Shown one piece after another: positions 1 to 64,000 of a stretch of 64,000 nt of DNA. Where the stretch lies: NCBI GenBank assembly GCA_032161105.1, contig JAVHTD010000003.1. One strand, given 5' to 3'. The position numbers were made by a program, and so were the translations under genes. The notes beneath the pieces are model-generated. The model worked only from the letters and a program-made list of their open reading frames with translations. It was not told where the DNA came from and searched no databases. Position 1 is the first letter of the stretch. Each line of letters opens with the position of its first letter. This DNA is from Candidatus Thermosaccharophagus tengchongensis (lineage in GTDB: Bacteria; Armatimonadota; Fervidibacteria; Fervidibacterales; Thermosaccharophagaceae).

Positions 1-2319
1 CCGTTTGCGAAATCGTGCAAGGTGACGGCCGACAAACCTCACGGGCAGTATTACCACATCACATATGTGACCTTCCCGAAGGATTGGCGAGTTGAGCCAT
101 TCAAGCTGCCATTGAGCGGGGAGCAAAAGGAGGCATTGCGCAAGGTTACGGACATCCTCAACCGCTCCGGCGAAGACCCAAAGCCAGTTAAGGGCGCTGT
201 TGAACGCTTCTCAAACAAAGTCACAGTTCCACCGGGGCAGCGCACCACATTAGTAAAGCTATCTGGCACTGGCATCATACGGTCGCTTCGCCTCAAGGTG
301 CAGTCAACGGAGAGGTGGGCGCTTCGCAAGCTGCTCTTGCTCTGCTACTGGGATGAAGAAACTGAACCAAGCATATGGTGTCCGCTCGGCGACTTCTTCG
401 GGGCTGGCTTTTACATCACCAAGTATGCGTCACTCCCGATCGGCATTACTGACGACGGCGCATATTGCTTCTTCCCGATGCCCTTCAAGAGAGGAGCACT
501 CATTGAGATGCTGAACGAGGGGCAGAGGGATGCGGAGATTGAGTTTGCCGTTGAGTGCGAGCGCGGCATTGAGCTCCCGGATAGGATTGGCTATTTTCAC
601 GCCAAGTGGCGCCGTGAGGCTCCATCTAAAACCTTTGATTACCCATTCATCGTGGCGAGGGGCATCGGGAAATATGTCGGCACAGTGCTCAACATTGACA
701 ACCCAGAGCCGGGTTGGTGGGGCGAGGGTGATGAAAAGGTATGGGTGGATGATGAGGCATTCCCATCCACATTCGGCACCGGCAGTGAGGACTACTTTGG
801 AGATGCATGGGGCTTCAGACCGTTCATTCACCCGTTGCATGGCTGCATACTCCGTGAGCGCCCAGACCATGCCGGAAAGACTTGCGTCTACAGGTGGCAC
901 ATAGCCGATGCGATACCGTTTTACAAATCGCTGCGCTTCACAATTGAGAACTACGGCACCGATAAGGATTACTCAAGCGTTGCCTATTGGTATCAGGTTG
1001 AACCGCATGAGGACTTCTTCAAACCGGAGAGCCTCGCCAATCGTCTGCCATGGGCAAAGCGCATAATCGGTGCAATTGAAATTGAGGATGTGAAGGCAGA
1101 GCCGAAGGACAAAGTTAAGATAGTGACGGATGAGGACATCCAAGAGGAGCTTTCAGGCGGGAGGGCTCTCCTGTTCACGCCGGAGAAGGACGGCGATACG
1201 CTGACGCTATCAATCCAGGTCAAGCGCGAGGATGTGTATGAGCTGGTCTTGCATTCCGCGGGTAAGCGTGCGCAGCCAGATTTTGAAGTGCTTGTTGATG
1301 AGAGACCGATGGGCAAGTTTGAATCACCGTTTTCTGAAACAACCGTGCTCCGCATAGGTAGGGTGAGAATGCGCCCAGATGTATCACATGTGCAATTGGT
1401 CACCCGATTGAAAGATGCGCGCCGACAGCTCCTTCTTGATGCGCTTGAGCTGCGTCAATCACAAAGGGTCCAGAGGGTGATTGAAGCCGAATCCCTCTCA
1501 ACCAAGTTTCCCGATGGCATTCAGGTGTCAATTGAGGATGGGCGTATGGACTGGAGCGGTTGGTCACAACTGCGCATTGACGCAACCGGTGCAAATCAAT
1601 GGGTTGAATTTAAACTGCCGAAGGAACTCATGGGCAAATTCATGCTCTCGGTGCGCATGACGAACGGACCAACATACGGAACTGCCCAGTTCAGCATCGG
1701 TGGGAAAGCGATAGGCAAGCCGATTAACTGTTACGCTCAGAATGAGCGACTTGGGCAGGAGGTGGTAGTTGGCATTTTAGAGCTCGCCGGAGACGATGCC
1801 AATGTGGTCCGCTGCGAGGTTGTGGGAAAGGATGAGCGCTCTGCTGGTTTCTCAATTGGCATTGACTACATCCGTCTGACGAGGGTGCTTGTTGAAGGCG
1901 CTATTGAAGCGGAGAGGATGAGGGTGGTGAAATTTGAGCGCTGCCATCCGGGAACGCAAAACATGGCGCCATGGGGCGCTGAGAGATGGAGCAACGAAAA
2001 TCAACTCTTCTGCCCGGGTGAACTCGGCGCATATGTGATGCTTGAATTTGATGTGGACACCGATGGAGTTTACGAATTGGAAGTCTACTTCACTAAGGCT
2101 CCGGACTATGGCATCGTTGAGGTGCTCATTGATGAGAAGCAAGTGGGCGAGCGCTTTGATGGTTACAGCGCAAAGGTTGAGCCATCGGGGAAAGTGAGCA
2201 TGGGCACTCTCAAACTGGGTGCGGGGAAACACACCATCACATTTAGGGTGGTCGGGAAGAACGAGAATTCAACCAACTACTTCATGGGCATTGACTGTAT
2301 AAGGCTCGTGCCGAGGTAG
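1..2319 (+). CDS. DUF2961/GH172-family glycoside hydrolase with three C-terminal CBM-like (galactose-binding fold) repeats; 5' end truncated by the window
   Basis: Motifs WWGEGDEKVWVD and FGTGSEDYF, plus YRWHIADAIPF and YSSVAYWYQ. Three ~140-aa repeats start IEIE/IEAE and end LDALEL/IDYIRL/IDCIRL. The frame is open from position 1. Confidence 0.85.
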   Translation, partial: PFAKSCKVTADKPHGQYYHITYVTFPKDWRVEPFKLPLSGEQKEALRKVTDILNRSGEDPKPVKGAVERFSNKVTVPPGQRTTLVKLSGTGIIRSLRLKVQSTERWALRKLLLLCYWDEETEPSIWCPLGDFFGAGFYITKYASLPIGITDDGAYCFFPMPFKRGALIEMLNEGQRDAEIEFAVECERGIELPDRIGYFHAKWRREAPSKTFDYPFIVARGIGKYVGTVLNIDNPEPGWWGEGDEKVWVDDEAFPSTFGTGSEDYFGDAWGFRPFIHPLHGCILRERPDHAGKTCVYRWHIADAIPFYKSLRFTIENYGTDKDYSSVAYWYQVEPHEDFFKPESLANRLPWAKRIIGAIEIEDVKAEPKDKVKIVTDEDIQEELSGGRALLFTPEKDGDTLTLSIQVKREDVYELVLHSAGKRAQPDFEVLVDERPMGKFESPFSETTVLRIGRVRMRPDVSHVQLVTRLKDARRQLLLDALELRQSQRVQRVIEAESLSTKFPDGIQVSIEDGRMDWSGWSQLRIDATGANQWVEFKLPKELMGKFMLSVRMTNGPTYGTAQFSIGGKAIGKPINCYAQNERLGQEVVVGILELAGDDANVVRCEVVGKDERSAGFSIGIDYIRLTRVLVEGAIEAERMRVVKFERCHPGTQNMAPWGAERWSNENQLFCPGELGAYVMLEFDVDTDGVYELEVYFTKAPDYGIVEVLIDEKQVGERFDGYSAKVEPSGKVSMGTLKLGAGKHTITFRVVGKNENSTNYFMGIDCIRLVPR

Positions 2320-2458
2320 CATTAGCAGGCGAGTTACACGGCACTTCAGCCACACTGCCGAAGGCGGCGAACGGCGGCTGCGGTGAGAAATTAATCGCCA
2401 TCGGCGGAGAAAAACTCCGATGCCACATGGAGCAAGTTGGTGAGGTTGGTGGTCATGG

Positions 2459-3460
2459 ATGAGAGCAGCGATTGTTGAGGCGCCTAATCAGCTCATCATC
2501 ACTGATATTGAGGAGCCGCAACCGGGCGAGGGTGAAATACTCGTTGAAGTGAGAGCCTGCGGTGTGTGTGGAACTGACTTGCACATTTACGATGGTCTAT
2601 TCCCGGCAAACTATCCGCTCGTGATGGGGCACGAATTTTGTGGCATCGTCGCGGCAGTTGGTGATGGTGTGAGCGGGATTTCGGTTGGCGAGAGGGTTGC
2701 CATCCAACCAAATGTCCCATGTGGCAGTTGTGAGCTGTGCCGATGCGGTCGCCCGAACCTTTGCGAGGGCTTACTCGCTTATGGGGTTCACTTGAATGGT
2801 GGTTTTGCGCGGATGTGCATCGTGCGCTGCGAGAATGCCTTTCCAATAGGCGATATGCCTTTTGAGGCTGGCGCATTCGTTGAGCCGCTGGCGTGCTGCC
2901 TGCACGGGGTCAACTTGGTGGGTGTTAACGCCGGTGATAGAGCCATAGTTTTCGGTGCCGGTCCGATCGGTCTGCTGCTTGCGCAAATTTGCAAATTGCG
3001 TGGGGCGAGCGAAGTTGTAGTTGTGGACATCGTTGAAGAGAGGCTTCAAGTGGCGAGTTCGCTCGGCTTCGTTGCATTGCTGGGCGATGAATTGAGCTCC
3101 GATGAAGCTGCACATGCACATTCGTATGAGTTGGCAATAGATGCTTCAGGCGCAACTGCAGTCATTGAGCGATTGACGAGGTTCGTCCGAGACGGTGGCA
3201 GAGTGCTCCTATTCGGCGTTGCTCCAATGGATGCTCAAGTTACCATAAGCCCGTTTGAAATCTACAGGCGTGAGTTGACGATTGCCGGCTCATTCAGCCT
3301 TGGCTACGAATTTGATGCCGCCATAAGGTTGCTCAACAGCGGGCAAATCCACTATGACCCGCTGATAACGCATCGCATGCCACTTGATGGGCTCCGAGAA
3401 GCATTGGAATACAAGCGCCGCGGCATCGGGCTGAAAACTATCATCTGCCCGAGCGAATGA
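2459..3460 (+). CDS. Zinc-dependent alcohol/sugar-alcohol dehydrogenase (MDR family)
   Basis: CGVCGTD, GHE, structural Zn motif CGSCELC-x7-C, and Rossmann GAGPIG. Confidence 0.92.
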   Translation: MRAAIVEAPNQLIITDIEEPQPGEGEILVEVRACGVCGTDLHIYDGLFPANYPLVMGHEFCGIVAAVGDGVSGISVGERVAIQPNVPCGSCELCRCGRPNLCEGLLAYGVHLNGGFARMCIVRCENAFPIGDMPFEAGAFVEPLACCLHGVNLVGVNAGDRAIVFGAGPIGLLLAQICKLRGASEVVVVDIVEERLQVASSLGFVALLGDELSSDEAAHAHSYELAIDASGATAVIERLTRFVRDGGRVLLFGVAPMDAQVTISPFEIYRRELTIAGSFSLGYEFDAAIRLLNSGQIHYDPLITHRMPLDGLREALEYKRRGIGLKTIICPSE

Positions 3461-3555
3461 AAGATTGCGCCACCCTTGGCTACCTCGTTGCAGCTTAACC
3501 TATCACAAGCTCTCATATGTCGCCTTCCAACCACCTCGGCTCAAAGGTGATTGAT

Positions 3556-4713
3556 ATGGCGGAGCAACTCACCATCGCAATTATTGGGTGCGGTGGCATG
3601 GCAGATGCGCATCGGCGCGGTTATCAAATGCTCTGGCAAGCTGGCTACAGGGAATTTCGCATCACTGCAACATGCGATGTGGAGGTAGAGCGAGCTGAAG
3701 CGATGGCTGAGAAGGTGGCTGAGTTTCAAGGCGTGCGCCCGAAGGCATACGGCGATGTGGAAAGGATGCTGGCAACCGAGAACGCTCTTATGGCTGCCGA
3801 TATATGCGTGCCGCACAATGAACATCATGTGATCGCCATCGCCTGCTTTGAAGCCGGGTTACATGTCACCGTTGAAAAGCCACTGGCTATAACGCTGCGC
3901 GCCGGGAGGAAAATGCTTGAGGTGGCGGAGTCAAAGGGGCGTATACTGCAAGTCGCAGAGAACTACAGGAGAACGCCGACACAGCGAGCCATCAATTGGG
4001 CGCTCAAGATGGGCTGGATAGGGAAACCGAGGATGATCTTTTGGGTGGACACATTTGAGCGCCTATGGTATTGGGGTTGGAGGGAGCATAAGGAGATAGC
4101 TGGTGGCGGTTGGACGCTTGATGGCGGTGTGCACTTTGCCGACTTGATGAGATACCACATTGGTGAAGTGGATGAGGTATTCGCGGTTAGCGAGACATTC
4201 CTTCCAGTGCGATACATGGAGCCGGAAAAGAGGGATAAGCCGGTTGAGATCAGTGTTGAAGATACCACCATGGCTTTGCTGAAGTTCAGCAACGGAGTGC
4301 TCGGACAATGGGTGCTGACAAGCGCGGCGCCGGGGAAAGGATACAACATGCGCGTCGTGTATGGTGAGGAAGGGTGCATTGACCTTCAGGATGGGTTTTA
4401 TGGACGCACCACACACGAGCCAATTGACGCACTCGTCAATAGATTCATGGAGAGCATAACTGATGAGGAGCGAGAGAGGCTTTTCCCGATGGGCATAACT
4501 GACTCTGTGGCGATAGAGTTGCATGAGTTCATTGAGGGCATCCTGCGCGAAAAGCCAATTGAGACCGACGGAATTGAAGGATATAAGTCGCAAGCTGTGT
4601 GCATGGCTGTCTATGAATCGGCATGGTTGAATTCTCCGGTGAAACTTGAAGCAGTCGCAAAGGGTGAAGTTGAGGGCTACCAAGCTGAACTGAATAGGCA
4701 ACTCGGTCTGTAA
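3556..4713 (+). CDS. Gfo/Idh/MocA family NAD(P)-dependent oxidoreductase
   Basis: IIGCGGMA, VEKPLA and DGGVHFAD motifs. Start placed at ATG 3556 after the RBS AAGGTGA. Confidence 0.9.
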   Translation: MAEQLTIAIIGCGGMADAHRRGYQMLWQAGYREFRITATCDVEVERAEAMAEKVAEFQGVRPKAYGDVERMLATENALMAADICVPHNEHHVIAIACFEAGLHVTVEKPLAITLRAGRKMLEVAESKGRILQVAENYRRTPTQRAINWALKMGWIGKPRMIFWVDTFERLWYWGWREHKEIAGGGWTLDGGVHFADLMRYHIGEVDEVFAVSETFLPVRYMEPEKRDKPVEISVEDTTMALLKFSNGVLGQWVLTSAAPGKGYNMRVVYGEEGCIDLQDGFYGRTTHEPIDALVNRFMESITDEERERLFPMGITDSVAIELHEFIEGILREKPIETDGIEGYKSQAVCMAVYESAWLNSPVKLEAVAKGEVEGYQAELNRQLGL

Positions 4714-4778
4714 GTCACGCTGATGCCAACAGGGCTAACATGCTCACAACTCACACTAAAGCGACAAGCAATGGGTGA

Positions 4779-4790
4779 GCGCGCTATAAT
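4779..4790 (+). promoter_or_regulatory. Putative sigma70 -10 element with GCGCGC extension, upstream of the corrinoid gene
   Basis: GCGCGCTATAAT with a perfect TATAAT at 4785-4790. The same 12-mer occurs upstream of rplS. Confidence 0.55.
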
Positions 4791-4863
4791 TGACACGACA
4801 ATTCGTGATGTGTGCCCAACATCTTCGAAAGGATGAGGCATGTTGTGTGGAGGTGAAATGCGG

Positions 4864-5511
4864 ATGGTGGACTTGAAAGAGCTCGCAGATGCTGTGATTA
4901 ATGGCAACCGAGATAAGGCTGTTCAGCTCACACAGCAGGCATTGAATGAGGGCATTGATGCGGCTCGGATACTTAACGAGGGATTGATCGCCGGCATGCA
5001 GGTTGTCGGCGAGAAGTTCAAGAACAACGAATTTTACATCCCCGAGGTGCTTGTTGCCGCCAGGGCAATGAAAGCAGCAATGGAGGTGCTTCGCCCAGTC
5101 TTGGCTGAGCGACCCGATGTTAAGCCGTTAGCAACTGTTGTAATTGGAACTGTAAGGGGCGACCTACATGACATAGGCAAAAACTTGGTGGCAATGATGC
5201 TTGAGGGAGCCGGATTTAAGGTGATTGACCTTGGGGTTGATACACCGCCAGATAAGTTTGTTGAGGCTGTGAAAGAGCACGGTGCAAAGATAGTTGGCAT
5301 GTCAGCGTTGCTCACCACGACAATGCCAGCGATGAAGGACACGATTGAAGCATTGAAGGCAGCTGGGATAAGGGACGATGTTATTGTCATGGTTGGTGGA
5401 GCGCCACTCACTCAAGAATACGCTGATTCAATTGGCGCGGATGGTTACGCCCCGGATGCGGCAAGTGCTGTTGATAAGGCAAAAGAGCTGCTGTCAAAAA
5501 GGGTTGCGTAA
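4864..5511 (+). CDS. Stand-alone corrinoid (cobalamin-binding) protein, MttC/MtbC-like
   Basis: B12 cap domain, DxHxxG motif (GDLHDIGKNLV), SALLTTT and GGAP. RBS GGAGGTGA at 4849-4856. Confidence 0.92.
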   Translation: MVDLKELADAVINGNRDKAVQLTQQALNEGIDAARILNEGLIAGMQVVGEKFKNNEFYIPEVLVAARAMKAAMEVLRPVLAERPDVKPLATVVIGTVRGDLHDIGKNLVAMMLEGAGFKVIDLGVDTPPDKFVEAVKEHGAKIVGMSALLTTTMPAMKDTIEALKAAGIRDDVIVMVGGAPLTQEYADSIGADGYAPDAASAVDKAKELLSKRVA

Positions 5512-5527
5512 GTGAAAGGCACATCTG

Positions 5528-6811
5528 CTATGCCAACCCGAGCCGGCGCAATGCTCGTCTACCAATATCGCGCCTGTAGTGCATCCCATCAAACGAGATC
5601 CGTGAGACTGCCTCATAAGCCCGCTTTATAGCGGTCGGGAAATCATCCCCAAGCGCCGTCACACCGAGCACCCTGCCGCCATTTGTTACGAGCTGCCCAT
5701 CCCTGATGGCAGTGCCGGCGTGAAATACGATCACATCCTCAAGCGCCTCGGCATCCTCAACGCCGGTGATTACCTTCCCCTTCTCATACTTCCCCGGATA
5801 ACCCCCTGATGCCATGACTACACAGACACAGCAGCGCTGTGATGAGCGCACTTCAACTTCGTTCAAATTGCCCTCCACAACAGCGTTGAGTATCGGCACG
5901 AGGTCACTCTCCATCAACGGCAGAACCGCCTGCGTCTCCGGATCCCCAAATCTGCAGTTATACTCAAGCACCTTTGGACCTTCATCAGTAAGCATCAGTC
6001 CGGCATACAGCACGCCCTTGTAGGGGCGCCTCTCTTCCGCCATTGCTGTCACAGTCGGCTTTATTATCGTCTCAATGATGCGCTCAAATAGGGCTTCATC
6101 AATCGCTGGCACCGGGCAATAGGCGCCCATGCCGCCAGTGTTTGGTCCTTTGTCGTCATCAAACACCGGCTTGTGATCCTGCGACGGCAACATCGGCTTC
6201 ACAGTTTCGCCATCCGTGAAGACCATGACAGAGGCTTCCTCACCTTCAAGGTAGTCCTCAATGACAATGAGGTCACCGGACGAACCAAACTCGCGCTGAA
6301 CCATAATCCTCTCAACAGCAGTAACTGCCTCATCAATGCTCTTGCATACGATGCTGCCTTTCCCCGCAGCGAGACCACTTGCTTTCACCACTATTGGCGC
6401 ACCATGTGAACGGACATACTTGAGCGCCTCATCTGGGTTGTCAAAGATTTCAAAATGCGCTGTCGGTATCCCATACTTGCGCAGCAGCTGCTTGCAAAAA
6501 GCCTTGCTCGACTCAATCTCAGCTGCGAGCTTATTCGGTCCGAAGATCTTGAGACCGCGCTTTTCAAACTCATCAACAATGCCTTCAGCAAGGGGCGCCT
6601 CCGGTCCAACCACTGTTAAGTCAATTCGCTCAGACTCGGCATAGCTTACAAGTGAGGCAATGTCCTCTGCGCTTATGTCAACGCACTTTGCAACCTTAGC
6701 TATGCCGGCATTCCCCGGGGCACAATGCACCTCCCTCACAAGTTGGCTTTGAGCTATCTTCCAAACGAGCGCGTGCTCTCGCCCGCCAGAACCAACCACC
6801 AACACCTTCAT
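5528..6811 (-). CDS. purD: Phosphoribosylamine--glycine ligase
   Basis: MKVLVVGSGGREHAL, GPNTGGMGAY, EYNCRFGDPE and TNGGRVL. Start placed at ATG 6811 after GGAGGTG. Confidence 0.97.
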   Translation of the reverse strand: MKVLVVGSGGREHALVWKIAQSQLVREVHCAPGNAGIAKVAKCVDISAEDIASLVSYAESERIDLTVVGPEAPLAEGIVDEFEKRGLKIFGPNKLAAEIESSKAFCKQLLRKYGIPTAHFEIFDNPDEALKYVRSHGAPIVVKASGLAAGKGSIVCKSIDEAVTAVERIMVQREFGSSGDLIVIEDYLEGEEASVMVFTDGETVKPMLPSQDHKPVFDDDKGPNTGGMGAYCPVPAIDEALFERIIETIIKPTVTAMAEERRPYKGVLYAGLMLTDEGPKVLEYNCRFGDPETQAVLPLMESDLVPILNAVVEGNLNEVEVRSSQRCCVCVVMASGGYPGKYEKGKVITGVEDAEALEDVIVFHAGTAIRDGQLVTNGGRVLGVTALGDDFPTAIKRAYEAVSRISFDGMHYRRDIGRRALRRLGLA

Positions 6812-6881
6812 GCGTCGCACCTCCCTACGCCGATAAGCTTTTTCTCCACATCGCGCCACGAAGCCAACGGCTTGTCCCAGC

Positions 6882-7979
6882 TCAAAGTGCACACCCAGCC
6901 GCAATTGATGCGATGAAGTCGCCAACTTCGGAGGTGCTCATCCCCATCTTCCCAGCCTCCATTGACTTTATCCTGCCGCTGCTCAGTGCACTCACGCATG
7001 CTTGCTCAATGCGCTTTGCTGTGTCGTGCTCCCCAAGAAACTCAACGAGCATCTGCATTGCGAGTATGGCTGCAATTGGGTTGGCAACATTCTTCCCAGC
7101 ATACTTTGGTGCTGAGCCATGAATCGGCTCAAACATTGATGTCCGCCCCGGATGTATGTTGCCGGAAGCAGCTATGCCCATACCACCTTGAATGATTGCT
7201 CCCAAGTCGGTTATGATATCGCCGAACATGTTCGTCGTGACGATGACATCAAACCACTCCGGGTTCTTAACCATCCACATGCAGCATGCATCAACATAAG
7301 CGTGGTCGGTCTCTATGTCGGGATACTCCTTTGCCACCTCCTCAAATGTGCGCTTCCAAAGCTCATGTCCGTAAGTGAGCACATTTGACTTGTCAACCAT
7401 TGTCACCCTCCTTTTCTTGCCACGCTGCCTTGCAAGCTCAAATGCGTATCTTATGCACCTCTCGGTCCCACGCCGTGTATATACAGCGACTTGGAAAGCG
7501 ACCTCATCCTTAGTGCCGCGCTTAAACCAACCACCAATACCGACATACACATCTTCGGTGTTTTCACGCACAACTACGAAGTCAATGTCTTCGGGGCGTT
7601 TGTCCTTAAGTGGCGTCCACACGCCCGGATAGAGTTTCACTGGGCGAAGGTTGATATAAAGGTCAAGCTCAAACCTGAGGCGCAGAAGCAAACCCCTCTC
7701 AAGCACACCCGGGGGCACATCCGGATGACCGATGGCGCCAAAGTAGATGGCGTCAAATTGACGCAGCTCATCAATGGCACTGTCGGGCAGTATCTCACCG
7801 GTGCGAAGGTATCTCTCACCGCCAAAGTCATAATGGAAAAGCTCATACTTCATCCCCGTAGCGGATGCGGCGGCTTCAAGCACTTTCAAACCTTCACGCA
7901 CAACCTCGGGTCCAATGCCATCACCGGGTATGACGGCTATCCTGTGAACCCTCCTCAATGTCTCCACTTTGAAAACCAC
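6882..7979 (-). CDS. leuB: 3-isopropylmalate dehydrogenase (isocitrate/isopropylmalate/tartrate dehydrogenase family)
   Basis: [26 protein letters not shown] and EPIHGSAP. Confidence 0.85.
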
Positions 7980-8158
7980 CCCGCCACAAACCCGAAAATG
8001 CTGTAGGCTTCATATGAGTGCGCTTTTAAGCCCCGCAGGTTTCGTGTGCAACACAGTTGCAACAAGAGGAGCGCAACAAAGGGAACACACCCCGCACAAA
8101 TGCAAGATGACTTCCAATTGGTCACAGGCAATGGATGGCAAAGCTTCTGGCAGTATGG

Positions 8159-9253
8159 TCACTCCAACTTGATCAGTTGAAATTCAGCGCGTATCGTTAT
8201 GCTCATTGGCACACGCCTCGGAAGCTGCGGTGCATTAATCCCCTCTTCATCCCTTGGAGGCGCATCCTCACTCGGAGCTTCCTCCCTTTCCTGCCCTTCG
8301 TTCTCCTCAACACCCTGAGGCTCATCAACTTGCTCATCGGTTCCCTTCGCCCCTTCACCACCTGTGCCCCTTTCACTTGCACCGCCCAGCTGCTCACGCT
8401 TGGGAGCGTTCAAGTCCGGTCCGATGACAGACGGAACTAAGTCCGGCGGCAACTCTTCAATCGGCACTGACATGCACACTTCAATTTCAATTGTCCCAGA
8501 TGCCTCCTCAACGCATCCGGCGTGACAGTTGAAACTAACCAGCGTTGTGCCTTTGTGGTGGGCTCGAACCCCATACATCGCCCTGAGTTCAATCGGGATA
8601 AACCAATCAAGCGGCAGATCATATTTCGTCTCAAGGTATGCGACTGTCTGACCCACAGGCAAAGCGGCAAGCCTGACAAGCCTTGTGTGTGTGACAATTG
8701 GGTGTCCACCGCCAATGTTGTGCTCAACTTGCCATGCATCCCCAACCCCCACTGGCTTATCCGGCAAACCGACACAGAGTGCCCCGACAGCTAAGCTCAC
8801 CAAATCCAAGCCAGCTGCTGCCTCAAAAACATCGCCAGCCGCAAGACCCTTAACAGCGATAACTTGCCCAAGTGGCGTCATCGTGATGCTGACCGTGTGG
8901 TTTGCAACCCTATCTATCTGCCTCCACCCCTGCCCAAAAAGGCGCATAATGCCCCCAACCACATTCACATCCATAACCAACTCTCCGGAGCGCATCTGGC
9001 GCTTAATCGCCGTTTCAATGTCTATGTTCGCGCTGAATTGCAACGGTGTGCGCAAAATCCCAAGTGTCGTTGATGCATCGGCACCGACAATCAACTTGTA
9101 TTTCCTGCGCCCACGGGCATCAACAGCATACCGCATTGTCACCTTATCAACTTTTGCATTTCCCTGCGGCTCACCGATGCAGATGAGCGGCTCCGTTGGG
9201 AACAGCAATAGCGCCGCTACTATGCCAAAGCAAATGGCATCCTTCCGAACCAT
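8159..9253 (-). CDS. Exported beta-rich hypothetical protein (possibly DUF6263-like) with an acidic low-complexity insert
   Basis: N-terminal signal-peptide-like segment, LPDKPVGVGDAW motif and an E/G/Q-rich stretch near the C-terminus. Confidence 0.6.
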   Translation of the reverse strand: MVRKDAICFGIVAALLLFPTEPLICIGEPQGNAKVDKVTMRYAVDARGRRKYKLIVGADASTTLGILRTPLQFSANIDIETAIKRQMRSGELVMDVNVVGGIMRLFGQGWRQIDRVANHTVSITMTPLGQVIAVKGLAAGDVFEAAAGLDLVSLAVGALCVGLPDKPVGVGDAWQVEHNIGGGHPIVTHTRLVRLAALPVGQTVAYLETKYDLPLDWFIPIELRAMYGVRAHHKGTTLVSFNCHAGCVEEASGTIEIEVCMSVPIEELPPDLVPSVIGPDLNAPKREQLGGASERGTGGEGAKGTDEQVDEPQGVEENEGQEREEAPSEDAPPRDEEGINAPQLPRRVPMSITIRAEFQLIKLE

Positions 9254-9314
9254 CTCCTGTTTAAGCCCCCTGTCATCGCGGCATCGTTCATCATTTGCAC
9301 CGTTGCCGACCCAA

Positions 9315-10163
9315 TTAATTTGACGCAGATGTCCGTTTCACTCCAACCTCGTCCAACCAACTTAAGACTTTGGACTTCGCTATCGCCTCCGTCAATGAGC
9401 GTCTCTCCGCATAGGCATGTAGTCCAATCCAAAGCACCAACACGGATAACTGAAATCCAAATGGTGTTGCCATCCAGATGAAGCTCCCGAGCGTCGCCCC
9501 AAGAAAGTTTGCACCGGCGTCACCGAGCATGGCACGACATGAAAAGTCATAAGGGGCATAGGGCAAGGTTGAGACCATGAGCATGGCAATTGTGAACCGT
9601 TCATTGCCGTGCGCCACAACGATGGAACACGCACATAAAGCCCAAAACACCTTCAGCGCGCGTGAGGGGCGTTTGTCAAGCAAGTTAATTCCGTTAGCCG
9701 ACAGGCAGATGAGCATAACGCCAAGCAGCCAATTGGGCAACAGCTTGGCATCGCCTTTGGCTTGCCAGAGAATAATTGCAGTCGCCCCGATGATGCCCCC
9801 GATGGCTTTGATCAACCCAGTTGTTACGCGGCGGTGATAAAGCAGTGCGCGAATGTGCCCACCAAGACCACGCCACAACCCATCTCCATAAAAGTCATCA
9901 ACCAATCCGATTGACAGAAACCAAGTTCCCACAAGCACCATGAGCGAGCATACGCTTGCGAGGTTGACGAAGAAGGGGCAAGCAACTGCGAGCTGCAACG
10001 CAAACGATGCGCATATGGCGATACCGCCGGAAGTGGTCACAAGTTGTCCGCGAAAATTCAGCCTCAACAAATCATCGCACCGCATCAGTGCGAGCATTCC
10101 CAAAGGGACAACCGCAAACGGGAACAGGATGACCATAGGAATGATTGACCACAAACCCATCAC
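9315..10163 (-). CDS. MraY/WecA-like (Glycos_transf_4) polyprenyl-phosphate sugar-phosphate transferase homologue
   Basis: Polytopic membrane protein with GLVDD, NGINLLD and MLGDAGAN motifs. Confidence 0.75.
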   Translation of the reverse strand: MMGLWSIIPMVILFPFAVVPLGMLALMRCDDLLRLNFRGQLVTTSGGIAICASFALQLAVACPFFVNLASVCSLMVLVGTWFLSIGLVDDFYGDGLWRGLGGHIRALLYHRRVTTGLIKAIGGIIGATAIILWQAKGDAKLLPNWLLGVMLICLSANGINLLDKRPSRALKVFWALCACSIVVAHGNERFTIAMLMVSTLPYAPYDFSCRAMLGDAGANFLGATLGSFIWMATPFGFQLSVLVLWIGLHAYAERRSLTEAIAKSKVLSWLDEVGVKRTSASN

Positions 10164-10186
10164 AGCAAAGCCACCATTTAAGCCAT

Positions 10187-10930
10187 TTAAGCATTGCCCT
10201 TATCCCTGCGCATCGTCTTCAAGGCTGAGCTAAGTTTTAATGAGATGAGCCTTGGCAGCGCCGCTCTAAGTATGTCCACCAACTGCCTCCCCCTATGGAT
10301 AAACCCCCTAATGGTGCGCCCGGTATGGCGGTGCTCAAACTTGATTGGGATTTCAACAATGCGCGCGCCTTGTGAAAGCGCATCAATCGTCAACCCCACC
10401 TCCACACCAAATCCGTGTGCGAGCCGGCCAATGCGTTCAATCAACTTGCGGCGCACAGCGCGCTGCCCGCTGAGCGGCGCCTTAGGAACAAACCCTCCAG
10501 AGAGCGCTATGGCAAGCCTCGCAATAGCCTTCGCTAACCCAAAACCACCGAGGTTGCCACTTGGCGGAGGGGCAGCAATAGCCATATCAATATCGCCATC
10601 AACAACAGTCCGTATGAGCGGTTCAAGGCTGATGGCACTCTCGCCAAGATCAGCATCAACGAATAAAAGCACATCGCCTTTAGATGCACTTATGCCCTTC
10701 ATGAGAGCCATCCCTTTGCCGCTGTTGCTCTTCAGCCTGATAACAGCGGATGCTCCGCAGCTTAGAGCAATCTTGGCGGTGTCATCAATTGAACCATCGT
10801 CAACAACGACAACTTCAATGACATGCGGCAGCCGCCACGCAGCCATAATCGTAGAGCCAATCCTATCAGCTTCATTGTATGCGGGTATGATGACTGAAAC
10901 ACACCTGCAAGAGCCGGAGCGCTCGCTCAT
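10187..10930 (-). CDS. GT2 glycosyltransferase (DPM1/polyprenol-phosphate sugar synthase-like)
   Basis: IIPAYNE, VVDDGSIDDT, NSGKG, DxD (FVDADL) and PLSGQRA. Confidence 0.9.
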   Translation of the reverse strand: MSERSGSCRCVSVIIPAYNEADRIGSTIMAAWRLPHVIEVVVVDDGSIDDTAKIALSCGASAVIRLKSNSGKGMALMKGISASKGDVLLFVDADLGESAISLEPLIRTVVDGDIDMAIAAPPPSGNLGGFGLAKAIARLAIALSGGFVPKAPLSGQRAVRRKLIERIGRLAHGFGVEVGLTIDALSQGARIVEIPIKFEHRHTGRTIRGFIHRGRQLVDILRAALPRLISLKLSSALKTMRRDKGNA

Positions 10931-10957
10931 GAGCGTTTGCCACGCTCTCTCATCGCC

Positions 10958-11926
10958 CTACCGTGTTGACCTAATTGTGCCGCCAATGCCCTTGGCATTC
11001 AACTGGAGATTGGGGAAGCGTTCCCTTGCCGTCTCCTTCCAGCCGTAATTACCTTCGTGCCCGGCAAGAGCGTAAGCAATGCAAATTTGCCCAATGGCTG
11101 ATTCGGCATTGTCAACCGTAGGCACACCAATATAGCGGCACGCCGGAACAATTGACCTCTCAACTTCCGATGTCTCGCATATCACGATCTTCGCCCCAAA
11201 CGGCTTCAGCGCCTTTATGAGCTCTAAATCCACCGCCTCAAACTCATCTTCATCTCTGGCTGCCTTGATGCCGCTGATAAGTATCACAGCACCAACCGGG
11301 TGAGAGTAATCCCCAGATAGCGTCACCCAACCACCATGTGCGAACTTTTTGAGTTGGTCATCCTGATCGCCAAACTTGATGAGCCAAGCAAGCTTTGCAA
11401 TCAATGCCCTTCGGTATGCCGAGCGCAAATCGTGCGCATCCTTTGCGACCGGTTGCACCGAGAGGTTACCCGCCAGCCTCACAATGGCATCTTCTGGCAT
11501 GGTGAACACCGTTCTATGAACTTTCGTCACAGACCGAACAACACCGCCGGCTGCCCTCAGCACAAGCTCAAGATCCTTTAGGAATGCCGCATCGCCTTCC
11601 GGAGCTGTCACAATGATGGCTATGTTGCGATACTGCAATACATTGCGAAGGAGCAACGGTGCGGCAGAATGCAAAAACTGTTCATGCCACGCCACCCTTT
11701 GCTTCACCTCAGCCAACTTTGATTGCAGTGAGCGCATGGCTTGCTCCTTCTCACGCAGCTGCTTGTTAACCTCTTCACGATACTGACGAAGTTGCTTTTC
11801 AATATGCGCAGCGAGCTTCTCAACTGCCGGCTGACGGCTTAGCCCAATTCCAACAAGCAAACCGATGAGGAAGAAAACGAGGACAGCAACAAGCGATGCG
11901 TAGTAAAAACGCACATCCATTCCCAT
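10958..11926 (-). CDS. steB: SteB/MctB-family (DUF3186) membrane-anchored coiled-coil protein
   Basis: N-terminal xYYASLVAVL TM segment, coiled coil, and C-terminal PTVDN...GQI...GNYG; lies directly downstream of steA. Confidence 0.8.
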   Translation of the reverse strand: MGMDVRFYYASLVAVLVFFLIGLLVGIGLSRQPAVEKLAAHIEKQLRQYREEVNKQLREKEQAMRSLQSKLAEVKQRVAWHEQFLHSAAPLLLRNVLQYRNIAIIVTAPEGDAAFLKDLELVLRAAGGVVRSVTKVHRTVFTMPEDAIVRLAGNLSVQPVAKDAHDLRSAYRRALIAKLAWLIKFGDQDDQLKKFAHGGWVTLSGDYSHPVGAVILISGIKAARDEDEFEAVDLELIKALKPFGAKIVICETSEVERSIVPACRYIGVPTVDNAESAIGQICIAYALAGHEGNYGWKETARERFPNLQLNAKGIGGTIRSTR

Positions 11927-12011
11927 GGCTCGTTCACCAACTGTCAGCTCAAGGAACACATTGTGAATCAGCGCCGCGTAGCGCCGTTTGCCGCCCCTAA
12001 CCGAAGCGCAA

Positions 12012-13163
12012 TTAGAACACCAACTTGAAAAGCCTTTCCAACTGCACGATTGCCCAAAGGGCGATCGCTCTCAGGAAGCCCATTGTGTATGGCGATGATT
12101 TTGCGATGACAAATGCAGACGCTGCGCCGAGCCCTAAAAGCGCGGCTATGTGCCATAGCTTCAATCCGCCGGAATAAAGCTGGCTGACACCTTTCGCATC
12201 CACAAGCAAATGTCCGAGGCGCAAGCGCGTGAGGAATGTGCTTGCCATCCCCTTGCGTCCCTTCTCAAGGAACTCAATGAAACTCGTGTGCGTTCCGACC
12301 GCTATGATAAGGCTCGCACCACATGCATAAGCGAGGAGCATAGCCGCATCTTCGCTCGTCCCACGCACCGAAAATGTGACAGCTTCAAAGCCCAACCTCC
12401 TCACCCTTTCAAGCCCGGGCGCCTCACCGTCAACATACGCATGCACAACGATGTCGGTGGCACGCCTAAGTGCCTCCTCGGAGACACTGTCCATGTCACC
12501 AAAAACTATGTCGGGCTTCAATCCGAACTCAAGAATGGCATCAGCGCCACCATTAACACCGATGAGCACGGGATGCTCACTGCGCACATATGGCATGATA
12601 GCCCTAAGGTCTTCCTTATACCCGCGCCCGCGGGTCACGATGAGCGCATGTCTGCCATGCAGCTTCGTCTTTAGCTTCGGTGGCATTATGCTCCCGGAAA
12701 GCAACTCGCTCCCCTCTCGCTGAATGTAATCAAGCGTGTTCCTGACAAACGCCTCAACAACCTCGCTGACGCGCCTTGAGAAGGCTTCTTTGCGGCGCTC
12801 AAGTTCATCAGCTGTGAGCGGCTTGCCGCGAAGCACGACATCGTCAAATTTGAGCTCGCCATATGGGATATTGACCTCCACCACTTCACCATCACGCAGC
12901 AGCTCAAAAGCCCTTTTGTCCATCTCGTCAATGATCGGTATGTTGTGTGAGAGGAGGAGCTCAGCACCGCTGGGGGGCAAATTGCCAGTGGCTGAGCTTG
13001 AGATGTTTATCACAGCTGATGCTCCGACCTCAATCAAGCTATAGGCTGCGATCAAATCAATGTCCTCATGATCAATGAGCGCAATTTCGCCCCTCCTCAA
13101 TCTCTTCACGAGCCTTTTGGTGAGCCTGTCCATGCGCACAGGTGCCCGTATAATGCCTTTCAT
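12012..13163 (-). CDS. steA: SteA-family protein (thiamine-pyrophosphokinase-like fold, putative cytokinetic ring protein)
   Basis: TKRLVKRL, DHEDID, GDMDSVS, GTSEDAAM, FLEKGRKGMASTFLTRL and LVDAKGVSQLY, with a C-terminal TM; follows recN. Confidence 0.88.
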   Translation of the reverse strand: MKGIIRAPVRMDRLTKRLVKRLRRGEIALIDHEDIDLIAAYSLIEVGASAVINISSSATGNLPPSGAELLLSHNIPIIDEMDKRAFELLRDGEVVEVNIPYGELKFDDVVLRGKPLTADELERRKEAFSRRVSEVVEAFVRNTLDYIQREGSELLSGSIMPPKLKTKLHGRHALIVTRGRGYKEDLRAIMPYVRSEHPVLIGVNGGADAILEFGLKPDIVFGDMDSVSEEALRRATDIVVHAYVDGEAPGLERVRRLGFEAVTFSVRGTSEDAAMLLAYACGASLIIAVGTHTSFIEFLEKGRKGMASTFLTRLRLGHLLVDAKGVSQLYSGGLKLWHIAALLGLGAASAFVIAKSSPYTMGFLRAIALWAIVQLERLFKLVF

Positions 13164-13221
13164 GCCCTTCACCGCAGCGCTGCACAAAGAGCATGTTCCA
13201 GCTTGCCGCACATGTCAGAGG

Positions 13222-14934
13222 CTAAGCAGCTTGCCTGGTCAACATCTCAGCGGCTTGCTTTAAGGTCGTCTCGGTTATCCTCGTTCCGGCGAGCATCCTC
13301 GCTATCTCAGCAACGCGCTCATCAAACGAAAGGTGATGGGCTCGTATTAGTGTCCGACCGCGCTCTGTCACTTTCCTAACGCTGATGTGGGTATCAGCCA
13401 TGCAGGCAATTTGCGGCAGATGAGTGACGCATATCACCTGAGCGAATTTGGAAACGCCCTTCAGCTTCATGCCGACTGCCTCGGCGGTTCTACCGCCTAT
13501 CCCAACATCAATTTCGTCGAAGATGAGCGTTGGTATCTCGTGCGCTGAGCGCAGGATAGCCCTCAAGGCGAGCATCACGCGTGATATCTCACCGCCGGAG
13601 GCTATTTTTGCGAGCGGCTTTAACGGCTCACCCTCATTGGGCGAAATCAAAAATTCAACTCGGTCAATGCCATCCCTGTCAAAGGCATACTTCTCGCCAT
13701 CAACCGAGAGACCGTCTTCATCCACTTCCCTGACTATGGACACCTTAAACCGAGCCTTGTCCATCATGAGCGAACGCAGTTGCTCTTCCATCGCCATCTC
13801 CATTTCCTTAGCGGCTTCACACCTTGCCCTTGAAAGCTCACCGGCAACCTGCGATAGCCTTTGCCTCAACTCAACTGAGCGCCTTTCAAGCTCTTCAAGG
13901 CGCTCCTCATGCGATTCAAGCAAGCTCAACTCCGCCTCAATTCGCTGTCTGTAGGAGAGCACCTCTTCAATGCTGTCGCCATACTTGCGCTTTAATGCGC
14001 TTATGAGTGCGAGCCTGCTCTCAATCGCCTCAAGCCTCATCGGGTTAAACTCAAGCCCAGATGCATATTCATCAATCTGCTCAGCCACATCCTCAAGCGA
14101 GTAAATAGCCTGCTCAATTTGCTCCGAGTGCTCACTCAATCTCCTGTCCCACTGAGATGCCCTCCTCAACTCAACCAAAACCGCTGAAAGGAGTGGAATT
14201 GCACCCTCAACATCCTCCTCGCCACGCAGGCATTTGCGCATCCTCCCGATCGCCTCTAAGAGCTTCTCGGAGTGTAAAAGCCTTTGCCGCTCCGCTTTGA
14301 GTTCTTCCTCCTCGCCGGGGACGAGTTTTGCGGCATCAATCTCACGCGCCTGATAGCGAAGCAGGTCTATGCGCCTTTCACGCTCACGCTCGCTGCTCAT
14401 CATCTTGCGCTTAAGCCCTTCAACCTCTTTGAGGGAATCGTAGAGAGAGCGATACTCCTCAATCAAGCCCCACAATCGCTCACCGCCATACCTGTCAAGG
14501 TAAGCGAGATGAGTTTCCGGGCGTAGCAAAGACTGATGCTCATGTTGTCCATGTATGTCAACGAGCAATTCACCGATGCGCTTTAGCATCTTCAAGCCAA
14601 CCGGACGCCCATTGATGAAACATTTCGTCCTCCCGATGCGCTCCAGAACTCTGCAAACGATGAGTTCACTTGTCTCATCACAGCCGAATTCATTCAAAGC
14701 CCTCCGTATGGCTTCGTGCCCATGCAGCTGAAACACAGCCTCAACAATTGCGGTATCAGCTCCGGTGCGTATCTGCTCAACATCGGCGCGCTCGCCAACC
14801 GCAAGCGATATGGCGTTTATGAGGATTGACTTACCAGCGCCCGTCTCGCCTGTGAGGACATTCAATCCGGGACCCAACTCAAGCTCAAGCTCATCAATCA
14901 AAGCGAGGTTTTTGACCCTGAGCAGCTTCAGCAT
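13222..14934 (-). CDS. recN: DNA repair protein RecN
   Basis: Walker A TGETGAGKS, DIHGQHEHQ, ASGGEISR, FDEID and VTHLPQIA. Confidence 0.97.
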   Translation of the reverse strand: MLKLLRVKNLALIDELELELGPGLNVLTGETGAGKSILINAISLAVGERADVEQIRTGADTAIVEAVFQLHGHEAIRRALNEFGCDETSELIVCRVLERIGRTKCFINGRPVGLKMLKRIGELLVDIHGQHEHQSLLRPETHLAYLDRYGGERLWGLIEEYRSLYDSLKEVEGLKRKMMSSERERERRIDLLRYQAREIDAAKLVPGEEEELKAERQRLLHSEKLLEAIGRMRKCLRGEEDVEGAIPLLSAVLVELRRASQWDRRLSEHSEQIEQAIYSLEDVAEQIDEYASGLEFNPMRLEAIESRLALISALKRKYGDSIEEVLSYRQRIEAELSLLESHEERLEELERRSVELRQRLSQVAGELSRARCEAAKEMEMAMEEQLRSLMMDKARFKVSIVREVDEDGLSVDGEKYAFDRDGIDRVEFLISPNEGEPLKPLAKIASGGEISRVMLALRAILRSAHEIPTLIFDEIDVGIGGRTAEAVGMKLKGVSKFAQVICVTHLPQIACMADTHISVRKVTERGRTLIRAHHLSFDERVAEIARMLAGTRITETTLKQAAEMLTRQAA

Positions 14935-14949
14935 CGCAGTTCGCCTTCC

Positions 14950-15867
14950 TTAAGCCACACCGCCGCGCTGCTTGATTATCGGCTCTTCCTTGTAGCCCCA
15001 CTTAAGCTTTTGGCGTAGCCTCCCAAGAAAATCAAACTTGCGTAACCTGACCAAGTTCGCCTTATACTCGGATGCCTTCACATACACCTCATCGTCCTTG
15101 AGCAACTTCAAAGTCAACTGCCCGTCAACCATGACGGTGACATCCATCGGCATCGCTTTCATTTCGGATATCCTGATTGAGACCTCCACCGACTGGGATG
15201 TGACAACCGGTCTGACATGGAGGGAATGAGCGCAGATTGGGTTTATGATGAACACATCTGCATCCGGAGTGACTATTGGTCCGCCGGCTGAGAGCGAGTA
15301 TGCAGTTGACCCAGTCGGCGTGGCTACGATTACGCCATCAGCAAGCTCAGCCATCAAAAGCTCACCGTTGATTCGCACCTCAAACATCGGGACTTGCGAC
15401 AGCGCCCCCCTTGAAACGACGACATCGTTCAAGCCATAATTGAGCCACACCGTTTGCCCTTCCCTGTGAACGACCGCCTGAAACAGCCTCCGAGATTCAA
15501 TCAGATGCTCCCCATTGAGTATCATCTCAAGTGCCCATTCCACATCTTGCCAATCAACCTCGCTCAGAAAGCCGAGCCCGCCAACTCTCACCCCGAATAT
15601 TGGCGTCCCATGCTTTGCAGCCATGCGCACCGCACTCAAAATGCACCCATCGCCGCCAAGCGCAAATATCATGTCAGACGAAGCTATGTCATCCTGGTGG
15701 GCAGAGCATGAGTGCTTGCCAACAAGCTCGGCACACTCGCTTGTGAGGAGCATATTGATTCCCCTTTCATCAAGCGCCGCAACAACGCTGCGTAAGGCAA
15801 TCTCAATACTCGGCTTGTGCAAAGCAGCCACAATCCCAATGACGCGCACATCACCTTTCGGCTTCAT
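14950..15867 (-). CDS. nadK: NAD(+) kinase
   Basis: GGDG, LND, and ADGVIVATPTGSTAYSLSAGGP. Confidence 0.95.
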   Translation of the reverse strand: MKPKGDVRVIGIVAALHKPSIEIALRSVVAALDERGINMLLTSECAELVGKHSCSAHQDDIASSDMIFALGGDGCILSAVRMAAKHGTPIFGVRVGGLGFLSEVDWQDVEWALEMILNGEHLIESRRLFQAVVHREGQTVWLNYGLNDVVVSRGALSQVPMFEVRINGELLMAELADGVIVATPTGSTAYSLSAGGPIVTPDADVFIINPICAHSLHVRPVVTSQSVEVSIRISEMKAMPMDVTVMVDGQLTLKLLKDDEVYVKASEYKANLVRLRKFDFLGRLRQKLKWGYKEEPIIKQRGGVA

Positions 15868-16080
15868 GCAACTTCGCCTCACAAAGCGTGCTTTGACAGA
15901 TTGCACCCAATGTCAAAGGTAACGCGCTTAAGCCCCTTTTAGGAAGGGAAGGCACACAGCTGAATGTGAGGGTGGTTCACAACCCGCAATGCGGCATCAC
16001 TAAGAGGGCATCCAATCTCGCCTCTGCGGAGAGCAGCTGCTACCACACGAAATTCATCCACCGATGGTGCTGGATTGGAG

Positions 16081-17748
16081 CTATTGAACAGTCTTGAGGC
16101 GCTCCCTTAACCTCTTCAGGTTCTCTTCAGCTGGTTTATGCTTCGGGTCAACTTCAAGCGCCTTAAGATAGCACTTCTCGGCATCTTGCAACTTGCCCTG
16201 CCTCTCATACACTGCTCCCAAGCCATTCCACGCATCGGCGTTTTTTGGATCCAGCTCGGTGGCACGCCTGTATTCATCCAACGCAAGACCCAAGTTGCCG
16301 CGGGTGTAATGGATGAAACCGAGCAAGACCCTCGCCGGCGCGTTCTTCGGATCTCTAACTGAGACCTCTTTACACAACTCCATTGCCTCATCATACCGCT
16401 TAAGCTCAACGAGCACATCGGCGAGCTCCAATCTGGCTTCCAAGCTCTCCGGCTGCAGCTTCAGCACCTCATTCCATTCCGCTGCAGCCTTCTCAAAGTC
16501 GCCATTAGCCCTGTATGCGATCGCGAGGTTTTGGCGAGCCGTAATGAATGCCACATCTTCCTTCACAGCCCTTTGGAAGTATTGGATAGCCTCATTGCGT
16601 TTTCCGAGGAGGAAATAAATTCTGCCGATGTTGTTAAACAGCGCCGGCTGCGGCTTGAGAGCAGCTGCGAGCAAGTAGGAGTTGAGGGCTTTCTCCAAAT
16701 CATTCTGACGCTCATACAACTCCGCCAAAGCAACATGCGCATCCCAACACTGCGGGTCAGCTTCCGCAGCTCGCTTGAAATAGTTTATAGCCTCAACCAA
16801 CCTGCCCTTCTGCTCATATGCAAGTCCAAGCGCGTAGCTCACCTGAGACGAATTATCACCGAGCTTGACTGCCCTCTCAAGCACGGTTATAGCCTCCGAG
16901 ATTCGCCCCGCATTCAAGAGGGCAAGCCCGAGGTCTGAATGATACGATGCATTCTGCGGCGCAAGTCCCACTGCCTGTGCGTAGCTCTCTATCGCCTTAT
17001 CCATCATCTTCAAGCGAGCGTAGCAGTGCCCCATGCTGCTGTGCAACTCAGATTGGTCGCAGCGCCTCATAGCCACAGCCCTGAAGCGCTCAATCGCCTG
17101 ATCATACTTGCCAGCCGAAAGTATTGACAGGGCATCCTTCATCGCCGCCGCAATGTGCTTCTCTTCAACCTTCTGTCCGAGCTTTGCGGCGAATAGCTCA
17201 ATCACCTTTTCATATGCCTCTATGGCTCGCATGTATAACTCCGCAGCCTCTTTCACCTTACCAGCGCCCTCCATCTGTGTCGCCTTAAGGAGGATGGCAT
17301 TGCCAAGATTGAAATGGGCTTCGCTGAGCTTGCTGTTGAGCCTTGTAGCCTCAGTGTATGCGCCTATAGCCTCATCAAGCTTGCCCTTTGCTTGGAGTGC
17401 ACAGCCCAAATTGTTCCATGCTACAGCGAGCACACTTGCGTCGCCCTTGAGCTTAACTGCCTTCTCAAAGTTGGCAATTGAATGGTCGTATTGCTTCTTG
17501 TGGAGATAAATGAGCCCGATGTATGTGAGCGCCTCAACATCTTCGGGGTTAACTTCAACCACTGCCTGAAAGCCTTGCAATGCTCCGTCATAGTCACCCT
17601 GCCGGAACTTCTCGCAGGCTTGATTGAATGTCTCAACCACATCTGCAGCTACGACTAAGCCCATACGGATGGCAACGACGGCGCAAATTATGCAGATTGA
17701 CAGCATCAGAATTGACACATTGGCAAAGCGAAGCAACCTCCCGTTCAT
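16081..17748 (-). CDS. Exported or membrane-anchored TPR-repeat protein
   Basis: Hydrophobic N-terminus followed by more than 10 34-aa TPR units (AWNNLG...A...Y..A). Confidence 0.88.
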   Translation of the reverse strand: MNGRLLRFANVSILMLSICIICAVVAIRMGLVVAADVVETFNQACEKFRQGDYDGALQGFQAVVEVNPEDVEALTYIGLIYLHKKQYDHSIANFEKAVKLKGDASVLAVAWNNLGCALQAKGKLDEAIGAYTEATRLNSKLSEAHFNLGNAILLKATQMEGAGKVKEAAELYMRAIEAYEKVIELFAAKLGQKVEEKHIAAAMKDALSILSAGKYDQAIERFRAVAMRRCDQSELHSSMGHCYARLKMMDKAIESYAQAVGLAPQNASYHSDLGLALLNAGRISEAITVLERAVKLGDNSSQVSYALGLAYEQKGRLVEAINYFKRAAEADPQCWDAHVALAELYERQNDLEKALNSYLLAAALKPQPALFNNIGRIYFLLGKRNEAIQYFQRAVKEDVAFITARQNLAIAYRANGDFEKAAAEWNEVLKLQPESLEARLELADVLVELKRYDEAMELCKEVSVRDPKNAPARVLLGFIHYTRGNLGLALDEYRRATELDPKNADAWNGLGAVYERQGKLQDAEKCYLKALEVDPKHKPAEENLKRLRERLKTVQ

Positions 17749-17892
17749 GCCTCACAACCCCCGCTCAATCAGTATTGGATATGCTGAGAGCACGCCGGCG
17801 CAATGGGACTACACCAAGCGATGCTGAATGCTAATTTTGCCGTCAGCGATTGATGAGCGCTATCCTCGCCTTTGAAGTGGCAAGCGCCCATT

Positions 17893-18720
17893 TCAACGGA
17901 GCACAAATTTGTGGATTGCGTATGCGACGCCGTCGTCATCGGCGCTTGGGACAACCTCGTGTGCAACCCGTTTGACCTCCTCGGGGCTATTCGCCATAGC
18001 CACCCTCAATCCGGCACATTGAAGCATGTCAATGTCGTTCAAGTTATCACCTATCGCCATCACTTGCTCCTTAGGTATAGCCAACCTTTCCAAAATAACC
18101 GTAAGCGCCTTACCCTTGCTCCCGTCCTTGTGATGGACCTCAACGACCCATCCGCCATATGCCACGCTATACGACGCGGTGATTGACAATGCCTCACCAA
18201 ACTCGCTCTTTAGCCGCCTTACGCAATTCAAAGCCACATCCTCATCCCCAATGGCTACAACTGTTGCCGGTTCAAATGGCATTGATTGAGTCAAATCATC
18301 AACCCACTCCAATCTGGCTATGTTGCGCTCAACATATGCCTCAGGTGGCGGTAGAATCCTTTCGGCGACCACGCAATCGCTCTCAATCCCGTCGGCCATC
18401 GCCACCGAACCCATGCCACAGCCCCTTATGACCGTTACCACCTTCTCCGCCAGCTCAACCGGTATGAGCACATGGTGCCAAACTGCACAGCTGCCCCAGT
18501 GCAACACAACTGCGCCACCAAACAAAATCACCGGTCCTGAAAGACCGAGCTCCTCCATCAAGTGGCGCATCGTATACCTGCTCCTTCCGGTTGCCGGAAC
18601 GACCTCACATCCGAGCTCAATTGCCATCCTGATTGCGGATTTAACCCTTTCCGTAGGCACCTTACTGCTCCCTATGAGCGTCCCGTCAACATCGGCTGCG
18701 ATTAGCTTTATCTGCGGCAT
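17893..18720 (-). CDS. Cof-type HAD-IIB hydrolase
   Basis: DVDGTL, ATGR, SKG and GDNLNDIDM. Confidence 0.93.
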   Translation of the reverse strand: MPQIKLIAADVDGTLIGSSKVPTERVKSAIRMAIELGCEVVPATGRSRYTMRHLMEELGLSGPVILFGGAVVLHWGSCAVWHHVLIPVELAEKVVTVIRGCGMGSVAMADGIESDCVVAERILPPPEAYVERNIARLEWVDDLTQSMPFEPATVVAIGDEDVALNCVRRLKSEFGEALSITASYSVAYGGWVVEVHHKDGSKGKALTVILERLAIPKEQVMAIGDNLNDIDMLQCAGLRVAMANSPEEVKRVAHEVVPSADDDGVAYAIHKFVLR

Positions 18721-18781
18721 TGACAATGCGAGCACCCCATTGCGAGCGATTGGAGCCGTTTGCCTTTGCAAGGCTTATCGG

Positions 18782-19567
18782 TCATTGCTGTCCCTTGAGC
18801 TGCTCTTCAATGGCTTGCAAGTTAAAACCATACTTTGCACCGTGCTGCGAAATTACCCTTCGCACATACTGCAATCTTTCCCTCGGATGCGGATGCGTTC
18901 TGAGGAGGCGCGTGATTGCGCTATCCCGTGAGCCCTCCATCCTCAAAAACATGTTCAAGACCTTGAGAGCACCTATTGGGTTATAGCCAGCTTGCATCAT
19001 GTAGATGACGCCATACTTGTCAGCTTCACGCTCATGTGAGCGTGAATAGCCTCTCTCATGCAGTGCCAGCGCCACTGAGACACCCATGCGCACGATCTCG
19101 CTGTCTGGCACAAAGACGCTCGCAGCAACCCCTAAGGCGAGCCTCTCGCTAATTTGCTTGCGCGCATGCTTCATAGCTATGTGCGCCACTTCGTGACCCA
19201 CAACATAAGCCAGCTCCTCATCTGTAGAGCACAAATCCATTAGCCTCTTGGTGACATACACGAATCCGCCCGGAAGCGAGACTGCGTTTACCCATTCATC
19301 GTTGTTGAGCACCTTGAATGTGTAACTTACATCCCTGCGCGGGCACACTGAAGCAATCTTTGATCCAACACGCTGCAGCCTCTCAACATGAACACCACTT
19401 ACGAGGGCTCCACCATATTCACGCTCAACTTCAACCGCCGCCTGCTTCCCCACACGCACTTCAAGGTCTCTCGTCAACAAATCAATCCCAAATGCACCTT
19501 TTAATGCGCACAGGGTGAACAATGCCAAAATAGCAACTCCGATTTTGCATCGCACTAACATGCGCAT
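18782..19567 (-). CDS. M48-family zinc metalloprotease (exported)
   Basis: NAVSLPGG, HEVAH, YSRSHEREAD and THP; signal peptide. Confidence 0.92.
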   Translation of the reverse strand: MRMLVRCKIGVAILALFTLCALKGAFGIDLLTRDLEVRVGKQAAVEVEREYGGALVSGVHVERLQRVGSKIASVCPRRDVSYTFKVLNNDEWVNAVSLPGGFVYVTKRLMDLCSTDEELAYVVGHEVAHIAMKHARKQISERLALGVAASVFVPDSEIVRMGVSVALALHERGYSRSHEREADKYGVIYMMQAGYNPIGALKVLNMFLRMEGSRDSAITRLLRTHPHPRERLQYVRRVISQHGAKYGFNLQAIEEQLKGQQ

Positions 19568-19583
19568 ACCACCTGCATATGAG

Positions 19584-20294
19584 TTACCGAACTAAGCCTA
19601 TGCGCCATAAAGGCCACCAGCGAAACAATGCCTTCCCCTGCAACCTATCCCTCGTGACGAAGCCCCAGCGCCTGCTATCGGAGCTGTTTGAGCGGTTATC
19701 GCCCATCACAAAATAGCACCCTTCGGGGACGCGCACCCAACGCTTGCCCGAATGCATAACTACACACTTTGAAAGCTCGTGAGCATTCATCCAGTCGCCG
19801 AAGTCATCGGGGAAGTTCTCAAAGCTTCTAAATTGGACATAGGGTTCGTCAAGCTTCTCACCGTTGACGAAAACCTGCCCACCCTCAATCCTGATGAGGT
19901 CATTCGGTATCCCGATGACCCGCTTTATGTATGTCGTCTGATTTTGGTGAGCGCTTAACTTGAGCGCCTCTGGCGGTGCCTCAAAGACGACCACCTCCTG
20001 CCTCCTCGGTTCGCGAAAGCGATAGAGGAACTTGCTGACCAATATCTTGTCGTTGACCTCAAGCGTTGGGCTCATTGAAGATGACGGTATGTGGAAGGCA
20101 TGCACAATGAACGGGCGTATGATAAGCATCACAAGGATGAGCGCAAACAGCAATGCCTCTACAATTTCAATCAGCTGCTTGCGCACAACTTCAAGCCTAT
20201 CCCATGATGCTAATGCCAACGCAGCCCTAACTATCGCAAGGACAACAATAACAACCCCCCACAGGGCTGGCGATGACAGCACTTCCCAGCGCAT
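19584..20294 (-). CDS. lepB: Signal peptidase I
   Basis: IPSSSMSPTL, YIKRVIG and GDNRSNSSDSR. Confidence 0.95.
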   Translation of the reverse strand: MRWEVLSSPALWGVVIVVLAIVRAALALASWDRLEVVRKQLIEIVEALLFALILVMLIIRPFIVHAFHIPSSSMSPTLEVNDKILVSKFLYRFREPRRQEVVVFEAPPEALKLSAHQNQTTYIKRVIGIPNDLIRIEGGQVFVNGEKLDEPYVQFRSFENFPDDFGDWMNAHELSKCVVMHSGKRWVRVPEGCYFVMGDNRSNSSDSRRWGFVTRDRLQGKALFRWWPLWRIGLVR

Positions 20295-20369
20295 CCGTAT
20301 TCACTTCCCATCTGACGAATCGCCAGCGATAAAGCTTATGTCACTGCACCATGCCATCATCCCTCGTGG

Positions 20370-20792
20370 CTATTCATCTGTGCCCTCCAGCGCTGCGCTT
20401 TCGGATTCACGCGAGCGCTGCTTATCGGCTTCAGCCCTCGCTCTATCCTCCTTCAACCTCGCAGCCTTGCCCTTGAGCTCACGAAGGTAGTAAAGGCGAG
20501 CTCGCCTGACCTTCTGCCGCCTGACGACCTCCAAGCGAACAATGCTCGGTGAATGGAGGAAGAAAGTCCTCTCAATAGCGACATTGTGTGCGCCAATACG
20601 CCTGACCGTGAATGTCTCGCTTGTGCCACTGCCTCTCCTTCGTATTACGACTCCTTCAAACACCTGCTCCTTCTCCTTGTCGCCCTCAAGATACCTCGTT
20701 GTGACTCGCACGATGTCACCCGGACGAAAGTCGGGAAGTTCATCCTTGCGCATGTAGTTCCGCTCAACTTGCTGTAATAGGCGCATATCCAT
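20370..20792 (-). CDS. rplS: 50S ribosomal protein L19
   Basis: [20 protein letters not shown] and [19 protein letters not shown]. Confidence 0.97.
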
Positions 20793-20943
20793 AGTTGCCT
20801 ACCTCCCAACGGTCTGTGAAGCCCGCAATCAGCATCTGAGAACTCATTCTCACATCAACGCATAATCAACTCACCATGCCAATTTGAGCGAGGTCAACTG
20901 CCATGAGTTGGGGAAATCCAACAGGGCTATATGTGCCAAAGCC

Positions 20944-20955
20944 ATTATAGCGCGC
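20944..20955 (-). promoter_or_regulatory. Putative sigma70 -10 element upstream of rplS
   Basis: Reverse complement reads GCGCGCTATAAT. Confidence 0.55.
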
Positions 20956-21005
20956 ATGTGCTTTCCATGCGCAATGGGACGGAATTGGGCAACACAAAAG
21001 ACTCA

Positions 21006-21527
21006 CTATGGCTCAACCATTTTGCGCTTGCTCGCACGCTGCATGAGCAGCATTGCAATTACGCTCATCGTTCCAAAGGTGAGCGCCATGTCAGCTATGT
21101 TGAAGACGGGCCATACGCGCAGGTCAATGAAGTCAACGACGCTGCCACGAAAGAATCTGTCAAGCGTATTCCCGACACCGCCGCCAAACATCAGTCCAAA
21201 GGCTATGCACGCAAACGGATGCTCACAAAGCAGATGCCTGCCCCACAAAAGCAACCCCACAAGGCAGATGATGGACAGCAATATCAACCCATCGCCGATA
21301 CCGTGAGCGAGCCCGAAGGCAATGCCATAATTTCGCACATGCTTTAAGTGGAGCACACCCGTAATCAAAACCCTCTCACTGCCCACGGGGAGCAACGAGC
21401 ATATGAGCGCTTTGCTTATCTGGTCAACTGTTACGGTCATTGCAGCCACAACAATGGCATAAATCCAGCGCCGAAGCAAAAGGGAGTTTGTGATGCAAAG
21501 GCGCAGATGTGAACCTTTGTCATTCAT
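21006..21527 (-). CDS. lspA: Lipoprotein signal peptidase II
   Basis: DQISK, NYGIAFG, GNTLDR, VVDFID and FNIAD. Confidence 0.95.
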   Translation of the reverse strand: MNDKGSHLRLCITNSLLLRRWIYAIVVAAMTVTVDQISKALICSLLPVGSERVLITGVLHLKHVRNYGIAFGLAHGIGDGLILLSIICLVGLLLWGRHLLCEHPFACIAFGLMFGGGVGNTLDRFFRGSVVDFIDLRVWPVFNIADMALTFGTMSVIAMLLMQRASKRKMVEP

Positions 21528-21768
21528 CTCGCTTATGCTCCCACAACAGACGAGCTCAAACTCACAAACTCAACCGCAACATTGCATGATAAGCCACGCG
21601 CATACCCTGCGCCATTTGTGACCATCGCATGTGTGAGCTTTGTGAGCTTCATACAACTCGTTCTGGCACGAACTCACCTCATGATACATGATAGCTTAAT
21701 GCCGCCACCAAAATGAGCGCCGATGGTGACGCAAACCGCCAATGCTCAATGCGCTTGGAGGGAGCACA

Positions 21769-23298
21769 ATGGAGCAATGGCAATCTGGCGCCATACAAGA
21801 GGGAGGAATGCATCCCCCTGTGCGTCCAGCCATAAAGCTGTTGGGCGATGAGTTCGTAGAACGCATAGTGAGTGAGGCACTGGATATATTGAGCAAGGTT
21901 GGCGTGTTCATTGAGCATGATGAAGCCCTCTCAATGCTCGGCGATGCCGGGGCAAAAGTTGACATGGCGAAGAAGCGAGCCCTTATCGGCGATGACTTGG
22001 TTTGGAGATGCTTGAAGAGCGCTCCAAGCAGATTGAGGCTATACGATAGGGATGGCAATGCATCAATTGAACTTTGCGGCATGGAAGTTCATTTCACCCC
22101 GGGCTCAGCAGCCCTCAACATTTTAGATGCGAAATCGGGCAGGATAAGGCGAGCCGTTAGCGATGATGCAGTTGCATTTGCCAGAATAGCGGACGCGTTG
22201 CAAAATATTGACGCACAAAGCACCGCCGTTATACCTTCGGACATACCGCACGAAATCGCCGATAGGTATCGTTTGTTCATCGTGCTCACAAATTCAACCA
22301 AGCCAATTGTGACCGGCACATTCACAATTGAGGGCTTCACCGTGATGAAGGAGATGCTCACTGTCATTCGTGGAAGCGAAGAGGAGCTGCGAAAGAAGCC
22401 GCTTGCCGTGTTTGATGCGTGCCCATCACCGCCGTTGAAATGGAGCAGGTTGACAGCTCAGTCACTCATTGACTGTGCCACTTATGGCATACCTGCTGAA
22501 ATTGTCTCAATGCCCCTCCTCGGCGTAAGCGCTCCAGTGACTCTGTCTGGGGCGCTCGTCCAACACACTGCCGAGTGCCTTAGCGGAATAGTCATTCATC
22601 AACTCGCTTCCCCGGGAGCTCCGATAATCTACGGCGGTTCTCCGGGTGTCTTTGATATGCGTCATGGGACCGTCGCAATGGGAGCAATTGAAGTGGCAAT
22701 GCTCACCGCTGCGTATGCGCAAATCGGACAATACTTTGGTCTCCCAACACATGGTTACCTTGGGTTGAGCGACTCTAAGCTCTTGGATGCGCAAGCCGGT
22801 GTTGAATCGGCTATCGGGATGCTCATAGGGGCGCTTGCTGGAGTAAACATGATCGCCGGAGCGGGGATGATTGAGTTTGAAAACTGCCAAAGCCCAGAAA
22901 AGCTCGTCCTTGATAACGATGTGTGCGGCATGGTAAGGCGCATGCTCAAAGGCATAGAACAGCGTTCAGTGGTAATCGCTGAAGACCTATATGATGACAT
23001 AATGTCAGCGGAGCACTTCCTCACATCCGAGCACACGCTTAAATGGATGCGACATGAACTGCTGTTTCCGTCACAAGCCATTGACCGATTGACAAAGGAA
23101 GCTTGGGAGCGAGCCGGCGGATTGGATGCTGTGAAAAAGTGCGCAAGCATTGTTGAAGAGATCGTCTCAACGCACCGCCCGAAGAAGTTGCAAGATGATA
23201 AGCTCAATGCGCTCACCGAGATAATGCTCGCCGAGGGGCGCAAATATGGCATCAAGCATATGCCGGCTTTGGATGCCATCCTGCATTCTGACGAATAA
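21769..23298 (+). CDS. MttB-superfamily (trimethylamine methyltransferase family) methyltransferase, non-pyrrolysine
   Basis: PSPPLKW, APVTLSGALVQ, PGAPIIYGG and SDSKLLDAQAG, with no in-frame TAG. The start is uncertain (21769 or GTG 21820). Confidence 0.9.
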   Translation: MEQWQSGAIQEGGMHPPVRPAIKLLGDEFVERIVSEALDILSKVGVFIEHDEALSMLGDAGAKVDMAKKRALIGDDLVWRCLKSAPSRLRLYDRDGNASIELCGMEVHFTPGSAALNILDAKSGRIRRAVSDDAVAFARIADALQNIDAQSTAVIPSDIPHEIADRYRLFIVLTNSTKPIVTGTFTIEGFTVMKEMLTVIRGSEEELRKKPLAVFDACPSPPLKWSRLTAQSLIDCATYGIPAEIVSMPLLGVSAPVTLSGALVQHTAECLSGIVIHQLASPGAPIIYGGSPGVFDMRHGTVAMGAIEVAMLTAAYAQIGQYFGLPTHGYLGLSDSKLLDAQAGVESAIGMLIGALAGVNMIAGAGMIEFENCQSPEKLVLDNDVCGMVRRMLKGIEQRSVVIAEDLYDDIMSAEHFLTSEHTLKWMRHELLFPSQAIDRLTKEAWERAGGLDAVKKCASIVEEIVSTHRPKKLQDDKLNALTEIMLAEGRKYGIKHMPALDAILHSDE

Positions 23299-23401
23299 AG
23301 GCGCACAGCTTTCGCATCATAGCAGTGCTACATCTTTTTGGCAGCACGGCTCTCTCAATTGGTGATGGATTGTCGGGTTGATCTTGAGGGGCGACTGAGC
23401 T

Positions 23402-24556
23402 ATGAAGGGCGGCTTCATATACCTCAACAACGCTGCCACATCCTTCCCAAAGCCGAAAGAGGTCTACCGTGCAGTCATGGATTACATGCGCCATCTGGGA
23501 GTGAGCCTTGGCAGGGGCACAGATAGCCTGACAGTTGCTGCCGAGAGACTCGCTTACAGCACGAGGGAATTGCTCGCATCACTATTTGGCATCAAAGACC
23601 CGCTGCGCATCGCTTTCACATTTAATGCGACACACGCTTTGAACATCGCCATTAAGGGCTTCCTTAAAGGCGGTGAGCATGTCATTACCACGAGCATGGA
23701 GCATAACGCCGTTTGGCGACCGCTGAAATACCTTGAGCGGACAATGGGAATTGAACTGACCGTGATTCAGTGCGATGGCGAGGGAAGACTTAACCCTATG
23801 GAGGTTGAACGCCACATAAGGCGAAATACGAGGCTCATCGTGATGACACATGCCTCAAATGTCACTGGCACAATAATGCCAATCTGCGATGTGGGCGAAA
23901 TAGCGAGGCGGCATGGGATACCGTTCCTTGTGGATGCAGCTCAAAGCGCCGGCATCCTGCCAATTGATGTTGATGAGATGAACATAGACATGCTCGCTTT
24001 CACTGGGCACAAGGGCTTACTCGGACCCCAGGGCATCGGTGGACTGTATGTCCGAGAGGGGATTGACATTGAACCGCTGATACATGGTGGGACTGGCTCA
24101 CACTCACACCTTGAGGAGCAACCGCCGGAGATGCCAGAAAGAATTGAAGCCGGAACACTTAACATGCCGGCTATAGCCGGGCTCAATGCCGCCATAGGCT
24201 TTCTGATGCGTTACGGAATTGACAGGGTGCGCCAGCGTGAGTTGGCGCTAACGGAGTTAATGTTGCGCGAGTTATCAAGGCTCAATGGTGTGAGAATCTT
24301 CGGACCAAAATCGGCATGCGAGCGCGTCGGCATTGTCTCATTCACCATTGATGGACTTGATTGCGGCGAGGTGGCTATGAGGCTTGAGAGGCAGTTTGGC
24401 ATAATCGTGCGATGGGGATTGCACTGCGCGCCGATGGCGCACCGCACTATAGGCACTTTTGAGACGGGCACTATTAGGGCGAGCGTCAGCCTGTTCAACA
24501 CTGAGAAAGATGTGCTCGCACTCGCGACGGCGTTACGAAAGATATGCAGGGGTTAA
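23402..24556 (+). CDS. Aminotransferase class V / cysteine desulfurase-family PLP enzyme
   Basis: NAATS, DAAQSAG, FTGHKGLLGPQG (PLP Lys) and GLHCAP (catalytic Cys). Confidence 0.92.
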   Translation: MKGGFIYLNNAATSFPKPKEVYRAVMDYMRHLGVSLGRGTDSLTVAAERLAYSTRELLASLFGIKDPLRIAFTFNATHALNIAIKGFLKGGEHVITTSMEHNAVWRPLKYLERTMGIELTVIQCDGEGRLNPMEVERHIRRNTRLIVMTHASNVTGTIMPICDVGEIARRHGIPFLVDAAQSAGILPIDVDEMNIDMLAFTGHKGLLGPQGIGGLYVREGIDIEPLIHGGTGSHSHLEEQPPEMPERIEAGTLNMPAIAGLNAAIGFLMRYGIDRVRQRELALTELMLRELSRLNGVRIFGPKSACERVGIVSFTIDGLDCGEVAMRLERQFGIIVRWGLHCAPMAHRTIGTFETGTIRASVSLFNTEKDVLALATALRKICRG

Positions 24557-24625
24557 GCAGCTGTCTCAGCCATTGCAATCCGAGAGAGGCAGCTGGCAAA
24601 ATGCGTTTTGGGGTGAGGAAGCAAG

Positions 24626-25087
24626 ATGAGGTGGTATGCCTTAAGCATTGGAGATGCGGTGTCGCATTCATCCAAAAGCAGCCAGCCGCTCATACTCGCA
24701 GTGGATGATGATCACGCCGTGATAGAACTTCTGCGCGTGTGCTTGGAACATGAGGGTTTCAAAGTCATCACAGCTATGGACGGACTTCAAGCATTGATGC
24801 TGCTCCGCCGATACAACCCCGATGTTGTAATCTTGGACATTTACATGCCGGTGCTTGATGGGTGGGGAGTGCTTGAAGTGATACGCTCCGATGAGCGTTT
24901 TCGTGACTTGCCAGTGATATTGCTCACAGTTGAGCGCTCACCAAAAAGCATCCTCAGAGGTTGGGAGGAGGGAATTGATTGCTTCATTTCAAAGCCATTT
25001 GACCCGGATGAGCTGATAGCGATCATCAAGCGGGCATTGGAATTAAAGCGCCATCGCAACGCTCATGAGGGCCCCCAAATCGCGTAA
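24626..25087 (+). CDS. Single-domain response regulator
   Basis: AVDDD, ILDIYMP, LLT and SKPF; no output domain. Confidence 0.9.
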   Translation: MRWYALSIGDAVSHSSKSSQPLILAVDDDHAVIELLRVCLEHEGFKVITAMDGLQALMLLRRYNPDVVILDIYMPVLDGWGVLEVIRSDERFRDLPVILLTVERSPKSILRGWEEGIDCFISKPFDPDELIAIIKRALELKRHRNAHEGPQIA

Positions 25088-25099
25088 GCTCATAGGGGG

Positions 25100-28000
25100 G
25101 TGAACGGGTTGAGACCTTTCTTCTTGCATCAGGTTAAAAAGCTCAATCAGCTTGAGCGTTTGCTTTACGCCCTAATCTCCTTACTCGCCTTTGCCCTCCT
25201 GCTCACGCTCACAAGAGGCGCACTTGCATGGCTTAAGCGCATGGAAACCCAACCGGTTCACCTCCCGCTGTTCATAGCTCTTACCGCGACATTGATTACC
25301 GCCATGCTAATTCACAGGCGAGCAAGCTCATGGCTCAACTGGCTCTACAAGCTGACAGAGGATGCTCCCGGCGCACTCGTCATAGCCGATGCCCTCAACC
25401 GCATAGTTTATGCAAACAGGACAATGTGTCTTCTGACCGGCTACAGCTTGGGTGAGCTCACCAAAATGAACCTGAGCGAGCTGTTTGATGGCGAGCTCAC
25501 GACAGCAGGAGAAGCTGTGTTGCGGACAAAAGCCTCAACAGCGGTGCCGGTTCTCATCGCCATAAGCGAAGCCAATGTGAGTGGACTAAAGCTGCGCGTC
25601 ATAACTGCGCAGGATATCAGCCAAGAAGTTGAGCATCGTAAGGCACAGGAGCGCCTCAACAGGCGATTGGAAGCAATGTATCGTGTCGCATCGGCGCTGA
25701 GCGAATATACCGAGCTTGGGACGATACTTGAGCGCGGCTTGGAAGCAGCCATGGAGACGCTGAATGCACCAGCCGGGCGCATTTACATGTTTGAGGATGG
25801 TGACACCTTAAAGTTGGTCAAGCACAAGGGCATATCAAGCAAGTTTGCCGACGAGGTAAAGGAGTTGAGATATGGCGTTGGCAATGTTGGGACTGTGGCG
25901 AAGACGCTTAAACCGAGCATTGTTGACTACCTCGCATCAACATCGGAACACAGAAATGCATGCCTGAATGAGGGGCTTAGGTGCAGCGCTTTTGCGGCTC
26001 TAAAAGCCGGAGCCACAGTTTATGGCGTGCTCGCCGTCTCATACCGAGAACCGCTGAGATGGGGCGAAGAGGAGCTATCACTGCTTGAAGCGATCGGAAA
26101 CGAACTCGGTGTGGCGATACAGCGCGCAAGGCTGGTTGAGAGCTTAAAGGTGTCCAATGAATGGTATCGCAACCTGTTCATGCTCGCCTCAGATAGCGTG
26201 TGCATATTGAAGCCGGATGGCGAAGTGATTGATGCGAATGAAGCGTTTGGGAAAGCACTGGAAAAAGCGCATGGCTCAGGCACCCAACCACATGGGAAAT
26301 CAATCTACGAGCTAATAGCGCCATATTCGGTTTACATGATGAGGCAGTGGATGGACAACATGCTAAAAGGAATTGAAACCGAGGCTTGCGAAATTGCCCT
26401 CGGAGAGAGGGAGCAAGTTTGGTATGAGGTTAGTGGCTCACTCATAACTGATGAGCGCGGCAATGCATATGTGCTTTGCTTAATGCGTGATGTAACGAGG
26501 CGCGTCAGACACAAAGCTATAACGGGCATCCTTGAAAAGCTACGCCGGGCACTGGAGAGGATGCACAGACCACATGAGGTGATGCTGACAGCAACTGAAT
26601 TGCTCTCACGAGAGCTTAACTGCGGATGCGCCATCCTGCTTCATTCGCACGAAGATAAGCGCTTCTACAAGCTGGTAGCCGCACTGCCGACCGAAAGTTC
26701 GGATGGGAAGCCCACACCACATAGGCTCGTCATAAGTGAACCGGAAATTGGAGTGGGCATTGAGCAGAGGCTATGGGAGGTTATATCTTCCCAGAGGGCA
26801 AAAATAGCATCCCGAGGGGAGGACGAATTTAGCGAGCTGCTCAAACTGATCGGGATGCCCTCTGGCATGCAGGCATTGAAAGCCTTTATCCTGCCCATGA
26901 CATCCCCTGAAAGATTTCACGGAGTGCTCCTGATCGTTGGCGAGGAATTGGACGACGAAGATATTGTCCTCTTCCAGTCGGCGGCAAATGAAGTTGCAGC
27001 ATCACTTGAGACCGCGATGCTGTGTGAACGGCTTTTAGAGATGAACGAGAAGCTTGAGGAGCTGGTCAAAGAGCGCACCGCAAGGTTGCTCGCCCTTTAT
27101 GAGCTATCTCAGGCTACCCAGAGGCTTGATAACATAAAAGCCATCATGGCAAAAGCAACCACCACGGCACATTCGGTCGTCCCATGCATAGCTGCTGGTG
27201 TGCTCGTCAACCTTGAGAACGACTCGTTTGCCATAGCGTGCGCCTTAAAAGACATTGAGAGCAGCACTGTTAACGAACTCATTAAAGAGCTCGTTATAGC
27301 GTATGAGCGCAGCGCTTCGGCAAAGCTTGACATATCAAAGCTGCAGCTTGAGGTGTTGGAAGGTGACAGACAGCCAGAATGGGTTGAGTCTGGCGATGTG
27401 AGCGTGCGAGTCTGGGAACTGCATCTGGAGGATGGAACTGTGGGCGCATTTGGTGTAGCACACCATGCGAAACAACCACTTAGCAGTGAGGATGGCGAAT
27501 TCATCACATCGCTTGTTGAGCACATCACTTTGGCATTGCAAGGGGAGATAAGCTCAAGGCTCAGGGAGAAGGCGCAACTGAGCGCCTCCCTTGAGGCGCT
27601 CGGAATCGGTATGTTAATCGTTAGCGGGGACGGAGAGGTGCTCATTTCAAACAGCATAGCGAAAGAGCTCTTATCCAACCTCGGCAAGGATGAGCGTGAG
27701 GCACTCGCTGCGCTCGGAATTGACGAACTTATCAAAGCCATAGCCAGTGAGGGATTGCAAACACTTTCACGAGAAGTCATGTGGGGTGATAAATGGTTTG
27801 AAGTGAAGGTCTCGCAGTGGCGCAGAGATATGCAACAAGTGGACTATGCCATCTCACTGAGGGACATAACCCCCCAAAAGCTCACAGAGCAACAGCTGTC
27901 GCATGCTCGCAAGCTCGCATCCATTGGCGAGCTTGCCTCCGGAGTCGCCCATGAGATAAATAATCCATTGACTGCCATTGTCGGGTTTGCCGAGTTACAA

Positions 28001-29035
28001 CTTGAGCGAGAGGACCTCCCCGAGGAGACGCGAAGGGATTTGATGCGCATTTACAATGCCGGCTTGCGTGCGAGGGAGATAACGCACAAGCTGCTTGCCT
28101 TCTCAAGGGGATTGCGGGAGAAGGTCTCGCCGGAGCTTATTGACCCGAGGGCTGTTGTTGACCAAGCGCTTGATTTGGTGGTTTCGCAATTCAGGAGCAT
28201 CGGAATTGAGCTTGAACGAGATTACGAACCAGACCTGCCCACAATGATGTTAAGCCAAGCGCTCCTACAACAGATTGTGCTCAACCTTGTCTTGAACGCA
28301 AAGGATGCAATTGAAGCTTCGGGGAAAGGCTCAAAGGTAACTGTGAGGTTGAAGCGCCATAACGATCACATTGTCCTCGTCGTTGAAGATAACGGTCCGG
28401 GCATCCCGCAAGACATCATTGAGAAAATCTTTGACCCGTTCTTCACGACGAAGCCATCCGGGAAGGGGACGGGGCTTGGTCTTTCAATTGTGCACAGGTA
28501 TGTTGAAGAGATGGGTGGAAGGATAACAGTGTGGAGTGTGGAAGGCGTTGGGACAAAGTTCACGGTCACATTGCCCATAGCCCTGCCCGAAGATGGCAAG
28601 CGGGTTGAACTTGAGGAGAAGAAGGCAGTGCCCGGTGCAGTGCAAGGTAGCCCGAGCGTTTTAGTGGTGGACGACGAATCATCAGTGTGCGCCTTTGTTG
28701 AGGAGGCATTGAAGCAGCGCGAGTTTGATGTTGTTTCTGTCACAGACCCGAGAGAGGTGCTAAGCATCCTTGAACAAAGGTTCTTTGATGTCATTCTGCT
28801 TGACATACGCATGCCACACATAAACGGCTTGCGCCTATACGAACTCATCAGGGAGAGGATGCCAGAGCAAGCTCAACGCGTCGTCTTCCTCACGGGTGAC
28901 ATCTTAAGCGAGATAGCATTGGAAGCACAGGGCAAAGGTGTGCCAATGCTTCTCAAGCCGCTGACGGCTGTTGAGCTTTCGTCATTCCTCGGGGAGCACA
29001 TGGCAAAGTTTGCCACACCCAAAATCCGTGCATGA
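25100..29035 (+). CDS. Hybrid sensor histidine kinase (2 TM, PAS/GAF array, HisKA, HATPase, REC)
   Basis: H-box GVAHEINNPL, N-box NLVLNAKDA, G1 DNGPGI, F/G2 FFTTKPSGKGTGLGL, and C-terminal VVDDE/LLDIRMP. Confidence 0.93.
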   Translation: MNGLRPFFLHQVKKLNQLERLLYALISLLAFALLLTLTRGALAWLKRMETQPVHLPLFIALTATLITAMLIHRRASSWLNWLYKLTEDAPGALVIADALNRIVYANRTMCLLTGYSLGELTKMNLSELFDGELTTAGEAVLRTKASTAVPVLIAISEANVSGLKLRVITAQDISQEVEHRKAQERLNRRLEAMYRVASALSEYTELGTILERGLEAAMETLNAPAGRIYMFEDGDTLKLVKHKGISSKFADEVKELRYGVGNVGTVAKTLKPSIVDYLASTSEHRNACLNEGLRCSAFAALKAGATVYGVLAVSYREPLRWGEEELSLLEAIGNELGVAIQRARLVESLKVSNEWYRNLFMLASDSVCILKPDGEVIDANEAFGKALEKAHGSGTQPHGKSIYELIAPYSVYMMRQWMDNMLKGIETEACEIALGEREQVWYEVSGSLITDERGNAYVLCLMRDVTRRVRHKAITGILEKLRRALERMHRPHEVMLTATELLSRELNCGCAILLHSHEDKRFYKLVAALPTESSDGKPTPHRLVISEPEIGVGIEQRLWEVISSQRAKIASRGEDEFSELLKLIGMPSGMQALKAFILPMTSPERFHGVLLIVGEELDDEDIVLFQSAANEVAASLETAMLCERLLEMNEKLEELVKERTARLLALYELSQATQRLDNIKAIMAKATTTAHSVVPCIAAGVLVNLENDSFAIACALKDIESSTVNELIKELVIAYERSASAKLDISKLQLEVLEGDRQPEWVESGDVSVRVWELHLEDGTVGAFGVAHHAKQPLSSEDGEFITSLVEHITLALQGEISSRLREKAQLSASLEALGIGMLIVSGDGEVLISNSIAKELLSNLGKDEREALAALGIDELIKAIASEGLQTLSREVMWGDKWFEVKVSQWRRDMQQVDYAISLRDITPQKLTEQQLSHARKLASIGELASGVAHEINNPLTAIVGFAELQLEREDLPEETRRDLMRIYNAGLRAREITHKLLAFSRGLREKVSPELIDPRAVVDQALDLVVSQFRSIGIELERDYEPDLPTMMLSQALLQQIVLNLVLNAKDAIEASGKGSKVTVRLKRHNDHIVLVVEDNGPGIPQDIIEKIFDPFFTTKPSGKGTGLGLSIVHRYVEEMGGRITVWSVEGVGTKFTVTLPIALPEDGKRVELEEKKAVPGAVQGSPSVLVVDDESSVCAFVEEALKQREFDVVSVTDPREVLSILEQRFFDVILLDIRMPHINGLRLYELIRERMPEQAQRVVFLTGDILSEIALEAQGKGVPMLLKPLTAVELSSFLGEHMAKFATPKIRA

Positions 29036-29047
29036 CGCCTTGCGGGC

Positions 29048-29956
29048 TTGAAGCTGCGTCACAGGGTAACTCGCACGCATCGGAGGTATGGGAACATGTT
29101 CTGGCTAATTCGCATGCTTATGCGCGTGGTCAAGTGGGTTGTGTTGCACATCGTCAGTGTTGCGGTAATAGTCGTCCTGATTGTGCTCGCCGCACTCGTC
29201 ATATCGCGCATGACGCCGCTGGACGAATTTTACCGCGCAAGGGCTTATGCAAAAGTTGGCGACTACAAAAATGCAGAGCAGTGGTATCGCAAAGGGTTAG
29301 AGGCGCACCCGGAAAGCCGCTATGCGCCACAGGCGAGATATGAACTTGGCACTCTGCTCCTGGAGCAAAAGAGATACAACGAAGCGTTGGCACAGTTTCA
29401 AGCTGCGCTTGGCAAGTTGACCGATGATGAGCGAAGGGCAAAGGTGTTGATTTCAATCGGCGACTGCTATGCCAACATGAAGAAGTGGGATGCAGCCGCA
29501 TCCAGCTACATGCGCGCCGTGAGGGAATGCAGACTTGATGAAGCGGGCGCAGCAACAGCGCTATTTCGTGCAGGGCAGTGCTACGAGGGCGCTGGCAATT
29601 TCAGTGCTGCCGGCAGCGCCTACCGAAAAGCCTTTGAGGAACATCCGACCGCGCCCGATGCACCAAAGGCGTTGTTGGCGTATGCCGATTTGCTCTGCAA
29701 ACTCGGAAAGCACGAGAGGGCAATTGAGAATTACAACCTGCTCATCAAGCGCTACTCAAATAGTGATGAGGCAGTGATAGGGAGGTTGCACTTGGCAAAG
29801 GCATATGAGGCGCAGCGCGACTACAAGAGCGCGATAACGGCATTGCTTGATTTCATGAGGCATTCGCCGAGGCTCGCGCGGTCTGCCGCATACAGGCAAC
29901 TTTTGGATAGCGCAAAGGCGCAACTGAAGCGCCTAAAAGGGTATGACGAGCGATAG
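29048..29956 (+). CDS. Membrane-anchored TPR protein (CpoB/BamD-like repeats)
   Basis: One TM followed by repeats of the type HPESRYAPQARY / HPTAPDAPKAL. Confidence 0.8.
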   Translation: MKLRHRVTRTHRRYGNMFWLIRMLMRVVKWVVLHIVSVAVIVVLIVLAALVISRMTPLDEFYRARAYAKVGDYKNAEQWYRKGLEAHPESRYAPQARYELGTLLLEQKRYNEALAQFQAALGKLTDDERRAKVLISIGDCYANMKKWDAAASSYMRAVRECRLDEAGAATALFRAGQCYEGAGNFSAAGSAYRKAFEEHPTAPDAPKALLAYADLLCKLGKHERAIENYNLLIKRYSNSDEAVIGRLHLAKAYEAQRDYKSAITALLDFMRHSPRLARSAAYRQLLDSAKAQLKRLKGYDER

Positions 29957-30019
29957 GCAAGCAGGGAGCGCAACCGCTCCCACCAAAGCGCTCACCATGG
30001 GGGTGAAACTGACAGCGAC

Positions 30020-31009
30020 ATGCATTTGCCGAAAGCTTATCGTGGCTTCATTGCACCGAGGGGTGAGTTTGAGCCAGCATACTTGCGCAGCTATAACGAT
30101 GGTGCGCTGTCAATCAAGGTTGAGAAGGCGCTGAGCATGCTTGAGAGGTGCACGCTGTGCCCGAGAAGATGCGAAGTCAACAGGTTGAAAGACGAAGTGG
30201 GCTTTTGCAAGACTGGCAGGCTCGCTATCGTCTCAAGCTACTTCGCTCACTTTGGCGAGGAGGATTGCCTGCGCGGCTGGCGCGGCTCTGGAACAATCTT
30301 CTTCTGCCAGTGCAACTTAAAGTGCGTCTTCTGCCAGAACTATGACATCAGCCACTTCAGCAACGGGAGGGCTGTAACGGCAAGTGAGCTCGCCAACATG
30401 ATGCTTGAGCTCCAGAGTCAGGGATGCCACAACATCAACTTCGTCACGCCATCTCATGTTGTCCCGCAGATACTTGAGGCATTGCTGTTAGCCGTGGAAA
30501 AAGGGTTGCGCCTCCCGCTCGTATACAACACTGGTGGCTACGACTCCGTTGAAACACTGCAGTTGCTTGACGGCATCATTGACATCTATATGCCTGACTT
30601 CAAATTCTGGACAAGCGAGAAAGCTAAGAGATACCTTCGCCGTGAGGACTATCCCGAAGTTGCCCGGGCTGCGCTGAAGGAGATGCACAGGCAAGTTGGC
30701 GACTTGAAGTTTGATGAGAATGGCATTGCGCTAAGGGGATTGCTCGTGCGCCACCTCGTCATGCCGGAATGCGTTGATGAGACACGCCAGATAATGCGCT
30801 TCCTCTCCGAGGAGATCTCAAGGCACACATTCGTCAACATCATGGCGCAATATTACCCAGCTGGGTTAGTCAACAGCCGTTCATACCCGGAGATCAACAG
30901 GCGCATAACGGGGCGCGAGTATGAGGAGGCAGTTGAGGCTGCAAAAGAAGCGGGGCTCTACAGGTTTGATGAGCGTTGGAGAAACATCGCTGTCATAAGG
31001 TGGCTATAA
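30020..31009 (+). CDS. Radical SAM protein, PflX-like
   Basis: CxxxCxxC (CNLKCVFC), N-terminal CTLCPRRC, DIYMPDFK and LLVRHLVMP. Confidence 0.9.
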   Translation: MHLPKAYRGFIAPRGEFEPAYLRSYNDGALSIKVEKALSMLERCTLCPRRCEVNRLKDEVGFCKTGRLAIVSSYFAHFGEEDCLRGWRGSGTIFFCQCNLKCVFCQNYDISHFSNGRAVTASELANMMLELQSQGCHNINFVTPSHVVPQILEALLLAVEKGLRLPLVYNTGGYDSVETLQLLDGIIDIYMPDFKFWTSEKAKRYLRREDYPEVARAALKEMHRQVGDLKFDENGIALRGLLVRHLVMPECVDETRQIMRFLSEEISRHTFVNIMAQYYPAGLVNSRSYPEINRRITGREYEEAVEAAKEAGLYRFDERWRNIAVIRWL

Positions 31010-31042
31010 TGCAATTTGCATCTGCGAGGTGAACAAACTGCG

Positions 31043-31552
31043 GTGGCAAAATTATGCGGTAAGGTGCACAAGTTTGGCGACCATATTGACACCGATGTCA
31101 TTATACCGGCTCGCTACTTGGTGACGACAGACGAGAAAGAACTTGCAAAGCATTGCATGGAGCCGATTGACCCGACATTTGTCACGCGCGTCTCACAGGG
31201 CGACATCATTGTTGCCGGCGAAAACTTCGGCTGCGGCAGCTCAAGGGAGCACGCTCCACTCGCCATCAAAGCCACCGGGATAAGTTGCATCATAGCCAAA
31301 TCGTTTGCCCGGATATTTTATCGCAACGCTATTAACATCGGTTTGCCAATCCTTGAATGCCCAAGTGCTGCCGAGGAAGCCGAAGAGGGCGACTTGATTG
31401 AATGCGATTTGAAGACAGGGATCATACGCAATTTGACCAAAGGGACACAACACCAAGCTGAACCATTCCCCGAGTTCATGCGCCAGATACTTGAATCCGG
31501 CGGGTTGATTAACTTCGTCAGGCGCCGGCTTAAAGGGACGAAAAGACAATGA
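31043..31552 (+). CDS. leuD: 3-isopropylmalate dehydratase small subunit
   Basis: [19 protein letters not shown] and SFARIFYRN; start placed at GTG after GAGGTG. Confidence 0.92.
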
Positions 31553-31567
31553 GCCGGTGAATGCACC

Positions 31568-32605
31568 ATGGGGACGGTTCATCGGCTTTATGTGACTTGG
31601 GTGCACGATGGCACACGATTGGATGTGTTCATCCACAACCTGCTCCCCGACATCTCACGGACGAGGGCGAAGGAACTTTCTGACAGCGGTAAGGTTACCG
31701 TCAACGGCAGGAGACGGAAAGCGAGTTACATCGTCCACGAGGGTGAGGTTGTTGAGGTTGAGTTGACTGAGGGGACAGCAGACGAGGTCAATGAGCAACT
31801 CTTGGAGCTGGCGGCGAAGATCAAAATTGAGGTGCTTTACGAGGATGAGCACTTGCTCGTTGTGAATAAGCCGAGGGGGATTGTCGTCCATCCGAGCCAC
31901 ACAACTTCCGAGCCAACGCTAATGCATGCACTGCTCGCATCAGGCTACAAGCTTTCGGATGTCGGCGGCGCTAATCGCCTCGGGATAGTCCACCGCCTTG
32001 ATAAGGACACTTCGGGATGCCTCATCGTGGCAAAGACCAACGAAGCCCACCTGTCACTCCAAAAGCAGTTTGCATGCCGTGAGGTCACAAAGCGTTACAT
32101 CGCCATAGTCGTTGGCGACCCAAATTGGGATGAAATGCACATTGCTGCGCCAGTTGGGAGGGATAGGTTGAACAGGCAGAGGATGGCAGTTGTGGAGGGG
32201 AGCGGTAAACATGCTGAAACGCACTTTGCCATCATTGAGCGTTATGGTGAATTCTCCCTCCTAAAGGCGCACATGCTCACTGGGCGAACACATCAAATCA
32301 GGGTGCACGCTTCACACTTGGGTCATCCAATAGCCGGCGACGCAAAATACAACGGCAGAAAGAGGGCGCTAAATACGGCTTCAAGGATGAACGACACCAA
32401 ATTGCTTCAGATGCTCTCGGAGCTTCGTGGGCAGGCACTGCATGCAATTGAAGTGAGCTTTCCCCATCCGATCCTTAACAGCCAAGTGAATGCGGTTGCG
32501 CCAATCCCGCACGACATGAAACAAATCATTGAGCACCTGCGCAACCTCAAATTGGCAACTGCTAAGTTAAGCCCTTTGCGAGCTTCCATCCCATTTGAGA
32601 AGTGA
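31568..32605 (+). CDS. RluA/RluD-family pseudouridine synthase with S4 domain
   Basis: RLD S4 start, VNKPRG, HRLDKDTSG and TGRTHQIRVH. Confidence 0.95.
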   Translation: MGTVHRLYVTWVHDGTRLDVFIHNLLPDISRTRAKELSDSGKVTVNGRRRKASYIVHEGEVVEVELTEGTADEVNEQLLELAAKIKIEVLYEDEHLLVVNKPRGIVVHPSHTTSEPTLMHALLASGYKLSDVGGANRLGIVHRLDKDTSGCLIVAKTNEAHLSLQKQFACREVTKRYIAIVVGDPNWDEMHIAAPVGRDRLNRQRMAVVEGSGKHAETHFAIIERYGEFSLLKAHMLTGRTHQIRVHASHLGHPIAGDAKYNGRKRALNTASRMNDTKLLQMLSELRGQALHAIEVSFPHPILNSQVNAVAPIPHDMKQIIEHLRNLKLATAKLSPLRASIPFEK

Positions 32606-32609
32606 GTAG

Positions 32610-33593
32610 CTACCTATGTATCTCACTTGCTGCCGGCAAACCGTAAAATCCCTTAGCGTGCATCACCGCGTTAAGTATCGCCTGCGCGACTGCCTCAACT
32701 GCTGCAACGCACAATGAATTCAGGTTCGCCGGGATATCCCCCACGGAGAAGGCGAATGTGACATCGCCGTCAAACATCGTATGCGCCGGTCTAACAGCGA
32801 GTGCAATGCCATCTTGGGAAGCTTGAGCGAGCTTTGTCGCCTGCCATTTCTCAAGGCGCGCATTGGTGATCACGGCTGCAAGCGTCGTGCTCTGTAATGC
32901 GCTTCCGGGAAATCCAACCCCTCCCCTAACCTTCACCACTTCAGTTGACATGATGAAGTTCCTTCTGAGGCTATCATAAGCTCCAGCCACAATCTCACCA
33001 GTGCGCCAGTTTACGACATCACCCCACGAGTTGGCGACAGCAAGCGCAAGCACACAGATATCGTTTGGCAGTTCAACACAGGCAAGTCCAAGTCCACCCT
33101 TCATTGCGTGCCCCATGCCGAGCGCCTTCCCAACAGATGCGCCAGTGCCGACACCAACATTGCCCTGCATTAACCCATTGCACAATGGAACCGCGCCCTC
33201 GCAAGCCCTGTATCCCCACTCGGAATTCGGACGCACACGAGATGAGCCGACGGTAAGGTCAAAGATGACTGCACCGCACACAATCGGCACCTTCGTGACA
33301 CCGACATCAAACCCTATTCCATTCTCCTCAAGCCAGCGCATTACCCCAAACACTGCCTCAAGCCCAAACGCACTCCCACCAGTGAACACGAGTGCATGCA
33401 CATACGGCACAACATGCAACATGCCAGCTGTATCTATGCCGAGCACTCCGGAAGCACTCCCGCGCACATCAACACCGCAAGTTGCCCCCTTGGGGAACAG
33501 AAGCACGGTCAAACCTGTGCCCCCATCAATGTCGCTAACATGCCCTATGTGCACATCCGTGAGTCTATCTCCCACTCTTTTAAGCACTGCCAT
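32610..33593 (-). CDS. P1-family (DmpA-like) peptidase
   Basis: GVDVRG, GGSAFGL, AVIFDL, GNVGVGTG and PAHTMFDGD. Confidence 0.9.
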   Translation of the reverse strand: MAVLKRVGDRLTDVHIGHVSDIDGGTGLTVLLFPKGATCGVDVRGSASGVLGIDTAGMLHVVPYVHALVFTGGSAFGLEAVFGVMRWLEENGIGFDVGVTKVPIVCGAVIFDLTVGSSRVRPNSEWGYRACEGAVPLCNGLMQGNVGVGTGASVGKALGMGHAMKGGLGLACVELPNDICVLALAVANSWGDVVNWRTGEIVAGAYDSLRRNFIMSTEVVKVRGGVGFPGSALQSTTLAAVITNARLEKWQATKLAQASQDGIALAVRPAHTMFDGDVTFAFSVGDIPANLNSLCVAAVEAVAQAILNAVMHAKGFYGLPAASEIHR

Positions 33594-33644
33594 TCACCAC
33601 CTGAGGTGAAAAGCGCCTGTCTCGCTGCGCAAATGGCGTTGCAA

Positions 33645-35309
33645 TCACCGCTCACAACTTCTCCAAAAAGCCAATGCCTCACGATATTCCTCGCTGCGCA
33701 TGACCTCGTTCATCGCCTCATCAATCTGGCGCTGGCTCCTGTCGTAATGCCCGTAATACACCTCGCGGTAGAGCCTCTCGTAAAACCTCGCAATTGGTTG
33801 GCGAGGCTCAAATCTCTCCACAACCTTTATCGTTGACGCCGCCTCATGAAGCGACATTGCCCCGGCGCCGGCTGCGGCAAGCAACGCCATCCCGTAGGAG
33901 GCATCCCTTGCCGTAGTCGTGCACACAGCCTGCCCGAATATGTCAGCGGCAAGCTGCACCCAGAACCTGCTCCTTGAGCCACCCCCAACCATCCTTATCT
34001 CCTTAAGCTCATGCTCCTTTGGGAGCAGCCCCTTGATTATCTCAATTGCGTCACGCACGGCAAAACATACCCCTTCAAGAATCGCCCTTATGAAACATGC
34101 ATCACCGTTGCTCTCCGGCTCAAGCAAGTATGCCGATACGCCATACCAGCACCCCTTACCCTCAGGAGCTTTGACGAGCCTGTCACCCGTCAGGTATGGC
34201 GAAAACATGACGCCGTTTGATCCCGGCGGGACTTGCGCTGCTCTCCTCGTGAGTAACTCATATGGGTCAACTCCGAGTTTGTGCGCAGCCGTGCGGTATG
34301 TGTCGGCAAGCACATCACGATACATCCTCAACCCAATTCCGGCACCGTTTACACAACCCATGTTCACAAGCACATTCGGGACGGTTGAGTAATGCACCTG
34401 AGTGCGCAACTGTGGGTCAACGAGCGGCTTTGTCCCAATTGGCGCAACCGCAACGCCGCTTGTCCCGAGCGTGAAGAGCATCTGACCAACTTCAAGCACA
34501 CCACCTGCAAGCGCACCAGCAAGGCAATCCCCAGCACCAGCAATCACGAGTGTGCCCTCGTCCAAACCTGTCTCATCACTCGCTTGCCTCGTCACTTTTC
34601 CGATGACCGAACCCGGCTCAAGCAGCTGCGGCGGGGTGAGCTTGTCAATTCCGAGAACATTGAAAGCCTCAAGTGCCCAACGCTTTGAAGGTATGTCCAT
34701 GAGCGATGTCTCCGAACCACCGCAATAGTCCATGGCAACCTCGCCGCATAGAGATAGGGCGATGTAATCCCTCGGCGTGAGGAACCTTTTCGCGCGCTCC
34801 CAAACAGGACCCCAACGCTGCGCCTCATATTCTGAGCTACCGGCCTTCCAATCCTCCCAACGCCTCTTGACATAGAGCAAATGCGCTCCAGTCCAGTTTG
34901 CGAGGAAATCGTTGCAGATGACATCAATCAGGAAGCGTTCCCCAAGCTTATCCTTCAGCAACTGAGCGCCTTCAACAGCTTCCCTTGCAGCCCTCCCATC
35001 GTTCCACAAGAGCGCAACGCCAACAGCCTCATTTGCCTCGTCAAGCAAAATCATCGTGTGCATCTGACCAGTGAAGCACACAGCCTTGACTTTGTATTCG
35101 GGCTGCATTGATTTGAGCTCGCCAACTATCTTGCGTATCGTCTCAAAGGCAGCCTGCCGCATTTCATGCGGCGATTGCTCAGTCCATCCCGGCTGCGGTA
35201 TGTAGAGCGGATATTCCGTGCTCGCTTCCGCGAGCAACTTGCCAGAGGCATCAATAGCAGTCCCTTTCACGCTCTGCGTCCCAACATCCACCCCTAAGAA
35301 CGCATCCAC
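33645..35309 (-). CDS. FGGY-family carbohydrate kinase (xylulokinase-like)
   Basis: GVDVGTQSVK, TGQMH, WNDGR, GAGD, LGTSG, RAILEG and GGGSRS. Confidence 0.9.
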   Translation of the reverse strand: MDAFLGVDVGTQSVKGTAIDASGKLLAEASTEYPLYIPQPGWTEQSPHEMRQAAFETIRKIVGELKSMQPEYKVKAVCFTGQMHTMILLDEANEAVGVALLWNDGRAAREAVEGAQLLKDKLGERFLIDVICNDFLANWTGAHLLYVKRRWEDWKAGSSEYEAQRWGPVWERAKRFLTPRDYIALSLCGEVAMDYCGGSETSLMDIPSKRWALEAFNVLGIDKLTPPQLLEPGSVIGKVTRQASDETGLDEGTLVIAGAGDCLAGALAGGVLEVGQMLFTLGTSGVAVAPIGTKPLVDPQLRTQVHYSTVPNVLVNMGCVNGAGIGLRMYRDVLADTYRTAAHKLGVDPYELLTRRAAQVPPGSNGVMFSPYLTGDRLVKAPEGKGCWYGVSAYLLEPESNGDACFIRAILEGVCFAVRDAIEIIKGLLPKEHELKEIRMVGGGSRSRFWVQLAADIFGQAVCTTTARDASYGMALLAAAGAGAMSLHEAASTIKVVERFEPRQPIARFYERLYREVYYGHYDRSQRQIDEAMNEVMRSEEYREALAFWRSCER

Positions 35310-35346
35310 AATTCATCACCTGCCCTCGTTGAGCATTTGTTCACCG

Positions 35347-37278
35347 CTAACTGCCCTGCCCCTGTGCCATTTGCCTCAGCAGCCTCTCAACGAGCTTGCG
35401 CTTCTCCTGCCTTATGCCCTCACTCCCCCTTTCATAATCGTAGACCCAATAGCCCTCTCGTGTTGGGTGTCTCTCAAAGCATGCATGCAAGCTCAAGTTG
35501 GATGCGATAAGGCGTTTGCTCACCCTGCGGAGCAAATTAATCTCAGCCCAAAGGCGAATGAAGTGTATGCCGTCATCATAGAACGGCATTATGAGCGACT
35601 GCATCAGCTCAAGTATGCTCGCCTTCATGACCACCTCCTGATGGGAGTAGCTGAGCAATTGGCGCAGCCTACCAGCAGGCATGTGAAGATGGCTATCATA
35701 CTTCCCATCCCACGAGAGCATCATCTTGCCATGTTGGTTCTTCACCTCAACCTTAACAACAGCGCCGGCACTGATCCCCCTGCGCTCATACCACTCCTTG
35801 AAGCCGAACATCAAACCGCTTTCAAGATTGACCCACACAGGAAATTCATCCCCGCTCTCATCAATGGCAGTGTAATGCTGCAGCATTTCGCTGCCACGAA
35901 ACAGCCCCATGTCAATTTGACGGAGCTTCATCGTCCCAGCAATGATGTGATGATATGGCACCGGTATGATTGTTGAGCGCTTACTCTTGGGCACGCTCTG
36001 CACGCTCACCGGCTCGCCAACATCCTCATACTTTGGCGCATTGACCCATTTGAGCAAATCCGGTTCAAGCGCTTCATCCGGAAGCTCAATCTCAACGGCT
36101 TGTGGCTCCTGCGCAAGCAAGCCCTTCGGTGGCACCGGAATCAAACTTTCCGGGATGACTTTCACCCACTCCGGTATCTTCTCTTTCAGCCACCACTTGT
36201 GGTTGCCCAACCTGATAAAACGGGCATCACTGCTCAACCTCCTGTGCACTTCATATAGCGTCGGATAATAAGCTTCATGTGTTGGGTCAATCTCAAGCGC
36301 CTCAGAGAGCAAAATATCAATTCTGGCTGGTTCACTCCTTTCCCTCAGCCACGCTACTAACTCATCCCAATCTTCCGATGTGATTGGTAACGGACGCACC
36401 TTTGAGCGCTTAACAATTGCCTGAGCACGATTCATTGCCTTGTTCAGGTCGGACAGCACTTCACGCGTGAATTCGCTTGCCCTCTTTGACTCCTCAAGGA
36501 CCATTTGGCGCAGCCGCTCAATCAGACCGTCAGTGAACCAATACCCCGGAGAGATGACACGCAGCTTGGCTGAGCTGAAAAGCTCCCTCAAGATGCTCTC
36601 GCCATCCAGTTTATGGTTACGACCGCGCCAGCAGATAAGCACCATCTCGTGGTGCGACAACGGTTGCCCCAACCCGTCAATCATCCTTTGGCACACTTCG
36701 TCCAATGGCAAATTCCAATCAAGTGACAATTCATCAACTCGCCAGAGCAGCTGTTTGATCCTTTCCTCCTCGCCGAAGAAGTTATCAGCGATAACATCAT
36801 CCTCACCACCGCCACTCAAATCTGGCAGCCAATAGCGCAACCCAAATTTGCCCTCACCAACCTCCCAAAATGAGTGCGTGCGCGTCGTCAAAAGCCCTCT
36901 AACAATCTCGCTCACCTGTTCAACGCTTCCCTTGCCGGCTTGTGAGAGCCATATGCTCAACTCGTCAAGCGACACAGGATAGCCCAAACATTTCAAAGCC
37001 TCGCTTATCATCCCCTCAAGTGAGCTATGTGGTGCATCAAACCGCCACCGCAATTCCCAGCGATGCTTTGCGAAGATGAAGAACTCGCTCAAGCGCAACT
37101 GCTGTCTTAAGTATTCGGTTGATATGTCAACCTCACTTGAGATGGCGTTCCTAACCTCGGCTGAGTGTAATGGCTTGCCGGCTTTGAGCAGGGCAAGCTG
37201 CGCCATATGCGCAACATAGTAGGGCACATAGGAGTTTAATGCCTCTGTCGGGCTAACTTCCATAACGCCCTCACTCAC
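35347..37278 (-). CDS. Uncharacterised protein with about five winged-helix (HARE-HTH/RNAP-delta-like) modules and a B3-like beta domain
   Basis: 643-aa ORF with RBS GGAGGTG. Repeated GxPL...F-x(4-6)-[W/F]-x-L segments, e.g. DARFIRLGNHKWWLKE. The domain calls are inferred by eye. Confidence 0.7.
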   Translation of the reverse strand: MSEGVMEVSPTEALNSYVPYYVAHMAQLALLKAGKPLHSAEVRNAISSEVDISTEYLRQQLRLSEFFIFAKHRWELRWRFDAPHSSLEGMISEALKCLGYPVSLDELSIWLSQAGKGSVEQVSEIVRGLLTTRTHSFWEVGEGKFGLRYWLPDLSGGGEDDVIADNFFGEEERIKQLLWRVDELSLDWNLPLDEVCQRMIDGLGQPLSHHEMVLICWRGRNHKLDGESILRELFSSAKLRVISPGYWFTDGLIERLRQMVLEESKRASEFTREVLSDLNKAMNRAQAIVKRSKVRPLPITSEDWDELVAWLRERSEPARIDILLSEALEIDPTHEAYYPTLYEVHRRLSSDARFIRLGNHKWWLKEKIPEWVKVIPESLIPVPPKGLLAQEPQAVEIELPDEALEPDLLKWVNAPKYEDVGEPVSVQSVPKSKRSTIIPVPYHHIIAGTMKLRQIDMGLFRGSEMLQHYTAIDESGDEFPVWVNLESGLMFGFKEWYERRGISAGAVVKVEVKNQHGKMMLSWDGKYDSHLHMPAGRLRQLLSYSHQEVVMKASILELMQSLIMPFYDDGIHFIRLWAEINLLRRVSKRLIASNLSLHACFERHPTREGYWVYDYERGSEGIRQEKRKLVERLLRQMAQGQGS

Positions 37279-37315
37279 AGCGCTGCACCTCCAAACTTAA
37301 CATTGCTCTTCACCG

Positions 37316-38740
37316 CTAAGGCAGCTTCGCAAACAGGTCGTATTCACTTGCGCCGTCAACTAAAGCTCTGACGAAGCTGCCCGGATTCAACCCGCTGCCC
37401 TTCACATAAACGAGACCGTCAATTTCAGGTGCATCACGATAGCTTCGCCCCACCCACATCCCCTTCCGTTTATCCCGCGATTCAATCAACACCTCAATCT
37501 CGCCCCCGATGAATTGTGCGTTTCGCTCAAGCGATATTTGCCTTTGCAGTTCCATCAGCCGCTCGTATCGCTCAAGCTTGACTTCATACGGAACTTGCCC
37601 ATCAAGCTTGGCTGCATCAGTTTCTGGCTCCGGCGAGAATATGAAAGCGCCAACCCTGTCAAGCTTCGCCTCCTTGAGGAACTCAAGGAGCATCTCAAAA
37701 TGCGCCTCACTCTCACCCGGAAAGCCAACCATGAAAGTGCTCCTTATTGCGATATCCGGCATAGCAGCCCTCAGCCGCTCCACCAGCTTCAAGTAACTTT
37801 CAAAGTCCCCCATGCGCCTCATCGCACGCAGTATCTCGGGATGGACATGTTGAAAGGGGATGTCAATGTAGTGAACGACCTTCTCAATGGTTGCCATGGC
37901 TTCAATGAGCTCATCGGTAACGGTTGTCGGGAAGCCGTAAAGTATGCGCACCCAATGTATGCCATCAATTACAGCGAGACGGCGCAGCAGCTTTGGCAAC
38001 ATGAGCTCACCATATAGGTCAAATCCGTATCTTGTCGTTTCCTGCGCGACCAGAATCAGCTCCTTCACGCCTATGGAAGCGAGCCATCTTGCCTCCGCAT
38101 CAACTTCCTCCAGAGGACGACTGTGTTGGCTGCCGCGTATCATTGGGATAACACAAAAGCTGCACGAACGGTCGCAGCCCTCGGCAAGCTTCAAGTATGC
38201 ATACCAATTTGGCGTGCTGAGCAATCTCTCCCTGAATGGCTTGCTATAAGCTTCGGCATCGCTGCGCAATTTTGCATCCACAATCGGCGCTTCAGACAGC
38301 GAGCGAATCAGCTTGGGTATCTCAAAGAGCTTGTCCACAGGTAAGCACGCATCAACTTGAGGGACCGAGCGCTTGATGACTTCCAAATTGCGTGAGCAAA
38401 GGCAACCTGCAGCTATCAACAAACGCGCCTTGCCAACTTTTTTGTATCGCGCAAGCCTTTGAAGCACATCCACCGATTCATCAACTGCTGCTTTGATGAA
38501 GCCACATGTGTTTACGATAATGACATCGGCATCCTTAGCCCTTGTCGTGAGTTCGCATCCATGCCGAAGGAGCTCGGCAACGAGGCATTCAGAATCAACC
38601 GTGTTCTTTGGGCAACCGAGGGACACCACCATGCACTTTGACGGGCGCCCAGATGGAGCAGCTGCCATAGCATGCGACACACGCTGCAGAGCAACGCGCC
38701 TTTGTCCTTTCTCAACCATGCAAACCTTCTCTCCCCTCAC
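37316..38740 (-). CDS. rimO: Ribosomal protein S12 methylthiotransferase RimO
   Basis: SLGCPKNTVDSE, NTCGFI, EGCDRSCSFC, and C-terminal GRSYRDAPEIDG TRAM domain. Confidence 0.95.
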   Translation of the reverse strand: MRGEKVCMVEKGQRRVALQRVSHAMAAAPSGRPSKCMVVSLGCPKNTVDSECLVAELLRHGCELTTRAKDADVIIVNTCGFIKAAVDESVDVLQRLARYKKVGKARLLIAAGCLCSRNLEVIKRSVPQVDACLPVDKLFEIPKLIRSLSEAPIVDAKLRSDAEAYSKPFRERLLSTPNWYAYLKLAEGCDRSCSFCVIPMIRGSQHSRPLEEVDAEARWLASIGVKELILVAQETTRYGFDLYGELMLPKLLRRLAVIDGIHWVRILYGFPTTVTDELIEAMATIEKVVHYIDIPFQHVHPEILRAMRRMGDFESYLKLVERLRAAMPDIAIRSTFMVGFPGESEAHFEMLLEFLKEAKLDRVGAFIFSPEPETDAAKLDGQVPYEVKLERYERLMELQRQISLERNAQFIGGEIEVLIESRDKRKGMWVGRSYRDAPEIDGLVYVKGSGLNPGSFVRALVDGASEYDLFAKLP

Positions 38741-39035
38741 AAGCTTTGCAAAGATGTGTGCAAAAGCAGCGCTATGGCATTCACCTCAACCGCATTCTAT
38801 AAGCGTTTACTTGCAATGGCGCAAAATCGCTCCCCGCACATCCCTTCAAAAGCGAGTAACGAGGAGGCAAATCACAGCCACCCGAAAATCTTGAACTCCA
38901 CAACGGCACGGCTCTGAAAAATGGCTATGAGAATGCCTTTTCCGAAGGCTGCCTCGCATCTACAGTATAACCCGCAAACTTGTCGGGCAAAACGCGCATG
39001 GGGCTTAGTCGGGGGCATAAGTTGATGTGACAAAC

Positions 39036-42000
39036 TCAATCCCCTTTGCGGTTCCTGTTGACCTCCACTTCAATCTTGAACTCGCCCAAGTTGACCGCCT
39101 GCTGGTCAACAACACTTGCTGCACTCTCGTTGCTCTGCTCGCCAGTTGGCTTGCCTTTGCCCTCTTCTCCACCTCCCACGCGATCACGATTTTCCTCACG
39201 CATGAACTTCCTGAGCATCTGCGGGTATGTTAGGGAACGCTTTTCCCTCTCTGTAATGTCCTGCAACTCCTCACCGGTCCGAATGATGCGCGGCGTTATG
39301 AAGACCATAAGTTCGGTGCGCTCCTTAACATCTTTCGTGCGGCTGAACAAGGAACCTATTATCGGCAAATCTTTCAGCACCGGCACGCCTTGGACAAACT
39401 TGCGCAAGTCGTGCTTCAGTATCCCACCGATGACCACAGTTTGACCATCTCGGACTTGCACCGAGGCAACTGCCTCACGCTTCGTTATGACCGGCAACTC
39501 CTGCCCCTGCAGGATAACCTTCTCGGCTATGTCGTTTATTGTCTGCCGTATGTCCATGAGCACATAACCGCTGTTGTTAATGTGCGGCGTGACCTCAAGC
39601 GTCAATGTGATGTCCTCAAATCCAATGGTGTATTGCGGACCTGTAGCTGTGATGATGACATTCCTCGGAACTGGGTATGACTTGCCTATCGTTATAGTCG
39701 CCGGCGTGTTATCAAGCGTGAGTATATGCGGCGTTGCGAGCACTCTAACTTTGTTCTCCAAAGCGAGCGTCTGGAGGAGGGCTTGGAAGTTCTTGCTGAC
39801 GACCTCCCAAGACAAGCCGGCGCCAATCTGCTGGACGCCGAATTCCGTCCCAAGCTTTGAATCCATCGTCTCACCAAACAGCCTCTTCTGCAGGACTGCC
39901 CATTCAACGCCGAGTTCAAGCTCCTTTGTGAGCGTCACATCAACAATCATGACCTCAATGAAGACTTGCGGAAGAACCGTATCAAGCTGCTCTATGAGCT
40001 GTTCAACGACATCAAATGCGTAAGGAGGCGCAGTTACGATGAGCGAATTGGTCTTTGCATCAGCAGTGACGGATATGTCTTGGAGGTTGCGCAAAGGACC
40101 TTGAAACTGCCTCTGCATAGCGGCGAATACGAAGAAGAAAAAGCCGGTCGGACGGCGCTGCTGGGCGAGTATTGAGTTTATCGTGCTTGCAAGCTCGGTT
40201 GCGTTCACATTTTGTATCTTGTAGATGCGCACCAGATTTGTCAGCGCAGCCGGTTGATCAAGCTCCCTTATCAAGCGCTCAAATTCGCGCATGTTATCCT
40301 CAGTCGCCGTCACGATGACGGAATTTGTGCGCACATCCGCCTCCACAACATTTCGCCGCAAGCCAACCAAACGCGCTGCACCTGTAGGTTGCTGCCTCCC
40401 AGCCCACCACCAGAAGAAGCCGCCAAAACCCCTTTGCCCTCCGGGTGTTTGCTCAAACAGTTGGTTAAGTATATCGGCTACTTGAGCTGCATCCGCATAC
40501 TGAAGCCTGAACACCCTCGCCATAACTGGTGGCGCGAAGTCCTTATCAAGCTCGCTCACAAGCTGCTTTATGCGCTCAATGTTTTCCTTAGTTGCAGCAA
40601 TGATGAGCGCGTTGGCACGCTCATCAGCAGCTATTGCTATTTGCCTCTCAAGTTCGCCCCTTGAGCGAGTCGCCATGCGCGTCCTGAACCTCTCAAATTG
40701 ACTGCGGAAATCCTGCGGCATCCTTCCAACCGCAAACCCCTCCTGAAGGAGGGTGCGCAATGTATCTGCGAGTGTGACGGCATCCGCATACTTGAGCGGT
40801 ATCACTTCAATCTCAATTGGCGGCATGATGTCCACATCAAGCTTTTCAACTATGGCTTTGATAAATTGCATCTTCTCAGCGGTGGCTGCGACAATGAGCG
40901 AGTTCGTTCTCGGGTCAGCCGAAATGAGCGCGTATGCGCTCAGCACACCCCTTGTTGTCTCCGCCGTCCTCGGCAACCGCACCGAAGGTGCAGGGCCACC
41001 TTCCATTCTCGCTCCGGGCATGGCTTCAAATATCTCGGACAGTATCCTATCAATCTCAACTGCGTCAGCGTGATTTAGAGGAATAACCTCAAATGTGAGC
41101 AACTCGGCTGTCTCAACATCAAGCTGCTCAACAAGCTCCCTGACCATCTTTAAGCGCTCTTTGCTTGCCCACACGATTAGCGAGTTTGTTCTTGGCTCTG
41201 GGACAATCTGCACCTGTAGCTCCACAGCTCTCGGCTGAGGCTGCGGCTGTGCTGGTGGTCTTGCACCTTCGGGCTGCTGCGGTTGAGCCTGCGGTGTTCC
41301 GGGACGAGGCGGCGTTGGCTCAACTATGCCAAACAGCCTCGTCAAAATTTGGGCGAGCTGTTCTGCATCGGCGTGCCTCAGTTTGATAATCGCAAGTTCC
41401 ATCGCCTCGGCAACGCTGACATCCACCATCCGAACGATGTTCATAAGCCTCTCCACATTGCGCTGCGTATCGGTGATGATGAGCAAGTTGCCAGCTGTTG
41501 TGCTTGTTATGAGTGCATTCTGCGCCGAGATAAGCGGCGCCAGCTCCTGCTGCAATTGCTTTGCATTTGCATAGCGCAACGGTATGACTTGCGTTACGAG
41601 TTGATCGGGAGACACAACTGGGCGCTCACCCTTTTGCGGCGGGCTCATTTCCTGCTGCGGTTTTGTTTCGGTGCGCAGTTCCGTAGCTTGCGTCCTTGCC
41701 TCACTCAGCGGGACTATCCTGATGATGAAATCGCGAGGCGTTCCGAGCATGGCAAACCCGCGCACATGCAGCACTGCAGATAGCACCTCAAATGCTTGCT
41801 CAACTGTCAACGGTGACGGAGCAATGATCGTCACTGTGCCTTCAAGCTGCGGATGAAGGACGAACACCTTCCCGGTCACCTTGCTAAAGAACTGAATGAC
41901 ATGCTCAATGTCCGTGCGCACAAATGAGAATTCAAGCTTCAACTCCCTGTCATAAACGACCCTACCTGTCTCTGAAAATCCAAATTGCCTTCCAAATTGA

Positions 42001-42272
42001 TGCGTTGGAGCCTCACGGGACTCGCCCTGCCCACTCTGTTGAGCGCTTTCAATTTGCTTTTGCGGCTCTGGTGGGGCTTCCTTCTGCTCCGCTTTTGAAT
42101 CGCCCACATTAACTTCACCTTGCACACCACCAGCTTGCGCTGCCTGCTCTTGCTGGTCTTGAGCGATTGCAGGCAAATGAACCTGAGGAGCTGAAAACAC
42201 AAACAGCACCGCAAGGCATACAATGCGTATAGTCCTGCGGCGCCTGAGCAATGTAAGTAGGCAGCCTTTCAT
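39036..42272 (-). CDS. gspD: Type II secretion-like secretin with N0 plus six Secretin_N repeats
   Basis: Signal peptide, six [IL]xLx[YH]AxA...D.RTNSLIV repeats, and secretin core PQVFIEV...VPVLKDLPIIGSLF...TELMVFITP. Confidence 0.93.
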   Translation of the reverse strand: MKGCLLTLLRRRRTIRIVCLAVLFVFSAPQVHLPAIAQDQQEQAAQAGGVQGEVNVGDSKAEQKEAPPEPQKQIESAQQSGQGESREAPTHQFGRQFGFSETGRVVYDRELKLEFSFVRTDIEHVIQFFSKVTGKVFVLHPQLEGTVTIIAPSPLTVEQAFEVLSAVLHVRGFAMLGTPRDFIIRIVPLSEARTQATELRTETKPQQEMSPPQKGERPVVSPDQLVTQVIPLRYANAKQLQQELAPLISAQNALITSTTAGNLLIITDTQRNVERLMNIVRMVDVSVAEAMELAIIKLRHADAEQLAQILTRLFGIVEPTPPRPGTPQAQPQQPEGARPPAQPQPQPRAVELQVQIVPEPRTNSLIVWASKERLKMVRELVEQLDVETAELLTFEVIPLNHADAVEIDRILSEIFEAMPGARMEGGPAPSVRLPRTAETTRGVLSAYALISADPRTNSLIVAATAEKMQFIKAIVEKLDVDIMPPIEIEVIPLKYADAVTLADTLRTLLQEGFAVGRMPQDFRSQFERFRTRMATRSRGELERQIAIAADERANALIIAATKENIERIKQLVSELDKDFAPPVMARVFRLQYADAAQVADILNQLFEQTPGGQRGFGGFFWWWAGRQQPTGAARLVGLRRNVVEADVRTNSVIVTATEDNMREFERLIRELDQPAALTNLVRIYKIQNVNATELASTINSILAQQRRPTGFFFFVFAAMQRQFQGPLRNLQDISVTADAKTNSLIVTAPPYAFDVVEQLIEQLDTVLPQVFIEVMIVDVTLTKELELGVEWAVLQKRLFGETMDSKLGTEFGVQQIGAGLSWEVVSKNFQALLQTLALENKVRVLATPHILTLDNTPATITIGKSYPVPRNVIITATGPQYTIGFEDITLTLEVTPHINNSGYVLMDIRQTINDIAEKVILQGQELPVITKREAVASVQVRDGQTVVIGGILKHDLRKFVQGVPVLKDLPIIGSLFSRTKDVKERTELMVFITPRIIRTGEELQDITEREKRSLTYPQMLRKFMREENRDRVGGGEEGKGKPTGEQSNESAASVVDQQAVNLGEFKIEVEVNRNRKGD

Positions 42273-42372
42273 CTCGCCTCACCCTCATGAGCAGCTTAAA
42301 TTTTACGCTCACGGTTTCCCGATGCATCATCGGTTCGCATTCACAGTTGCTATTGCCATTGCGAATCGCCCT

Positions 42373-43314
42373 TCAATTGCCCTCCTCAGAAAACCTCCTT
42401 CTGAAGCGGCGTATGCGCTCCATAACATCTGGCGGTATGTTGTCCCCGTAGCGCTCACGCATGCGTTGCATCATTTGCTCAAAGAATCTTGAACGCCCCT
42501 CAAAGGTTGGTGGTGAGGGTGGTGATTGTGATGTAACCTGTTGCCCTGTTTGACCTGTTTGCTCTGTTTGACCCGTTTGCACAGTTTGTTGTGATTGCAC
42601 CGCCGATTGTTGTTGAGATCCAGATGGGCTTGCTGATGGCGCCCTTTGCTGGGAGACGCTGCGAGCCATCAACTCGCGCTTCTCTTTGTTCTCCCCGAGC
42701 GCGTAGTAAAAAGAATGACCGTCTCTCTCAAGCTCAATTGCATCCGGTGCTATGCGGAGCACGCGCATTCCAAAAACACAATCGCCCTCCTGGACATACA
42801 TGCCTTCCTTTGTGCCCAAGTTCTCAATCAGAGCGACCGGTTTCCCATTTACCAGAACGAATGCCGTGTATGCCATGTCCTTTGGCTTCTCCGGGGCGCG
42901 ATGTTCCCTTGTCATATGGGTGCTCTCTGGCGGCTGAGTTTGCACGCTCATTGGTGGCGGCAATGGCTGTAGTGACGGCGGTGCTGCCGTATTGACTGCT
43001 GCCATACGAGGCGTGCGTGCGCCCTCTTCGTGGGCTAAAACAACGGGCTTAAACACATTGCGCTCCCATATAGCGACATACCTTTGCACCGCCATTGAAC
43101 GAGCCCTCAGAATACCATCAATGTCAACATTCACATCCTGCGCATCAGCTTGAGCGGCGGGCTCAGTCGCCCCCGCAGTTGTAACTTCTCTCACTGCTTG
43201 GCTTGGTGCTCTCGGCGCAGTTGTATGCCTCACATACGCATAGCAACATGCAACCAGGAATGGAATGAAGATTCCGAGTATGATGGCATCTCGCCTGGTT
43301 AACTCAAGCCTCAT
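42373..43314 (-). CDS. Putative GspC/PilP-like connector protein
   Basis: One TM, RNVF motif, HR-like beta segment (ALIEN...YVQEGD), Q/T-rich tail; located between gspM-like and gspD. Confidence 0.6.
   Translation of the reverse strand: MRLELTRRDAIILGIFIPFLVACCYAYVRHTTAPRAPSQAVREVTTAGATEPAAQADAQDVNVDIDGILRARSMAVQRYVAIWERNVFKPVVLAHEEGARTPRMAAVNTAAPPSLQPLPPPMSVQTQPPESTHMTREHRAPEKPKDMAYTAFVLVNGKPVALIENLGTKEGMYVQEGDCVFGMRVLRIAPDAIELERDGHSFYYALGENKEKRELMARSVSQQRAPSASPSGSQQQSAVQSQQTVQTGQTEQTGQTGQQVTSQSPPSPPTFEGRSRFFEQMMQRMRERYGDNIPPDVMERIRRFRRRFSEEGN
42541..42588 (-). repeat. 9-bp-period coding tandem repeat (QTG/QTE/QTV)
   Basis: The minus strand reads caaactgtg caaacgggt caaacagag caaacaggt caaacaggg caa. 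Confidence 0.8.
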
Positions 43315-43319
43315 CTTGG

Positions 43320-43943
43320 TCACCGCGGCATCCTTGTGCCGCTGCGCTGCGAAGCTGCCCACTTGCCACTCTCAATGAGCACATACCTTGAAACGCGCAT
43401 TTGGATGCGCAGCCTCTCACCACCATCCTGTGATGTGCTAATAGCCATCCTGTCAACGATTGTTGGTGGCGTCATTCTGCGCAAGCCCACAAGGAAGTGA
43501 GTCAGCGCCTTCATCGTTCCATCCATTGTCACTTCAATTGGCATTGTGACCCATCTCCCATTGGGCTCGGCAACGGACTCACACGGTTGGAATGAACTCA
43601 CGCGAAGTCCACATTGAGCTGCTAACTCACTCACCTCTGAGACAAGCTGCGATACCAACTTGCCACGCTCAAATTCTTTAACCGGTGAGCCAATAAGCCC
43701 CTTCATCTTTTCATAATCGGTTTGAAGCTGCCTCACCAGTCGGATCTGCCGGTCAAGTTCGTTTAGCTGCTGCTTTTGCTCTTTAAGCGCCCTATACATT
43801 TGACGGATGGCGCTCTTAATCGGCGTCACCCAGAATGCCAAGATGAGGATGGCAAACAGCGTAAGTAGCCCATTGATGATCAAGATACGATGTGCCGTCA
43901 CCTTCATCAATTTTTGCTCTTCGTCCAAAATCTGCGTCACCAT
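43320..43943 (-). CDS. GspM/PilO-like assembly-platform protein
   Basis: TM, coiled coil and ferredoxin-like PilO segment (PIEVTMDGTMKALTHFL). Confidence 0.78.
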   Translation of the reverse strand: MVTQILDEEQKLMKVTAHRILIINGLLTLFAILILAFWVTPIKSAIRQMYRALKEQKQQLNELDRQIRLVRQLQTDYEKMKGLIGSPVKEFERGKLVSQLVSEVSELAAQCGLRVSSFQPCESVAEPNGRWVTMPIEVTMDGTMKALTHFLVGLRRMTPPTIVDRMAISTSQDGGERLRIQMRVSRYVLIESGKWAASQRSGTRMPR

Positions 43944-43946
43944 TGC

Positions 43947-45578
43947 TCACCTCATCGGGACTTGCACGGGTATCGCCTTACGGCGCGCTAATGAGCACAC
44001 CAACCTAAAATCAACGACAGTTCTTCCGGCTACTTCTCGGCTCACTACACTTGTGACAACCACATCCGAGAACATCGTGCTCTTATCACCATCGCCAAAC
44101 TTCAGCTGCCTAATTGAGCGCACCGCCTCATCAAGTGCACGATAGCTTAAAGCCGTCCCTCGCATCGTCACCTCTCGCCCGCGTGCGCACTCAAGTTCGC
44201 TTAACCAAACATCCTTCGGCAATGCCATGCTAAGCCCATAAAGCATCTCAAGCCAATCGCCACTAACATCGGATACCTCGGTGAGCAAATGGCGCATAGC
44301 TGAGACCGTTGCCATAAGGCTTCCGGTCGCAACCTCGGAACGCAGTTGCGAGCGCCTTTCCTCAAGTGCCTTCGCCAGCGCTTCGGCTTCCACTTGAAGC
44401 TGCTTGAGCTGCGAGTTGTATGAAAGCGCCAACACCACCAACCCAACATTTAAAGCGAGAAGCAAGAGCGCAACTTGTTTCAACACCTTTGGAATGATTA
44501 CCAACTTGAAGGGGCGTCTCGGGGCAAAGTTGAGTGTGCTTCTGCGCAGCGCCAATGAGCGCGCTGCACCATATGCAGCAGCCGTCAGCATAAATTCATC
44601 CTTGCCTATCAACCCTGAGTGGCTTCCAGCCAACCTCGGCATCTCAAGCAACTGCACGCTTATCCCGAGGCGCCTCCCAAGCCAATCAACGAGGTTTGGT
44701 ATAAGCGCGCCACCACCGCACAGCAAAACCTTCCGTATAGAGCTGCCGAATGCGCGTTCAACCATTTGCGCCGTTTTCAAAATCTCCTCCTCAAGCTTGA
44801 GGAGCCACTTAAGAACGGATGAACAGCCAACGGCATTATCGGCGCCTTGCGTCTCGCCCTCCCTCAAGAGCTCCAAGTCAATTCCATTCCTGCGCATCTT
44901 CCACTCCGCTTCCTCCGACGAGCAACTTGCATCCTCACTGATGGCTTTCAGGAGCTGCCCGGTGCCCACAGGAACACTCCTCGCCACAAAAACATCCCTT
45001 GCATGCCCAACAACTACATCCGTGCTCGCAGCGCCTATGTCAATCACACAGGTCAATCGCTCGTTAAGCGCTTCATCATTCGCTGCCTGCCAACAAGCGA
45101 GTGCTGATGGGGTGATCACATTCAACTCCAATCCGGCAGCATGGGCTGCCCTCAAGAGGAATTCAACCGCTTCATGTTTACACATCCCGACCAGCACATG
45201 CGTGCCATCGCGCCCGAAGGATTGCACGACATGACTAAACGCAACGCGGTTAAACGAGAACGGCATTTGATTTTGCATCTCCACCTGCGCCAGCTGCTCA
45301 ATCATCTCCCGCCTTTTTACCGGCGGAAGCGTTATCCTGCGCAAAGTGCATGCCGTCATCGGGACACAAGCGCATATTGCGGCATCATTCACACGATGCG
45401 CTGAGAGGACTTCGGACAACTTCCTTCCGACTTCCTCACAGCGCTCCTCACCCTCCAGTTGCAGAGCAACCCTGTTCAAACCGGCAATCTCAACCGAAGA
45501 ACCACGCCGGCGCAATATGACAACCTTGAGTTCGCTCTCACCGACATCAAATCCGACAAAGAAGCGCTTCCCGAACAT
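43947..45578 (-). CDS. GspL-like protein: PilM (actin-fold) domain fused to a TM and PilN domain
   Basis: VGFDVG, IDIGAASTD and LCGGGALIPNL, then a TM, coiled coil and LPKDVWLSEL...MRGTA. Confidence 0.82.
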   Translation of the reverse strand: MFGKRFFVGFDVGESELKVVILRRRGSSVEIAGLNRVALQLEGEERCEEVGRKLSEVLSAHRVNDAAICACVPMTACTLRRITLPPVKRREMIEQLAQVEMQNQMPFSFNRVAFSHVVQSFGRDGTHVLVGMCKHEAVEFLLRAAHAAGLELNVITPSALACWQAANDEALNERLTCVIDIGAASTDVVVGHARDVFVARSVPVGTGQLLKAISEDASCSSEEAEWKMRRNGIDLELLREGETQGADNAVGCSSVLKWLLKLEEEILKTAQMVERAFGSSIRKVLLCGGGALIPNLVDWLGRRLGISVQLLEMPRLAGSHSGLIGKDEFMLTAAAYGAARSLALRRSTLNFAPRRPFKLVIIPKVLKQVALLLLALNVGLVVLALSYNSQLKQLQVEAEALAKALEERRSQLRSEVATGSLMATVSAMRHLLTEVSDVSGDWLEMLYGLSMALPKDVWLSELECARGREVTMRGTALSYRALDEAVRSIRQLKFGDGDKSTMFSDVVVTSVVSREVAGRTVVDFRLVCSLARRKAIPVQVPMR

Positions 45579-45584
45579 CTCATC

Positions 45585-47357
45585 TCACCTTTCCCGCCAG
45601 TAGCGCACCACAAATGTCACATTGCCCTGCGATGCACCTTCCGACCGCTGCAACGCGCCCGCCGAAAAAGCCTCCCCACCTCGTTCCCCTTCGCCCGTCA
45701 TCGGTTGGGACAATACGCGTTCAACAATGCACTCTATCACATAGCGTGCACCGCTCCTCATCCAACCCACCGAGACGATCCTAAAAACCTGAGTGCGCAC
45801 GCTCACCTTATCAACGAGCTGTCTGAACGAACGCTCATCAACCGATGGCAGATCAAGCAGTTGTGAGAGTGACTCAAATGCCCCATAGCGCTGTCTATAT
45901 GCAACAATGTCACTCGCTATTTCCTGAGTCATTCCCGGGATGCTCATCAGGACTTGCAAAGGCGCAGTATTGATATTGATGGCATTATACCTCGCCCTGC
46001 CCTCCCAAATGGTCACTCGGTCAATTATCTGGCGCGCTTTATCTGCAGGCAGACCCGGCACCGAGAACAAATCGGCAAGGGAGCGGAACTCGTTTGAGGT
46101 CCTCTCACCCGATTGCAGCGATGCACTTTGCTGTGGCGGTTGCATTGCACCCTGCTGCGATGCACCTTGCTGCGGCGCGCTTTGACCCATACCCTGTTGG
46201 AGCTCCCCAGCACCCGGTTGGAGACCAAAGGGCTGTAAGGCTGCAGCTCGCCCGGGTGTGAGTTGAGGTGGTTGAGGTGGTTGACTACCACCTTGTGGCG
46301 GCATGTTCCCTGCGCCACTTCCAAACGGCGCACCCATGGGCGGCGTCAACATCGGCGGACGCTCCCCCGGCTGCACAGGAGATGGTGTGGATGGAGGAGA
46401 TGGCGTGGATGGTTGAGCTGCCGGCTGTTCCGCACCAGTGGGGCGTTGTTGGGTTGAAGGGCGCGGCGCACCTTGTTGGGGAGCACCCGTCCGGTATCGC
46501 ACAATCGCCTCAATCTCTTCGTCCGTGAGCACATCCCCAAGAACTCTCTTCATCTCCTCAGCAGATGCTTGATTCAAGTTTAAAAGCGGTGAGCCATCCG
46601 GCATCACATTCGGCACAGCCGAATATACTGTCAAGCAATCACGCAGCGGCAATGCGCCTTGTCCTTCGGCATCAACACCGCTCAGAGTGGATGAGGTGAA
46701 AGCGTAAAACCCATCCACTGTCATGCCGCGCACAAGGAGCAGCTCATGCAATGTCTCAAACGGGGCATTGCGCGGCTTGTATGGCAGTCCAGAGGAGAGA
46801 TACCAATCTGCCTCAGCGCCATAAGTTTGAGGTGTGTCATCCTCATCTCGCCAATCAATGATTGCGTCGGCGAGCGCCTCATCTCCGAAGAAGTTAACCA
46901 ACTCATCTCTTGTTGCGGTGTTCACATTCAGCTTCCCGCTCTCGTCCTCAACACGCACAACATACCTCCCAACATCGCTTAATATGCCGTCTTGCTCCGA
47001 GTCAATGAAAGCCCACTGGTCATTGTAGCTGTCAAAGTTCATCTCATCAGTTGAGAGCAGATGCAGCGCATGCGCGATGCCAGCCTTCGCAAGGTAGTAA
47101 GCTTTGACCTCGCCTTCATACAATGCGCTGCTGCGCACTTCCATGCGCACAGATAAAAGCATGGAAGCGGCAAGCAACGATAGCACAGCCGCCAGCCATA
47201 GCACAAATATGAGCGCAATTGCTTCATCACGGTGCCCTAAAATCGCATTTACACATGTTATGCGCCAATGACTGCATTGACGCTCTACGCCGCTTTGCTT
47301 TGATTGAGCAATGCATCCCTTCCTCAAAGAGAGCTTAAGGTTTGGAACCGCCCTCAT
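45585..47357 (-). CDS. gspK: Minor pseudopilin GspK with a Pro/Gln-rich insertion
   Basis: ALIFVLW TM, AYYLAKAGI, DESGKLNVN, AIIDWRD, NAPFETLHEL and ININTAP. Confidence 0.9.
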   Translation of the reverse strand: MRAVPNLKLSLRKGCIAQSKQSGVERQCSHWRITCVNAILGHRDEAIALIFVLWLAAVLSLLAASMLLSVRMEVRSSALYEGEVKAYYLAKAGIAHALHLLSTDEMNFDSYNDQWAFIDSEQDGILSDVGRYVVRVEDESGKLNVNTATRDELVNFFGDEALADAIIDWRDEDDTPQTYGAEADWYLSSGLPYKPRNAPFETLHELLLVRGMTVDGFYAFTSSTLSGVDAEGQGALPLRDCLTVYSAVPNVMPDGSPLLNLNQASAEEMKRVLGDVLTDEEIEAIVRYRTGAPQQGAPRPSTQQRPTGAEQPAAQPSTPSPPSTPSPVQPGERPPMLTPPMGAPFGSGAGNMPPQGGSQPPQPPQLTPGRAAALQPFGLQPGAGELQQGMGQSAPQQGASQQGAMQPPQQSASLQSGERTSNEFRSLADLFSVPGLPADKARQIIDRVTIWEGRARYNAININTAPLQVLMSIPGMTQEIASDIVAYRQRYGAFESLSQLLDLPSVDERSFRQLVDKVSVRTQVFRIVSVGWMRSGARYVIECIVERVLSQPMTGEGERGGEAFSAGALQRSEGASQGNVTFVVRYWRER

Positions 47358-47390
47358 GGCTTAATCGCCTCAAGGCGTGATGTTGCTTTT

Positions 47391-48362
47391 TCACCTTGCA
47401 CCCTCTTCCACCGGCTCGCCAACCTGTCTCTGCTCAAATCGCTGCCTTTGCTCAAGCTGTTGCCCTTGCTGTGTTCCCTGTTGCGCCTGTTGAAGATGCT
47501 CAAGGCTCAACGCAATTGGGATGTGGCGCACAGTCACGGGCACCGTCGTTGTGAAGATTAAAGGTGGCTCTAACTGGCGGATAACATTTTGGGAGCGAAA
47601 TTGCTCTATCACCCTCGTCGGGAATACACCAACTGTCACTTCAACTGCGGCTGGAAGTCTCTCAAAGTCCTGCCATTCATCCAACCACTGCGAATTGGTA
47701 TCGTCAAGGTAACGGAAATTGAGCAGCCAGATGTTCGGCGATATGACGGTCTTCTTTTGTTCCTCTCCGGTGGCTCTTTCACTCACCAAGCCGGGCAGCA
47801 GCCCAACAGCCCTGACCAAGCCTTCCTCGTTCGTCTTTGGGTCAATGTCAATGTAGTAGGCAACCTCAACAATGTCATACGATGGTTGCTCATGCGAGCG
47901 CGGGTCGTTGACGGCGGCGGTCAATCGGAGCGAATCCTGATCAAGCTGAAGGCGCTCATTGTAGTTATCCTCGGTGAGGAATGTGATGATTGAATTTGGC
48001 ATCGTTATCTGCGAGGCTGATCCAATTGGCGCACGCAGCATGCCCGATGGGCTCGTCTGAAAACCCGTGGTGCTTTGACGAACCCCAGCAGCGCCAGCAC
48101 CAGCAATCTCCTCGGGTAGCTGCACTTGCATCGGATAGCTACTTCGCAAGTCCTTCAAAATTCGTTCAAGCGCCATTCGTCCAACCCTGCTCAACTCCAT
48201 TTGCTCCTCGCAAGCCCGCTCTGAGAGCTGCACAACCCTGAAGGCAAAAGTCAACCCGCCAAATAGCAAGGTCGCAATCGTCAATGCAACGAGCAGCTCA
48301 ACCAATGTCACTGCCACAAGCGTGCCATAAGCACGCATTGAAACAAAGTTACCGGACTTCAT
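47391..48362 (-). CDS. gspJ: Minor pseudopilin GspJ-like
   Basis: Prepilin-like AVTLVELLVAL, FRYLD...W...LPAAVEVT; position in the cluster. Confidence 0.8.
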   Translation of the reverse strand: MKSGNFVSMRAYGTLVAVTLVELLVALTIATLLFGGLTFAFRVVQLSERACEEQMELSRVGRMALERILKDLRSSYPMQVQLPEEIAGAGAAGVRQSTTGFQTSPSGMLRAPIGSASQITMPNSIITFLTEDNYNERLQLDQDSLRLTAAVNDPRSHEQPSYDIVEVAYYIDIDPKTNEEGLVRAVGLLPGLVSERATGEEQKKTVISPNIWLLNFRYLDDTNSQWLDEWQDFERLPAAVEVTVGVFPTRVIEQFRSQNVIRQLEPPLIFTTTVPVTVRHIPIALSLEHLQQAQQGTQQGQQLEQRQRFEQRQVGEPVEEGAR

Positions 48363-48903
48363 TGCGCCCCTCCTCTGAAGGTGTATTCAAACTCTCTCCC
48401 CCTGCAGGGCTGCTTGCCGATATGCCTTCGGATCCCGTTTGAGGTAACGATGTTAATTTCTCCTCACCAATGGCTGTGCTGAGTGAAACCTCTCGCTCGT
48501 TAGCCCCCTCAAACCAAATCACCGTCACAGTTACGGTCCTCAAGCCCTCAACCTGCGAATCCGAAATTTGAGCCCTCCACTTGAACTGAGGAAATGCATC
48601 CCCGAAATCGCCCTCCTGCTCACTGGGCTGCTCATCAATTGAGGCGAGCAACTCCTCCATCTTCGCCCTTGCAAGGTTTATCGCCTCCGTCCGCCTTGAG
48701 AGTGATTGGACTGCCACAAGCCCGTTGCTGACACCTCGGACTATGCCAACCACAGCTATGACCATGATGGCAAGCGCAATTAGCAACTCAAGGAGTGTAA
48801 AGCCGTATGTGGCGCTCTTCCTCACCACTATCCAAACGGCGCTTGCGCGATGCATTGCGCAATCGGGCTTACTCGCCATTACCTTGTGGATGCCTCCCGC
48901 CAT
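48349..48903 (-). CDS. gspI: Minor pseudopilin GspI-like
   Basis: GFTLLELLIALAI, LARAKMEE and VTVTVIW. Confidence 0.82.
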   Translation of the reverse strand: MAGGIHKVMASKPDCAMHRASAVWIVVRKSATYGFTLLELLIALAIMVIAVVGIVRGVSNGLVAVQSLSRRTEAINLARAKMEELLASIDEQPSEQEGDFGDAFPQFKWRAQISDSQVEGLRTVTVTVIWFEGANEREVSLSTAIGEEKLTSLPQTGSEGISASSPAGGESLNTPSEEGRNEVR

Positions 48904-49547
48904 TCAACGCCGATCTTGGAGTTGACCGCATCAACGCTGATCGTCATTTGGAAGCGGCGCCACCCGCTCACAATCACCTTTGCGCCAGTAGCAGTCCCAT
49001 CATGGCGAAACAGGATGGCACTGAGCTTTGAACCGCTCTCGGCATCAGCGATGTCAACCTCAATCCCCTCGGGTATCCTTACGGAACCAAACTGTCTCTC
49101 CCCAACCGGAACAAACTCATCCGGCGAAAATTCAACCTGCCTATCGGCGAGCAGCATCACCAATTCGCTCGGCAACTCGTATTCCTTTGTCCCGATGGTC
49201 ACCTTGGACATCAATCCCGATTGGGCACCGCCGATGCCAAGCCGCACAGCATCCGTTAGGGTGTGCTCTTTTGGCACAAGCACTTGTATGACTCTCTCAC
49301 GCTCATCCAACGATACTGCAGTGATGCACCTTCGGCTTACGGCATACTGATGGGCGTAATTCATGCAGGCGATGATACGCCTTGAAAATGAGCGCAACCT
49401 CTCGGCATCATAGTAAGCGGTGAAGTTGGGCAGGGCAAGCGATGTTATTAGGGCTATGATAGCCAGCACAACGATGAGCTCAATCAGCGTGAAAGCCATT
49501 GTAAAGGCGTCTGGGTATCTCGCACTCACTGCTTGATGTTGAGGCAT
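48879..49547 (-). CDS. gspH: Minor pseudopilin GspH/FimT-like
   Basis: AFTLIELIVVLAII and ILFRHDGTA. Start placed at ATG 49547 to avoid overlap with gspG. Confidence 0.8.
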   Translation of the reverse strand: MPQHQAVSARYPDAFTMAFTLIELIVVLAIIALITSLALPNFTAYYDAERLRSFSRRIIACMNYAHQYAVSRRCITAVSLDERERVIQVLVPKEHTLTDAVRLGIGGAQSGLMSKVTIGTKEYELPSELVMLLADRQVEFSPDEFVPVGERQFGSVRIPEGIEVDIADAESGSKLSAILFRHDGTATGAKVIVSGWRRFQMTISVDAVNSKIGVEWREASTR

Positions 49548-49566
49548 GCCTTTGAGAGAGCGCTCA

Positions 49567-50025
49567 CTATTCCTCCCAGTTCCCGATGTCGGCATCAAGA
49601 CCAGTTCCACCTTCTTTTCCATCTCGCCCAAGTGAGTAAAGGTCAAAGCTGTCCACATTGCGCTTGCCCGGACAGATGTATTGGTAGTCATTCCCCCAAG
49701 GGTCCTTTGGCAGTTTGCCGTGCTTGAGGTATGGACCTTGCCAATTCTTCGGCGCTGGTTCCGTTGTCGGCTTCACAATCAAAGCCCTTAAACCTTGCTC
49801 GGTCGTCGGGTAATATCCGTTGTGCGCATAATACATGTCAAGCGCGGCTTCAAGCGCTTGGATGTCCATCTTCGCCCTCGCCCGCTTTGCCTCCTCAATT
49901 CTCCCGACAACCATAACGCTAACGCCACCGGCTAAGAGCACAAGTATGACCATCACGACCATCAACTCAATCAGGGTGAATCCGTTTTTCCTCCTTCTGA
50001 TCTTGCTGTGGCGTGGGATAGCCAT
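49567..50025 (-). CDS. gspG: Major pseudopilin GspG
   Basis: GFTLIELMVV, YPTTEQGLRAL, GPYL, DPWGNDY and DADIGNW. Confidence 0.96.
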   Translation of the reverse strand: MAIPRHSKIRRRKNGFTLIELMVVMVILVLLAGGVSVMVVGRIEEAKRARAKMDIQALEAALDMYYAHNGYYPTTEQGLRALIVKPTTEPAPKNWQGPYLKHGKLPKDPWGNDYQYICPGKRNVDSFDLYSLGRDGKEGGTGLDADIGNWEE

Positions 50026-50062
50026 TCTCTTTCGCCTCCCGGCAGCTTGATGTTGTGTGCCA

Positions 50063-51277
50063 TCACCTTATCCCAGCCATCAAGTTCATCTGGAATATGG
50101 GCAGCACCATTGCGAATATGACGAAAGCCACTATAGCGCCCATCGTCAAGATTATCGCCGGCTCAAGTAATCCAACGAGCGTTTTGAGCGATGCATCAAC
50201 TTCAACATCAAGCGTCTCCGCTACTGTCATCAGCGTCCCCGGCAGATCACCTATTTCTTCACCTACAGCTATCATGTGCGTGAGCAGTGGTGGGAACAGA
50301 TTTGCGGCACGAAGGCGTTCCGCTATCCTTTCCCCCTCCCTAACTCTCCCCCTAACTTGGCTCACTTCTGCGGCGAGCACTTCATTTCCGAGCACATCCT
50401 TGGCTATATCAAGCGCCTCAAGTATTGGCACACCACCGCGAAGCAAAGTTGCAAGCGCCCTCGCAAATCTGACGACCGCCATCTTCATGGCGAGGCGCGA
50501 GTAAATTGGGAGGTGCAACTTCATGCTATCAATCATCATCCTGCCAACCCTCGTTGATGCCACCTGACGGTAAAGCGCAAATAGCCCAATGATGGTTAAG
50601 ATGAATGCCCACCACCATTTGGATGCGAACTGCGATATGCTCATCAGGATCATTGTGGGCGTGGGTAACGCCTGCCCGAGTTCCTCGTATATGGCTTGGA
50701 AGCGAGGAACCATGAATGTGATGAGCAAAAAGACAGCCACACTCCCGAGGGTGACGAGAAGTATCGGGTATGCGAGTGATGCTCGTATCTGAGAGAGCCT
50801 CGCTTGTTGCCTCTCCATGTAGTCAGCAAGCCAATCAAGTATGAGTGGTAACCTTCCGGCAGTCTCACCAGCCCTTATGAGGGCAATGTAAAGCGGCGGG
50901 AAGAATTTGCCGTGCTTGCTCAATGCCTCATGGAATGTGCTTCCCGATCGGACATCATCAGCAACTTTCGTCAGCACATCTGAGAGCGCTCTATTCTCGG
51001 TGTGCTCAATCAACGCCTCAAGGCAGCGCATCAATGGCAGTCCACCTTTGAGCAGGTTGGCAAGCTGCCTTGAAAGCAGGGTCAGATCTTGATGACCGAC
51101 CCTCCCCCTTATGCTCACTCCACTCCGCAGCTTGCCATCCAAGACGACCCTAACTTCCAATGGGTAATGCCCCATCTGCCTTATGAGGTTGAAGGCTTCC
51201 TCGCGGCTGTCAGCCACCAGTTCCCCGCGCACCTGCACGCCGCTTCTGTTGAGAGCCACATAGCGGAATGTAGGCAA
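50063..51277 (-). CDS. gspF: Inner-membrane platform protein GspF/PilC
   Basis: RQLANLLKGGLP, AGETAGRL, LAYP, VGEEIGDL and LLEP. Confidence 0.95.
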   Translation of the reverse strand: MPTFRYVALNRSGVQVRGELVADSREEAFNLIRQMGHYPLEVRVVLDGKLRSGVSIRGRVGHQDLTLLSRQLANLLKGGLPLMRCLEALIEHTENRALSDVLTKVADDVRSGSTFHEALSKHGKFFPPLYIALIRAGETAGRLPLILDWLADYMERQQARLSQIRASLAYPILLVTLGSVAVFLLITFMVPRFQAIYEELGQALPTPTMILMSISQFASKWWWAFILTIIGLFALYRQVASTRVGRMMIDSMKLHLPIYSRLAMKMAVVRFARALATLLRGGVPILEALDIAKDVLGNEVLAAEVSQVRGRVREGERIAERLRAANLFPPLLTHMIAVGEEIGDLPGTLMTVAETLDVEVDASLKTLVGLLEPAIILTMGAIVAFVIFAMVLPIFQMNLMAGIR

Positions 51278-51334
51278 TGCGCATCACCGCGCCATCGTGG
51301 GGCGCCACCAATTACACACGCGAAGAAATGGCTT

Positions 51335-53077
51335 CTACTTTAGTGGATTGCCATTCGGCAGCTGCGTCACTCTCTCAACCTCTTCAATTGTCGTTATGCC
51401 GAGCAGGACTTTGCGCAATCCGTCTTGGAGCAGTGTGTGCATTCCATGTTCAATTGCCACTTGCCTTATTTCGTCGGATGGAGCCTTGCGCAGAACCAAT
51501 TCCCTAATCGCTTCATCCATCACGAGCAGCTCAAATATGCCTGTCCGCCCGAAGTAGCCGGTGTATCTGCACTCATCACACCCAGTGCCGCGATAAAACT
51601 TGCAATCCATTGCCTCCTCAAATCCCTCGGAGACAAGCGCCTTCCTGACCGCCTCTCCCGGCTCATACTCAACCTTGCAGTTCTCACAAATCTTCCTCAC
51701 AAGCCTTTGAGCCAATATGCCCTGAAGGGAGGAGGCAATGAGGAATGGTTCCATACCCATCTCAAGGAGCCTTGTAATCGCCCCGGGAGCATCATTGGTA
51801 TGAAGCGTTGAAAACACGAGATGACCAGTCAATGCAGCGTGTATGGCTATCTCGGCGGTCTCGCTGTCCCTGATCTCTCCGACCATGATTATATCCGGGT
51901 CATGCCTGAGTATTGACCTAAGGGCGTTTGCAAATGTGAGACCAATCTGCGGGTTGATTTGTATCTGGTTGACTCCGTCAATCTGGTATTCCACTGGGTC
52001 TTCAATTGTGATGAATTTGAGCGTCGGGGTATATAGCCTCTGTATGGCTGCGTAGAGCGTCGTTGTTTTGCCGCTCCCAGTCGGACCGGTTGCCAGCAAT
52101 ATGCCATACGGCGCTTTTATGACGCGCTCAAACCGGCTCAAGTCATCCCCCATCATTCCGAGCTGCTCAAGCGTGAGAAGCGATGATGACCTGTCAAGTA
52201 TCCTTAAGACAACCGACTCTCCGAACATCGTCGGTATGATTGAGACGCGAAGGTCAATTTCCCTGCCGAGCACGCGTATTCTTATGCGCCCATCCTGCGG
52301 CTTACGCCTCTCGGTTATGTCAAGGTTTGACATGATCTTTATCCGAGAGACGATGGCTGCATGGAAGCGCTTTGCCGGTGGTGGGACTTCATGGAGCACT
52401 CCGTCAATCCTGTATCGTATCCTCAAAGTGCGCTCAAACGGCTCAATGTGAACATCGGTGGCTCTTTCTCTGACTGCATTTCTGATGAGCATATCAACAA
52501 GCCTTATCACCAGAGCCTCTTTTGCGAGGCGAGTCGGGTCACCTATCTCCTCCTCAACCTCAATCACTTCAATTTGCTCATCTTGGCTCTCCTGCATCAC
52601 CCTGCGCATATAGTGCTGCTCAACTAAGGACTTTATGTCGCTCGGACAGGCAAGATATGGCTCCACATTTAACCCGGTGATGAAGCGCAGGGCATCCTCG
52701 GCAGCAACATCAAGTGGGTCTGCAACCGCCACGCGCAACACGGAGTCTCGCTTCTCAATCGGAAGAACCATATGCCTGTATGCGACTTCCGGTGGGAGGA
52801 GCGTTATAGCATCTGGGTCAATCTTCTCCTCACGCAGATTGATGACTGGCAAACCAGTTTGAATTGAGAGAGCCTCAACAACATCTTCCTCCGTGCAATA
52901 ACCGAGCTCAACTAACAACTCACCGAGCCTTTTCTCTCCCGAGCTTTGGGCTTGCAACTTCAAAGCCTCTTCAAGCTTTTCCTTTGACAGCTTTCCGAGC
53001 CTGATGAGCACTTCACCTATTAGTTCGCCATAGACCCTTTGTTGGCTGCTTGAGTTTACTTCTTCACCGCGCTTCAA
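51335..53077 (-). CDS. gspE: Secretion ATPase GspE/PulE with an N-terminal MshEN-like domain
   Basis: GPTGSGKTT, TIEDPVE, LRHDPDIIMVGEIRD, TLHTND and a CENC/CDEC Zn motif. Confidence 0.96.
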   Translation of the reverse strand: MKRGEEVNSSSQQRVYGELIGEVLIRLGKLSKEKLEEALKLQAQSSGEKRLGELLVELGYCTEEDVVEALSIQTGLPVINLREEKIDPDAITLLPPEVAYRHMVLPIEKRDSVLRVAVADPLDVAAEDALRFITGLNVEPYLACPSDIKSLVEQHYMRRVMQESQDEQIEVIEVEEEIGDPTRLAKEALVIRLVDMLIRNAVRERATDVHIEPFERTLRIRYRIDGVLHEVPPPAKRFHAAIVSRIKIMSNLDITERRKPQDGRIRIRVLGREIDLRVSIIPTMFGESVVLRILDRSSSLLTLEQLGMMGDDLSRFERVIKAPYGILLATGPTGSGKTTTLYAAIQRLYTPTLKFITIEDPVEYQIDGVNQIQINPQIGLTFANALRSILRHDPDIIMVGEIRDSETAEIAIHAALTGHLVFSTLHTNDAPGAITRLLEMGMEPFLIASSLQGILAQRLVRKICENCKVEYEPGEAVRKALVSEGFEEAMDCKFYRGTGCDECRYTGYFGRTGIFELLVMDEAIRELVLRKAPSDEIRQVAIEHGMHTLLQDGLRKVLLGITTIEEVERVTQLPNGNPLK

Positions 53078-53116
53078 ATGACATCGCCCCCCATGAGGGC
53101 ATCAGGTGCCTTTAAT

Positions 53117-54187
53117 TCACTTAGTCGGAGCGGTAATTGACGACGCCATCCGCTCAAGAACTGATCTTGAGATGCGTGAGACAAGCACAACATTGACATC
53201 GCCCACACGCCTGTGGACGATGCCTTGTGGCATGAAGAACATGGGCTGCCTTCCATACCGATGCTGCTGTGGGCGCTCCCTCCCCTTAATTGACTTACTC
53301 TCAAAAACGGATATGACGCCCAAACCATTGGTGTAGATCAACTGCAAACTCACTCCACCACTCCATGGCGGCATTTCAATTACGAACGCTTTGTCAAAAA
53401 TGTATCCGGGAGGAAGCCATGTCGGGAGCAACGGTGTAAATCCCAAATCAGTTGGTAACTCGGAAAGCCCAAACGGACCTCTCCTTGAGAAACCTGTGTT
53501 GACCACTTTGCTCTCCTTTGGCAGGTTCAATTGGAAGAGCGATGGCGATATATGCTCACTAAGCGTGAATTCCTGATACTCCATTCGCCACGCGAGGCTG
53601 CCATCGGGGTTGTAATCTTCAACCTTGAGGGGAATATAAATGCCGCTGTCAAGCCACACTTTCCGAGACGGATTGAAGCCATGATATGGCTCAAACGATA
53701 TGATATAGCACTCCCTTCCACTCACCTCATCCTTCCCGAGAACATTTACCCTGTAGTTTTGCAGGAGGAGGTCAAGCCGTTCCATATTCACATCCCAAGG
53801 TGCCTTGAAAACATCGCGCGATTGAATGACCACCTTACCACCAGCGACTATGTGCCACACGGTTTTCCCGTCACTGATTACCACATTTCCCTTGGCCGTT
53901 TCCGGCTCAATCAATTCCGTGCGCATTCTCCCGGCGGCATCGCGCCATATGCGCCATACCCACACGCTCTCCTTGCCACCATAAATGAACACCGCCTTTT
54001 GTATGCCGCTGTAACTCCTCGGAACGCCCTTTTTAACCCATTCATGCACAAGCTGAACACCATCCAACTTGCATCCTTTCCCAGACGGCACACCACAAAA
54101 TGCAGAGATGGTCTGGGTTAACACAAGCATTGCAAGTATTGCTTGAGCAAACATGATACCGCCTGTGATTTTTACCATTTCCCTCAC
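53117..54187 (-). CDS. RseB/MucB-like periplasmic sigma-E regulator (LolA-like fold)
   Basis: Signal peptide, LLLQNY...G.DEVSGRECY, PTWLPPGY and YTNGLGVISVFE; follows the anti-sigma gene. Confidence 0.8.
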   Translation of the reverse strand: MREMVKITGGIMFAQAILAMLVLTQTISAFCGVPSGKGCKLDGVQLVHEWVKKGVPRSYSGIQKAVFIYGGKESVWVWRIWRDAAGRMRTELIEPETAKGNVVISDGKTVWHIVAGGKVVIQSRDVFKAPWDVNMERLDLLLQNYRVNVLGKDEVSGRECYIISFEPYHGFNPSRKVWLDSGIYIPLKVEDYNPDGSLAWRMEYQEFTLSEHISPSLFQLNLPKESKVVNTGFSRRGPFGLSELPTDLGFTPLLPTWLPPGYIFDKAFVIEMPPWSGGVSLQLIYTNGLGVISVFESKSIKGRERPQQHRYGRQPMFFMPQGIVHRRVGDVNVVLVSRISRSVLERMASSITAPTK

Positions 54188-54243
54188 GGCTTCAATTTCA
54201 CCATCGCTTTGAATTGAGCTTCACTTTCCGCCTGCGTTGAATC

Positions 54244-54729
54244 TCACCGCAAAGACACGAAGTTAACTATGGAGGCACTCAGCACAGGGCTGGGCAACGC
54301 CTGCGCCTCTTCAGCGCCGAGCAAATGGGCATGCACATAAACTGGCAAGACATCGCTATGCGCTATATCGTGTATCGTCACCTGCTTGCTCCTTATCCCA
54401 AGCCAACACAACCCAAATAGCACTGTCAGTGCAAACGCGAATCCCAAGGGAAGCCATTTGAGATGCGAACGCTGTGTCACCGTTTGAGCCGATTCAAGCT
54501 CAGCCAACTTGGGAGCTATGCACTCATACACATCAACCGGCGCTTTAACCCTTTCAGAGCCATCTTGTGTTCGCATAGCTTCACATATGAGCTGCAAAGC
54601 GCTCCACTCAGCTCTGCATGCTATGCATTCCCTCATATGAGCCTCACACCATTTTCTCGCGCTCTGAGTTATTTCACCATCAACCATTAGTGACATATAC
54701 TTGCGAGCCTTTGCGCATGCCCATCGCAT
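54244..54729 (-). CDS. Zinc-finger (zf-HC2/ZAS) transmembrane anti-sigma factor
   Basis: C...DGE...HMRECIAC (HxxxCxxC), a single TM and a short periplasmic tail. Confidence 0.88.
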   Translation of the reverse strand: MRWACAKARKYMSLMVDGEITQSARKWCEAHMRECIACRAEWSALQLICEAMRTQDGSERVKAPVDVYECIAPKLAELESAQTVTQRSHLKWLPLGFAFALTVLFGLCWLGIRSKQVTIHDIAHSDVLPVYVHAHLLGAEEAQALPSPVLSASIVNFVSLR

Positions 54730-54746
54730 AGTTCATCACCCTTTCA

Positions 54747-55421
54747 TCAAATTCGTATGTATGGAGCGAGCATTCTCTTGAGCAATTCCCTCGCTTGAAA
54801 GAGCCTGCTCTTTACGGTCCCGACTCTGCAACCAACGATGCGAGCAATTTCCTCGTATGACATGCCATCGTATTCCCGTAACAGAAGGACAACCTTAAGT
54901 TGCTTCGGTAAGGACTCAACTGCCTCACGAACCTTCATCCTCAGTTCGCTGCCAAGCACTCGCCCTTCCGGGTCGCCATCCTCGCTTGGCACATCGTAGT
55001 GCTCCGCTGATTCATCAACCTCAAACGGATCCATCTCGCTCGGCTTTATATCGTCCCAGTAAACCGAGTTTATGTGCCGCCTCCTTCGGAAATCAATGCA
55101 TACATTCACAGCGATGCGATACAACCAAGTGTAAAATTTTGACCTGCCCCTGAACTCACCCAGCTTCGCAAAAGCTTTGATGAATGTCTCTTGGGTTAAG
55201 TCTAAAGCATCCTCATGGTTGCCAACATAACGATACGCCAAATTATAGATGCGATCCTGATATCGCCTGACGAGAACAGCAAAAGCTTCTCTTTCACCGG
55301 CACGGGCGAGCTTACCGAGTTCGTCATCATCAAGGTGACTCAAATTTAGCATCCTTCTCGTCCTCAACTCAAACCCTCCCAATCCTGCAATGTCGCGCTG
55401 GATGATGAATGCCCTCTTCAC
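54747..55421 (-). CDS. ECF sigma-70 factor (RpoE/SigW-like)
   Basis: DALDLTQETF, FYTWLYRIAVN, SYEEIA and GTVKSRLFQAR. Confidence 0.95.
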   Translation of the reverse strand: MKRAFIIQRDIAGLGGFELRTRRMLNLSHLDDDELGKLARAGEREAFAVLVRRYQDRIYNLAYRYVGNHEDALDLTQETFIKAFAKLGEFRGRSKFYTWLYRIAVNVCIDFRRRRHINSVYWDDIKPSEMDPFEVDESAEHYDVPSEDGDPEGRVLGSELRMKVREAVESLPKQLKVVLLLREYDGMSYEEIARIVGCRVGTVKSRLFQARELLKRMLAPYIRI

Positions 55422-55503
55422 CCTCTTTGGACAAGCAGCGATGTGACCGGATCACCGCTCCTCCACTTCAGCGAGCTGCCGCGACAACCACATGCTCACT
55501 TCA

Positions 55504-55530
55504 TTAGACGATGGCAACATCAGCAAGTTT
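55504..55530 (-). promoter_or_regulatory. Predicted ECF (sigmaE/AlgU-type) autoregulatory promoter
   Basis: The minus strand reads AAACTT-N15-GTCTAA (equivalently AAACTT-N16-TCTAA), about 80 nt upstream of the ECF gene. Confidence 0.7.
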
Positions 55531-55772
55531 GATCATCAATCGTCCTCTCAACCAATTGTATTCTGAGAGGATGATGATGCACCATGCCCCTGCAAGCCGG
55601 ACTGCACGACGACGAATGTTGAAGGTGCTGCAGAAGAAAAGCGATCAGCCAACGCGCCCATCCTACCAAGCTGAGCGAAACAACGGCTGTTAGAGTGAGC
55701 CGTTCCCAATTGCGGCGAAGCCAATGGGGTCAAATTGCGCAATCGCGGTGTTGTGATCATTCAACCATCGGG

Positions 55773-57902
55773 TCACCAATCCCATCCGTGTTCTTTTCTT
55801 TCGCTCGGGCTGAAGAAAGCGCGCAGGAACTCCTTAGCCTTTTCAACCGCTGCATCTCCCAAATGTCCGTAGTAACCTTTGGCGAATTCCTCAAAGCCCG
55901 ATTGACCGTCATATCGCCCTTGCAGCAACTCAACGCACATCCTTGCACGCCTGCAATTCAACCACCACTTATCGGTGAACTGCTGCCATGTGGCTTTGTT
56001 ATATCGCTTCTCCATCCACTCCTCGGGTTTGAAGCCATCAAACCGAAGGTGCTTTTCGCCATCGGGATACATCCTCAAGATGGTTTGGTAGATGCGCCAC
56101 CAGCGGTTGCTTTCGTCTCTTATCGGCATCGCTGTTTCCCAATCAAAGCCCTTTAACGGTTCTTCATTCGGCTTATACTCACGCCCGATGCTCAACGCTT
56201 GGATGTCACCGAAGTCGGTGGAGTAGCGAACTTCATTTTCAAGGTCGGTGTTCTGCTCAAAGTTGCGCTTTGATGCCGAAAGCAATCGGTTGCCAAGTTG
56301 CCAACCATATTTTTTCACGGCGTAAATGATTGCCATCTTTGTTATGAGCGTCGGTAAGCCTTTGACGGCTTGCTCCTCCTCATCCGGGTTGAACTCAATC
56401 CCCTTCCTGCGAAGTTCGGCGAGCACCCTTTCATCCTTCAAAGCCGGGTCGTTCAATGGCGCTCCCTTCTTAAGCTTTAACATCACCTCGCTCCTCAAAG
56501 GCTCATCAAGCGCATTCAGTATCGCTTCAAGGCGTTCCTCACGCATCGCATCCAAGTAGCGCCCCATCATTGATGTGACTACGGAGCCACCCTCAGTTAC
56601 CTCCTCGGCGAGCTGTCTACCTGTCTTGCGCTTGTATTCCATCATTCCCTCAATCTCGGCGTCAACCGAGGCGGCAATCTGCGATAGGTCGTGAGTCACA
56701 GTCGCATTGGTGTATAGGCGCACACCATACCTGTTGTTTCCGGCGTTGAACTCGCGCAGCACCTTAAGCCCAACTGGTCCAGTCACCGACACCTTAAAGT
56801 GATTGTTTGAGTGCCCGACTCGCCCATCGCTCAATCGGTGATAAAGTTCATCGGCATCCTCAAGGAAGATCTCATCAACTGGCTTCAAGCGCTCACACAG
56901 CCGCATGTATATCTCCGGCGCTTCGTTGAGCAGGTAATCAATGTCCTCGTGCTTATCGGTGCGCAATTGGAAGGCAACTCGCCCGAGCCCCTCAAGCAGG
57001 AACACAGGGCGTTGCCCGAGCATAGCATTTACAACCACTTCCTCGGTGAATGTTGTTCCAGCCCATTCGTCATCCAAACTTTCCCTTATCTGCCGTTCAG
57101 CTATTCGCCTTCTGACTGGTGCCCACTTCCTTGGAAGGTCATCCTCACCAAGCGTTGCTATGACTGGGTTTGTCGTTCCGCCGAGGCTGCCGAGCTTTCG
57201 GCAATCATCTGCCTGCTCGCTATAGTCATTGAAGAATTGCGTTATCGTCTTCCCGGAGCGCCTCGCAAAGTATTGCTCAACATAGTAATTGCCCCGTGAG
57301 AACAATTCAGCCCTGTGCGCTATGTAATCTGTAAGCGTGGCAAATGGGTCTTTACCCCTCTCCATCTGCCACTTCAATGCCCATGCACGAAATAGGTTTT
57401 CTCCCTTAGCGCTGTTGACATTGAACGCGTATTGGCGAAGGTAATCAAGGATCTCACGGGCAACCCGCTCATCTTGCCCTTGCATCCAGGCAAGCAGTGA
57501 GAGCATCTCTTCCCTCTCGCTTCCAATCTCCTCCTCGGTGAGGACGCCCTCCCCATGCCATTCAAACCTTGTCAGGTTATGGTCAAGGTCAACTGGCGAA
57601 TGAATTGAGTCAGCCCAATAGAGCGCAAATTGGATATAGCGTCTCCGCAACTCCCCGTCAGCTTCGGCAAACCTCCTTTTAAGCTCCTCCCTTATGGCTG
57701 GGGCAAGCTCTCGGTATTCACTCGGTGTGGTGAAGAAAACGAGCTTATAGGCGGCAATGCGTGCATCATCACCATCCATAAGATGCTTTGTCCGCCCATC
57801 GCGCCCTTCAGCCACATTCAGGATCGCCCTCAGCAGCCTTTGCATCCGTTCCGAAGCAATGGACACATGAGTTGGGTTACCACTGTGCTCCCTTTTTCCC
57901 AT
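55773..57902 (-). CDS. Atypical transaldolase/fructose-6-phosphate aldolase-fold protein with a ~220-aa N-terminal extension
   Basis: FFNDY, GGTTNP, HFKVSVT (Schiff-base Lys), TNAT, SMMGR and LLSAS occur in transaldolase order; RBS GGAGGTG. Confidence 0.75.
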   Translation of the reverse strand: MGKREHSGNPTHVSIASERMQRLLRAILNVAEGRDGRTKHLMDGDDARIAAYKLVFFTTPSEYRELAPAIREELKRRFAEADGELRRRYIQFALYWADSIHSPVDLDHNLTRFEWHGEGVLTEEEIGSEREEMLSLLAWMQGQDERVAREILDYLRQYAFNVNSAKGENLFRAWALKWQMERGKDPFATLTDYIAHRAELFSRGNYYVEQYFARRSGKTITQFFNDYSEQADDCRKLGSLGGTTNPVIATLGEDDLPRKWAPVRRRIAERQIRESLDDEWAGTTFTEEVVVNAMLGQRPVFLLEGLGRVAFQLRTDKHEDIDYLLNEAPEIYMRLCERLKPVDEIFLEDADELYHRLSDGRVGHSNNHFKVSVTGPVGLKVLREFNAGNNRYGVRLYTNATVTHDLSQIAASVDAEIEGMMEYKRKTGRQLAEEVTEGGSVVTSMMGRYLDAMREERLEAILNALDEPLRSEVMLKLKKGAPLNDPALKDERVLAELRRKGIEFNPDEEEQAVKGLPTLITKMAIIYAVKKYGWQLGNRLLSASKRNFEQNTDLENEVRYSTDFGDIQALSIGREYKPNEEPLKGFDWETAMPIRDESNRWWRIYQTILRMYPDGEKHLRFDGFKPEEWMEKRYNKATWQQFTDKWWLNCRRARMCVELLQGRYDGQSGFEEFAKGYYGHLGDAAVEKAKEFLRAFFSPSERKEHGWDW

Positions 57903-58004
57903 TCCTATTCACCTCCGTGCCCGAAACCGCTCCCCACCTCAGCTTAATGTCACAACCATTTGCGAGCGCTAAAAGCCACCAATGCAGGAGACAATGCTGC
58001 CCCT

Positions 58005-58463
58005 TCATCTTCGTCCCCTGAGATGCCTTTCTATCTCCCTCTTGAGCTCGCGCTCAATCAACATTTTGCGCTTGTCGTGTTTCTTCAAGCCCCTTGCGAG
58101 AGCTAACTCCAGTTTAGCGTAACCGCGCTCATTGAAGTAGATGCGCAATGGTATGAGTGTTAGACCCTTTTGAGCAACGGCTCCCATAAGGCGATTTATC
58201 TCATGCTTGTGGAGCAACAGTTTCCGCTTCCTGTCGGGTGGCGGAGAAAAGTGTTTGCTCCCTTCCCATGGAGCTATGTGGACACCATAAAGCCATACTT
58301 CGCCATTTTCAACCTTTGCAAAGCCCTCACTCAAGTCCACCCTGCCAGCACGCAACGATTTGACTTCGCTACCAGTGAGAGCAATTCCAGCCTCGTATGA
58401 CTCAAGTATTTCAAAATCGCGCTTTGCACGCCTGTTGACCGCCACTACCCTCATCCATGACAC
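58005..58463 (-). CDS. smpB: SsrA-binding protein
   Basis: NRRAKRDF, EAGIALTGSEVKSLR, RKRKLLLHKHEI and HDKR. Confidence 0.97.
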   Translation of the reverse strand: MSWMRVVAVNRRAKRDFEILESYEAGIALTGSEVKSLRAGRVDLSEGFAKVENGEVWLYGVHIAPWEGSKHFSPPPDRKRKLLLHKHEINRLMGAVAQKGLTLIPLRIYFNERGYAKLELALARGLKKHDKRKMLIERELKREIERHLRGRR

Positions 58464-58540
58464 CTCTTACTCATCCATCTGTTGCTGTTTCTGCGCCGTC
58501 CATTTGAGGGAGCTGCACTTATGGCTTTTGGCAATGTGCC

Positions 58541-59896
58541 TCACTTCATCTTACGAGGGGGTTTCTTGCGCTCCTTTGGATGAAGTATTTTGCTCACCGC
58601 AACCTTTGCCACTTCACGAATTTCTGGGATGTCAAACGATGCTGCATACCTTAGCGCATCCAACGCCCGCTCATCACCTATCTCGCCGAGCGCTTCAATG
58701 GCTGATTGCCTGACTTGCGGATGCTCATCAAACACAAGCCGTATAAGCGGGAGAGTGCCTCTTTTATCCCGTATCTCACCCAGCGCTTTTGCGGCGTGGT
58801 AACGCACGCTCCACTCTGGGTCATTCAACGCCTCGCAAAGCAACTCAACAGCATTTGCATCCTTAAGTTGCCCAAGCCCTTGAGCAGCCGTCAGACGAAT
58901 GAGCCAGTCGGTATCATTCAGAGCCTTCCTGAGCAAAGATGATGCCATCGGACCCCCAACCTTCACCAACGCTTTGACGGCGCTGAATCTCACCTCGTGG
59001 TTTGGATCCTTGAGCAATCGGCTAAGCTGATTAAATGCCCGCTTATCGCCTATGTAACCGAGAGCCTGAACGGCGGATTGCCTGACCCTTACATTCCTAT
59101 CCTTTAGCGCCATTATGAGCCCTTTAACTGCCCGCCTATCCCTCAATTCGCCGAGCGCTTTCGCGGCAGCGTTGCGCACAGATTGCTGTGGGTGCTTCAA
59201 TGCCTTTGTCAAGCTAAGCACAGCATCACCACCAATTTGCACCAATGCTTCGCTTGCTGCCTTCCGCACTTCATAGTTTGGTGACTCTAAACCCTCAATC
59301 AGTGTATCTATCGCTCGCTTATCCCCAACCATACCGAGTGCTTCAGCCGCATGCTTCTGTATCTCCACATTTGGCGATGTCTTAAACAAGTTGAGCAAGG
59401 CTGGCAATGCCCGTTTGCTGCCTATTTGTCCAAGCGCAGTTATGATTATGCGCTGCAATTCGGTTGGCTCTTTATCCAATCGCTTGAGCAACGGTTGCAC
59501 GGCATCTTTACTCCCGATCCTGCCAAGAATATAAGCACTCCATTTGCGGATACGGGTATCCTCATGTTCAAGTCCTTTAATAAGCCGTTGCACAGCTGGT
59601 TTCCCAATTGCCACAAGCGCCTCAGCCGCAACGCGCTGCACATTCACACTCGGGTCTACTAAGGCACGCATCAAAGGTTCAACACCCTTTGGATGCCCAA
59701 TTTTACCGAGGCAAATTGCTGCTACCATGCGTTTTCGGAAACTTACGCCATCAACGAGCGCCCTGCTGAGAGGCTCTATCGCTGCCGTCCTAAAAGATGC
59801 TATATAGTTCGCTATTTTTTCCTGCTCTTCCTCAGTTTTGTTCTCAACCGAGTTGAGCAGGCGCGTCACTGTAGCCCTTATCTGTCTCCTATCCAT
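58541..59896 (-). CDS. HEAT (PBS-lyase type) repeat protein
   Basis: About 12-13 tandem ~31-aa units of the form VR..AA.ALG.IGD.RA...L...L.D. Start placed at ATG 59896. Confidence 0.9.
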   Translation of the reverse strand: MDRRQIRATVTRLLNSVENKTEEEQEKIANYIASFRTAAIEPLSRALVDGVSFRKRMVAAICLGKIGHPKGVEPLMRALVDPSVNVQRVAAEALVAIGKPAVQRLIKGLEHEDTRIRKWSAYILGRIGSKDAVQPLLKRLDKEPTELQRIIITALGQIGSKRALPALLNLFKTSPNVEIQKHAAEALGMVGDKRAIDTLIEGLESPNYEVRKAASEALVQIGGDAVLSLTKALKHPQQSVRNAAAKALGELRDRRAVKGLIMALKDRNVRVRQSAVQALGYIGDKRAFNQLSRLLKDPNHEVRFSAVKALVKVGGPMASSLLRKALNDTDWLIRLTAAQGLGQLKDANAVELLCEALNDPEWSVRYHAAKALGEIRDKRGTLPLIRLVFDEHPQVRQSAIEALGEIGDERALDALRYAASFDIPEIREVAKVAVSKILHPKERKKPPRKMK

Positions 59897-59999
59897 CGCT
59901 TTGCCCCCCGTTTGGGTTTCTTCTCCGACAGCACTAACAGCCGTTGCAACATTCGCACTTACAACTGTCCTTCTACACCTGCTGCCATCTCCAGTTACC

Positions 60000-60011
60000 A
60001 TTATATCGCGC
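60000..60011 (-). promoter_or_regulatory. Putative sigma70 -10 element upstream of the HEAT gene
   Basis: Reverse complement reads GCGCGATATAAT. Confidence 0.5.
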
Positions 60012-60245
60012 TGTTCGCTATTGTAAACCCGAAAGATATCCGAAAATTTTGCGAATTTGTCCCCAATTTTCCCATGCAGCCGAATTCGGTTAATATAGCG
60101 ACACCAATGGAAGCATGCTTCACTTTAGTTAGACATCGCCTTGAGGCTATAAGATGCGCTTGAGGGGGATGATGAGGCTAATTGACACGATAAATTTAAC
60201 ATGATTTCAAAATTTGCATCTCAAAGAAAACATGCTTCCCATCGC

Positions 60246-60261
60246 GTCAAAATCTTTTGAC
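60246..60261. promoter_or_regulatory. Operator-like inverted repeat
   Basis: GTCAAAA-TC-TTTTGAC (perfect 7-2-7) in an AT-rich intergenic region. Confidence 0.35.
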
Positions 60262-60423
60262 ACTTCACTGCTTGAAGATGTGATCCACTCACAAACATGT
60301 CCAGCTTTTTATGAAACAAGATGGACAAAACATATGGGACTAAATTCTTCAAAAGCCCGATTTTCAAGGCGATAGCCTTCGGTGTTAAACTTTTGCCATC
60401 CATTCTTTGACTCACAACGGGCA

Positions 60424-61554
60424 TTAGCGTTCGTCCATCGGGATGTAGCGCAAGTTTGTTGGACCATCGTAGTGAAGCAGGGGTCGTATCAGAACATTGT
60501 TGGAATACTGCTCAAGCGCGTGTGCGACCCAGCCAACGATCCGCCCAAGAGCAAACATGCAGACATACATATCCTTTGGTATGCCAAGGAAGTGGTAAAT
60601 GCAACCGCAATAAAAGTCAACATTAACATGGATGCCCTTGCTCTGTAACGGTTTCATTGCCTCCTCAATTGCAAGCAAAATTTCAAGAATACGCTTATCG
60701 CCGTGCTTCTCACTGAGCACCTTTGCAAGTTCCCTCATATGCCTTGCCCTCGGATCCTCCGTCCTGTAAACCCTGTGTCCAAATCCCATTATCCTTTCCT
60801 TTTTTGCCAGCTTTTGTCGGACATACTCATAAGCCCTCTCTGGAGAGCCAACTTCTAAAGCCATATCTGCAACTGCCTCAGCAGCACCACCATGTAATGG
60901 TCCTTTCAGGGTCGCAATACCTGCCACAACTGCCGCATGTATATCGGAAAGCGTTGAGGCAGCTACACGCACTGCAAATGCTGATGCATTTGAACTATGC
61001 TCAGCATGTAACAACAAATCCAAATCAATCGCCTTTGCTTCCTCCTCGGTTGGCACATCGCCGCGCATCATGTAAAGGAAGTTGGAAGCATGAGACAGTT
61101 CGGGATTTGGCTTAACTGGCTTAAGCCCCTTCCTCAAGCGCTCGTGCATGGCTACTATTGTCGGTAGTTGTGAAATTAACCTCACACCTTTTTGGAGTGT
61201 CGCCTCCAATGAGTTATCGCGAGCATCTGGATCAACAGCACCAAGCGCAGAAACTGCCGTCCGAAGAACATCCATCGGTGGCGCATCCTTTATATGCTCA
61301 ATTATTCTCGCTACAACATCGGGCACACTGCGGCTTTGGCGCAACTGTTCGCAAAACTGCTCATACTCCTGCTTTGTTGGGAGCCTGCCATGAAGCAGCA
61401 GATAGGTGACTTCCTCAAAATTTGAGTGTGTGGCAAGGTCGTGAATATCGTAGCCGCGATAGATGAGCACCCCCCTTTCGGCATCAATTAGACACAGCTT
61501 AGTCGTATCAACGACGACGCCTTTCAAACCCCTCGCAGGTATAACTGGATCCAT
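60424..61554 (-). CDS. Citrate synthase / 2-methylcitrate synthase family
   Basis: LIYRGYDI, EHSSNAS, GPLHGGA, MGFGHRVY and NVDFY. Confidence 0.95.
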   Translation of the reverse strand: MDPVIPARGLKGVVVDTTKLCLIDAERGVLIYRGYDIHDLATHSNFEEVTYLLLHGRLPTKQEYEQFCEQLRQSRSVPDVVARIIEHIKDAPPMDVLRTAVSALGAVDPDARDNSLEATLQKGVRLISQLPTIVAMHERLRKGLKPVKPNPELSHASNFLYMMRGDVPTEEEAKAIDLDLLLHAEHSSNASAFAVRVAASTLSDIHAAVVAGIATLKGPLHGGAAEAVADMALEVGSPERAYEYVRQKLAKKERIMGFGHRVYRTEDPRARHMRELAKVLSEKHGDKRILEILLAIEEAMKPLQSKGIHVNVDFYCGCIYHFLGIPKDMYVCMFALGRIVGWVAHALEQYSNNVLIRPLLHYDGPTNLRYIPMDER

Positions 61555-61605
61555 CTCTCATCCTCCTCTCATGGGAGTTACAAATTCGCGACGGAAGGTG
61601 TCGTG

Positions 61606-62967
61606 TCATACCGCAACGCCATTGCAACTTACAACTTGGCTATACCAATGCCCGCTGTCCTTAACGATGCGCCTTTGTGTCTCAAAGTCAACAAATACGA
61701 TCCCGAACCGTTTGGTATATCCGTAAGCCCATTCAAAGTTATCCATCAGCGACCACACAAAATAGCCAGCGAGGTTTACACCATCAAGTATGGCTTTATG
61801 AGCGCTCAGGATGTGTTGGCGCAGGTAGTTTATGCGCTTCTCATCATGGACTTTCCCATCTGAAGAAACCTCATCTGCGTAGGCTGCGCCATTCTCGGTG
61901 ATATAAATTCGGGGCACACGATATTCCCCATGCAAACGCATAAGCAATTCGCAAAGCCCGTTCGGGTAAACTTCCCAGCCCATCTCGGTATACTCTGCCC
62001 CTTCCACTCTGACACCTTTCGTCTTCAACGGCTTTGAACCCTCATCATGCGCAACGACACTGCGCGAGTAATAGTTCACGCCGAGAAAATCAATTCGCCT
62101 CCCAATGATAGCCATATCTCCAGCCCGAACGCTCGGCATGAGTTCACCATAAAGCTCAACCATATCACTCGGGTATGCTCCCACAAACAGCGGATCCAAG
62201 AACCAACGATTGAGAAAACCATCGTGGCGCATCGCTGCAGCGATGTCCTCTTCCCTATCGCTTGCAGGGTGCACTGGAGATAGGTTAAGCGTTATCCCGA
62301 CTTCGGCATCGTTGCCGCACAAATCGCGCAGCAACTCCACAGCGAGACCATGTGACAATAGCAAGTGATGCGAAACCTGAAGTGCCACCCTGTAATTCCG
62401 TATCCCTGGGGCATGATTTCCAAAGCCATAGCCAATCCATGCTACCACCCAAGGTTCGTTGTGCGTTATCCAGTGCTTGACTCTGTCTCCAAGGTGCTTG
62501 GCAACGACCGAAGTATACTCGGCAAAGTAAAATGCCACATCCCTATTCGCCCATCCACCCTCATCTTGGAGTGCCTGCGGCAAGTCCCAATGATAGAGCG
62601 TGATAAACGGTATTATCCCGCTCTCAAGCAGGGCATCAACCAAGCGGCTGTAAAAGTCAAGCCCCTTGCCATTCACCTTCCCCTTACCATCTGGCAAAAT
62701 GCGCGCCCAAGCGATTGAGAAACGATAAGCCCTTATCCCCAACTCCCTCATCAACTCAACATCTTCACGCCAACGGTGGTAGTGGTCGCAAGCAACATCG
62801 CCAGTGGTGCCATCAAGTATCTTGCCCTTGGTGTGAGAGAAGGCGTCCCATATTGAAAGCCCCTTTCCGTCCTCATTCCAAGCACCTTCAATTTGATATG
62901 ACGATGTTGCAACGCCCCATATGAATCCTTCGGGAAACTTAGCCACCATCTCCTCCACCACCCCCAT
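61606..62967 (-). CDS. GH1 beta-glucosidase
   Basis: ATSSYQIEG, TLYHWDLPQ, HNEP (acid/base), YITENGA (nucleophile) and DNFEW. Confidence 0.96.
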   Translation of the reverse strand: MGVVEEMVAKFPEGFIWGVATSSYQIEGAWNEDGKGLSIWDAFSHTKGKILDGTTGDVACDHYHRWREDVELMRELGIRAYRFSIAWARILPDGKGKVNGKGLDFYSRLVDALLESGIIPFITLYHWDLPQALQDEGGWANRDVAFYFAEYTSVVAKHLGDRVKHWITHNEPWVVAWIGYGFGNHAPGIRNYRVALQVSHHLLLSHGLAVELLRDLCGNDAEVGITLNLSPVHPASDREEDIAAAMRHDGFLNRWFLDPLFVGAYPSDMVELYGELMPSVRAGDMAIIGRRIDFLGVNYYSRSVVAHDEGSKPLKTKGVRVEGAEYTEMGWEVYPNGLCELLMRLHGEYRVPRIYITENGAAYADEVSSDGKVHDEKRINYLRQHILSAHKAILDGVNLAGYFVWSLMDNFEWAYGYTKRFGIVFVDFETQRRIVKDSGHWYSQVVSCNGVAV

Positions 62968-62991
62968 GCTTGCATGAATGAGCTAATGCAC

Positions 62992-63366
62992 TCACTGACA
63001 ACAAACTTCCTCACGCACATTTGTTACCTCATTGCGCTCATTGACGAAGACCACGCGCACACGGTGCGCCTGCAACTCCTCTTCGCTCACCAACACATAC
63101 GATAGGATGATGACCTTATCGCCTCTCTGAGCTAACCTCGCTGCGGCGCCATTAACACAAACGGTTCCGCTGCCTCTCTCACCTTCAATGATATAGGTCG
63201 TGAACCTCTCACCGTTGTTCAGGTTAAGCACATCAACCTGTTCGTTAGGTAGAAGGTCGGCAGCTTCCATCAAGCTTGCATCAATCGTGAGCGAACCTTC
63301 GTAGTTCAAGTTGGTCTCAGTTACGGTTGCGCAATGTATCTTTGACTTGAGCATCGTGCGCATCAA
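62992..63366 (-). CDS. panD: Aspartate 1-decarboxylase
   Basis: [14 protein letters not shown] (G-S cleavage site), RFTTY and NGAAAR. Confidence 0.97.
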
Positions 63367-63449
63367 GACACATCACCCCGATACGCACATTAACTATTCC
63401 CGAATCCACAGGCAACATGCGGTTCCTTCCCGAATTCACAGGTGCGGAG

Positions 63450-64000
63450 CTAACGCGGCACCCTCAAAATCACATTATCAATCAAGCGCGCCTTGCCAAC
63501 GAACGCGGCAACAGCGATTACCGCGTCCCTCTCCACACGCTCAATCGGCTCAAGCGTTTCGGCATCTACAACCTCAACATACTGAGGGCGCACAAGTTCC
63601 GATGAACGCAAATGCTCCTCAACAATGCGCTTCAGCGTAGCTGCATCCCTCTCACCGCTCATAAACATTTTCTGCGCAGCCATCAAACCGCGAGAAAGCG
63701 AGAGCGCAGCTTTCCTCTCATCGGGCAGCAAGTAAACATTCCTTGAGCTCATCGCAAGCCCATCCTCTTCTCGCACAGTTGGGCATGGAACTATCTCAAT
63801 CGGGAAGTTCAAGTCCCTGACCATGCGCTTTATGACCACGAGCTGTTGGTAATCCTTCTCTCCAAAGTAAGCCCTGTGCGGCATTACAATGTTGAATAGC
63901 TTAGCGACAACCGTCGTCACACCGCGAAAGTGTCCGGGTCTAAACGCACCGCATAATCCATCTGTCAGCCCCTCAACATTCACATAAGTGGCATAGCCTT
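63450..64000 (-). CDS. panC: Pantoate--beta-alanine ligase (5' end truncated by the window)
   Basis: RPGHFRGV, FGEKDYQQ, REEDGLAMSSRN and RLIDN; the frame is open to the window edge. Confidence 0.96.
   Translation of the reverse strand, partial: GYATYVNVEGLTDGLCGAFRPGHFRGVTTVVAKLFNIVMPHRAYFGEKDYQQLVVIKRMVRDLNFPIEIVPCPTVREEDGLAMSSRNVYLLPDERKAALSLSRGLMAAQKMFMSGERDAATLKRIVEEHLRSSELVRPQYVEVVDAETLEPIERVERDAVIAVAAFVGKARLIDNVILRVPR

What the first reader, a model, noticed from the sequence alone, without database searches (positions are those of the whole stretch)
35347..37278. Unknown protein with about five tandem HARE-HTH/RNAP-delta-like winged helices plus a B3/EcoRII-N-like domain
Seen: repeated modules AGKPLHSAEV...FIFAKHRWELRW, LGYPVSLDEL...FWEVGEGKFGLRYW, LGQPLSHHEM...LRVISPGYWF, RSEPARID...DARFIRLGNHKWWLKE and DGIHF...CFERHPTREGYWVY. 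Between modules 4 and 5 is a beta segment FPVWVN...LMFGFKEWYERRGISAGAVVKV (~35700-35990). Established: the RNAP delta N-domain ends in DGRF-x5-WGL, and B3 pseudobarrels carry GW-x-[FY]-x4-L-x-AGD-x-V. HARE-HTH and EcoRII-N domains recognise DNA. Inference: a multivalent nucleic-acid-binding protein with no obvious catalytic domain, such as a nucleoid, RNAP-associated or modified-DNA reader. It appears co-transcribed with rimO.
Basis: partly seen in the sequence, partly recalled or inferred. Interest (0 to 1): 0.7.

Follow-up and report, generated by a model that had tools for sequence, protein, structure and literature searches.

The report
Conserved winged-helix plus B3 bacterial protein
An unnamed protein that nearly all members of one poorly studied bacterial phylum carry joins five winged-helix modules, related to an RNA polymerase subunit, to a DNA-reading barrel known from plant transcription factors and restriction enzymes, and it probably has a housekeeping role on the chromosome.

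Summary
The anatomy is confirmed. The 643-aa ORF folds confidently (pLDDT 93.6) into five winged helices plus a B3 barrel (Z about 11 to plant B3, 7-9 to restriction-enzyme B3). RNAP delta is the recurring sequence relative of the helices.

It is a core gene: 280 of 301 genomes of the phylum (Armatimonadota by named relatives) match, mostly once and at full length. Its tree agrees with RpoC, and it often lies between rimO and gltX. Homologues sharing the WH4-acidic linker-B3-WH5 core occur in 114 of 121 Anaerolineae and in other Chloroflexota. Sporadic paralogues are fused to DNA methyltransferases or type IIG enzymes in defence-like islands. No canonical delta was found in 151 genomes of either phylum.

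All 53 aligned members are net acidic, which argues against simple nucleoid compaction. Conserved basic residues cluster in WH5 and the tail.

Best reading: a non-catalytic chromosomal DNA-recognition scaffold (0.45). Main rival: an expanded delta-like RNAP subunit (0.27). Function is inferred, not shown, and co-transcription with rimO is untested. My literature searches found no description of the family.

The parts
35347..37278 (-). Gene for the 643-aa five-winged-helix plus B3 protein
   Evidence: full-length relatives in 280 of 301 phylum genomes
37287..37292 (-). Shine-Dalgarno-like GGAGGT, 8 nt before the GTG start
   Evidence: sequence
37039..37230 (-). WH1 (aa 17-80), winged helix, slightly basic
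   Evidence: VIA matches over aa 13-90, Z up to 9.5; hhalign to WH2/WH4 P 90-94%
36823..37029 (-). WH2 (aa 84-152), the closest module to the RNAP delta N-domain
   Evidence: family profile vs B. subtilis delta E 4.4e-5; Z 9.8 to S. aureus delta
36529..36711 (-). WH3 (aa 190-250), divergent winged helix
   Evidence: hhalign P 59-72% to WH2/WH4; profile vs delta E 0.012
36175..36387 (-). WH4 (aa 298-368), delta-like, acidic; present in every full and short form inspected
   Evidence: TIGR04567 E 2.6e-4 at aa 309-368
35983..36174 (-). Acidic linker (aa 369-432), mostly ordered in the model
   Evidence: median net charge -13 over 53 rows; pLDDT blocks 74-97
35698..35982 (-). B3 / DNA-binding pseudobarrel (aa 433-527)
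   Evidence: Z 11.2-11.5 to plant B3 domains, 7.3-9.3 to restriction-enzyme B3 domains
35359..35625 (-). WH5 (aa 552-618) and basic tail (aa 619-640); most conserved part, with near-invariant E579, N581, R584, R585, S593, W611
37316..38740 (-). rimO, conserved upstream neighbour (context only)
   Evidence: TIGR01125 485.6 bits, over cut-off

Best explanation
A non-catalytic, vertically inherited chromosomal DNA-recognition scaffold. Shown: the fold, the core single-copy distribution, the charge layout, and the reuse of the same module as the N-terminal part of DNA-modifying enzymes. Inferred: the C-terminal B3 barrel with basic WH5 and the tail grips particular DNA sites or structures, while the neutral-to-acidic WH2-WH4 array and acidic linker shield non-specific binding and/or dock a protein partner. 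The protein would then act as a housekeeping regulator or organiser that brings a partner machine to chosen chromosomal sites. The same targeting module was recruited into, or domesticated from, restriction-modification-like islands; the direction is not established.
For: The B3 matches include DNA-bound plant and restriction-enzyme domains (passages of PMC12065111). Conservation peaks in WH5 and B3: 14 and 10 columns at 80% or more, against 2-6 in WH1-WH4, and WH5 and the tail are net basic. Paralogues carry the module in frame with an N6_N4 methylase (12 of 13 hits), an N6 methylase (P0135, P0140, L176), Eco57I/type IIG enzymes (L175, L178, L179) or a sacsin/TmtA-like ATPase (L139). At 4 of 9 such loci inspected the module lies beside a DEDDh-DinG-RecQ fusion, and at a fifth beside a cut RecQ-type gene. 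HARE-HTH fusions to R-M enzymes are reported (PMC4738411 passages). Core status: 280 of 301 genomes, 262 with one match; all 7 strong splits of its tree occur in the RpoC tree, and all 8 the other way, over 16 genomes.
Against: The whole protein is net acidic in 53 of 53 members, and the B3 domain is about neutral (median -2), so DNA binding by B3 is not assured. Six of 121 Anaerolineae genomes match only the N-terminal half up to WH4, with no B3/WH5 match, so the proposed DNA-gripping half is dispensable there. Family f20 has no match (0 of 8, 0 of 5 and 0 of 17). A shared fold does not show function, and no target site was identified.
Confidence: 0.45

Rival explanations
1. An expanded delta-like accessory subunit of RNA polymerase. 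WH2 and/or WH4 docks on the beta-prime shelf and jaw as the delta N-domain does. The acidic linker and the B3-WH5 half then act on nucleic acid at the main channel, affecting promoter choice or recycling.
For: Delta recurs among the PDB sequence matches of four modules: WH2 E 4e-5, WH3 0.012, WH4 0.09, WH5 0.21. TIGR04567 hits 31 of 53 members at E 0.1 or better (best 1.7e-11) and 19 of 45 at E 0.01 or better, with the best stretch on each of the five modules in some member. No canonical delta over cut-off in 151 Armatimonadota or 151 Chloroflexota genomes, while the B. subtilis and L. lactis controls score over it; 9 of the 12 weak Armatimonadota hits lie inside this gene. WH4 followed by an acidic stretch echoes the delta layout of a folded N-domain plus acidic tail (PMC7749165 passages; bioRxiv 10.1101/2021.06.06.447298 section 5). 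The short Anaerolineae forms keep WH4 and lose B3. Single-copy vertical inheritance suits a core machine.
Against: Delta is described as Firmicutes-specific (PMC11156646 passage), so its absence here is the norm. HARE-HTH domains occur in many proteins unrelated to RNAP. None of 45 proteins reached the 42-bit cut-off (best 40.4). The FYTD stretch of delta helix 3 (seen) is not kept in WH4 or WH5. The linker is mostly ordered and has a median charge of -13, against a disordered -47 tail in delta. The WH3-WH5 matches to delta are weak and mixed with unrelated hits. Methyltransferase fusions fit DNA targeting better.
Confidence: 0.27
2. A reader of methylated or otherwise modified DNA (SeqA-like logic) that couples a host methylation mark to replication, repair or self/non-self discrimination.
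For: Repeated fusion to adenine/cytosine methyltransferases and type IIG enzymes. HARE-HTH has been proposed as a reader of modified bases (passages of PMC4738411, PMC11037411, PMC10853773).
Against: No methyltransferase family was among the recurring neighbour clusters in 70 Armatimonadota loci. PMC12065111 lists B3 among domains that likely recognise unmodified DNA. A phylum-wide cognate methylase was not tested.
Confidence: 0.1
3. An RNA- or ribosome-associated factor with tandem winged helices, as in SelB or LOTUS proteins, linked to translation.
For: rimO lies directly upstream in 17 of 40 and gltX directly downstream in 20 of 40 distant loci. There are weak fold matches to the SelB C-terminus and Egalitarian (Z 7.2-8.2).
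Against: Those matches are generic winged-helix hits below the delta and B3 rows. The Chloroflexota neighbours differ. The fusion partners identified are mostly DNA-modifying enzymes.
Confidence: 0.1
4. An abundant nucleoid-compacting protein in which all five helices bind DNA non-specifically.
For: Many DNA-binding-type folds in one chain; fold matches to histone H1 globular and Z-alpha domains.
Against: Net acidic in 53 of 53 members. WH2-WH4 have median charges of -1, -2 and -6. Large and apparently rigid (pTM 0.84).
Confidence: 0.05

Closest known systems
RNAP delta subunit RpoE (TIGR04567; HARE-HTH, PF05066)
   Same: Winged-helix modules homologous by profile and fold; WH4 is followed by an acidic stretch; single-copy core gene.
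   Different: Five modules instead of one; 600-670 aa instead of about 173; an added B3 barrel; a shorter, mostly ordered acidic linker; the delta helix-3 signature is not kept.
B3 / EcoRII-N pseudobarrel proteins (plant VAL1, FUS3, ARF; restriction enzymes EcoRII, BfiI, NgoAVII, LlaJI.R1, UbaLAI)
   Same: Same fold over 93-98 residues, rmsd 2.2-3.1.
   Different: 6-16% identity and no Pfam hit. No nuclease domain. Here the barrel sits in a vertically inherited housekeeping gene, not an R-M locus, and the domain is about neutral in charge.
HARE-HTH fusions in restriction-modification systems (Aravind and Iyer 2012, seen only as cited in PMC4738411 and PMC11037411; the paper itself was not held)
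   Same: Paralogues fuse the module to N6/N4 methylases and type IIG enzymes.
   Different: The window's protein has no enzyme domain, no PADLOC match and no defence neighbours.
Tandem winged-helix proteins SelB C-terminus, Dcc1, UFL1
   Same: Several winged helices in series (Foldseek E 0.02-0.05).
   Different: Poor global superposition (rmsd 14-30 A); no B3 domain; treated as a generic resemblance.

Membership tests
RNAP delta (RpoE) | HARE-HTH/delta-type N-terminal winged helix | tested here: met
   E 4.4e-5 by profile; Z 9.8, rmsd 3.3, 81 aligned
RNAP delta (RpoE) | TIGR04567 score over the 42-bit cut-off | tested here: not met
   21.1 bits for this protein; best 40.4 of 45 proteins; 0 of 151 genomes. 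One member (E 1.7e-11, bits not shown) may pass by summing repeats.
RNAP delta (RpoE) | Small two-part protein with a long disordered polyacidic C-terminal tail | tested here: not met
   643 aa; internal linker with median charge -13, mostly ordered; C-terminus basic
RNAP delta (RpoE) | Stoichiometric co-purification with RNAP at the beta-prime shelf and jaw | not testable with these tools
   needs biochemistry
B3/EcoRII-N pseudobarrel | Seven-stranded pseudobarrel fold | tested here: met
   Z 11.2-11.5 to FUS3, VAL1, ARF1, TEM1; Z 11.6 for the Anaerolineae homologue
B3/EcoRII-N pseudobarrel | Pfam B3 or EcoRII-N sequence match | tested here: not met
   no such family among the matches of 53 members at E 0.1
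B3/EcoRII-N pseudobarrel | Sequence-specific DNA binding through the N- and C-arms | not testable with these tools
   H444, T449, W482 and N484 are conserved; placing them on the binding arms is recalled, not tested
Restriction-modification or anti-phage system | Nuclease or methylase domain, or such genes as neighbours | tested here: not met
   no Pfam or PADLOC enzyme hit; neighbours are ftsK, rimO, gltX
Restriction-modification or anti-phage system | Patchy, mobile distribution | tested here: not met
   280 of 301 genomes; congruent with RpoC; no plasmid or phage match with one relative, P0011
Nucleoid-associated proteins | Small, basic, abundant | tested here: not met
   large and net acidic in 53 of 53 members; abundance not tested

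The most novel reading that the evidence does not exclude
Armatimonadota and much of Chloroflexota have an unrecognised lineage-specific RNA polymerase subunit or general transcription factor. It would be a multi-module delta relative that anchors on RNAP and carries its own B3 DNA-reading barrel, structurally closer to plant B3 transcription factors than to restriction enzymes, and defence islands have repeatedly borrowed it to target methylases and helicases.
Probability: 0.25. Interest if true: 0.85.

Novelty: new variant of a known kind. Interest (0 to 1): 0.6.

Why it matters
The bacterial B3 domains that turned up in these searches belong to restriction enzymes and defence sensors, and delta-type subunits are described for Firmicutes. 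A near-universal, vertically inherited, unannotated gene that combines both in two little-studied phyla points to an undescribed piece of their core chromosome or transcription machinery. It is directly testable, since cultured members exist. It is also a candidate phylum marker gene, and it links a housekeeping protein to the targeting modules of undescribed defence-like islands.

Tried and rejected
Complex prediction of aa 84-632 with the own genome's beta-prime shelf-jaw region: no answer (score 0.00 in two runs, controls not folded). It is not evidence either way.

RNA: no RNA holder listed. Four runs were laid; two had no reads, one had 30 reads over 19 kb with none on the gene, and one had 4 partial contigs. 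This is no test of expression or co-transcription.

The promoter/terminator scan found no more sites than shuffles.

The SH3/Tudor-like insert of the Anaerolineae form as a CarD or PcrA RNAP-binding domain (a recalled resemblance): no Pfam or PDB sequence support and not among the listed fold rows. Inconclusive and dropped.

WH1 alone found no significant PDB sequence match. Foldseek against PDB and viral models gave nothing at E 0.001 or better. Plasmid and phage tblastn with P0011 found nothing. The viral-contig scan did not run. The genome-contig scan with P0135 found only itself; the metagenome scan with P0151 found nothing; the word search with P0113 found only itself. Phyla other than these two were therefore not surveyed, and the hosts of P0113, P0123, P0140, P0151 and P0154 are unknown.

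Weak A2 hits were not all homologues: of 20 loci fetched, 8 were winged helix-DEDDh-GIY-YIG proteins and 1 a small HARE-HTH protein. I use the A3 counts instead.

(WH5 profile on short-form genomes) had no positive control and is not used. The careful tree did not finish; the quick tree is used. Two look-ups of earlier findings were empty.

Literature searches (listings only) showed no paper on this family. Subscription papers, including Aravind and Iyer 2012, were not visible, and no supplements were read.

Full report
OBSERVATION. The ORF at 35347-37278 (-) encodes 643 aa, with a Shine-Dalgarno-like site 8 nt before its GTG. It has no significant Pfam match. In NCBIfam its only hit below E 0.1 is the RNAP delta model TIGR04567 at aa 309-368 (E 2.6e-4, 21.1 bits, cut-off 42). 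A model from 53 diverse relatives is confident (pLDDT 93.6, pTM 0.84). It shows winged helices at about aa 17-80, 84-152, 190-250, 298-368 and 552-618, an acidic linker at 369-432 and a beta barrel at 433-527. The modules are homologous to each other, WH1/2/4 strongly, WH3 moderately and WH5 weakly. The barrel matches plant B3 domains at Z 11.2-11.5 and restriction-enzyme B3 domains at Z 7.3-9.3; WH2 matches RNAP delta at Z 9.8.

RELATION TO DELTA. The family profile finds B. subtilis delta as its top PDB sequence match (E 4.4e-5, on WH2). Single-module profiles find it more weakly for WH3, WH4 and WH5, among unrelated hits, and not for WH1. PF05066 HARE-HTH hits 11 of 53 members and TIGR04567 31 of 53 at E 0.1 or better. 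In 45 further proteins, 19 hit TIGR04567, none over cut-off, and the best stretch falls on each of the five modules in some member. No delta over cut-off was found in 151 genomes of this phylum or 151 Chloroflexota genomes, while the controls scored over it; 9 of the 12 weak hits in this phylum lie within this gene. Differences from delta: its helix-3 signature is not kept, and the acidic stretch is internal, shorter and mostly ordered, where delta has a disordered -47 tail (PMC7749165 passages).

DISTRIBUTION. Named relatives are Armatimonadota. Of 301 genomes of the phylum, 280 match (224 of 238 high-quality ones); 262 have one match and 18 have two. Three of the 18 were rechecked and hold one gene. 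Family f20 has no match in any search, so the gene is not universal. Over 16 genomes its tree shares all 7 of its strong splits with RpoC and contains all 8 strong RpoC splits; it evolves about 2.6 times faster. In 40 distant loci rimO is directly upstream in 17 and gltX directly downstream in 20; ftsK lies upstream in 12 of 70 loci, most of them with short flanks at the close-relative end. This is a housekeeping context.

SECOND PHYLUM. Using a named Anaerolineae genome as centre, a related family appears in 64 of 251 Chloroflexota genomes and 114 of 121 Anaerolineae genomes, mostly once. Its profile aligns to the Armatimonadota profile over WH4-linker-B3-WH5 (P 99.8%, E 2e-29, 304 columns). 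An Anaerolineae model (pLDDT 91.6) gives the same B3 (Z 11.6) and delta-like (Z 7.8) matches. N-termini differ, and B3 is followed by a beta-hairpin insert. Neighbours are not shared with Armatimonadota. Six Anaerolineae genomes match only the half ending at WH4. The other 187 Chloroflexota genomes had no match with this query; their classes are not given.

DEFENCE-LIKE PARALOGUES. Sporadic copies carry the module fused to N6_N4 or N6 methylases, Eco57I/type IIG enzymes or a sacsin-like ATPase. Four of 9 inspected loci lie beside a 1,800-1,890-aa DEDDh-DinG-RecQ fusion. In a quick, unrooted tree of the shared core (74 rows, SH-aLRT only), Armatimonadota (91), Anaerolineae (99) and other Chloroflexota (100) each form one group. 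The 18 sporadic copies fall outside them in at least 2-3 lineages, and nine of them group with the Armatimonadota genes (96). Whether the core gene was domesticated from such islands or donated to them is not settled.

CHARGE AND CONSERVATION. All 53 Armatimonadota members are net acidic (median -30; this one -13), as are 26 of 27 Anaerolineae members. Median charges are WH1 +2, WH2 -1, WH3 -2, WH4 -6, linker -13, B3 -2, WH5 +4 and tail +4. Conservation is highest in WH5 and B3. No enzyme domain was detected.

MECHANISM. Shown: the fold, homology to delta/HARE-HTH and B3, core vertical inheritance, the charge layout, and reuse in DNA-modifying fusions. Inferred: B3 with WH5 and the tail recognises DNA, and the acidic array shields it or docks a partner (0.45). 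The partner could be RNAP, which would make this an expanded delta (0.27); the short forms that keep WH4 and lose B3 favour that reading. A modified-DNA reader (0.10), an RNA or ribosome factor (0.10) and a nucleoid compactor (0.05) are less likely. None of these functions is demonstrated.

NOVELTY. The parts are known folds, but the architecture and its core status in two phyla carry no Pfam, NCBIfam or PADLOC name, and source names are 'hypothetical protein'. Seven literature searches showed no paper on it (listings only). The original HARE-HTH paper was not available and might mention such proteins. Papers seen as passages: PMC7749165, PMC11156646, PMC11037411, PMC10853773, PMC12065111, PMC4738411; passages plus section 5 of bioRxiv 10.1101/2021.06.06.447298. 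Verdict: a real, unnamed core family; new variant of a known kind; interest 0.6.

Noticed in passing
L073:347-5986, L174:1352-6784, L176:1498-7155, L179:455-6007: A recurring 1,800-1,890-aa fusion of a DEDDh exonuclease, a DinG-type and a RecQ-type helicase sits beside paralogues of this family and methylase or type IIG genes in Anaerolineae. It looks like an undescribed defence system (one literature search, showed nothing relevant).
   Followed up: partly
L117:6584-7015, L116:4441-4863, L181:5427-5846, L137:4794-5285: A conserved 140-165-aa gene with no convincing Pfam or PDB match lies directly downstream of the Anaerolineae homologue, including the short forms. It was not found in 3 Armatimonadota genomes or 1 other Chloroflexota genome. 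Candidate partner.
   Followed up: partly
L181:4617-5414, L182:4637-5389, L183:4629-5381, L184:4679-5431: Short 251-266-aa Anaerolineae forms that end after WH4 and lack B3 and WH5.
   Followed up: partly
L100:5214-7025 and L101-L105, L107, L110: A Chloroflexota family fusing a weak HARE-HTH-like winged helix to DEDDh and GIY-YIG nuclease domains.
   Followed up: no
L170 (G100:C295:386-586), L188:4648-7500, L189: Other weak delta-like hits in Armatimonadota: a 115-aa stand-alone ORF, and a 535-aa ORF beside a HerA-like ATPase gene.
   Followed up: no
L139:4561-11406: A 2,282-aa sacsin/TmtA-like ATPase carrying an internal B3-WH5 piece and a TPR, next to a RecQ-type gene.
   Followed up: partly
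L071:1462-5961: The own genome's RNAP beta-prime has an insert of about 60 aa between the trigger-loop motif and the jaw, also seen in the 22 relatives aligned.
   Followed up: no
window 39036-47357 (-): A type II secretion / pilus-like cluster with a 1,078-aa secretin (six Secretin_N stretches) lies upstream of rimO.
   Followed up: no
window 32610-35309 (-): Downstream FGGY-family sugar kinase (below the xylulokinase cut-off) and peptidase S58 gene; the kinase neighbour recurs only within the genus.
   Followed up: partly
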